Assembly: GCA_012295275.1 (NCBI GenBank)
Contig: CM022679.1
Coordinates: forward strand, 2,604,001-2,668,000
From: Chrysomallon squamiferum
Lineage: Eukaryota; Animalia; Mollusca
Length of the DNA: 64,000 bases
Direction of reading: 5' to 3'
Position numbers and translations under genes: made by a program. The notes under the pieces are model-generated. The model did no database searches, was not told the DNA's origin, and worked only from the letters and a program-made list of their open reading frames with translations. Shown in pieces: positions 1 through 64,000 of the stretch (positions within the stretch are counted from its first letter, which is position 1; each line of letters opens with the position of its first letter).

Positions 1-15
1 TATTATTATTATTAT

Positions 16-48
<33 letters not shown>

Positions 49-1138
49 TATTACTACTGTTGTTGTTGTTGTTGTTGCTGTTATTATTTTATTAGCTGCA
101 TGATATGGTTTTCAATATAATGTCTTATTATGAACGGATCTCTTACGTAATTCAAGGGAACTCTGTATTGTTTATTTTTGTTAATAAAATAATAACTTTA
201 TTCTAGTAAATCATCACGTGGATGCTGTTCAAGAAGTCAAGGTAGAAACAATCACCGCCCCTTCCACGTCAGCTTTTCAAAATAAAGACCAAACCTGCAG
301 TGATGTTTACCAAGCGTCTGTATGACAGAGATGCTCAGGAACTCAGAGCAGGATTTACAAACAAAAAACAAACACACCACCTACCGCTAGAGCAGGGCTT
401 ATTTTGTGCAAATATTAGTTTTGCACTTGGAAGAAAACATATGAATGCTCAGTCGGAAACGAAATTAGGGAACTCAGTTGACGGATTTATTCCCAAGATG
501 ATCTGGAACGAAGGAAATTAGCGATGTTTTTTAAAAGATTTGAAACATTTTTTTTACAGTACAGTGAGAAAGTTCAAGGACGTTTGATATCGGGCACATA
601 ACTTGGTAGTCAGGACTTGATAGATAAAAGTGAGAGTGTAATAGTGATCAAATTTCTCTGGTTAGCACTGGTTAGAGCAGATGCTAAGATGATGTCTGAG
701 TACTATCAACTGGAGATTTCTAAACAATAGATTATTACGACTAACTCCACACTTGAGTCCAGATAATCGGCTGTTATTAAGAACTTCATAAAAAGAAAAA
801 GAAAAAAAAAAAAGACTGAAAAAATAAAAGTCATTATTGTATGAGCATAACTGTTATTCTTCTGTATGTATTTTTATATTGAATGGATGAGTTGTTATTC
901 GTTTATTGATGCCACAATTCATTAACTTATTAAGTATCGGCCTAATATGGTTGTTTAATTGAATTCCACTTTTATTGGGATATTTTCCGTATAGTTTAAC
1001 GCAGATGGAAAAGCTTATACCACGACCTTTTGACATAAATTATACTTTGAAATACAAAAACTTCTGTTTGTTAATGTCTTCATAAAGCGTTTGGTAACTA
1101 ATCGTTCGCAGATGCATTAAACAAAAATATATTTACAG

Positions 1139-1518
1139 CAGTGATTCCCAACGTGGGGTGCAAATTGAAAGGGATATAAAACGACCAAACTTCCAGTTAC
1201 ACTTTTATTCTGCGACGGACGCGCCCGCTGACCTGTCAGAAAGCGTGCCCGTCGCAGACGTGCTTCACAACAGCTTGCTCTGATTAGCACGTTAATTTTT
1301 TTCCTATTCCTATTCCTAGTTATACTTTGTCTACATATGTTATCGTGTGTCTGGCAGCACCTACGAGCAGTATGTTTAGACTTTGTTTAATTAAAGGATT
1401 TCTACTTTATATTACAGTAATTACACTTTTACAAAACTCAGTTTGCTTTAATATCAAAGGGGGACATAATATTTTTTGGATGCTGAGGGCACAGAGCAAA
1501 AAAGGTTGGGAACCACTG
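1139..1518. mobile_element. Non-autonomous hAT (Charlie-like) MITE
   Basis: Terminal inverted repeats CAGTGATTCCCAAC (1139-1152) and GTTGGGAACCACTG (1505-1518). Flanked by a perfect 8-bp target-site duplication ATTTACAG (1131-1138, 1519-1526). Confidence 0.85.
1253..1316 (+). repeat. Interspersed repeat fragment (SINE-tail-like), copy 1 of 3, nested in the hAT MITE
   Basis: Core cacaacagcttgctctgattagcacgttaattttt recurs at ~13711-13766 and ~47738-47773. Copies 1 and 2 end in a short ttcc(t/a)tt tail. Confidence 0.6.
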
Positions 1519-2902
1519 ATTTACAGTATGGTTTCAGACACATTATTCCATTATTCATCAACGTATGGTTACAGATAAAGTATCCGTTTAATTACGATTT
1601 TCTTGATTTAATAAACATCATTTTGAAGGTGTCGGAACAACAGAACAGACACTGGTGTTTTCTGAATATGTTGTTTACGTTAATAGTTTTCTTCTTGCGG
1701 AAAAAGGAAATTTAAAATAGTTGTTTTTAACTTAGTAACAAATGTAGATAAATCTGAAAGAAGCCTTTTTAAGAAGAAAAAAATAAAAAGTAAATAAAAA
1801 AAAATAAAAACAGCTTGACACAATAAAAATCAATTTACAAAAAATAAATAAATACATTAGTATTAATAGCAATAATAATAAATAAATAAATATAAACAAA
1901 TAAAAAAATAAAAAAAATAATGATAATAAAGCGATAACGAATACTAAGAGTAAACAGGCATTAATTTATCGTTTGCTAATAATTTACCCGAACACAAATA
2001 TCATAACCAGGTTGTTCAATAACAATTAACTAAAAACAGGTAAACGTATAAATAAAGTGGACGTAGGTAAACAGCCAGGAGGTTTTAGGAGAGGCTGATT
2101 AATTTACTAGGAGCTTGAAAGCGTAGGTGATGACGTAGTTCAGGTCGTTGAACATCGAAAAAACCGCTTCGGTTCCATCAGACACTTTCTGTGTTCTACT
2201 GATACGGGGTCTGGCTGAAGTGGCAGTATTTTCATAACGTCTCTGTTTGACCGGAATACTTGTCTGTACTGCTTCGTAATACCCGGATGTTGAGAAATTA
2301 TTTCTAAACTGACATTTGAGAGTGATCAGTAAACTATTTAAAAAAAAATAATAATAATATTTTAATGAATCGTAATACATGTTATAATGTTCCTTTCTGG
2401 GAAAGCTAATTTACGTTGTGAATGAAATGTCTAGTCTTGCAGCAGTGTTTGGAACAGGAAATAAAAATCATTCGTCGTTATGTGGAATGAGAAGAGTGTT
2501 TTGAAATTTGCCTTTGTTGTTTGAAAGTCCCATTTGATATGTGAAAACGTAAAGTTACACTATTTGAAAAGCATAATCAAACGGACTCTTAATCTGTAAC
2601 CATACGTTGATGGATAATGTGTCAGAAACCATACTGTGAAGAAAACAAAAATGTTGTATGTGTTATGTATACTCGATATTCTATAAAGACAACAGTTTCG
2701 TAATGGATACTAAACTGTAACCATACTGTGTAAACAATAAAACGGAATGTTTATTTGTGAAACCATCCTGTAAACAATAATGCGACGAAGATAATTTAAT
2801 AAATCATTTATCTTTATCCTCCTATGAAATACACAACAAAAGCTGGTATAACGGTACTGTGACAAGAGTAACGTAACGAACAGCGGAGTGTTAACAGATA
2901 AA

Positions 2903-5873
<2,971 letters not shown>

Positions 5874-6171
5874 ATTACGTGCACGTGCAGATCCAGAATA
5901 TTATCGGGGATAGATAAATCTCAGGGTTTCATCCACATAATCACAGGTTTCGAAACAATAACACTGGTCTTATGGACGTTTACCAATAAAGAAGATTTCA
6001 CTAGACTGGTGCACTGATTAACATGTGAATAGACTGGTCATGTTGAAATCTTGCGTCTTCTGGCTTGCAGGATTAACTTAAATATTTTGCTCACATTTCA
6101 TGTTACAGAATAAATCATTTGCCGTGTCCCCCATTAATTGTTAATAGTCTGTATTTATTTATTTATTTATT

Positions 6172-6255
<84 letters not shown>

Positions 6256-6764
6256 TAATAATTATGTTCACTGGTTTTTGTTTACAACTGTTTAAATTTT
6301 TCTCAAGCAGCTTTCATTATGAAACATTTATTGTTTTTCCAAGGCACGTACTAGTTTACAGTTTAATAGGCAGCAACCTGCCCATCTGCCCTGGGGTCCG
6401 ACCCTGACCAGTAGACCAAGTCAGCATCACATCCTTTCCCTCTCCACCAGGATCCCCTGGATATTATCTGACCACGCCCAAATACACTCCGTTCCCAGCC
6501 ACAAATCGGACCGGCAGTTTTGTGACCCATCGTTCGTAATTTATCCAAAACGTCTTTTTCAATACCATCCTCCATAAATACCAGACCGCTTGAACTACAG
6601 TAAATACAAACAGTGAAATAAAGTAAATATTAACATAATTTCTGGGAGATTATTAGTCGTTTGAAATCATTCTTATGATTCATTTATAAAATTAATGATT
6701 GGTTATTTATAATACGAGTTATCTTCCATTTACCTGTTAGTTATCTAACATGTATTTAGTCTTA

Positions 6765-6836
<72 letters not shown>

Positions 6837-7276
6837 CAGTAGCACTACTAGTAATAGCAGTAGTAGTAGTAGCAGACAGTATTTTATTAGTATAATGTTA
6901 TTTTATCAATCAACGGTTTGGTACATTTCCCGTTCCAATAATTGCTCTACAGCTCCCGAATCACCAGGACGAAAATAATTTTCAAAGAAAGGCAAATACA
7001 TTGTCTCAAGGATAAAACGTTCTATCTAAATTTTGTATTCAACATAATGTAAGAAATAAGATACTTACGTCCTGCCGCCTTCTATACAGAATCGTGGCTG
7101 ATCCAGCGCTTCTTGCGGGTTCATCCCGAACTCAATCATGTTCAGAAGAACCTGTACGTGACCCTGGGGCTGCATGAAACCACCCATGACGCCAAAACTG
7201 CAGAGTAACTCTCCTACGTATAAAATATGTAACTATTTATAATACATCGGTCCGTTAGGTGTTTATGTGTGTGTGT

Positions 7277-7277
<1 letters not shown>

Positions 7278-7342
<65 letters not shown>
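7278..7342. repeat. (AG)n microsatellite
   Basis: Direct reading. Confidence 0.95.
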
Positions 7343-7346
<4 letters not shown>

Positions 7347-7956
7347 AAGAGTTTGAAAGAATGTGATAGAGAGATAGAAATGTAATATAATTTGTATGTT
7401 ACTTGCACAAATAATTTATGATAGCCAAGATACAGCAGCAGATTTCCTTTCTCATAAAATCAATGTAAATTTATTTTAAATGAACAATCTTTAACAGAAA
7501 AATGTATTGCCATGTTGTTAAACAAATACTTGTTTATTCATGAACTATCTTTGTTGACAGTAACAGACTGTATTCAAAGGAATTTTTTAAATATAAGTAT
7601 ATAGACACTCTAAAAACATAAAATCTAGACCAAAATTATTGTTATAAATTTAATCTTCAAACTACCAGCAACAAATATTTAAAACGAAATAAGACGAAAT
7701 GGAGAGTAAAAAAAGAAGTTAATTAAATAAATTACTTCTTTTTTATTACTAAATATATACATATATAATATTGTTATAATCTAGGTAAAAATAAAATTCA
7801 TACCCGAGGTAGATGACGTCATCATTCCAGGTATGATGGTGTGGTACGGGCGTTTTCCAGGTTCCACTCGGTTTGGGTGAGAGGGATCAAGTGAAAAACC
7901 ACAACCTCGATTCTGTACAAAAAAAACTGTATTAATTACTACTGAACTAATGAATC

Positions 7957-8115
7957 AATATAATATAATATAATATAATGTAATGTAATGTAATATAATA
8001 TAATATAATATAATATAATATAATATAATATAATATAATATAATATAATATAATATAATATAATACACTGCAATATAATATAATAAGTTAAAATACAATA
8101 CAATACAATACAATC
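7957..8115. repeat. (TAATA)n / (CAATA)n pentanucleotide tract
   Basis: Direct reading. Confidence 0.9.
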
Positions 8116-8523
8116 GAACATAAAATATAAAATAAATGAATAAATAAGTAAATATTACATCAGTAATTGGATGAATTAGTAGCAGTTATTCGTTTATTCA
8201 TTCATTCATTTATTCGTGTATAATAAACGTGTCTATGAAAACAAAGTTTCTGTCTACTGTTACCTGTAATGTGAAGCCGCAGCCCTCGGGAACAAGTCCC
8301 GTTCCAAAACCCATGTAGTTGCTGTTGATGAAGGAGCAGGCATTGCCGTCTTTATCAGCCGTCGTGAAGTAAATGGTGTCGCTACACATCACTGGCGATC
8401 CTCTTTTGACGTCGGCGTGAGCTCTGACGTAGTATGACACAAAAAATTACTGACAGATTATTATTTCTTTTTTAATTTTTCCGTTTTTGTTTTTAACTTT
8501 ATTTTATCTTATTTTATCTTATT

Positions 8524-8554
<31 letters not shown>

Positions 8555-10260
8555 TTTGTTGTTTATTTATTTTATTTGTTTTAAATATTATAAAGCAGAC
8601 ACTTTAACTAATTATAAAGTCAGGAGAAAATAAATATGAAATAGGCCATTTAAAAACTGATATTTAATCTTGAAGAATTAATAAAAGGATTTTTATTTTA
8701 AAACTGCCTATGACATTTTAATCTTAAAGGTTTGATGTATGACCTGGCATCCACGGGAGGAGACTTACTACCACCATCTAATTCTTATAATAATGAGCTG
8801 TAACAAATATTTCACGTGATCCTTCCCGCATACAGGAAAACAGTTATTAGGATTTGTGACACATTAGCTTCATAAATACTGATAATGAGACCAATAACTT
8901 CATATTATATGATTACATCATACAGATACTATTGTACACACGCACGCACGCACAGGCACGCATACCGTGAACGATCAATCAGTTTTCTTCTCGTCTCCGC
9001 ATAACGATCGGACAGTAGATCTGTGATGGGGACGCACTGCTTGCCTGGGTCTGTACAGAACCATCTCCATCAGCAAAACTCAGCCGTAGAGATTCAATTA
9101 GAAGATGAAGATATTCAGCTGAGTTGGGTTTTATATCTGTGGTAAAATAAATAAAATAGAATTAAAAAATAAATAAATAACAAGAACAACAAGAATAAGA
9201 ACAATAATAAGAAGAATAAGAAGAAGATAAAGAAGATGAAGAAGGACAAGCAGAAGAAGAAGAGCAAGATGATGATAATGACAATGAAGAACATAAATAA
9301 GAAGAAAGAAAAAGAAAATGTCACTTTCGGATGATGGACAGACAGATATACAGACTGAAAGTCAGATTGATATATTGTTCTGAAAGTAGTGAAAGAAACA
9401 AGATGATATAAATGATAACAATAATGATGGCTATTGTCACTTTCATTACCTTTGAAATCGAAACCTTTAAGAATATTTAAAGCTTGCAGAGCTACAATTC
9501 CCTGGCCGTTTGGTGGCATTTCCCAAATACGATAACCTTTATAATCAATACTGATTGGATCATCAAAGGTAGTCACGTGTGCTGCAAGGTCATCAACGGT
9601 CAAAAGGCCGCCATGTTGTTGTACTGTATTTGCAATGGCACTGGCTATTCGTCCTGAGTAAAAACCCTCTTTGCCGTCGGCTGCAAGTGTCTATAAGTTT
9701 TGTATAAGCAAGTGAAACACGTGTATCAAATAAGCAAAGAAGAAAATGTCTGAAATTTCCCGAGCTCATCACTGGTTATTACTCAAACAACTAATACTAA
9801 TGTTACTACTATGGCATGGGCCATTTTCAAATCTTTGGTTCAAAGTTAATCTGTTAATTTAATATCAATTTTTTATGTACCTAAAATCAAAACGCCGGAA
9901 CAAGCATGGATGTAAGGTTTTCGCCATCCAACTCTAAAACATGCAGACTTTTACTCAACATATAAACGTACTAACAAAATTTCATTTTTTTTTTTTTTTT
10001 TTTTTTTTTTTTGACTCCTACCTTAAATGTCTTCGCTAAATGTGGCATTTTCATGATCTGACCATGTCTCGGTGATTCTCCGTTCAGCAGCATGTCTTTG
10101 CCGTGGACATTTTACAGTCTTTGAATAAGCTCAGCGCCTGTGAATGAATATTCTTAAATCTGAAACCGGTGACATTTGTGAGAACAAAATCTTTATCATC
10201 ATCATCATCATTATTTACATTTTTTATAATTTCTATCATTCACTTCGACTTTTTCATTCT

Positions 10261-10291
<31 letters not shown>

Positions 10292-12908
10292 CTGTTTATA
10301 TATTTATTTATTTATGTTTAGTTATAAATGGTTTAGATTAATACTTTTCTCCCATGCATTTGCAACCCACTGTTGCACCGGAAATCCGGTTTCTGCTAGA
10401 TGAATGGCTGGTTGGAGAACGTCATTCAGAGAAAGCTAAAATTAGAAACACACGTGTAAAGTAATTGTTATTCTTTCCCATGGAATAAGATCTGTTTCAG
10501 AATTATTTTGTTTTAATGTAAAGCGGCTATGAAATCAGTACGGGTAATCTATTACGATCGAGAGCGGTGAGTTCATCAAAATATAGTTTTTTTTTATTAT
10601 TTAGCACACCAGCATAAAGGAAATAACTGGTTACTGGCATCAGATAGCAGCTCTAAGGTGAGGACTGGGTCTTTCGACCTAAACAGTAAGCAGTTATTCT
10701 CTGTAGTTATGTTAGCCCACGCCAGCGTAACAATAAGCATCCTTCCTTAATATGAATTTTATTCATATTTATTAAATAAGAGGTAAAAAAATATGTTTGA
10801 TTTTATAAATATAGCCAGCATTTTTCTTTTATACATTTGTCTCCTGTGGAGAAAATTAAAAACATAAAATAAAAATAATGATAAAAAAGCATTCTGCAGA
10901 GGAACAGAATTTTAAATTCTATAAGCATCGTTTTATGTTAATTCGTGAATACTGATTAAACAAAGATGTGATATTAACGACCAGAGGATTAACTGAGGCC
11001 CTTTCGAGGTTGATGCTACTCACTTTTTTGGAACCGAAGTTTTCCAAAGTGTCCGCCCAAGCCGCCGCGGCTCCAGGCACAGTGACAGAATGAGCGTGAC
11101 AGACAGGAAAGGGACTGGAAGTATCGAATCCTTGCTTAGACAGTATTTCCAGATCCAACCCCTTTGAAGATCGTCCACTTGAAATTAAGATAAACAACTA
11201 TACATTTTATACAAATAATATTTATCAGTTTGTTGTTGTTGTGTGTTTGTTTATATTACAGGTTGAGGATTGTCAAACTGGTTGAGGATGGTTAAACTTG
11301 TTGTTGTTGTTGTTGTTGTTGTTGAGGCTACTTTTATTATTATTGTTTTATTTGATTTTGTTGTTGTTTTAATGTTACTATTATTACTGTTGTTGTTGTT
11401 GTTGCTGTTGTTGTTTTTGTTAATGACTCATACCTTCCATTCAGTCCTTTCACTGACTTGGTTTTTGCGTCGTAGAACAAACAGAACGCGTCACCGCCAA
11501 TTCCTGTAGAACACGGTTCTGTCACGTTCAGAGCAGCAGCAACCGCCACGGCAGCATCAGCAGCATTGCCTCCTCGTTTTAAGATATCTGAATATTAGAA
11601 TGACACTTTATCGTCATCATCGTCGTCGTCGTTATTATTATTATTATTATTATTATAAATGGACCGCTAGCCCTGAACACCACACTTTTAATGGGCTGGT
11701 TTCATTTGGTCCACATACAAACCCATGATATTCTCATGTTATCCATAATCCATATGCTGCACACGGTCGCCTTAGAGGAGGTTACATCCACAGAATATAT
11801 TCAATATGTTAGTATATTTCATAAAATGTGTGTAATTGTTTGGTGATCGTTACTGACTATTTTCAGTATTAGGATTTTACAGACAATGCATGTTAAACTT
11901 GCCTGGTTCACCGCAACATTTCTACTACTACGACTATTTATTTATTTATTTATCTATTTATCTTATTTTATTTTTCCTTTTTATTTTATTTTTTTATTAT
12001 TATTATTTATATTTATTTTAATTATTGTTATTTTATTACTATTACATTCATGAAATTAATAAAGACAACAATCGAACGAACGCAACAAATAAATTTGAAA
12101 ATAACGATAACATGGGAACCCTAAACGGGCCTACTGGGGAAAAAGTCATTATGATCTCGTGAGCTATTGTATTTTTATTCAATGGTATTTATTAAAAACA
12201 CGATATTCCTTTTATACTACAATAAAACACATTAAAAAGATAAAATTTTAGTTTTTACCAATTCCAATCTGAGATGCTAGCGGCTGGCTGCAGGCGACAC
12301 TTCCGTTTAAACTAACAACAACTGATCGTCTCGATTTAAAGCTTAAATCGGCAGCCATTTTGTTAACAAGACTAGAATATCTTTTGTATTTAAATATTTT
12401 GCAAGTGGTAAAGATATATGTGATCCTGGTATTATTTTGTGATAGGAGAAATATCATTTTTGATACAAATACTTTCTACTATGCTAAAATATAATTTGAT
12501 TGTTTATTTTATTTATATAGTTTTATCAAATTTTGTATTTTAGAACTGAAACGAAAGAAAATTATAATTTCTGTTCTCGGTCCCAACAGTATTATAATTT
12601 TATTCATTAAAAGTAAACACCATTACATTAGTGTACTGAAAACATAGATATGCCATACATATTGTAAGTATATTATGTTAAATATGAACAAACTGAATCA
12701 TATTAGTTAACCTCAAATATTTTGTTGTATTAATGTTTTAAGGTATGAAGGCAGCTGTAGAAAAAAAAAAAAGTCTTAAGTATAAAATTGTTATCAGCAC
12801 TGGTTATATGGATTCCAAGTTTAAAAAGCCAAAAAAAAAAGAAATCGTGAAATCCATGAAGGAAAATAAAGATCTTTGTTTCTTTGGTAGACAATAACAA
12901 TAAATAGA

Positions 12909-12939
<31 letters not shown>

Positions 12940-13489
12940 ATCTTAAGCAGAAGATTATTCTCAATATCAAATCAAAGAGAAGCTGACAGCCAACAAGGAA
13001 CACAGAGATTGCTGTGTCATTAGAGCCTGCGTTTATTCAATATCTTAAAGGGTAAAGCAGTCATCTAGCCGTCGTTTGAAAGAATATTAGTTCGACCTAA
13101 ATCTCATGTGTCTGATTATTGTCAGGGTTGATACCTACTCGGAAGACTGTGCAGAGAAGGCTTGGGCAGGAAGGGGAGGAAATCCCCCAACAACCAGAAA
13201 GGAGCTTCCTGTAGACAACAATAAGACTGGGGATCCGAAAATGACTGTAGGATGTAGTCACGAGACCACATAAAACTTAAGAATGAAAGTTTCTGTCCAT
13301 CAAGTTTTGATATCTGTTATATAAATAATAACGCAAAAACAACAAAAAACAAAAATAAAACAAAATACCCTCCTTTTTAGTTCTTCACTGTAAGAGAGAG
13401 AACCACAAGGTCAGTCAAAAACGTACTTGTCTCCAATGGCACTGCAGTCTCTTAACCGATGCATCAAATCCGAATGTAATCACAAATGG

Positions 13490-13766
13490 TCTAGGGATAT
13501 GAATGGTCGATGTAAGGTTTATTACACTGGTCATGGCTGGGATCGATTCCTATCGGAATAACGCAGCCAAATTTTAGACAGGAAGTCACCTTAAAAAAGT
13601 TAATATGTTGGACGATTACACAAGACTGGAAACGACTGTCAAATAAATGACGTCATTGAGGGAAATAATAAGTATATAAACAACTTAAAAAAAAAATATT
13701 ATTTGCAATTCGCAGACGTTTCACAACAGCTTTATTAGCACGTTAATTTTTTTCCATTTCCATTTC
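13490..13766 (+). mobile_element. Probable degenerate tRNA-derived SINE
   Basis: B-box-like gggatcgattcc near 13539-13550, and a 3' segment (13711-13766) matching the repeat at 1253-1316 and 47738-47773. Confidence 0.4.
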
Positions 13767-14349
13767 CAATATTATTTATTTATTTGAATGGAAATTTCTT
13801 GTCACTATTAAATATCAAATTAAAACATTTAAGAGCATATTTTTCTGTTGTAATGAAAATTACGTTAAAGATGAAATTTTGTTAAAAAGAATGTCAGCAA
13901 AAGTGGAAGGTCAAGGAGTTGAAGGAGATTCAACTCAAGCACTGCCTTCAATGAGAATAGTAACATTCTAACCAGTAACTTCAGTTCTGTGAGTGGTGCA
14001 GAATTCAACAAATGCAGCTTTTTAAAAATTATTATTTCCTAATAAGTTATATATTTTATATGCACTTATTAATACTAATTTCAAAGGAAATAGCCCAATA
14101 AATGCAAGAAAAAAACATTGATGATATTATTATTATTATTATTATCATTATTTTATTGTTTAACAGTGAAAGTAATCCAATAACACTGCAGGATTAAAGA
14201 AAAGTAAAAATTTTTGTTTTGTTTTCTTGGTAAATTAAAAATAAAAATAAATAAAAGCATTCTGTTTTAATCCAAAACCTGTGGATGCCCCATTGTTGGC
14301 AATAAATAAATAAATGTCACTAGATGATATTGTGAAATCTGAAACAAGA

Positions 14350-14379
14350 CAAACCAAAACAAACATAAGCAGATTTATT
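14350..14379 (-). terminator. Candidate distal polyadenylation signal of DGKE
   Basis: Minus-strand AATAAA (14379-14374) followed by GU/U-rich tgtttgttttggtttgtcttgtttc. Lies near the left edge of the CpG-poor domain. Confidence 0.45.
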
Positions 14380-14655
14380 GACAACAACAAGCTGCTAATA
14401 AGAAACATAACTTACATAAGAAATAAATAAAGTATCACAGTTAAGGAAATATTGTTCGTTTACATAGTTAAATAAAACACACATAAAGCTTTACCTATAT
14501 TAACCATTTGTTAAAATAACATAGTGGCTGGAGTTATTTAGTCCTGTGTTTGGGATCAGACAGCTGTCTTTAGAAAATATAACTTGACAACATAAACTGG
14601 TTGTTTTGTCTGAACCAGAGAACAGGGTAGTGAATGGTGTGTGGTTTTTTTTATT

Positions 14656-14687
<32 letters not shown>

Positions 14688-15991
14688 TTTGTAGATGTTA
14701 TTGTGAAAATATAAAATGTCATTTAAAATAACTAATTTCAAAGGAGACAGTAAAGTGAATGTTTTGGCACATATCTTTTTTCAAAAATTTTTAAGAATAT
14801 TAAAAATATCTTAATAATGATACTGAAATATGCTTCAATAAGAAAACACCTGAAATAAAAGGTTGAATATTAGCTGATATTTACAGATATGTAAAAAAAA
14901 AAAAAAAAATTGTGGAAACTATTGAAATTTCTTTTGAAATTGGTCAAATTTACTTTAAATTCAGATTTGTGACATCACTAACAAATTGACTGCAATCTCA
15001 CAAAAGAAAGAATAAAATATTAAAAGTTGAATACAGATAGCTACAACACAGGCAAATAATCCATTGTCTTAAATGTGAAACCATAAAATATCACTTGTGT
15101 AGTTGTATTAGAAGTAGTTAGTTTAATTTTGTATGTGTTAAAATGTTTTCCTTTTAAACACTGCATACCATTCCATTCTGAATAATTTTGGGTTAGGGTT
15201 AGTTATTATTATTATTCTTATTTTAATTGACAAGATTAAGAACAAAAAAAATAAATAAATAAATAAATAAATAAATAAAAGATAATTTTATTTTTACACT
15301 ATTAAGTAATTAGGATTATTATTGTTATTATTGATACTGTGATTGCAATTATTATTATTTATTTAGTTATTAAATTTTATTTTATTTTATTTTATTTTAT
15401 TAATTAAATTTGTTGCAAGGTTATATTTTGCCTGTGTATAACAGAATTTAAATTAGAGGAACAACAACAAAAAACACCTTTCAGCTGATTAATGAATGGC
15501 ATCTCATTAAAAATATTTCAAATTGAATAAAAAATTTCTGTGTACATTATGTCTGTCACATACACAGTTCTGTGCTGAAAATAAATAAATAAATTAATTA
15601 ATTAAATTAAAAATAATAATAAAAATAACAATAAATAAAAGCAAGAAATAATAATAAAGAAAGAAATAATAGTATGAAATACAGGAAATTACATTATTCT
15701 GGTATCACTGTTGCAATATACAATATATCTTTTTTTATATACTGTATATAAATTAAATTATGCAATATAACTATTATGGTTAATTTAAATTGTTCAGTTA
15801 TAATTACTAGATATTAATATTAAAAAATTGTTCTTTTTGTGACAAGTGTCAGACGTGAAATAAAGATGAAAGAAATGTAATAAATGTGTTACTGTATTTT
15901 AACATAAATAATTTAAACTTGACTTCGTTTCATATTTCTCAAAGTAAATAAAATAACAAAAATATAAAACAATGGAAATATATTTAAAATT

Positions 15992-16328
15992 TTGATTAAC
16001 AAAAACATATTTACTATAACAAATAAATAAGTAAAAATACATTTATAAAAATATTTTTAACATTGTTGCTTGTTACTTTGTATGAATATGAACTATGTGA
16101 TTTTAATATTACCTTCTGAGACTGACAAAAGAAAAAATAAATAAAATATATATATATTTTTATTTATTTTTCTTTTCTTTATTTTTTCTTTTGTCTGTCT
16201 CAGAAGTAATATTAAAATCACATAGTTCATATTCATACAAAATAATTAGCAAGCAACAATGTTAAAAATATTTTTATAAACTTATTTTTACTTATTTATT
16301 TATTATAGTAAATGTTTTTGTTAATCAA
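15992..16328. repeat. Long near-perfect inverted repeat (~160-bp arms, centred on an (AT)n run)
   Basis: Left arm ttgattaacaaaaacatatttactata...gtatgaatatgaactatgtgattttaatattaccttctgagactgacaaaag is the reverse complement of right arm cttttgtctgtctcagaagtaatattaaaatcacatagttcatattcatac...gtttttgttaatcaa. Confidence 0.9.
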
Positions 16329-17111
16329 TGGAATTATGCGTAGTACACCTGACAGTATATATAAATATACAGATAAAATATTTTACAGGTTCACATATAT
16401 TTGTATGTATTACCAACAACACAACAAACTTAATTAAAAATAATCAACAAATTAATATTGATTTGTCCAGGTTAATAATTAATGAACTAAACAACTTAAA
16501 TACAATAATAATAAAATAAAATGTAAACATAAATGAGAAATAATACAAATAATAATAATACTGTTAGTAACAGAAAATTTTAAAAACCTTTTAATGTCCA
16601 TAAATATACAGACAGGAAGAGAAGAAATAAAAGAATATATACATTATTTCTCTGTTCTCTGTGCATATTTATAGACACACACACACATATATAATGTATG
16701 AATTATAGAATGCTTTGTAACTGAAAAAATGCTATATTAAAATATAATATTTCAGAATTTAGTTATATAGAGAAGACAGGAGAAATTAATGAAAATTAAT
16801 TCATTACGTTTTTACGGGCAAGTTATAATCTTTTTATGAATTCACACTCATAATTAATCCATTGTTTTTTTTAAATAATTACAAAGGGCTGACAATCACA
16901 GTAGTCTAAGGTCAAATAAATAAGAAATGATTCTGGATCATGTATGGTCATGTTTTGAAATAATCTATCAGCACTTGATAATCCTAGTTCTAACTCACAT
17001 CAACCAAATTTTACTTCAGTATCTCCAAATTAGTTTTCTAAGAAACAAGTGTTCAAAGACAACACCAGTTCAAAGAGCTTCATAATAAACTCCATAATAA
17101 TTGTTATTATT

Positions 17112-17215
17112 GAAAAATGTTTTCAACAGTTTAAAAAATATTTTTAACAGTTTAAAAAAAATGTTTTCATCAGTTTAAAAAATATTTTTAACAGTTTAAA
17201 AAAAATGTTTTCATT
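17112..17215. repeat. Minisatellite, ~21-23-bp unit (aaaaatgttttcaacagttt)
   Basis: About 4.5 tandem units in an alternating pair. Confidence 0.8.
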
Positions 17216-20200
17216 GTTTTTAAGCCAGTTGAAGCCCTAATATGGATAATATAAAACAAAAGCATGTAATATGTTTAACATTAAAAAAGGAACAACAATA
17301 AAAGAAACATGTTATATCAGATGTGCTGAAAGCTACTGTCATGTAGCTTGTTTTCCCATGTCAGACCAGACTCTTTTTTTTTCTCACAACACCGAGGATA
17401 AATCTGCCATTATGCTTTTTCAAATGACACAGACTAAATACATATTCCTTTTCGACAAAAAGTAGGGTTTATTTTGAAATACAGAAAATAAACTTGATCA
17501 AATATCATAGCCTTTTTAATTTTTCTAATCATTAATGTGGCAGAATGAAATTTCACGAATTTAGAATTTGCATCTACACAATTTGCTATGTTAACAGCTA
17601 TGAATTAGGAAAACAAAATGGTTGCAGGACACAATCTGTGTTGTCAACAAAAGCAAACAACTGCAGACACATATCTTTCTACCTCATAATAAATGAACCA
17701 TAAACTGATTATTACTGAAAAAAATCTGTTTGAAAATTATTTTTATGTTTCTTGCAAAACAAATAAAAAATTAAAAGAAAGAACGTTTCACTGTAGAAAA
17801 TTAATGTATTAATATAATTAATAAATAGATTTAATGAACTGTCAGTATTAATGGAAATTAGTGCTAAAAATATTTTTTGACAGATTAGCAAAATTCCAAA
17901 ATGGTGTCCTTTGATAACTGAATACCAACAGCTCAAAGCAGATTAAAAGTTTAATTACCATTGCCAGCCAAACTGATAAAACTAACAGTGGTAAGTAGTG
18001 TCTACTGTCTGTACTGATTTACTGATCAGCTTCTTTATGAGGAATCAATTATGGCTTAAACAGTTTAAATGGATTTACATAGTTAAGGAACTTGTAGAAT
18101 GAGGGGGCCATGTTCTACAGTTATTACAAATTTAACTTCAGATTTAGCTGTTTGGATTCAAACACAACCAGAAAATACACAAACTCCATGTACTGTAAAT
18201 AAATATCCAATCACAACTGCCCCAACAAACTTTAAAGATCATTATTAGACTGCAAGAGTATTACAGAGTTAGAAATGACCAGATTTCAAAGGGTTAAAGC
18301 TTTTTTGTATCTAAATCCCCTGACAGCTAGTGTTTTAAAAATGTATGAACATATGATATAATGTAGAAATGTAGTCTTAATCATATAACAGAGTATGTTA
18401 ATATCATAAAGGATGACCATTTCCAAAATTGGTATTTTTTAACTTTTTCACATTTAATCTTAACCAAAATTAAAAATGTTTAATGAGTTGAAATATAAAA
18501 AATTGCACATAATATATAAAATATACTTAGAAGTTTTGATTTGTCAAATACCACTACAATGTAATGATAGTCATTTTGTAAATGCACAGTATGTGATGAA
18601 GTATAAATAAAGAATTGAAAGAAATTAATATTCATTTTTTTTCTCCTGCTGGTACAACAGGCCTTTCAAAAAAGGTCAAATTAACATCCTTCTTGAAGTG
18701 TCACAGGAGGAATACAGAGCAATATGTCTGGATAGCCTAGTATCATGTTTCAGACAAGATGAATAAACAAAATGTTTCATTGCTATGGTCAAATGCTAAT
18801 AAATTAGTGAACAAAATGAGTAAACTCCTGAACCAATAAAGATTTGGCACAAAATTTATCTTCAGAAACAGAAAGAAAACAATATTCTGATGTTTGATGT
18901 AGGAAATGCAGTCAGTCCTGACTGCAGGTTTGATCAGTGTAGACAGAGGTAAGCAAAGAGGTGATCAAAATATTTAGACTGTTAAAAAACATGTTGTTCC
19001 CTGAATGTATGAACAAAACAAAAAATGCAGCAGGATGAAATGAAGTTATCTGAAATAATATCTTTGGTTTCAATACAAACAAAATAAAAAACTGTTAAGA
19101 AACAAAAATAAAAATTCATTACAAATATAATAATACAAAAACGATGAGCAATTCAATAAATAGAGGTTGTGTATACTTGAAAGAAAGGACCAATATTAAT
19201 AATCTAATTAAGTCCTGATATACACATATATAATTATGTTGTAAGATATATTTAAATCAAACTTCAGAATTTTCTTTCATTTCAAATAAATGAATGGTCA
19301 TGTTAATAAAAACAATTTAGAAGTGGAAAAAATTCAATTCAACTGCAACATACTTTCTACATAAACTATTTCACACACAGAACATTCAGGTTTTTATCAG
19401 TGGATTTAATGGATGGAGTTTTACTGAGAAATAATAAAAGTTAAAGCTGAATACATTAAAAACATACAAAACAGTAAAATATCTTTGTTGTAGATTAGAG
19501 AAAAATAATATATTAATATTTGTCGTTGTTTCAGATGATATGATTACTTATTTCAAACTCAATAATAATAATATTTTGTTCTATCAAATATACTGAATGT
19601 CAGTAATCAAAGTTATAACTTCTAAAAATTAAAATATAACAATTAATTTGATTCTGACACTATAATTAAAAACGATTACATTGTGAACTTAAAACATTAC
19701 TTTTTTCCAAAACTTGTTTGTGTATTTATTAATCTTTTCACATGAAAACAGTTTGTAATTTTTGTAAAATATTAAAGAATTGTTGTTAAATAATTTAAAG
19801 CATTTGCTTACAATATTCACAAATCTATATTCTAAGAACCAATTTATGAATAGTTTTTTGAAAAATGTAATGGATTTTGGCATCAAATATAGTACATAAA
19901 TAAATTATAATGTAAAATCCCACCTTTTGAAACAGTCAAAATAGTAATACATATATGTATAAATGAAAAACAAAAAATAAACAAAATAATAAGTCAATAA
20001 ATAAATAGATTATACAGACATCTCAGACATCTCAAGAGTATTAACTAAATATTAACAAATTAATTAAAATAAATTGAGCTGAAATGTTAAAACATCAAAA
20101 CTGAGCATAAATATAATAAAAAAAATTGTGCTTTTTTGTAAATTTGTGATTTTTTCAATGAAAACATGGCTAACAATCTGCACATAAATCATGTAAGAAA

Positions 20201-20619
20201 CAAAACAGATTTTAAATACTGTCATGATTATAATAAATAAAAAATAATTAAATAAATATGCTGATTTCATTCATTGTCATAGCAATGATAAAAACAGAAA
20301 AGAAAAAAATATATATGTCAGTATAATATACAGGCAATAAATAAACAAAGAAGACAATGAAATAAATAACCTAACAAATAAATTAAAAGAAAAGAAAAAA
20401 CATATTTGTATATTTAAAAATGCATCTGTCTGCCTGTAGTTGACAAAATCATGATTTGTGTGGTTTTAAAACAAAACGCTGCTGTATAATTATAAATAAA
20501 GAACAACAACAGCAACAACAAAAAAAACTATAATAAATAAACAAAACAATTATAGCTGTTTCCCTGAAATAATCTGAGGGTACTGCACCTTACAGTTTCT
20601 AAATGAATGTTTTTGGATG

Positions 20620-22415
20620 TCACTCGTCTCTGATGTCGTAGAAACTGTTTGAGATGTTTCCAGCCAACATGGACGCCACTCCGTGATGGGTGATGGTGAT
20701 TTCTGCAGGGTGCTGTTCCCAGGGTTCTCCGTCAATCTGCATGGGTGCATTTCCACCTGTGAGGGTGATCTGAAAATAAAAATAATAAAAATTAAGTTTA
20801 TTTATCACTTCACTGCAGAATACTGTCATACTGAATAAATAAAAAAAACAGAGTGACAAGTTTTGATCTACAAGCCAAAAATATATCAGTGTAAAATCAT
20901 GAACTTTGAAAACTTCAAAAATAATAATAATAATAATAATAAAATAAAACAATATATTACTCTCACAAAATTTAACAATTACAGTTAAAGAAAAGAAATC
21001 CCAGATGATGATGCCCCTGGTATGTGCTTACAGCAGGATGCAAAATTTAATTTGAAAAATGAAGAGTCACTGGTGTATAATGAAGATTAGTGATTAGGTT
21101 TAATACAGAACAGCAGACAGCAGGATCAACACTAAGCAAGGTGTTGTCAGGTTATATTCCTTTCCAACCAACAAACTGAATATCAGTCATTTTAATAAAT
21201 GTCAGTGAGGAAACAATGAGGCAGATTAACTATTTTCTAATAACATCATTATTTTTTTTTTAATTATGATTACATATTTTAATTATAATTATTATTATTA
21301 TTTTGATTTTTTTTTTGCAAATACTTTAAAAGAAAATGTATGACTTAATGTATTGTTAATAATAACAACTATACAGGGCTGCTGTTAAGAAAATGTTAAT
21401 TCTGTGTTGTTTGTGAATGTTAAGACATACTTTGACTTTGCTGGCCTGACCAAGTCGTAGAGGTGATGCAAGACCAACTTGTAACTGTGCTATATGAAAA
21501 GAGGAGTAGAGAGCCATAACTTCCAACAAACCATCATCATATCTGAAAAACATTCAAGTATCATTATTGTAATAGCAGTTTGTAACATAATTATTAATAT
21601 TAATTTGAAAAACATACAAGTGTTGTTAATATAGTAACTAAACAGTTTGTAACATTAATTTGAAAGTATTGTTAATGTAACAATGTAATAGTTTATAACT
21701 CAAGTTCACACATTAATTTGAAAAGCATATAAGAAATGTTTATGTAATAACTAAATTGTCTGTAACATAACTATCAACAACATTTATTTGAAAAACATGC
21801 AAGTATTGTTAATGAAACAACTAAATAGCTTGTAACATAATTATCAAACTCAAATACAAACTTGAAACATAAAATGGTTTCAACCGGTTAAACTCTTCAA
21901 CATGTCTGATTTTTCTGCATTAAGTAATCTACTTTTACTTATATTACTAGACAAAACCAGGTTAGCATCACATTTCACAATAGTAAAATATAAATAAAGG
22001 GAGTTAATTCATGGCACTGCATTAAAATATTTCTTATCCAATTTGATGATATATAATATAGTTGTTTCATTTATTTTTTTATTATTATTTTATTTTTTTT
22101 CCAATTTTAAAATGTTCAAGCTAGACTATTAATTATTTTAAATGTCACTCACTTATATTTACCACTATTTTAATATGTTCACCCATCATGTTTCCATTTA
22201 TTTTAATAAATATTCCATTTAATATTTATATTCCATTTTACTAATTTTTTGTATAAATATATAAAATATCCAATTCAAAATTATTAAGTTCAGATTATTT
22301 ATGAAAAATTCAATATAAAATGTTTTATAAATAAAATTATTTAACTGTTCAGATTAACAATTTGTGTTGAATTAAACATTTGCTTTATGTTAGACACACA
22401 TAAATAAGACACATG

Positions 22416-22451
<36 letters not shown>

Positions 22452-25400
22452 CCTAGCTGGTCGGAAGATTTTTTCATCATTTGCAAGATCCCAGGGCCGA
22501 CATCCCCCTCCCCAGCTGGCAATGTTTAGAACAACCAAACCTTCAATCTCTGGTAAATAAATTTCTTCATCATCAAGTTCTACCTGTAAAGAAAAATTAA
22601 AAATAAATAAAAATAATTAGAAGTAAAACAATTATCAAAAATATAAATTAGAATGTCATTTTTATGAATAAATGTAAATGTTTATCAAAAATCAAAAAAA
22701 TCAATTAAAATCAAATTAAATTAAATTCTAACAAATCATATTAGTTTATCCAGTAAATATAATATTATTATTTTTATTATTATTTTAATACTAATAATAA
22801 AAAAAACCACACTTTAAAAACAAACATTTTGTACAATAAAAACCATTTTCATACCTCTATATAACTCAACAGCCAAACTGTTTTGCATTCTTGGGTGTTG
22901 TTAAACATTCATTCATTCATTCCATGCTGTACAGTTAATTTCTAAAACTCAGTTCTTTCAATATCTACAACAATGACATAAATAATTTAACTTACCTTTA
23001 ATTTTTTATGAAGATTCTTACATTCTCGTTCCAAAACATCCTTAGTTCCATAAGTGAAGTAACAGAACTGAAATAAAATACTAAATAAATTATTTTATAT
23101 TTTAAGTCAAGAAATCCTGAAAATCCAGAAATTCAGTCAATCTCCAACTCAGTTTGCATAATAAATGATCTTGTACAGGTACACAAAATATGTTTAACAA
23201 TTAGCACTGCTAATAGTAGAGGTGTATTTAAAATACTACAAATGGAAGTAAACAAAATATATGTAGAATGCTTATTAGCACAAGACAATTAGAAAAGATA
23301 TTTAAAACTGTAAAAATATAGAAAGTGCAAACCTTATTAACAAATCTGTTGGCAAACAGCCATGGTGTACTTTCTCTTCGTTTGTGGAAATTCAAAGTGA
23401 CTAGAGCATCAACACCCAGTGAAACATAATTATTCATAATGAATTCCTGAAATGTGACAATATAATAATTAATTACAAAGATATTAAGTGTTCAATCTGT
23501 TGATTATGCTAAAATATTTTCTATTTGTTTGAGGCCAGTGGATCACAGTCAACAAAAAGCAATTATTCATAATAAATTCCTGAAATATAAAATATTTGTT
23601 ATAACAATATCAACATAAACTATTAATTATAAAAATATTTAGGAGCATAATTTATTGATTATACTAAAGAATTTGATTAAATTTCACTGTTGTTAATCAA
23701 TCATACCAAAGTCTATTTCAGTTGTAAGAAATAAGAAAAATTCATGTCTGTATTAGCTTATATTAAAGTATTTACTGTATAGATATTCTGAAGAAACTTA
23801 CCTTATTTGATCTAGTGATTAATAAATGTTTCTCATGAACAATGCTGATCTTCCATCTATACAAAAAAATAAAGATAATAATAAATACTAATATTATAAT
23901 AATTATAATATATATATATATATAATACTTAACAATAATAACAATAATAATAACAGTAACAGCAGTAGCAATAATATAGTAATTATTATTATAATAATAC
24001 AGTACAAACACTAATTAGTAATAATGATAGCAGTAGTAAAAACATTAATTCTAAAATTAACATAATAATAGAGAAAAAGTAACCAAAATAAAAAGTAAAA
24101 TACAAAATTAAACATTGTGATTTTAAATTAAAAGAGTTACCTGTCAAGGAACACCGGTTTTGACCACTTCAACTGGTCAAGAACATCGGTCACTTCTACT
24201 GACCCTGTGTACCCATCTCCCCACCCCAGGACCCTAGACAAATCATTACCAGTCCCTAGTGGCAGGATGCACACTTGGGGAGGGTTCTGAAAAAAATAAA
24301 ATACTACTACTAATAATAATAACTTAACATTTATTTATATTAAAATGTATTAATTTTATTATCTATATTATTATTGTTGTTGTTGATGTTGTAGCAAATA
24401 ATTATCGTCTTAATAAACCATTGTTTTAACATCTCTTGTTTCAACAGAATACACAGTTAATATTAGAAAATAATATGGAAAATGAAGTGAAATTTCAACT
24501 GAAAATTATATTTTTATTAACACTATTACAGCATTAGTGAAATAAACAAAAATGTTAATTATGATTTCATGTACTAATAAATCAAGATTAATATAAATTG
24601 AAATGTACTTACGGCATAATGATTTAAATATAATTTAATGAACAACACACTTGTGTTAATGATTAAAACATGTTCCATAATTAAATTTCTATGGTTTTTG
24701 AATCCAATTAAATTAATTCCTAAAGTTAATAAATGACAAGCATTTATACACACAAGACAGAAAGAGAGAGTAAAAAAGAAAATGCCTAGAGAAAGAAAGT
24801 TATAAAAAATGATAGAAAAAAAGAGCTAAATATACAAAATAATATTTTCATTGTTGTAGATTACATACTGCCAGTTCTAACTTCTCTATGGCATACAGCA
24901 CCCAGCCAACAGTCCCATCTCCCCCACAGACCAATACCCGCACTTTAACATCTGTCACCAGATGGCACCACTCTAAACAGTTTTCTGGTGGAATATCTTG
25001 AAGATCTATAACCTGAAAATTATAACAAAAAAGTGTTAGTTTCAACCCATACAGCAATTGTTTGCAGACTGTTTAGAAGATACATTTTTCTAATAAAAGT
25101 TTGTAGATAAATGTATCTAAGTAGAAGTCAGTAGATTGTGTGTGTGTCATTGCATGTGTGTGTCTGTGTGTTCACATAGGTTTTAGTAGCTAAAATTGCC
25201 AAGAAATAATTTAACAGATAAATACAACAGTATAAATTTTGTAGATAAATGTATATAATAATATAGCCTAAGATTTAGTACATAAATATACTTGTGAAAT
25301 GAAGATGAAATGTATAATATAAATTTACCTGAGTAGGATTTAGAATTGCTCGGAATGCTCTCAGCAGATGCTGCCCGTCGTTGTTACCACTTTTACTGTT

Positions 25401-26006
25401 TGCCAACACAACGAGCGGACTCCACTGATTCAGTGGAGGTTTCTTCACCGACTTGACAACCAGACGTCTCCGTCCCCGCGGCCCCGTCCACTCGAGTTCG
25501 AGACACGTCGGAGGAACGATTTCAGCCTTGTATTTACCAAGATCACACAGAGTTGTTTCTGCACTACACTTGTCATGCACCGTCGTCTGACACCAACAGC
25601 ATCTACGATCACACAGCTCGGGCATCATGCCACAGTCATCACTACAGACGTCACACTTGATGCCCATCGGAAGGTTTCCTCTCACCCAGTGGTGCTGCAT
25701 CGCCTCCCCACAGGCGGAGCATGGAGCTTTGCAAGAAATCGTCTTGTTAGCTTCTTTCATGTTGTGGTCATCAACTCGGATGCCACATGACTCACACTGG
25801 GCTCCATGAATGATCTGGTAACCCCCCACGTTGCAGAAAGTGGGTTGGGAAAAAGAATCCACCATGAACCAGCGGTGACCTTCTCTGATGTCTGGGGCAG
25901 GTACTTCATAGTGACGCAGACGAAACTGGCGGTGGATTCGGGATAAAAAAATAATAACAGCTATTGCGGTCATCATCATTAGTACATTCCATAATGTTGG
26001 ATCCAT
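20620..26006 (-). CDS. DGKE: Diacylglycerol kinase epsilon
   Basis: Coding exons 26006-25329, 25012-24869, 24286-24141, 23856-23802, 23446-23333, 23067-22996, 22583-22453, 21542-21431, 20769-20620, all phase-consistent. N-terminal hydrophobic segment, two C1 domains (HRW...C; HHWVRGNL...CCWCQ), [52 protein letters not shown]. Confidence 0.95.
21545..21860. repeat. Degenerate ~55-70-bp minisatellite in a DGKE intron
   Basis: Recurring unit attaatttgaaaaacat-caagtattgttaat-aactaaa-agtttgtaacataattat, about 5 copies. Confidence 0.65.
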
Positions 26007-26988
26007 AAGCTAAAAATACATTAAAATTAAAATGTCATAAAAAATGCTGTTTAATCCACTTCAGTTTTACCATTATATATTTAAGAACACCATATACTAT
26101 TTTTTTACTTTTTTTTTTTAAATAAAAATAAAATTCCTGACTGATAATAAATTACAACACAAAAGAAAAACTGATGTACCTATTCTGTTTAAAAACCAAT
26201 TAATACAAGAAACAACAAACTCTCTTCAGAAGATATTCTTGTCAGGTTTTCTAACCAGTTTACAGCTATTTTCACTCAACACAAAACAATGTTAAAATAA
26301 TGAAATTCTTAAAAGACTGGTGCTATATCACACACTGCTCTGATCTGCAGTTTAATTAATGTAACTTTTTAATATCTCTAGCTATTGATATATTATTTAT
26401 GCACAATGTATGTATTTTGTAGTTACCTTTGGCAGCTACATTTGCATCTGTTTAAGAACAACTAATTTGAATAATATACATCCATCAAAGTTGATTATTA
26501 CAGTATTATGTATCTTTTTTCTTTTTTTTTAATCATTCTATACTTCAGATTATGATCTGAATATAAATACAGTTCAAATCAGCTCAGTGTAAATCCCTAA
26601 TCATAATAGAATATTAATATTGTATATTAATTTTTATTACATTTTTTATGTTATTTTTAAAATAATATTGGTCTTAGTACAAAATAAATGGGTATAAAAT
26701 TAAATATATAAATTATAATTATTAATAAAATCAGAAAAAAATAATTGTCGTTATCTTTTTAAGTATGATTATCACTACTCAATACTGCAATCATTAAAGT
26801 TTAAAGTGATTAATGTAGAGCTGCATATCAGTTATCATGTCTCATTCATTGAAGTATGACTATTGACTAAGCATTATAATTTGAAGTATTACAATTTACA
26901 GCTGTCAGAGTTTTATCTGCTAAAAATAGTAAAATCCTGAATACGTCAGTAGCTTTTCGCAATAATTCGGTATTAAATTTTTCTACAT

Positions 26989-27089
<101 letters not shown>

Positions 27090-28164
27090 TAATGCACGAA
27101 ACGAAAATCTAAATTTTTTTAAAGCTAATAAAAATATTTAAGCAAAACAAAAAGTATACCTGATTATCACCTAAGGATTTAACCATGTGTTAAAGTGATG
27201 GATATAAGTATGTGTGTTTTTGCATACGTGTATTCATTTAATTTGTGCATTTATCTATCGTCGATGATAAAAACTTAAAGATACGAAAACGAAACCATAA
27301 TTTCTAATTGTTGCGTTGAATCTAGTTTTAATGTAGGACTGGTTCCCGCCGATAATGTTAAATAATAATAATTTTTGTGACCTTGAACTTGGTTCGTAAA
27401 ATCTAAATACAGTATACTGAAATTACAGAATAAAACGTATAAGCGGGAGGCAGACGTTACTCACCTGTTATTATTATTACTTTTGAGGATAGGGATTCTA
27501 AACAACAACAACAATAATAATAATTTGAAGTATTAGTAGATGAATAAAATTTAAAAGCAATTAATGCAATATATATGTTACATTTATATTTGTATTTTTA
27601 TCTTAAAAGATGACTAATAAAAATCAGTCCAGTGCACCTAACCTTTAGTTAATTACTGAGTTTATAAATTCTATATTAATTTAAATATTTAATTTTTTCT
27701 GCTTAAAAAAAAAAAAAAATAATAATTGTTTTTAAAGTACAATCTGTAAATTATCTCAAGAACAAACTTAAAAGGGTAGTTTAAAAAAATAAATAAATAA
27801 AATGTATACTTGATCTCCTGAAAAATCATTACATAACTTTATAACAGTCGGGCCGAGTATATGGTTCCAGGATCTACCTCCACCAGTTGTGCCAAAAAAA
27901 CCCAACAAAAACCCCCAAAACAAAACAAAAAACGGAATCAAATAATTTTTAAAAAAAACACCCAAAAGAGTATACCTACATACCGATAACACACCTGTTT
28001 TCGGTAGCTGTCTTTCTGAACTAGCAAATGACAGTTACAGCACTTCACAATGCATAGTGTGCACAGCATAAAATGACAACGATAATTTAATTTATTATTT
28101 GTAAACATATGTACGGCTGTCGAGTTTATTAAGTATATCTACCAACATAACATAATTATCAGGT

Positions 28165-28178
28165 CTGTTACGTAACAG
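28165..28178. promoter_or_regulatory. Palindromic PAR-bZIP/D-box site CTGTTACGTAACAG
   Basis: Perfect GTTACGTAAC core in a 14-bp palindrome, in the DGKE-HELT intergenic region. Confidence 0.4.
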
Positions 28179-28540
28179 CTATAAACAACACAATCGATGT
28201 TTTAATATAACGAACACATCATCTTGAGTGTCAAATTCATTATGATGTTGTTTATCCTTTTATGAATGTGTCCTTCATTATTAACTTCAGTAAACTATGC
28301 TATTTTGAGGTGGAGGTTAAAATTATTTATAACCAAAACTGCTGTTATTTTGTAAATGTAAGAAATAAAACGAAAAAAAAAACAGTTTATATTAAAAATT
28401 GCCATGTCTAACCCAAATTTCAAACAAAATAACAGTAATGTAAATTCAAAACTTGTACTGTATCAAATAATTTTAATAGCATACTTAAACAAATATAGGT
28501 AGGTAGGTGTAAAAGGTATAAATCCGTTTTCAAATATAGA

Positions 28541-28583
<43 letters not shown>

Positions 28584-29892
28584 AATCTCTCTCTCTCTCT
28601 CTCTCTCTCAGAAAGGATGATTTTTCAATATATTCTTGAAATTCAGCAGCAAAGAAATGTGCTTTTTTAAATGCTGTTTGTTTATTAAATATTTCCCCCA
28701 GAAATTAGGTAAAAAACGTGCGGATAATATCATTAATGATAATGCATTTATTGTACTGACTGATAATTTTATTGATTGTTAATTTTTGTTGTTGTTGTTG
28801 TTGTTTTGTTTGTATAACATGGAAAAGACATTCTGCTGCCGCCATTCCATCGGCTACACTTTTAAATTTGCAGCGAAGTGTCTGTTACGTTCACCCTCCC
28901 AAAATTTCTCTCTCGTTTCTGCCTTTGGGCCACTCTCCTACTTCAGTCAGTATTGCGTGACTTATAATTAAACCATGTTTTTTTTTTCCTATGCAAAGGT
29001 GCTTATGAACAATGACCAATTTGGTGAATATGCTACCCCAAATTTAAGTTTCCAGTTTCTTTATTTGTATAATAATCAAAATTTATAGCAATTAAATATG
29101 TCTTGTTTATTTTGTATAATTATACATGCATATTTTATTCAACTCTCAGAGTTTACAATTTTTTTTTTTGTCTCGGACTGTTCTGCAGCCTCTGTCACCC
29201 TGCTTCTCAAACTCAGTCTCTGCGATATTATCACATCCCTAGTTTCTAAAACTAATCTCTACAGCTGCTTACCTTTCTTGGTTGTAACAGAAACAGACTG
29301 TCGTATGGTATTAACAAGTCTTCTCTGTCTTTAAGAAATCATTAACCATGAACTATATTTAACACACAAACAAAAAACATATAAATAATGACAAATAAAA
29401 TAAGAAAAAAAAAAAGTAGAATTCTGATTGTAATTAACCTTGCGATCTGACATGTCTGAAGACTGCACATCTGGCAATCCACTTGTTTTTTGTTTTTGTT
29501 TTTTTGTTGTTATTTTCTAGTCTTTCTTTTTTCTTTTTCTTTCATGTTTTTGCTCTTTACGATAAACTTCTCAAAGATTATATCCGCCTTTATTTTTCTT
29601 AAATCCTGATAATACATTTTTTTTATTTTTTATTTTTTTAAATCGTTTTCCTTATTTTCTTTGAAGCTTATGTAAGAGGTTGCTATGTCAGACTAACTTC
29701 TTTCAATTAAAACATTTTCAATATCAGTAAAAAAATTAAAAATTATTTTTGCTTTCAAATTTTAAATTTCCAACCACATTTTAATTTTATTTTTATTTTT
29801 TATTTTTTTTTTTATTATATTTTTTTTTTACCTGAAACACTATTTTCTATGAAAACACGCCTTGCGCCTTGGTCGGGTGACTGCCATTAAGT

Positions 29893-30130
29893 GGCACGTG
29901 ACTCGTATCTAGCGGCTGCCGTTAATGAAGACGCTGGCAGCCGACTAGTGGCAGAGCGTGATGGTCACGCGACGGCACGTGCCGTTTTTTTGTGCCAGAA
30001 GCTATCGGGGAGGTGGATCAGCACCAAACTGTGCTGGTTCCACGCAACAAAATATAAGTCACGTGTACGGATAAAATACATCTCGTGTTCTAAGGCAGGC
30101 TCATGCACGGCTTCCTTGTCGGTCACGTGG
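29893..30130. promoter_or_regulatory. E-box cluster upstream of HELT
   Basis: CACGTG at 29895, 29976, 30060, 30124; CACGCG at 29966; N-box CTCGTG at 30082; CpG-rich island. Confidence 0.7.
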
Positions 30131-30488
30131 CGAGAAACAGAAGGCGCTGCCGTTGGTCGGCTGACTTCCGCAACATCCCAGAAAGTCGTTATCAAGTAAT
30201 GCATAATTAGTTTGATCTAGCGAGTAATAAGGCAACACAAACTGACTCACTCTTCAAAAACTGTCTTTTGCCCAACGAGTTGCCAGGAGACATCTTTGTC
30301 GAGTCTCTATAAACGTAGACGTCGCTCCATCTCCTCAGTTTTGGATGGATTTCAGAAGCGGTTGCATGGAAGTGAGTTGTGGTCCTTGATTTACTATCAA
30401 GAAATAACAAATATATAAAACATAGTTATTATTTGTTTGGGTCTGTTAAACTGTGAATAAATAAGGCAGTTATTAAGCTTAGACTACG

Positions 30489-30498
30489 TATATAAAAG
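30489..30498 (+). promoter_or_regulatory. TATA box of HELT
   Basis: TATATAAAAG ~110 bp upstream of the ATG, with an Inr-like gcagt ~30 bp downstream. Confidence 0.55.
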
Positions 30499-30607
30499 AA
30501 GTGAATTTTCATATACAGCAGTCTGGCGTCAGACCAAAACGGAACATGTCTTCTTGAACGCAATCAGAAGATTAGATCCAAGAACGTCTGGTACTCCAAC
30601 CATTGTC

Positions 30608-30735
30608 ATGGAGAGTTCAGTGCCGAGGAAAGATAAGCAAGTAAGTAACATTAATATACCTATTACTTTCCTTTCATTTTAACATTAATAAACAATTCAT
30701 TATTACTCCCATTTAATATTCTCTATTAAATGTTC

Positions 30736-30767
<32 letters not shown>

Positions 30768-31301
30768 CTTTTGATTTTTTTTTTTCCTGGAATTTTTTTT
30801 TTTATTTTTTTTTATTTTTTTATTTGTTCTTAAGTTCAGAAAAAAAAAAAAAAAAAAGTCAAATTCAAACATTTAATAATGATTTCTAATGTAATTTTTA
30901 TACAACCACTAATTACAATATTACCGCCAATACGACTTTTATTACAGCGATATTATAATTATCATGTGTATTATTATAACATCATTATTGTTATTATAAG
31001 TATTATTTTTATCATCATCATCATCATTATTATTATTATTATTAATACTATAACTGCAGCGACCACTACTACTGATGTAGTTTGATATATTATTATAATG
31101 TGAACATGTTATTCATTTCTTTATTCTATTTCTTTATTTCATTCATTCATTCAAGGACCAGGCCTCTCACAAGGTGATTGAGAAAAGACGACGTGACAGG
31201 ATAAACAGTTGTCTAACAGAGCTGAGCCAAACCGTGCCACCTGCTTTCGCCAAACAGGTACAGTTTTAATGTGTTTATATGTACGTATGTTAGTATGTGT
31301 A

Positions 31302-31387
<86 letters not shown>

Positions 31388-31592
31388 ATGTAAGTACATT
31401 TTTTTTTTTTTTTTTTTTTTTTTTCAGACGACTGGTAAACTGGAGAAAGCGGAGATTCTGGAGATGACAGTGCAGTACTTGAGAGCGTTACAAAGTACAG
31501 AGATGGGAATGCGATTTGAACAAGGTTCCTTAATTTACTATCATTTTTTACAGCTCTTTTTCAGTGAGCTTTTTATTTTTCATTCAGCAAGA

Positions 31593-31653
<61 letters not shown>

Positions 31654-33663
31654 CATAGTAACAAAAAGAGTAACAACAACAGTAATAATAGTAGTAGTAG
31701 TAGTAGTAGTAATAATAAAAATAATATATCATCATCATCATTATCATTATTATTAAAAAAACTAAATACATCATTCATATAAAGACTGAAACAAGCCAGT
31801 CTTGCATCTAGTCAGGACCTAATAATTAGTGTTGGTTATTTTCGTCAATCTGCAGCCTGTATGTGTCAGTGATACTTTCAAACGCGCGTTGTTATAGCAG
31901 GTGCGAGATCACGTGATCCGATCCGCGCGCCCCTTTAATAAGCCCTTTTACTAGTTTTCCCGGTAGAAATTTTACAAAAATGTTTGTCTCTTTCGCTCCC
32001 TGTGTGTGTGTACACGAACATACTTCCATGCTTCTGTTTAGATCTCACATGCCGACAAAAAATTAGACTTTTCATTTTATTGTGCTCGCTGGTGCCTATG
32101 CACTAAGACAATAAACATCGATGCATTTATTCACAAAATTTAAAATTTGGAAAACTAATTGGTCCTTCAAACGTTGCACAGACAGCATCTAACTGTGCAT
32201 GTTCTTGTCACTCTTGCACGTGACATGATTCACGTGAGGCGCGCGATTGCGACCTCTTTAGCGGTTTCCTGAACACAAGCAACGTATGGCGCGCTCATGG
32301 GCACAAAAGACGATTTTTTTAGTAAGGCGTGTACGGCACGTGCGGGATCGTTATGCATTGTGTAAGTTGACCTGCATGAATTACTGTAGACGCACGTGAA
32401 TGCGCGTGGCTGTTCAACTAAACGATATTCACATTTGGTCAGCTGCAGTTATCGTACTTGGTTGCTAATAGACGCGAGTTTCATGCAACAACGCGCTCAA
32501 CGGCGTTCGTTGTGCGCGCGACATCTTGAACATAATATAGCTTGTCAATTAAAAATACCGACTGGCAGGTTGTTTCTCTGAACACACCGCACGATCCACT
32601 TTTATAATTTATCAGTACTACATTTGTCATTCAGGTTACACTGCCGGTATTAGAAGGACTCTATCCGTGTTGCAGCATGTTTCTGGTTAATATTAATGTG
32701 GTATTTTCTTTTAACTGCAACAAAGCTATCATCAAAAGTACACGATCCATTTTTACAAGAATATAATGAAAACAACTGTCTTAGTGGTATTCGTGTCTCC
32801 AGTAAATTAGCTGCTAGTATCCGTTTTTAGAAACAGTTATGATCACAGAGATATTCGTTTTTACAGAAATTGAAATCCTGTTTATTACTACTACTACTAC
32901 TTGTTTTTTATTTACAGGTAATGAAAAAGGAAAGTAAAAAGGTAGCTTTGTCTACAACATTAATCATTTGTGCATGTGTTTTTCTCATGATCGTGCACAT
33001 GTATATCCATTCAACCGGGTGTTCCCAAAAGATTTCTTAAGACAAATTAATTTTATGTTATTTCATTTTTGTTTCGTAGGGGAGTGGTACAGTTCTGACA
33101 TTTGGACAGATTTTGCACAACATTACAGGGACGGATACAGTGAATGTCTGCAGGAAGTGGTACGGTTCATGACGGATGTAGAAGGGATAGGCCTAAACGA
33201 CGCACGATGTGTTCGTATCGTGTCGTTTCTCCAGGCGCGTTTTAGACAGAACACTTCAGTTACACCTGGCGCCAGTTACCAAGACACTCTTCAAAGATTC
33301 ATGCCAACACGTGAAAAGCCACATGAAGGGCCAGCAGTTCGAACTCCGGTAGGAAATTTCGACATGCAAACGACAATGGCCGGACTTCCGGCATCATTGA
33401 TCACGTCATCAGCAGGATATTTTCAGGAAAGGAGCCCCTCGCTGTTTTGTGCGTCTGGTGATATCGGTGTTGCTATAGGATCACCATGTGCTGCATCTCG
33501 TCTGTTAAGTCATACAGCAGCGTCGTCGTTGCCGGGAATGTCGCCTTTTTATTCGGGATTGATGACAAATCCACATTTCTCACGACGTCTGTGCAACAAC
33601 ACCACGCTACTCAACGGAACTGACCGAGCTTCACGATACAGAACCGATACAACCAGTTCTTAA
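30608..33663 (+). CDS. HELT: Hairy/Enhancer-of-split-related bHLH-Orange transcription factor HELT
   Basis: Exons 30608-30640, 31156-31257, 31428-31524, 33080-33663. bHLH [52 protein letters not shown] is HELT-type. Orange domain YRDGYSECLQEVVRFMTDVEG. No C-terminal WRPW/YRPW. Confidence 0.9.
31907..32400. promoter_or_regulatory. Intronic E-box cluster (HELT intron 3)
   Basis: CACGTG at 31910, 32217, 32231, 32337, 32393 in a CpG-rich patch. Confidence 0.7.
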
Positions 33664-34461
33664 AGCATGATAAATATAATTAGCTAACAGACATAGCAAG
33701 TTCAGCGTAGGTTCCAGGCTCAGTCGTATTCAAGTCGGGATAATGTCTCCATGGTGCAGCGAACTGGACATTTTTTGTTTTTACCCTACCTGTGTATGGG
33801 GGGGGGGGGAGTGGATATAAAAATGCGTAAACAAATTCCATCAGAACTGTTGTAGTTTCGTTAAATGAGATTCAAGTTCTCAAGATGAAACTACCGTGTG
33901 AAGCCAGTAATATAGTTCATTCATGTTTTTCTCCGACATGCAAATATAAATGCACAATAAACGTTACTTAAAACGCTTCATTTTTTTTTTTTTGTTTTTT
34001 AACTAAAGACCATACTGAATTTAGATGTTTATAAACATCTTTAACTATTTTAAGTAAATCTCCCAAACAATTTGAGTTTTATGATTATCCGCTATATGAA
34101 ATACAAATGTCCTTGAAGGAATACTGGGATCATGAAGTTTTCGAATATTTGGTGTATTCGAATTGCTGCGATAAAAGGATTGCCTCCCCCCCCTTCCCTT
34201 TTGTATGTAATAACATTTTGAATTTGAACGATTGTTAAATGTAAAGACTTTTGCATTTGAAATGGGGGTGGGTGGAGAATTACAGGAGTGAATTTGTCGA
34301 GCTTCAGATGGAAATTTGAAATGTTTCGCTCGTGTTTAGAATTGAACACAAAATTGAACATTTGCATTTTAAAAAAAAAAAAGGAAAAAAAAATCAATTT
34401 TGTAGCTTTTATTAAACCTTTAAAGCCCGGTATTTTTACAAATACAAAGATGTGCGACGTG

Positions 34462-35092
34462 TCAATTCCAGCGTTTGTCAGCTCCATCTTCATCGACAGC
34501 TTCTACAACTGCAAGAAAATTTCGTGTTTTTAAAAAATAAACTTAACCCGATGAGAAATTACACATGTTTTGAATTGTTACTTACGTTCATCTTTATCCA
34601 CAAAGTTGAAATCGTCCAATTCAGCTGCGTTCAGTTTGCCGTCACCATCGCTATCTGCAGCGTGGAATTTTTTCATTTGAACCACGTTTGTGGGTTTCAG
34701 ACCCGATGCTACAGCGATTTCATGCAGATCAGCAAAACCATCTCCATTCAGATCCAGTTCTTTCAAAGCTGCGACATCGTCAGCATCCTAAAATTCAAAA
34801 GACATTTTTAATCCATGACGTTTACGAAGAACCTTTTCGCGTTTACATCAGAATTTGATATTAATTTTTATTTGGTAAATACCTCTGCTGGAGGAGCTCG
34901 CACGTCCAGTCCTCTCTTCCTCTTGCACACCTTGCATGCCCAGCTCCTGGCCCACTTACAGGCCGCCATACAACCAAGTGTGTGATACGGACTGACGCGA
35001 ATTCTTCGCACGGATCGGAAGAACCAGCCGTCCACGTTTTCAGGAACCAAGGTCAAGGTCAACAGAACCAGCAAGAAATATGTGGACTTCAT
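34462..35092 (-). CDS. Secreted precursor: signal peptide + cationic Trp/Cys-rich peptide + KRKR + acidic two-EF-hand domain (putative antimicrobial peptide precursor, 152 aa)
   Basis: Coding exons 35092-34883, 34787-34586, 34508-34462 (459 nt, GT-AG, in phase); non-coding exon 1 at ~35250-35206. Protein: MKSTYFLLVLLTLTLVPENVDG|WFFRSVRRIRVSPYHTLGCMAACKWARSWACKVC|KRKR|GLDVRAPPAEDADDVAALKELDLNGDGFADLHEIAVASGLKPTNVVQMKKFHAADSDGDGKLNAAELDDFNFVDKDELVEAVDEDGADKRWN. The gene model is solid; the function is inferred. Confidence 0.85.
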
Positions 35093-35244
35093 TTTGCTGG
35101 AAAAATATTCAGTTATTCTTTATAAAAATAAAAAATAAAAAAAACAAATTCCCTCATTAAAATTAAATATAAACGAATTAAAGTTAAAGAAATTAAATCA
35201 CTTACTTGAGCAAAACAGTTTCTCCACAAAACACTGGAAGACGA

Positions 35245-35300
35245 TGAAGTGACTACGCGTCGAAACTTCACTTATTTATATTGTAAAAATTAATCACGTG
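35245..35300 (-). promoter_or_regulatory. Core promoter of the peptide/EF-hand gene (TATA + Inr + E-box)
   Basis: Minus strand TATAAATA at 35280-35273; Inr-like TCACTT with its A at 35250, 30 nt downstream; CACGTG at 35295-35300. Confidence 0.65.
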
Positions 35301-35967
35301 ACCAGTCATGAAATTCGTTCTGCACGCTCCTCCTCGGATATCCAGTGAAAATGTTTGTACTGGAAATATACGTCAGTGTCTGTGAAAACAGAAAACACAG
35401 ATTGAGCTTTACAAAACAGTTAAGAGATAATTGTTGAAAATTTGTTGTATTGAGTCAGTTATGCAATTCAGAATACTTTTTTAATTAATTTAAATGTTTT
35501 GATGTTATTGGGATTTGCCTTTAAAAATGTATTGATATTATTTTCAAAGATATTCCTGTAGGTTTATAATTAATTATAAATGTAAAAAAAAAACTTAACG
35601 AAATTTAAATAAATATAAGTTATTAATAAAATTAATGTGTATTCATTATTATTTTAATTAAATAGTAGGACTTAGACTAACAAATACATTTAATATATGT
35701 CAACTGAGTTTTATGTGAAATTTTAAATTATACATGTACATCCGCAGCAGGGGAGCTTGGCACCCTCCGAATACGGACCTGAAGGGATTTTTTTATTATT
35801 ATTATTTTTTTTAACTATTTTCTTCAGTGAAAATATTGGTTGTTTTATGTTTTATGTTTTGTAAATATCTTAAGTGATAGAGAATATAATAGCTTTTAAC
35901 ACAGGTACTTACATTATGTGTTATTACATAAACTGACTTTATATGTGTGGCTAAGTACATATTTTAA

Positions 35968-36135
35968 TGTGCTACATTTTCATCTACAACTTCTTCAACT
36001 TTTTGAATTTGCAAACGAGAAGTACACATATTGAATGGTTAATTTTGTTTATCTTTATCCACGCAGTTGAAATCATCCAATTCATCAGTTTCAGTGTGCC
36101 TCCACCATCTCTATCTGCAGCATGGAATGTTTTCA
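35968..36135 (-). pseudogene. Decayed partial duplicate of the EF-hand precursor gene (second EF-hand, last intron, start of last exon)
   Basis: 36047-36134 aligns with 34586-34674 (FHAADRDGGGTL..ELDDFNCVDKD), with a 1-nt deletion and a lost GT donor. 35981-36000 aligns with the last exon at 34491-34510. Confidence 0.85.
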
Positions 36136-36200
36136 GCAACGTCCAACAATATTACAATTTCACAGATAAAATAATAGGGATATTCGACAAGGTCACTATT

Positions 36201-36239
<39 letters not shown>

Positions 36240-36462
36240 AAAATCGAAATTACAACAGCAAATTTGTTGAAAATACCTAATATAGAAATATATAAAATAG
36301 TAAATTAATTAAATGTAATATGTTTGTATTACTATGTTTATTACTTAATGACTGACATATCAAAATTTTATCATACTTAAATAAAGTTTACATATTTTCA
36401 ATTTTGTTTTTATATTATTGACTTTCTCAGTATATTCATATATCTTACCTGTTATCCGTAAT

Positions 36463-36464
<2 letters not shown>

Positions 36465-36524
<60 letters not shown>
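36465..36524. repeat. (AG)n microsatellite
   Basis: Direct reading. Confidence 0.95.
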
Positions 36525-36528
<4 letters not shown>

Positions 36529-37319
36529 GAAAAGTGAATCATAATACTAACCTTTTGTCAAAATTATTTAGTTATCAACAGAGAAAAATGTTTATTAACA
36601 AAAACAAACAGAACAACAAACAACAGCAACAACAATCAACCAACCAACCAAACAAACAAACAAACAAATACTAATCTCGATTTAGGAAAGATATTTATGT
36701 TTTGCAATACACAATTTTGGAAATCAGTAGTCTAATCATCAATCGATTCGTCAAAAAGTACACGTAAAAGGATCTTTAAATTTTCAGTGTAATGAAATAG
36801 TCACATTACTTCACGCAGTAACTGAGAAAATAAATATCAAAGAACATGTATACATCTAGATCAATAAGATAATACATTTCAGTTATAATGAATTTAAGGA
36901 GAAAAGAAAAGTTTTTTTTTTTTTTTTTTTTTTTTTTGTAGAATAAATAAATCAACTGTAATAAATTATTTTTCTTTTAATTTAAGAAATATAATGTAAA
37001 AATAATATACAGTTTTGTAATTAAGAAGGAAAAAGGTATTTTGTTTCTTATACATTTTTCTTAGTGCAATTTTCTAATTATTTAAAATTAAAAATATAAA
37101 AATATTGCACTAAAGATTATGCCCAAAACGTAAGTAAATGTAATATTCAACGTGAAAATTATTTTCGACACATTTAATTTACAAAATTGTAAGCTAAACA
37201 TCCGTTTTACTGATGTATTAGCGTGATAAACTGAAACTGGAAAATGTTTGCTATATACTTTAATCATTATTTCAAGAAAATGTTTATAACAAATTTTAAA
37301 TTAATACAATTTAATTCAA

Positions 37320-37430
37320 AAGAATCGCAGACTAACGCCATTTTAACCGGATGACATCACATTTCTCTTGCCTTTTTTATCATGTTCGCTTTACAGACGT
37401 TATAAATGACGTTGTCAGTGGCAACCAACT
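37320..37430. promoter_or_regulatory. Promoter-like motif cluster without an assigned gene
   Basis: YY1-like CGCCATTTT (37336-37344), ETS-like CCGGAT, ATGACATCA, and RFX X-box-like GTTGTCAGTGGCAAC (37411-37425) in a CpG-containing patch. Confidence 0.4.
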
Positions 37431-37890
37431 GTGACTTTCAGAAACCAATTCTAACGTGCAAAAGGTTCTCGATCGGAAATTAAATTTCGAACTTGGCATT
37501 CAGAATATTTTCATCAAATTCGACATGGTTTCTGATTCCGATCTTCATTGTTTTGCGAAACTGCGTCTAAATTTATTGTTTTTATTTTCTTTTCTTTCCT
37601 CTTTTTTTTTTTTTTTTTTTTTCTTCTTTTATGATTTCGGCCGACGCTTCTAAATTTGTTTTCATTTTTCTTTATTTTTTCCCCTTAATTTTTTCTTTTC
37701 TTCTGCATGCATACAACACGAATATGCCTAATGGAAGAAAGAACACCAAGCTGAAGAAAGAAGAGTCAAGAGATGGAAGATCTGACTGCCATTTTCTTCA
37801 CATACCTTTTTCTGTCTATCTTTTCTTTTTGTATTATTTATTATTATTATGATTTTATTATTATTATTATTATGATTATTATTATTATGA

Positions 37891-37923
<33 letters not shown>

Positions 37924-37960
37924 TTATTTATTTATTTATTTTGACCCTTATTTTTAACTA

Positions 37961-38692
37961 CAGTGGTACCTTGACTTACGAGGTTAATTCGTTCCGTGAC
38001 CGAGCTCGTAACTCAATTTACTTGTATATCAAATCAATTTTCCCACATGAAATGAACTGAAATACCATTAATCCGTTCCAGACCCCAAAAACCACCCCAA
38101 TTTTGGTAATTTGTTTTTAAATAAGAAAAATATATTTATAAATGACAAATATTGTATAAAAAAATAATAATAATAAAAGAATAAAAAAGAAATAAATTGG
38201 TTTTGTACAGTGTACAGGGTTAGGGTTTCTCCATCTTTTCATGGACAGAAGTTCGCAGCTTAGAAATTATTTTAACGCCTTTGGCTGCAGTTGTAGCCTT
38301 TATAGGATCCTTCTGCTTCAGTATGGTACATATCGTGAAACTACTACGCTCGTACTGCCTGTCCATGTTGACTACACGCACACCTCGCTCGTGTTTTTCT
38401 ATGATTTCATGCTTTAATTCAGTCTACATCATCTGCTTCTTCTTCTCAGCACTGTCCTATGAACTCACGTTTTTAGGATCCATGGAAAACGCGAGCACAA
38501 CACAACAGAGCTGCTTCCACGTGAAACAAACAAGTACGCGGGATGCTGGGCGGATGTTGTGTTGTTCGTGTATCTGAAGCTTGCTCGTAACTCGGATTTT
38601 GGTTCGCAACTCAAAGCAAAAAATTGACTGGGCAGCTGCTCGTAACTCGATAAACTTGTAAGTTGGAGCACCCGTAACTTGAGGTACCACTG
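37961..38692 (-). mobile_element. Internally deleted Tigger/pogo (Tc1/mariner superfamily) DNA transposon
   Basis: TIRs CAGTGGTACCTTGACTTACG and CGTAACTTGAGGTACCACTG with TA target-site duplication. Minus strand from 38483 encodes a stop-interrupted N-terminal CENP-B-type HTH: MDPKNVSS*DSAEKKKQMM*TELKHEIIEKHERGVRVVNMDRQYERSSFTICTILKQKDPIKATTAAKGVKIISKLRTSVHEKMEK. Confidence 0.9.
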
Positions 38693-39111
38693 TAATTCCT
38701 CACCATTATTTTTATAATCTGTACCTTGAATGCAGCGACAGCAAGTCACCTGGTGAGTGATGATACCCCCACCTCAGAGTGGCTAATACAGGAACTCATA
38801 CTTGAAAATGTGTTTCTGGTGGACTGTTCACCAAAGATACAGAATATAAAACATAAATAAACAAAACCACAAAATTTCAAAAAGAACTACAAGAACATGA
38901 GGACAGCCAAACAAAACTTAAGAATGAGAATTTCTGTTTATCCAGTACTGCAGTAATAATAATACTGAGTATAAAACACTGCCCAGTGACTGCTGACCAC
39001 TTACCAAATTGTAATCACTTACATGTTATTAATAGACTCTTTTGATTAGATTACTTCATAAAATGAAATAAAATGACCTTTCCAAAATGTCTGTATGTTT
39101 GTGTATGTGTG

Positions 39112-39166
<55 letters not shown>

Positions 39167-40259
39167 TATTTGTGTCTGTATGTTTGTGAGAGAGAGAGAG
39201 AGAGACAGAGAGCATTTATATCTAATAATTATCAGACAAATCCAAAACAGCAAGTTGAGGTAAATTTTATTTTTCATTTTAATGTATACAAAATAACAAC
39301 ATTTGTAGAACAAGAAGTTCCAAGCATATTGAGATATATATTTGACGAAAAAATAAATACGAATGATAAAACAGTATCACACATGTATGTATTACATAAC
39401 AAATAAAACATGACTCTTTCGTACAGTGATGAAGTCAATGACAATTACAAAACTATACTAGATTTTTTTTTTTTTTTTTTTTTTTTATTTTATATTCTTT
39501 TCTACTTTTTTTTTTTTTTTTTTTTTTTTTAAAACTTTGGTTTTAAAATGTTTCAGAAATTAATAAATCTCTTTTTAGAAGTTAACATTCTTTTTTTTTC
39601 TTTTTCAACTTTGGTCTTCAAGATGTTTCATTAATACACTGTTTTTCTCCAATTTGTACTTGCTGAATGTTACATCCAAGACATGTTAATGTTATATTAA
39701 TTTCACTTCTCAAATTATTTGTTTGTGAATCAGTTTTAAATAATAATCCTTTTTAAAATTCTTTTTCAAAATTTAAGAAAAACTTTTGTAAAATTCAAAA
39801 ATGAATTTTTAATATAGCAATTTTACTTAGGGTTTTTAATTTTAAACTGCAGAAAACCTTTTATATTATTCTATACTTTAAATTTCAAACTTTTGAAACA
39901 TTTCAGTGAAATTTTAATACATTGTTACAAGCAATATTTATTTATTTATTTTATAAATTTAAACCTTTTGCAAAATGTTCAAAGAAATTTAGAAATATTT
40001 TTATAGATTTTATTATTATAATGTTTGAAGGCAAGACTGAATAAATAAATAAACAAAATATTTTATTAATGGCACAACTTTTAGTATCGCAATAAATAAG
40101 GGAAGAGTTAATTTATGTACACATTTTAGTCTAAAGTCCATATCAGCCAATAGCATTCATTTTACTTGTTTCACATTCTGAGTAACAAAACTTCATTGGA
40201 TGATTTCTCTAGGACAACATCTTTCAAGGAGAAGTAATTGTGTAAAAGAAACTGAGGAC

Positions 40260-50114
<9,855 letters not shown>

Positions 50115-50469
50115 TTTACCTTTTCACAAATCTCCTGTTATTGAAATAATAAATGATAAATGATAATGATAACAACAACAACAATAATAATAATTATAAT
50201 CATAATGATGATGATGATGGTAATTATATAGACGATGATGATGATGAGAATGAAAATAATAACAATCAATGGATATTATGAGACTTAATTATCATTTAAT
50301 TTTACCTAATTTTTTAAACCAAAGTCAAATCTGAAAATTTAAAAAATATTTTTATTTACTTTATATATTTTAATGCATTTTATCCAGAATAAAAATGGAA
50401 TAATTGTAGTTTTATTATAAAACGTTTGAAAGACATTTATATTCAAAGGACAGGTTTTTTAAATTCTGT

Positions 50470-50524
<55 letters not shown>

Positions 50525-51039
50525 ATATATGTAATTATATGTGTGTGTTACTGATGTTTAATATTTAGTATCTATCATTTTTAGTTTTGCAAGATGCAAA
50601 TAAAAATTAATGACAATATATCTAAATAATATGAGTTTGCTGTAAAAATCATATTTTATTAATTTGAGTTCAAACTTTGATTTTCCATTATTCTCAAAAT
50701 AAACCAATAAAAAATGTTTATTAATATTTCGTCGTTTAAAAGCATTAGTAAATTGAACAATATATGAAATACTGATATCTATTTTTAATAAAATGCAAAG
50801 TCTCAGCTCCAGAAAATAAACCTCAAAGTCAAACCTAACTATGAAATCAGAAATGCTCAAAAATGGAAAAGAAAAAGAAAAAAAGGCAATGCTGTGGCTG
50901 GGTATACCAAAATTAAATTAAACATTTCAAATAAAATATAATGCATGTATAAATAAACAACGAACCTGTTGTGTATAAATTATGCCCAAGACGGTTGTTA
51001 TTTACAATCTTTGGTATCGGAACTTTTAAAACTCAATTT

Positions 51040-51120
51040 CTTGGCGTGATCCGTAACCAGTAGCAACTAGCAGGTGCGCATGGGCATATTTAGAAATGTC
51101 CGGTTCCTCCTTCCGGTTGA
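51040..51120. promoter_or_regulatory. Bidirectional DNAI2/AP5Z1 promoter with RFX X-box
   Basis: GTAACCAGTAGCAAC (51053-51067) fits GTNRCC-N3-RGYAAC; NRF1-like TGCGCATG (~51075); ETS CTTCCGG (~51110). Confidence 0.75.
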
Positions 51121-51189
51121 ATTAACTTCAAAGTTCATTAAATGGCTTGATCAAGTTAATATATAAATGAACTCAAAATAAGACTTAGC

Positions 51190-53922
51190 ATGGCTATGTC
51201 ATCTGTTGCAAATTTGCAGCATCAAGCTTGGTAATACTTTTAAATATTCGTATTTAGTTTTAGGAATACATATGACTTGATCAAGTTGATGTAACGTAAC
51301 TAGACTTCATACAACTTTAACTTAAGACATGGTAAATGATGTTTATGATGTTACAACTAAAAATAAGGAAACTTGAACTTCGTTCTCGACCTATCCTTTT
51401 CACTGCAACTCTTGCTTTCGCAAGGATTTTATTTTTAGAAATAAAGTAATTAGACAAAGTAACAACACTAGAACTAATTATTAAACAAATCTATGTTTAC
51501 ATCGAGTGTTTGTGTCATAATTACGCCTATTTCAGTATTTGCAGTTGTTTGTACATGAAGAAACACGTTTCTCCGCTTTTCTGCACTGTTGCATTATTGG
51601 TAGATATCGTTGTCAAAAAGTAAATTATTATAACAATTGATTAAAGAATGATTTCTTAATTTAATTGTGATTTACTGTATAATGTTTTCAGCAATGCATC
51701 TCAAGAAGACATTGACAAATTGTGTAAGAACATCACTGACACATTCCACGTTTCAGAGAAGTCTTCAGAATGCATTGGATATCTGCAGTCTTTGTTTTTC
51801 ATATTACAGGCTTCTAAAAAAGAACTATGGTAAGTTTGTATAAATGAAAATTTATTTTATTAATGATGCCCATTGTTTTATTAAAATTAATGTTTATAAT
51901 GTTTTGATGTAGTAATAATACAGTCTAAGATAAACTTGTTATTACTAATTTTTAGCTCATTGTCAACTGACAGTAATTTGAGAGTAAAGGATTTCCTTTA
52001 TAATTTCCTTTATAATTTACAAGTCCAGAGTTGTGGCAATGATCCTGTGACCAAATGGTTTAGTCAGATTGTGAGCCACCAACATTATTTAATGATACAT
52101 TTTTAATATTTATGGCTTTATTAGATGTCAAAAAATTTAAAATTTTGTTACTATATTAAAACGCAGTTTCAGAGAGACCAAAAAAAATGTTGTCTTTCAA
52201 AAGTTACTGTGTTGATTCGTTTGCTACTCACATATATAGGATGACACATGCCACAAATGATAAATGTGTTGCACATAAATATTTTTACAAGAGTGTTTTA
52301 TAAAATTATGAATTTTTGTATTAATTAATAACTAAAACATTTTGGAAATATTTTATTAAGATGCTGTTATATATATTACATAAAACAATGTTTAAAAACT
52401 TTGTGTATTATTGGCTAAATCAGATTTAATAAATCTAATTTTTATAATCCAGTCATATCCGTATCTTATGTTTTCATTATAGTATCTCACAGGAACTCTT
52501 TGTTACCATGGTGACTGCAGTTGGATCGTCATGGAATCAGCAAAACATCAGACAGTGTATTTTATGTCAGCAAATAATTTCAGAATTGTTACCAAGCCAA
52601 GATTTTAATTTAGCCTCAGACACATCTGTCTGTGAAAATCATCTTCCATTTTATTTACTACAAGTATGTTGCGTAATTTGTTATCAGTGTTGTGTGTACA
52701 TATATATATATATAGAATTAATGAAAAAAGTAAATAAAAATAATGTGATATTTCATAGTGTAACTAAAATGTCTTTATGGTATTGATAGAATTTAATTTC
52801 TCTAATTCTTTTTTTTATTTTTTATTACATGTTGCTTCTGTTTGTTGCAATAGTTTTGAACTTTATGAGTAAAAACATAAGATATTTCTTGGATTTATCC
52901 AAAAATAATGCATCTACCCATTTGTTGTCAATTAATGGATAATTAAATTTAAAAAAATTGTTTTTATGATAGGGTGAAAAGTCAGGATGTCTGGAAAGGT
53001 CATTTAATGCAGCAGTGAGGTCAGATTTATTTTTGACAATATATTTTAAAAATATATATATTATAATTAAATGTTTTTCTTTGACTGTCCTAAAGACAGC
53101 AGTAAGCACACAAGCAGAGATCCTCAACACATTCAAATATACACTTACCCATATCAATCACCTTTCACATTCCAACAAGTACTCTGTGTCTGCATTATTG
53201 ACTATCATGGAATACTACTAACTAATAAAAAGTAGCCAACATTGTGATGACAGTTGAAATTAATTTCCTCCTTTCTTTTTATTCACCTATAAAGACAGTT
53301 TACTGGACAGTTTGTAGTTTGTGATAATTTTGTTCTTACATTGCTTTAGGTGTCTGACAAGTCCTGAATTTGACTTTGAGAGACAGAAGAAAGCTTTTTC
53401 ATTCCTTGTTGCTGTTGTCATGCTGCATAAAGATGTGGCTGCTGAAGGTAAGAATAAATGAATTAATTAAAGAAAGAAGGCTTTAAAATGCCTCATACAG
53501 AAAGGAAATTTCAGCTGTCAACAGAACCAATGAAGATTTTCAGTGACTGATATTTCAAAGATTTTAAGGTTATGTAGAAGTAAAAAAAGGTAAAAGTAAA
53601 TGAGCAGTATTCAAATATGAGTATTTCTTTAGTTATTTGTAAACAGAATTTTTTACTTAATAGTTATTATTTTAATAATATGGAAAATGAATCAAAAATA
53701 GTGAAACGGAAAAGCAACACTTCTGTAACTTGTTTTTCAAAAGCTGTAGTAAAATTTGTATTTAGTAATGTGCTCATAAAAGAATACTTTCTGTTAATTA
53801 CTATAAGTGACAATATCATCATTATATAATATATATATGGTAGGATAAAATATGAAAATTCAGTTATCTATATCTATGTGTGTTTGTTTGTATATATATA
53901 CCTATACACATCTATATATACA

Positions 53923-53966
<44 letters not shown>

Positions 53967-54332
53967 CACACATACACACATACATTTATATATTTATATA
54001 TTTGATGCCTAATACTTTTATCTGTAGGTAATTTATTAACAAGAATTGCCTGGAGATTAATAATCAGTATTTATTGAATCGTTCACTGGCAGACTGTATC
54101 AGAGACACAAACAACCAGATTTCAAAATGGCTGATGAATGCTAGTCTGCAGCAGGCTCCAAATCCATACACGATTAATCCATTTCGCAAAGACAAGAGTA
54201 ACACGGTCACAGAGATTGACGGTACACCAAGCAGAAACTTCTTTACAGTACTTAACATCGGTGAGAAAACTAGTTTCATTTACATTTTCTTTCTTTCTTT
54301 CTTTATTTGTTTATTTCTTTCTTTATTTATTT

Positions 54333-54407
<75 letters not shown>

Positions 54408-56206
54408 TTATTGTTTATTTATTTATTTTTAATTACTTTTTTACAGTTTTAATCTTTTAACAATGTTGAAAATGTTTCTTTAAACTGTATTTTTGTTCCA
54501 TTTGTACCACCAACATTATTGATCTTTATCAATAATAAAGTATAAACAAAAATAACAATGTTTAGATGAGGCAAATAAACCTTTTAGACTGAGTATTTGA
54601 TTGGAAACTTGCTGAATTGCTGTACTATCAGCAGTATTTATTTCTTCAAAATTCGGCAGCTTAATGAAGAGTTTAGAAAAAAGCTAGTGTTCTGATTTGT
54701 TTGGGTTTACATTATTTTTTTAGCAACAATAATCTCCAGTGCATATTACTTTTCTGCTTTGCCTTCTTAAACTTCATTATAATTTGTCTTTTTATTATCT
54801 CAGTTCTAAACTTTGAATTCATTAAGTAGGCAAAATTCTAAAACTTCATTAAAAGATGTCTATTAATATTTCAGTTCTAAACTTTTAATTCCTTGAGTAG
54901 ATGAAATTCCAAAAGTCTTTATTATTTGTATGTTTATTTTGCCAGGCCAGTACTACACTTCAGACCAGCTTTTGAATATCTACAGTTTTTCTCTGATGTA
55001 CCAGTGGTTGTTCTACTCACAACAGACACTCTCTGAGCATATTGATGATTCTTCACAGGTTGCCAAGGTTACTCATGTGTTTGAAGCTCTGGTTACCAAT
55101 TCCATAAACTACTGCTTTCGAGTCTTTGACCAATGTGAAAGAAGTATGAAACATCAAATGTATTTGATTTTGATTTTTTAAGAAAGAAAAAAAAAAAGTT
55201 TTGTATGCAGATGGTTAAATTGTATTTTTTTAAGAAAGGCAGAACAAGAAGAGAAAATTAGTGTCTGTGTGTGTATTTGTGAGAGAATGAGAGAGAGAGA
55301 CTGTATGAGTGATCCATCCTTAATTTTAAATATTTCAATTTTATTAAAATAATTTTTTTAAAATTAATAAAGAGAATTTTTGTTTCAGTATGTATAAATC
55401 ATAGAAGAGTATATTTTTTGACAAAGAGTAAGATGGAATGAGAAATATTTGAAAGCATATAAGTATGACTAAATGTGAGTGAAAGAAAAGAATGAACATC
55501 AGTATAATGATATAAACAGAAAACAAATAAAATTAATTTTTTAATTTTTTATTATGACATTTCAGATTATATAGTAGAAGGTACAAATCATAATAAGATC
55601 ATGAATTTACATTTAAGATGACTTTTTTTTATTTTTATTTTTTTCAGAGCCCAAAACACCATCCGACAATGAACTTCAGACTGCAGTAAGTGTTTCATAA
55701 TTGAGTTTTTTAACAACAGTCTTGTTTTATCTGTAATTATTATTATAGTAATCTCAACTAAATAAACTAATGAAAAGCACTCTGTTGATGATGAGTTTTG
55801 CTGTTTTGGACTGATGTATCACTTTCTGTGTTTGTGTGTGTGTATCTGTGCATGTGTTTAATACAGTGTTTATGATCCAGAATGTTCTAAAAACAGTTAA
55901 TAAAAATAAAGCTTTTTCAGTGTCTTTCAGAATCAGTGACAATTCTGGATCTAATCTGTAAAATAGATGAAGGTCAGATACCTCGTGTTTACCAGGAAGT
56001 CAAGCGACTTTACTCTCGAATATCCCAGAATGCATCATTGTTGGCAGTTAATATTCAGATTCTACAGTTTTTCCTTAATCATAGTAAGACATTTCATAAT
56101 GAATAGAAATTCATTTTTTCTTATAATCAAATGTTTGTGTGTGGGTGTATATGTGTGTGTGTGTATGTATATATATATATATGCATATGTATATGTATAT
56201 GTATAT

Positions 56207-56242
<36 letters not shown>

Positions 56243-58915
56243 ATAAAACCTAAAGTTAATGGTTTTATGGTTTATCATATATATAGCAGAGTGTAAAGTG
56301 ATAGTATAATCTATATGTTAAATCAGACATATTCTCTGTTTCAAGTCCAGTTATTTAATTTGAATGAACAAACTGTATACTCATCAGTGATAAATAATGA
56401 TAAATCTGACGCCAGATGATGTGTCTATTTTTGTAAAAAGCTCACCTTGCAAATCAAGAAGCACATTCACTTTTCTACATATTACAAAAAGAGGTTGACT
56501 AAATATTTGTTACATTTATATGGAATGGCCGTTTACACTGTCACAAAATCATAAACTCTAACAATAAATAAAAAAATTAATCAATTTATCTTAGTTCTCT
56601 GGAGAAAACTGAGGCTTGTTAAAGTAAACAATTTTTTAATTTTTTTTTCTCCTAGGTGCTGCTGTAGTGCACGACCCTGGGGAGGCGTATGAAATGTTTT
56701 TTAACAAACTTCTGAGTCAGCACTTTCAAGATCCTGGTTTAGCTTTCGATGTTGTGAGGTTTACGCTCAACAATCTGGAAACCCTGTGTTACAAAACTAA
56801 CATTCTGTCAAAGTATTTCCCAAACTTGTTCAAGGTGTGTGATGTAGTTCTGCATTTTAATTCCGTCTTTCATTTGAAATACTGGAAAAACCAGTCTTCG
56901 TGCTAGTACTGACATGTTATAATTTTTATAGCAGTTTCTTTTTAATTAAATGAAATTTTAGCAATTTACCACAAATAAAAAAGTAGAATGTCAGCAGACA
57001 TTTGTTAAAAACATTTGCAGTAGTTATATATTTATATCTTTGAGTTTTCTTTTTGTGTGTGCATTAATGTCAGTTTGTGTGTGTGTATGTGTGTGTGTGT
57101 TTAAATCCTATTAATAAACTATAATGCAGTTGTTATTTTATTTTTAATATTTAATTTGACCTTAAAAGAAATATTATTGTAAAGAATTATATTTTAAAAA
57201 AATATTAAAAGCAATATATACTGATATATGTGTGTAATGTATTCATTATTTTCAATTCTTCAGTTGCTTGCATGGCATCCCAGAACTTTCCTTGCAGAAT
57301 TTACAGAACTGTTGCCTGCCTTTATGTCTCAGACAACATCCATGGAGGTTTGTATAATACAATGATTCTCAAAACTGGCAGTGACACCCCCAGTGTTTAA
57401 AATGATAATTCATAATTAAATATATTTTAATTGTTGAATAACAGCATTGTTAAATAATGAGATAGATTTATTGATTTAATAACTACAACAACAAAAATAA
57501 AAATAACAAAAAATATAAAAATATTAATAAAAATAAACACGAACAAAATTTATTAATTTAGTTTCTGTTTTTCTATAATAAAATAAATTTCTTCATATTT
57601 AATATTTGATTATGTCCTTGCAGCAATAAGCTTCAGAATCTATAAAAATAAGGTGTAAAAATTGAAAAAAATATTTTTTTTTCCAGGTATTTCATGCTTT
57701 GTTAGACTTACCCTGTATGACAGCAGCTTTAGAAACCATAGAAAGGACACAGAAAATGGAACTGCAGATGTCCTCACTTTTGGCTTCCATTGACATTGAA
57801 CCTAGTGTGTCCTCAGAGGCTTATCAAAACCCTTTATATCATCCATTGTTCAACTTTGTTACTAGAGCTGAAGCAGGGTGTGGAGACACCATTAACAGGT
57901 AACTGGCATGTGTGTGCATGCATTCATGTAATGAGTAACAGTATTTTTGAAATTGTTACCCTTTAAAAACATAATTTGTACATATCCCTTAAAGGGATCA
58001 TGAATTAAACTAATTATGATACATGTTAAAGTAGCTGTAATTTTAATTAATTACTTGTATTTTACTAAGTAGTTCCAGTCATTCTTTGTGTAATCACAAA
58101 ATAAACTTATCTGCAATAAATTTACTAGCAAATATATTAAGACATTTTGTAATCAAATTTTTAAGTATAATGTTGTAAATGGTAAATATATTTTTTTTAA
58201 AACCTTTATTTTAGACTGTCAGCACTTCACCATGTATTACAAGATCAAAAAACAAATCCAAGAGTCAAAGTATGTGGTCAGACTGTTTCTACTCTTCTGA
58301 GGTATGAATCTTTCAAAACATTTATCTGACGTATGTTCTTTCATCCTTATTTTTAAGAGAACATATATTGTGTAGAACAACTTTCTGTTAATCTTTGCCT
58401 TTATTTTGAGGGGTATTTTTATAATGACACTTGATAAGTGCAGAGCAAAACAGTTCAACTGTATATTAATTGTTTAATTTTTGGTACATAATGCAAAATA
58501 AGGCATTATGATTAATATTATTATTATTTTTTATTTTATTTTTTTTAAGAGTTTGGTTTTCTGTTATATTAGAAGAAGTAGATGATGGGTTTGCTTCACA
58601 GTTGTTACCAGCTCTGTTGGAAAGATCAGGACTTCTGTATGATATACCTGAAATCAGTTACCAGCTTGATATTAAACAGTATGTATAAACTATTTGTGTG
58701 ACAAATAATCTGTATTTAGCCTCATTTTTCCTAATTGTTAACATACATATCGCAGATTTTTCCAAAAAAAATGTGAAATGTCACTTTAGTTTACTGTATC
58801 AAAATGGCAATATCTGTATATTTTGATTACAGTTTACAAATTATTTTTTTATTCTTGATTTGCTATTCCATTGTGTATCTGTGTGTGTGTATTTCTACAC
58901 ATATGTATATATATA

Positions 58916-58949
<34 letters not shown>

Positions 58950-61326
58950 GATATATACATACTATCTTGTTTTCTTTTCTAGCCTGCTATCAGAGAATCT
59001 CTTGCATCTGATAAAGAAGTTTCCAGTGATAGTGGCCAGTCACTACACAGATATCACAGACTTCTTATTGAGTTCTAGAAATCTAACACAACATGAAGAT
59101 CTCTTCTCCAATTTGGTACTACGTGTTTTCTCGTAGAATAGTCTTCATCATGTTAGTTTACAAATAGAACAAGAAGTAATTTTAATCTGTAATGACCTTC
59201 TAATACAGCTGTTCTGTGACCATCTTTGTTTCTCTTGTTTTTTGCCAAGTTATGAGCTTCAGAGTTGGATTGGCACTTTGTAACATTTATTTCATGATTA
59301 CTAATGAAACCATATGTTAATTTGTGCAGGTGTTTTATTTTTTGTGAAATAACTGCAGCAGTGCAGTGATAAAATGGATAGACTTGTTTGTAATAATACA
59401 ACTAAACATGGTATATTGTCTTTGGTATCTTTCCACGTATCCAGCTACCTGTTTTAGCACCAGACATAATGTTCTATGGATTTAATAATGAACTGAGAAA
59501 TACTTCAGTCATAATTCTATATTTATTGATTTATTTTATGGATAACATGCTGGTATATGTCATCATGTTGATTCAGCAGAAATAATTTTTGTTTTAATTT
59601 GCACTGACCCAAAAGTATATTATAATTTTTGTTGCCAGGTCTGGGCTGTTGGTGAATTTTGTTCAGTGCAGTTTCATGTAAAATGTACGGCTGATTTGAT
59701 TGGTCAGTATTACGGAACTCTGGAAACATTGATCTACGAGGTGTCAGGTAACCTGACATCTGCAGCACCTCAGGAAAGAAGCGGGCCAAAGATCATGTCT
59801 GTGTTAATGTCAGCCATTTCCAAGGTAACCAGATTTTAAATTTTAAGACAATAAATTGAACATCACTGTGTTAGCTTGTTTAAGTTAACAAAAGTGTTTC
59901 AGTATGAATGCACTTCACATTGTTAACTTTGATTTGCAGATTTGGAAGAATTAAGTAAATTAATTAAGGAATATGTTCAGTAATTTGTAAATGCATTACG
60001 GGAATATTTCTTACATGCTTTAACACTTTTTCCCATAGATATTTCAGAACCATTTGATCTGCTTTTCTTTATCTATATCTGTGAACTTTAACACAAAGTA
60101 TATTTTGTCTTATTAATAATAAGATGTAATAGCTCCATAATCTTCAAAAAACATATAAATTTTTACTGATTGAAATTCTAAAATATTAAGCCACTTGAGA
60201 TTTTTTTCTGTTTTATTTTCACCTTTTTCAGATGTATCACTAACTGGTAAATACTTTATCTAATTTACTTCCAGCTTGCAACCAGGTGTCAAGATTTAAT
60301 TCCAAGAGCTATTCTTTGCCTTACCAAGGTTGCTAGGCAACACATGAAGAATTATTTTGATAAAGAAGGGTCTGCCACTCTCGTGAGTCGAGCACAAGAA
60401 CTAATAAACATACTAAAGTTACCCAAGTAAGTTCATCTTTACAATTTCTTGGATGTTTTGATAAATGTATGAATTTGATGGAAGGATGAATAATGAATGA
60501 TTCAGTTAATCAAACATGTTTGTTAACAACTTTGCCTATAAACATGGATGAATAAATGTATTTGTTCACAGCTTTGTATATAAACATGTATGCATTTCAA
60601 TATTTAGGTCTTGAAACATTATGCTTCTCTGTACCATGGTCTACATTTATGCATATTACAGATTAATAAAAAGGAACCTGTTACATGCAGCTCCTTAAAA
60701 TAAGTCAATACAGATGAAAAAAGAAAACCTGTCAGACAGAAGAAATCTATCTAATGGGTACACCTTATTTATTGCAATTATTTTTGTTCATTTCAGCTTT
60801 GCTGCTCAGATTTTGAATCCATCACCAGAGATTGAATCAGGAAGGCAAGTTTTAAATTATGTAACTGTCCTGAATATTTATACAAAGTGTCATACTATGT
60901 AAACACATTGTTCTGAAATTAAAAGTATAAATCAGTGCTTACAAATGTTTTCACTACCAAGAACCCCATTTATTTAAATGAACTGTTCCCTGAAACCCCA
61001 GGGGTTTGGAATATCTGGTATAAATAGTTAATTGTTTCACTGGGTTGATTTGGATGTTTTTTAGAAGCAGTATACATTTACAACTACTACAGTCACACCT
61101 ACTGTTACTATTCTATTATTACTACTTTAAATCCTGTCATTATCATTAATATTTGTATCTTATTATTATTACTATTATTATTTATTTATTTATACTTATT
61201 TGTTTATTTATCTATTTATTTATTTATATTTATTTATTTGTATTTTTTGTTTTCAGATGGCACAAAGACAACACATCTCTTCCAATTATTCTGCGTCAAA
61301 CTCACAGGCTTCTCAGTGTAAAATAA
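51190..61326 (+). CDS. AP5Z1: AP-5 complex subunit zeta-1 (SPG48)
   Basis: 19 exons: 51190-51230, 51692-51829, 52483-52663, 52973-53019, 53350-53447, 54093-54260, 54946-55143, 55648-55685, 55921-56083, 56656-56834, 57264-57347, 57687-57898, 58215-58301, 58550-58678, 58983-59115, 59639-59824, 60275-60426, 60797-60844 (GC donor), 61257-61326. Motifs VTEIDG..NFFTVLNIGQYY, FPNLFKLLAWHP, LLDLPC, VWAVGE, KLATRCQDLIPRA, WHKDNTSLP. Confidence 0.92.
54330..54408. repeat. (TTTA)n tetranucleotide tract
   Basis: Direct reading. Confidence 0.9.
60933..61017. mobile_element. Old 85-bp hAT-type MITE in the last AP5Z1 intron
   Basis: Perfect 8-bp TSD GTATAAAT (60925-60932, 61018-61025); degenerate TIRs CAGTGCTTACAAA and TTTGGAATATCTG. 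Confidence 0.6.
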
Positions 61327-63803
61327 TCAACTGTTCCTTCACAGAGAAAATAAAAATATAAAAACTGAACAAAATTATCACAGAAAATACAAGCACCAGT
61401 TGTATATTTCAGAGGATTTAATACTATGTCGGTTGTGCAATAAATATTTTTTGTATCTTTTTCATTTTCATTTTTGTTATAATGAAGGAACTGCAGATGA
61501 GATTTATAAATTATTTATAATTATTATTATTATTTATTTTCTTTCAGGTCATTCTAAAACCTTGGTAGCTATTTCTCTCTAATATTTTTTTTTTTTTTTT
61601 TTTTTTTATATATCGCCAGATCTGCAAACTGGGAAATATATACCTTTTTCACTGAATATATCAAATGATTTATTCTTTAGCTATTATCCTCTTTTCTTTT
61701 TTTCTGTTTTGCCTTCATGACTTTAGTAAAAAAAGCGTTTTTGTCCTTCCCACGATATAGTTGGCATTAAATCAGATAATTATTTTAATTGTTAAAATAA
61801 AATAAAAAATTAAATTAATTTTAATAAATGTTTATATAAATATCCCTAGCATTATGTGTTCCTAGCTGGTCATCATCCAAAAACTAGTGTGCCGAATGTT
61901 GTTCATCTTCGAATACCAGATGAGAATCAGTGTTTTCAGTGTTTAGACTTTCACGTTATGGAAAACGACAGTATCTAAAAATCTGAAATATTATTATTAT
62001 TATTATTGTGACTGCGTCAGTGTCTTAGCTATTCCTTTTTTAAAATAAAGTATGTTAATGCGTAATAACACTACTAAACACGGGCGAAATGATATCGGAA
62101 TAAAAATATGAATGGAAATTACAGAAATAATAATAATAATAACCCGAGGGCAGGAATACCCAATATAACGTAACATCAAAATAAATATTTCAGTTTGAAA
62201 GAAAGAAAAATAATTAAAAAAAACTAAAATTTAAAGCAGACTAAAGTTTAGGTTTTAGTTTCGTTGTTTTTTTACATCGTGTGTATTGGTTTTCCTTTAA
62301 CAAAAACATGCGCACCACCATTTTACATTCTTAACTGAACGATCAAGAGAATCCGACATGTAATAGGATTGCTTTTGAAATTATATTATGTAACTCTGAA
62401 TAATTAAGGTACAGTTACCTTTCATAAATACAATATTACTGACATAATATAGTATCACGTGACATTTACAAATAGTTGTCAATGTCAAATGACATTGAAT
62501 CGGTTGATAATTACAGATTTAAAAATATTTTTTGGATTCATTGGTATATACATATTCTGCCTGAGCAATATTTTACTTATCATAAACTAACATCGGACAA
62601 AAATATTACAATCTGGTACACCAACTAAAACTACAAGGTAATTATATAATTTTCATATTTAGGTCACAGGATAAATGCACCGTTGTCAATAAAGATACAT
62701 ATATACAACCACACCTCTTTCAAAGGAAAGAACACATTGACATTTAACTTCATTTCAATTTTGTAAGCAATTTGATATTTATTAAAAGCAAGACGAAATA
62801 TTTTAAAATTTGTTATCGAGAGGTTTTAAACTTAAATAAATAGTTATATTTGTTTTGTTCATTTTTGCACAGAATCTTATCTAAACACAATTGTTAGGAA
62901 TACAAATATATCAAGTAAAGATTTATTGTTTGCTACTTTGGCGTGCGATCTACGCGATCTAGTGATCTACACCGAGCAAATTTTACTTTGTTGTGTGATC
63001 TACGCGCTTATTTTGTTTTATTTTAGTTTTTTATTATTGTTTTTCACGGCATAAGTTAAACAAATCTTCCCTTTATTATATATTTATAATTTATAGAAAC
63101 AAGGACTAAAAAGTATACTTATTATTTTTCACAGCATAAATGAAACAAATTTTCCTTTTATATAAAGGAGCAAGGGCTAAAAACATAATTTGAATATTCT
63201 TATCGATGAATTGAACGAACATCTTCTAGAAACGCAAGAACAACAACTTCAGCATTCATCCTCATCTGTAGCCAACAGAAATAATCAAGGTATGATTGGA
63301 AGGTTTTTTGAATTGCCCAAGTTTTGAAAGTTTTGACGATTTATGCTAGCTATTCGTCGGAATGAATAAAAATTCGTATATCCAATCAGAAATGAAGTTT
63401 GCCTGGATGTGATGTTCTTATATAATGTATCATGCGTTAATCTTTAAGGATTTTAAGATCTTCCTTTTATATTTTATAAATTTCATATATTTATTTATTT
63501 ATTTATTTTTTGCTATAGATCGTCCTTTAAGTTGTAGACGACACGCCAAAGTAGTTTCGTAACGAGTAGATCAACGTCAAAGTATCACCGATTTTTGTTT
63601 GTTTCTTTCTTTGTTTTTCCCACCACAAAAAACCTTCACTAAATTTTTTGTTGTTATTTGTTTTTTACTCTTTTTTTTTATGTAAAATAAATATATTAAC
63701 AGAAAAGCGCAAAATATAATCACTTTATTTGTTTGTTGTATATATAATTTTTTTTATATTAGTTTGGTAACAAATATTTTCATTAATATTCCTTAAAATA
63801 GCA

Positions 63804-63890
63804 ATGGCAGCTTCTTTTGTTGACCAGCTAAAAGCACTTCTATGGCGAAACTACATCTTGAAGAAGCGAAATAAAAAACAACTCTTCCAG
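63804..63890 (+). CDS. First coding exon of an ABC transporter subfamily A gene (ABCA5-like); continues beyond the window
   Basis: MAASFVDQLKALLWRNYILKKRNKKQLFQ followed by a GT donor; matches the ABCA N-terminal QLxxLLWKNxxxxxR signature. Acceptor TAG at 63799-63801; probable non-coding exon donor at 63289/63290. Confidence 0.8.
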
Positions 63891-64000
63891 GTTGGTTGAT
63901 TTTCACCACTATTTTTGTATATCCCAACATTTCATTTTCAACAATACCAATTTTATGAAGGTTGGCCTAGTAGTTCCTGAGATATGAGGGTTCAAAGGTT

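Follow-up and report, generated by a model that had tools for sequence, protein, structure and literature searches.

Does the minus strand of Chrysomallon squamiferum DNA just past the midpoint of the 64,000-nucleotide stretch analysed here (the window) encode a precursor from which a cationic defence peptide is released, and does that precursor belong to a kind not yet described? The first-pass annotation of this locus proposed both, reading a compact four-exon gene for a secreted protein of 152 aa in which a basic, Trp-containing peptide with four Cys is followed by a furin-type site and by a strongly acidic domain with two EF-hands, the latter perhaps serving as a calcium-sensitive sheath. 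The gene model, the conservation of each part of the precursor, the comparison with characterised systems and the rival explanations for its function are considered below.

A spliced gene and its relatives

The window, with a GC content of 29.5%, is animal DNA, and the neighbours of the peptide gene are ordinary and unrelated (Table 1); the C1-domain neighbour resembles a diacylglycerol kinase, and the WD40 protein a dynein intermediate chain. GC content is 54% in coding exon 2 and 45% in coding exon 3, against 26-27% in introns 2 and 3. The sequence bears out the annotated structure in its coordinates, its counts, its TATA box with initiator and its GT-AG introns. The start near 35250 is taken from Inr-like letters rather than from reads, and from these we infer the 5' end of exon 1. 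Exon 1 finds support in a paralogue contig of run X2, which passes from exon 2 at 35096 into exon-1-like letters, 19 of the 23 first places matching when compared by eye.

Table 1. Features of the peptide gene and its surroundings, in window positions.
Feature	Position	Strand	Basis or remark
Rhodopsin-family GPCR exons	2852-4670	+	neighbour
Gamma-glutamyltransferase exons	9115-11197	-	neighbour
C1-domain protein exons	20620-26009	-	neighbour
Hairy/Orange gene exons	31197-33663	+	neighbour; ends about 0.8 kb from the peptide gene
Polyadenylation signal AATAAA	34408..34413	-	sequence
Coding model	ATG 35092; coding exons 35092-34883, 34787-34586, 34508-34462	-	product 152 aa
Exon 4, coding part: acidic tail and stop	34462..34508	-	C-terminus varies among relatives
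Intron 3, 77 nt, GT-AG	34509..34585	-	skipped in contigs of X1, X2, X3
Exon 3, EF-hand pair	34586..34787	-	Pfam and loop pattern
EF-hand loops	34754-34719 and 34655-34620	-	33 residues apart; loop pattern
Intron 2, 95 nt, GT-AG	34788..34882	-	skipped in contigs of X2, X3, X5, X8
Acidic linker start (remainder of exon 2)	34883..34912	-	acidic in all complete G. aegis models
KRKR, predicted convertase site	34913..34924	-	KRKR in 17/19, NRKR in 2/19 relatives having the 34-aa peptide
Predicted mature peptide, 34 aa, net +7, four Cys	34925..35026	-	sequence and relatives
Predicted signal peptide, 22 aa (exon 2 starts at 35096)	35027..35092	-	hydrophobic core, small residues at -3/-1
Intron 1, 109 nt, GT-AG	35097..35205	-	sequence
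Exon 1, non-coding	35206..35250	-	GT donor at 35205; 5' end inferred
TATA box	35273..35280	-	sequence; TATA at 35280, 30 nt 5' of the Inr-like A at 35250
Broken relic: 3' half of exon 3, intron 3, exon 4	35890..36135	-	frameshifted, donor lost
WD40 protein exons	46563-48155	-	neighbour

Evidence for splicing comes from contigs assembled from public runs of three studies. The 77-nt intron is absent from contigs in three of the four runs of a first set, which belong to one study, and its skip was listed as a joint in none of the four runs of a second set; the 95-nt intron is skipped in two of the four runs of each set. In the three RNA runs of the first set the exon region is covered, and the flanks at 34200-34412 and 35123-36300 have zero depth. 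Contigs from the public runs do not extend over exon 1 or the 3' UTR, which is uninformative. Exact matches to the window reach 94 nt in X1 and 116 nt in X4, and many RNA contigs lie 2-12 letters off the window sequence, so that part of the splicing evidence derives from paralogues or alleles. Several gene copies or alleles are present in those libraries, contig depth being no measure of expression level; X5 and X6, which hold small shares at a depth of 2-3 under other organism labels, were left out of the species range. With both coding introns skipped in RNA contigs and all introns of the GT-AG type, an artefact or chance ORF was rejected, and these data show that the gene is spliced as modelled and is a member of a multi-copy family. 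A broken relic of the gene lies some 1.5 kb upstream (81.5% identity over 119 nt), with a local score of 146, where 30 shuffles reached 36 at most. In 35700-38500, nothing resembling exon 1 or exon 2 stood clearly above shuffles.

Relatives were sought by exon and by profile. A search with exon 2 retained seven of 56 candidates, every one a Gigantopelta aegis protein at 79-89% identity. The profile search retained 92 of 7985 candidates, of which 63 are general EF-hand proteins and 29 belong to the family, these comprising ten G. aegis models and 19 unnamed exon fragments from ENA. At least 12 G. aegis gene models on four scaffolds carry the whole peptide, a count that may include haplotype duplicates or isoforms. 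They are labelled only as EF-hand or uncharacterised proteins and have an EF core 53-62% identical to that of the window gene; in three of them (XP_041362131.1, XP_041364776.1 and XP_041346692.1) the peptide is identical at 32-33 of 34 positions. All named close relatives thus come from this vent snail, described as having two intracellular symbionts and a genomic GC content of 37% (PMC7895826), a range that may reflect sampling, as non-symbiotic relatives may be missing from the databases.

The peptide, its predicted release and its acidic carrier

On recount the predicted peptide has the features first ascribed to it: 34 residues with seven Lys or Arg, no Asp or Glu, three Trp and four Cys spaced C-x3-C-x7-C-x2-C, giving a mass of 4077 and a pI of 10.3. 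Secretion of the precursor is predicted from a signal peptide judged by pattern, each of the 22 aligned rows having small residues at -3 and -1 ahead of the Trp. Over 15 relatives, identity to the window gene averages 92% in the peptide, 69% in the signal and 40% in the linker, and over 12 relatives it is 51% in the EF-hand exon. When ten G. aegis models are compared with one another in 45 pairs, the peptide reaches 97%, the signal 83%, the linker 53% and the EF part 72%. Across 19 relatives, 28-33 of the 34 residues are identical, and not one of these relatives has lost a Cys or any of the three Trp, their charge being +7 or +8 throughout; a more distant copy (P0110) has four Cys and a charge of +5. 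At the nucleotide level, a contig of run X6 has one mismatch to the window in 74 letters at the end of the peptide and 21 mismatches in 128 letters of the EF exon (Fisher p 0.0006), in a comparison whose limits were placed where the contig fits, which favours the contrast. In run X7, a 128-nt contig without differences covers 34916-35043 at a depth of 563, flanking contigs lie at 36-41, and up to ten variant contigs span the EF exon; this gives a weak hint that many copies are identical in DNA over the peptide, depth being no copy number.

Selection, or homogenisation, is by these comparisons focused on the peptide, while the carrier drifts in sequence and retains its calcium ligands and negative charge. 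Being the best-kept part of the precursor, the peptide is probably its working product. The first-pass annotation had named as damaging the case in which homologues keep only the EF-hands; the pattern found is the reverse, with the cationic Cys segment best conserved, and this conservation supports the proposal of a secreted precursor in which that segment would be important. The hydrophobic moment is 0.63 in the first 11 residues and about 0.5 in the Cys helix. Modelled with AlphaFold at low confidence, exon 2 forms helices at 19-29, 34-47 and 51-59 that make a hairpin about the paired Cys (pLDDT 61.5; a full-length homologue gave 44). With this model, Foldseek returned no match at E 0.001, and the best fold-search hit reached a Z of 5.1 among unrelated helical chains.

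Cleavage at KRKR is predicted. Each of the 19 relatives that carry the 34-aa peptide has a basic site here. The annotation had called it furin-type, but the strict furin consensus is R-x-K/R-R, and a double KR with Lys at P4 departs from it. The tail of 92 aa that follows contains 24 Asp or Glu and nine Lys or Arg, for a net charge of about -15. The KR-WN at its end, to which the annotation had also pointed, is present in the window gene but not kept in relatives; it is probably no functional feature, and a function for it was rejected. Exon 3 matches Pfam EF-hand_5 (E 3e-8) and encodes two loops of 12 residues, each having acidic ligands at positions 1, 3, 5 and 12 and Gly at 6, loop 1 having Ala at position 8; the pair is predicted to bind calcium. 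Both loops, at the same distance of 33 residues, recur in 14 of 16 G. aegis models, the exceptions being one frameshifted and one truncated. In all 11 complete G. aegis models, the first 16 residues past the basic site carry a charge of -5 to -8, which opposes and about matches that of the peptide.

The proposal that calcium governs release of the peptide on secretion fares less well. The secretory lumen and marine mollusc haemolymph are both rich in calcium, so that the EF-hands would stay loaded on secretion, and the 16-residue linker by itself already about balances the charge of the peptide; for these reasons, calcium-triggered release is doubtful. It is more likely that calcium folds or packs the precursor rather than releasing the peptide, unless the latter acts in a vacuole poor in calcium. 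A modelled complex of peptide, EF exon and calcium, computed without alignments, scored 0.02, which is no evidence either way.

A known precursor plan and a reusable carrier

No characterised family matching the peptide was found in Pfam, PDB, the ESM Atlas or a literature motif search, and sequence searches of Pfam and PDB with exon 2 gave nothing significant. In the ESM Atlas, a full-length homologue retrieved EF-hand clusters only, at up to 0.84, and among the ten rows listed three molluscan clusters of 133-145 aa at 0.81 offer a lead only; the N-terminal 64 aa found no usable match. A scan of JGI metagenomes confirmed none of 481 pattern matches. Peptide motifs were not found in the published supplements searched, nor was a description of the 34-aa peptide in the literature covered, which excluded most subscription journals and figure images. 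The annotation's view that the peptide family is an unrecognised one is upheld by these sequence and literature searches.

In its layout, the precursor follows the general form of cationic host-defence precursors, with a signal, a short cationic peptide predicted to be amphipathic and an anionic propiece. Plant alpha-hairpinins, whose motif is C-x3-C-xn-C-x3-C, likewise set four Cys on a helix-turn-helix, which is predicted for the window peptide (pLDDT about 60); however, all copies of the latter have C-x3-C-x7-C-x2-C, and precursor and kingdom differ. In cathelicidins and in the BRICHOS-linked peptides of annelids, a folded N-terminal pro-domain is reused with unrelated antimicrobial peptides and is itself the conserved part, whereas the carrier examined here is C-terminal, consists of an EF-hand pair and is less conserved than the main peptide.

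The closest resemblance is to the mytimycins, in which a signal, a Cys-rich peptide with antifungal activity, a dibasic site and an anionic EF-hand C-terminal part follow one another (PMC8004829; PMC7653742, figure legend). Both the order of parts and a non-coding first exon are shared with the window gene, and the claim of a new precursor system does not survive this comparison, since the architecture, including dibasic site and anionic EF-hand tail, is already described (PMC8004829). Mytimycins are reported there only from Mytilida and have ten invariant Cys and up to six more; the window peptide and its relatives have four Cys in 34 aa, and membership was rejected. The EF-hand part of mytimycins, to which their authors assign an unknown role, is called highly conserved (PMC8004829), unlike that of the window family, which is less conserved than its peptide. 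This comparison was made by published description; no named mytimycin occurred among the matches listed in the sequence searches (the best 150 of 1332 in the largest scan). The locus holds a member of a peptide family undescribed in the literature covered, on an already known precursor plan.

The same type of carrier also accompanies other peptides. Two G. aegis models (P0021 and P0046) have Trp-rich, Cys-free peptides of 14 and 19 aa, with net charges of +1 and +2, between the same signal and a KRR site, and a third (P0133) has a 22-aa peptide with three Cys and a net charge of -1; in P0021 and P0133 the EF carrier is that of the family. In their EF cores, P0021 and the long-peptide copy P0009 agree at 87%, more closely than P0009 does with any of five other long-peptide G. 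aegis copies compared (71-78%), so that in P0021 the peptide would have been recently replaced or cut down, or the carrier converted. Relationships were read from such pairwise identities, as none of 13 branches of a pro-domain tree was starred. The carrier is, on these grounds, a reusable module that bears other peptides within the same lineage.

A scan of 1.84 billion representatives gave 1332 hits, of which the best 150 are mostly proteins with many EF-hands; among these 150, three new rows span the N-terminus, one of them from the chiton Liolophura sinensis (XP_064609442.1). Its signal has a similar end and is followed, as in the window gene, by WF and an Arg-rich start, then by a cationic segment rich in Cys, a basic site and an acidic part whose two EF-hands again lie 33 residues apart. 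It differs in its peptide, which is of 43 aa with six Cys, a charge of +18 and Gly before KKKR, and its EF core is 33% identical to that of the window gene. Signal plus peptide outscored all of 300 shuffles against the family profile, while the score of the peptide alone against the peptide profile was equalled or passed by 106 of 300 shuffles, and a word search from the chiton protein recovered only itself among 20 candidates. Shared ancestry of the two precursors, a matter of one protein, is likely, and the carrier has probably taken other peptides in other molluscs too. The chiton protein itself is a strong unannotated antimicrobial candidate on the features of its sequence.

What the peptide may do

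Host defence, in a general sense, is the function we favour, if only somewhat. Under this reading, the signal would be removed before Trp23, as small residues at -3 and -1 throughout the alignment suggest, and the Cys of the peptide would bond in a nested arrangement, C19 to C34 and C23 to C31, on a helix-turn-helix that lies behind an amphipathic N-terminal helix with Trp, Phe and Arg. Within the secretory pathway, where calcium is abundant, the EF-hand pair would fold and would join the acidic linker in masking and packing the peptide until a prohormone convertase cuts at KR-KR, where the missing Arg at P4 suits convertases of the regulated pathway. A carboxypeptidase could then trim the product to a free C-terminal Cys56, with no amidation because no Gly precedes the basic site. 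The freed peptide might bind the anionic envelopes of bacteria or other microbes and kill or restrain bacteria, the switch being cleavage more likely than a fall in calcium. The 12 or more G. aegis models with the whole peptide fit a product needed in bulk. Against a defensive role, the peptide is near-invariant, unlike the rapidly diversifying peptides of many defence families, and such constancy is also seen for receptor ligands; moreover, the paralogues with nearly neutral or negative peptides indicate that the carrier is not always paired with a strongly cationic one, and secreted EF-hand proteins occur in shell matrices, as detailed below.

A special case of host defence, which we regard as fairly unlikely, is that of an effector delivered to the compartment of chemosynthetic bacteria, where it would limit or shape them instead of killing invaders. 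The single named species with peptide hits is a snail with intracellular endosymbionts, four runs recorded as RNA are labelled metatranscriptomic, and a peptide frozen across many copies hints at a single unchanging target; but the library label is no tissue evidence, the range may be one of sampling, and a chiton carries the same precursor type. Constancy of the peptide, together with the double KR site, could instead belong to the precursor of a hormone or neuropeptide, the peptide then acting as a receptor ligand and the EF part as a module for granule sorting or calcium buffering, and a land-snail gene is described, in a title cited by PMC8398477, as combining putative neuropeptides with an EF-hand region. 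Such a role is nevertheless unlikely, as neither Pfam nor PDB yielded a match to known peptide families. A dozen near-identical copies, a net charge of +7 and the missing amidation signal are also unusual for a neuropeptide.

Calcium handling by the acidic EF part, with the basic peptide as an anchor or cross-linker, would suit a matrix protein of shell, scale or mucus of the EFCB/PFMG1 type. Secreted EF-hand proteins of this kind are reported from shell or mantle, namely EFCB1 and EFCB2 of Lottia gigantea (PMC4094399) and PFMG1-like genes of Pinctada (PMC3120837), whereas abalone Hdh-SMP5, likewise filed as a shell protein but with three EF-hands of which the first is at residue 36, has a different layout (PMC10741955). 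The EFCB2 family (B3A0R9) is a small multigene family filed as shell matrix, and its tryptic peptides, ordered by their flanking residues, read as a basic hydrophobic stretch, G-K-R and an acidic part (PMC4094399 and its supplement); no Cys occurs in the peptides observed, in contrast to the window peptide, and EFCB2 may itself be a precursor built as signal, peptide, basic site and acidic part. Yet it accounts for only about 0.1% of the matrix (PMC4094399), the EF-hand part of the window family is less conserved than the peptide, and a pair of EF-hands 33 residues apart was seen in none of 28 SMART EF-hand rows in proteome tables covering shells and sclerites from two peltospirids (PMC11871041), a weak point; a matrix function is accordingly judged very unlikely. 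The most improbable of these readings is that the precursor stays uncut as a calcium-switched protein, in which a Trp-anchored basic helix docks on its own EF pair like a calmodulin target. The EF pair does resemble a calmodulin lobe, and calmodulin typically binds basic amphipathic helices that bear an aromatic anchor; but cleavage is indicated by the basic site, which none of the 19 relatives having the 34-aa peptide lacks and which persists as KR or KRR alongside the other peptide types.

Read as a host-defence precursor, the gene provides a concrete, synthesisable antimicrobial candidate of 34 residues, from a vent-snail lineage with no such peptide in the literature searched, which would have to work in seawater salt. 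The question of the mytimycin EF tail also becomes testable, a similar type of tail being found with four different peptides in one genome, and should the peptide act on symbionts, a deep-sea chemosymbiosis would gain a named host effector. In a broader proposal, to which we give a rather low probability, a single mollusc superfamily would use the signal and EF-hand carrier to deliver interchangeable defence peptides, much as the cathelin domain does in vertebrates, and would include mytimycins and some supposed shell proteins; one of its peptides would have been amplified and frozen in chemosymbiotic vent snails to police intracellular symbionts, like the NCR peptides of legumes.

It is of note, with regard to gene structure, that many ENA exon fragments (P0025-P0037) and one G. 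aegis model (P0023) stop inside the second EF loop, at window 34620-34655, which suggests that these relatives have an intron within the loop that is missing from the window gene and from the relic.
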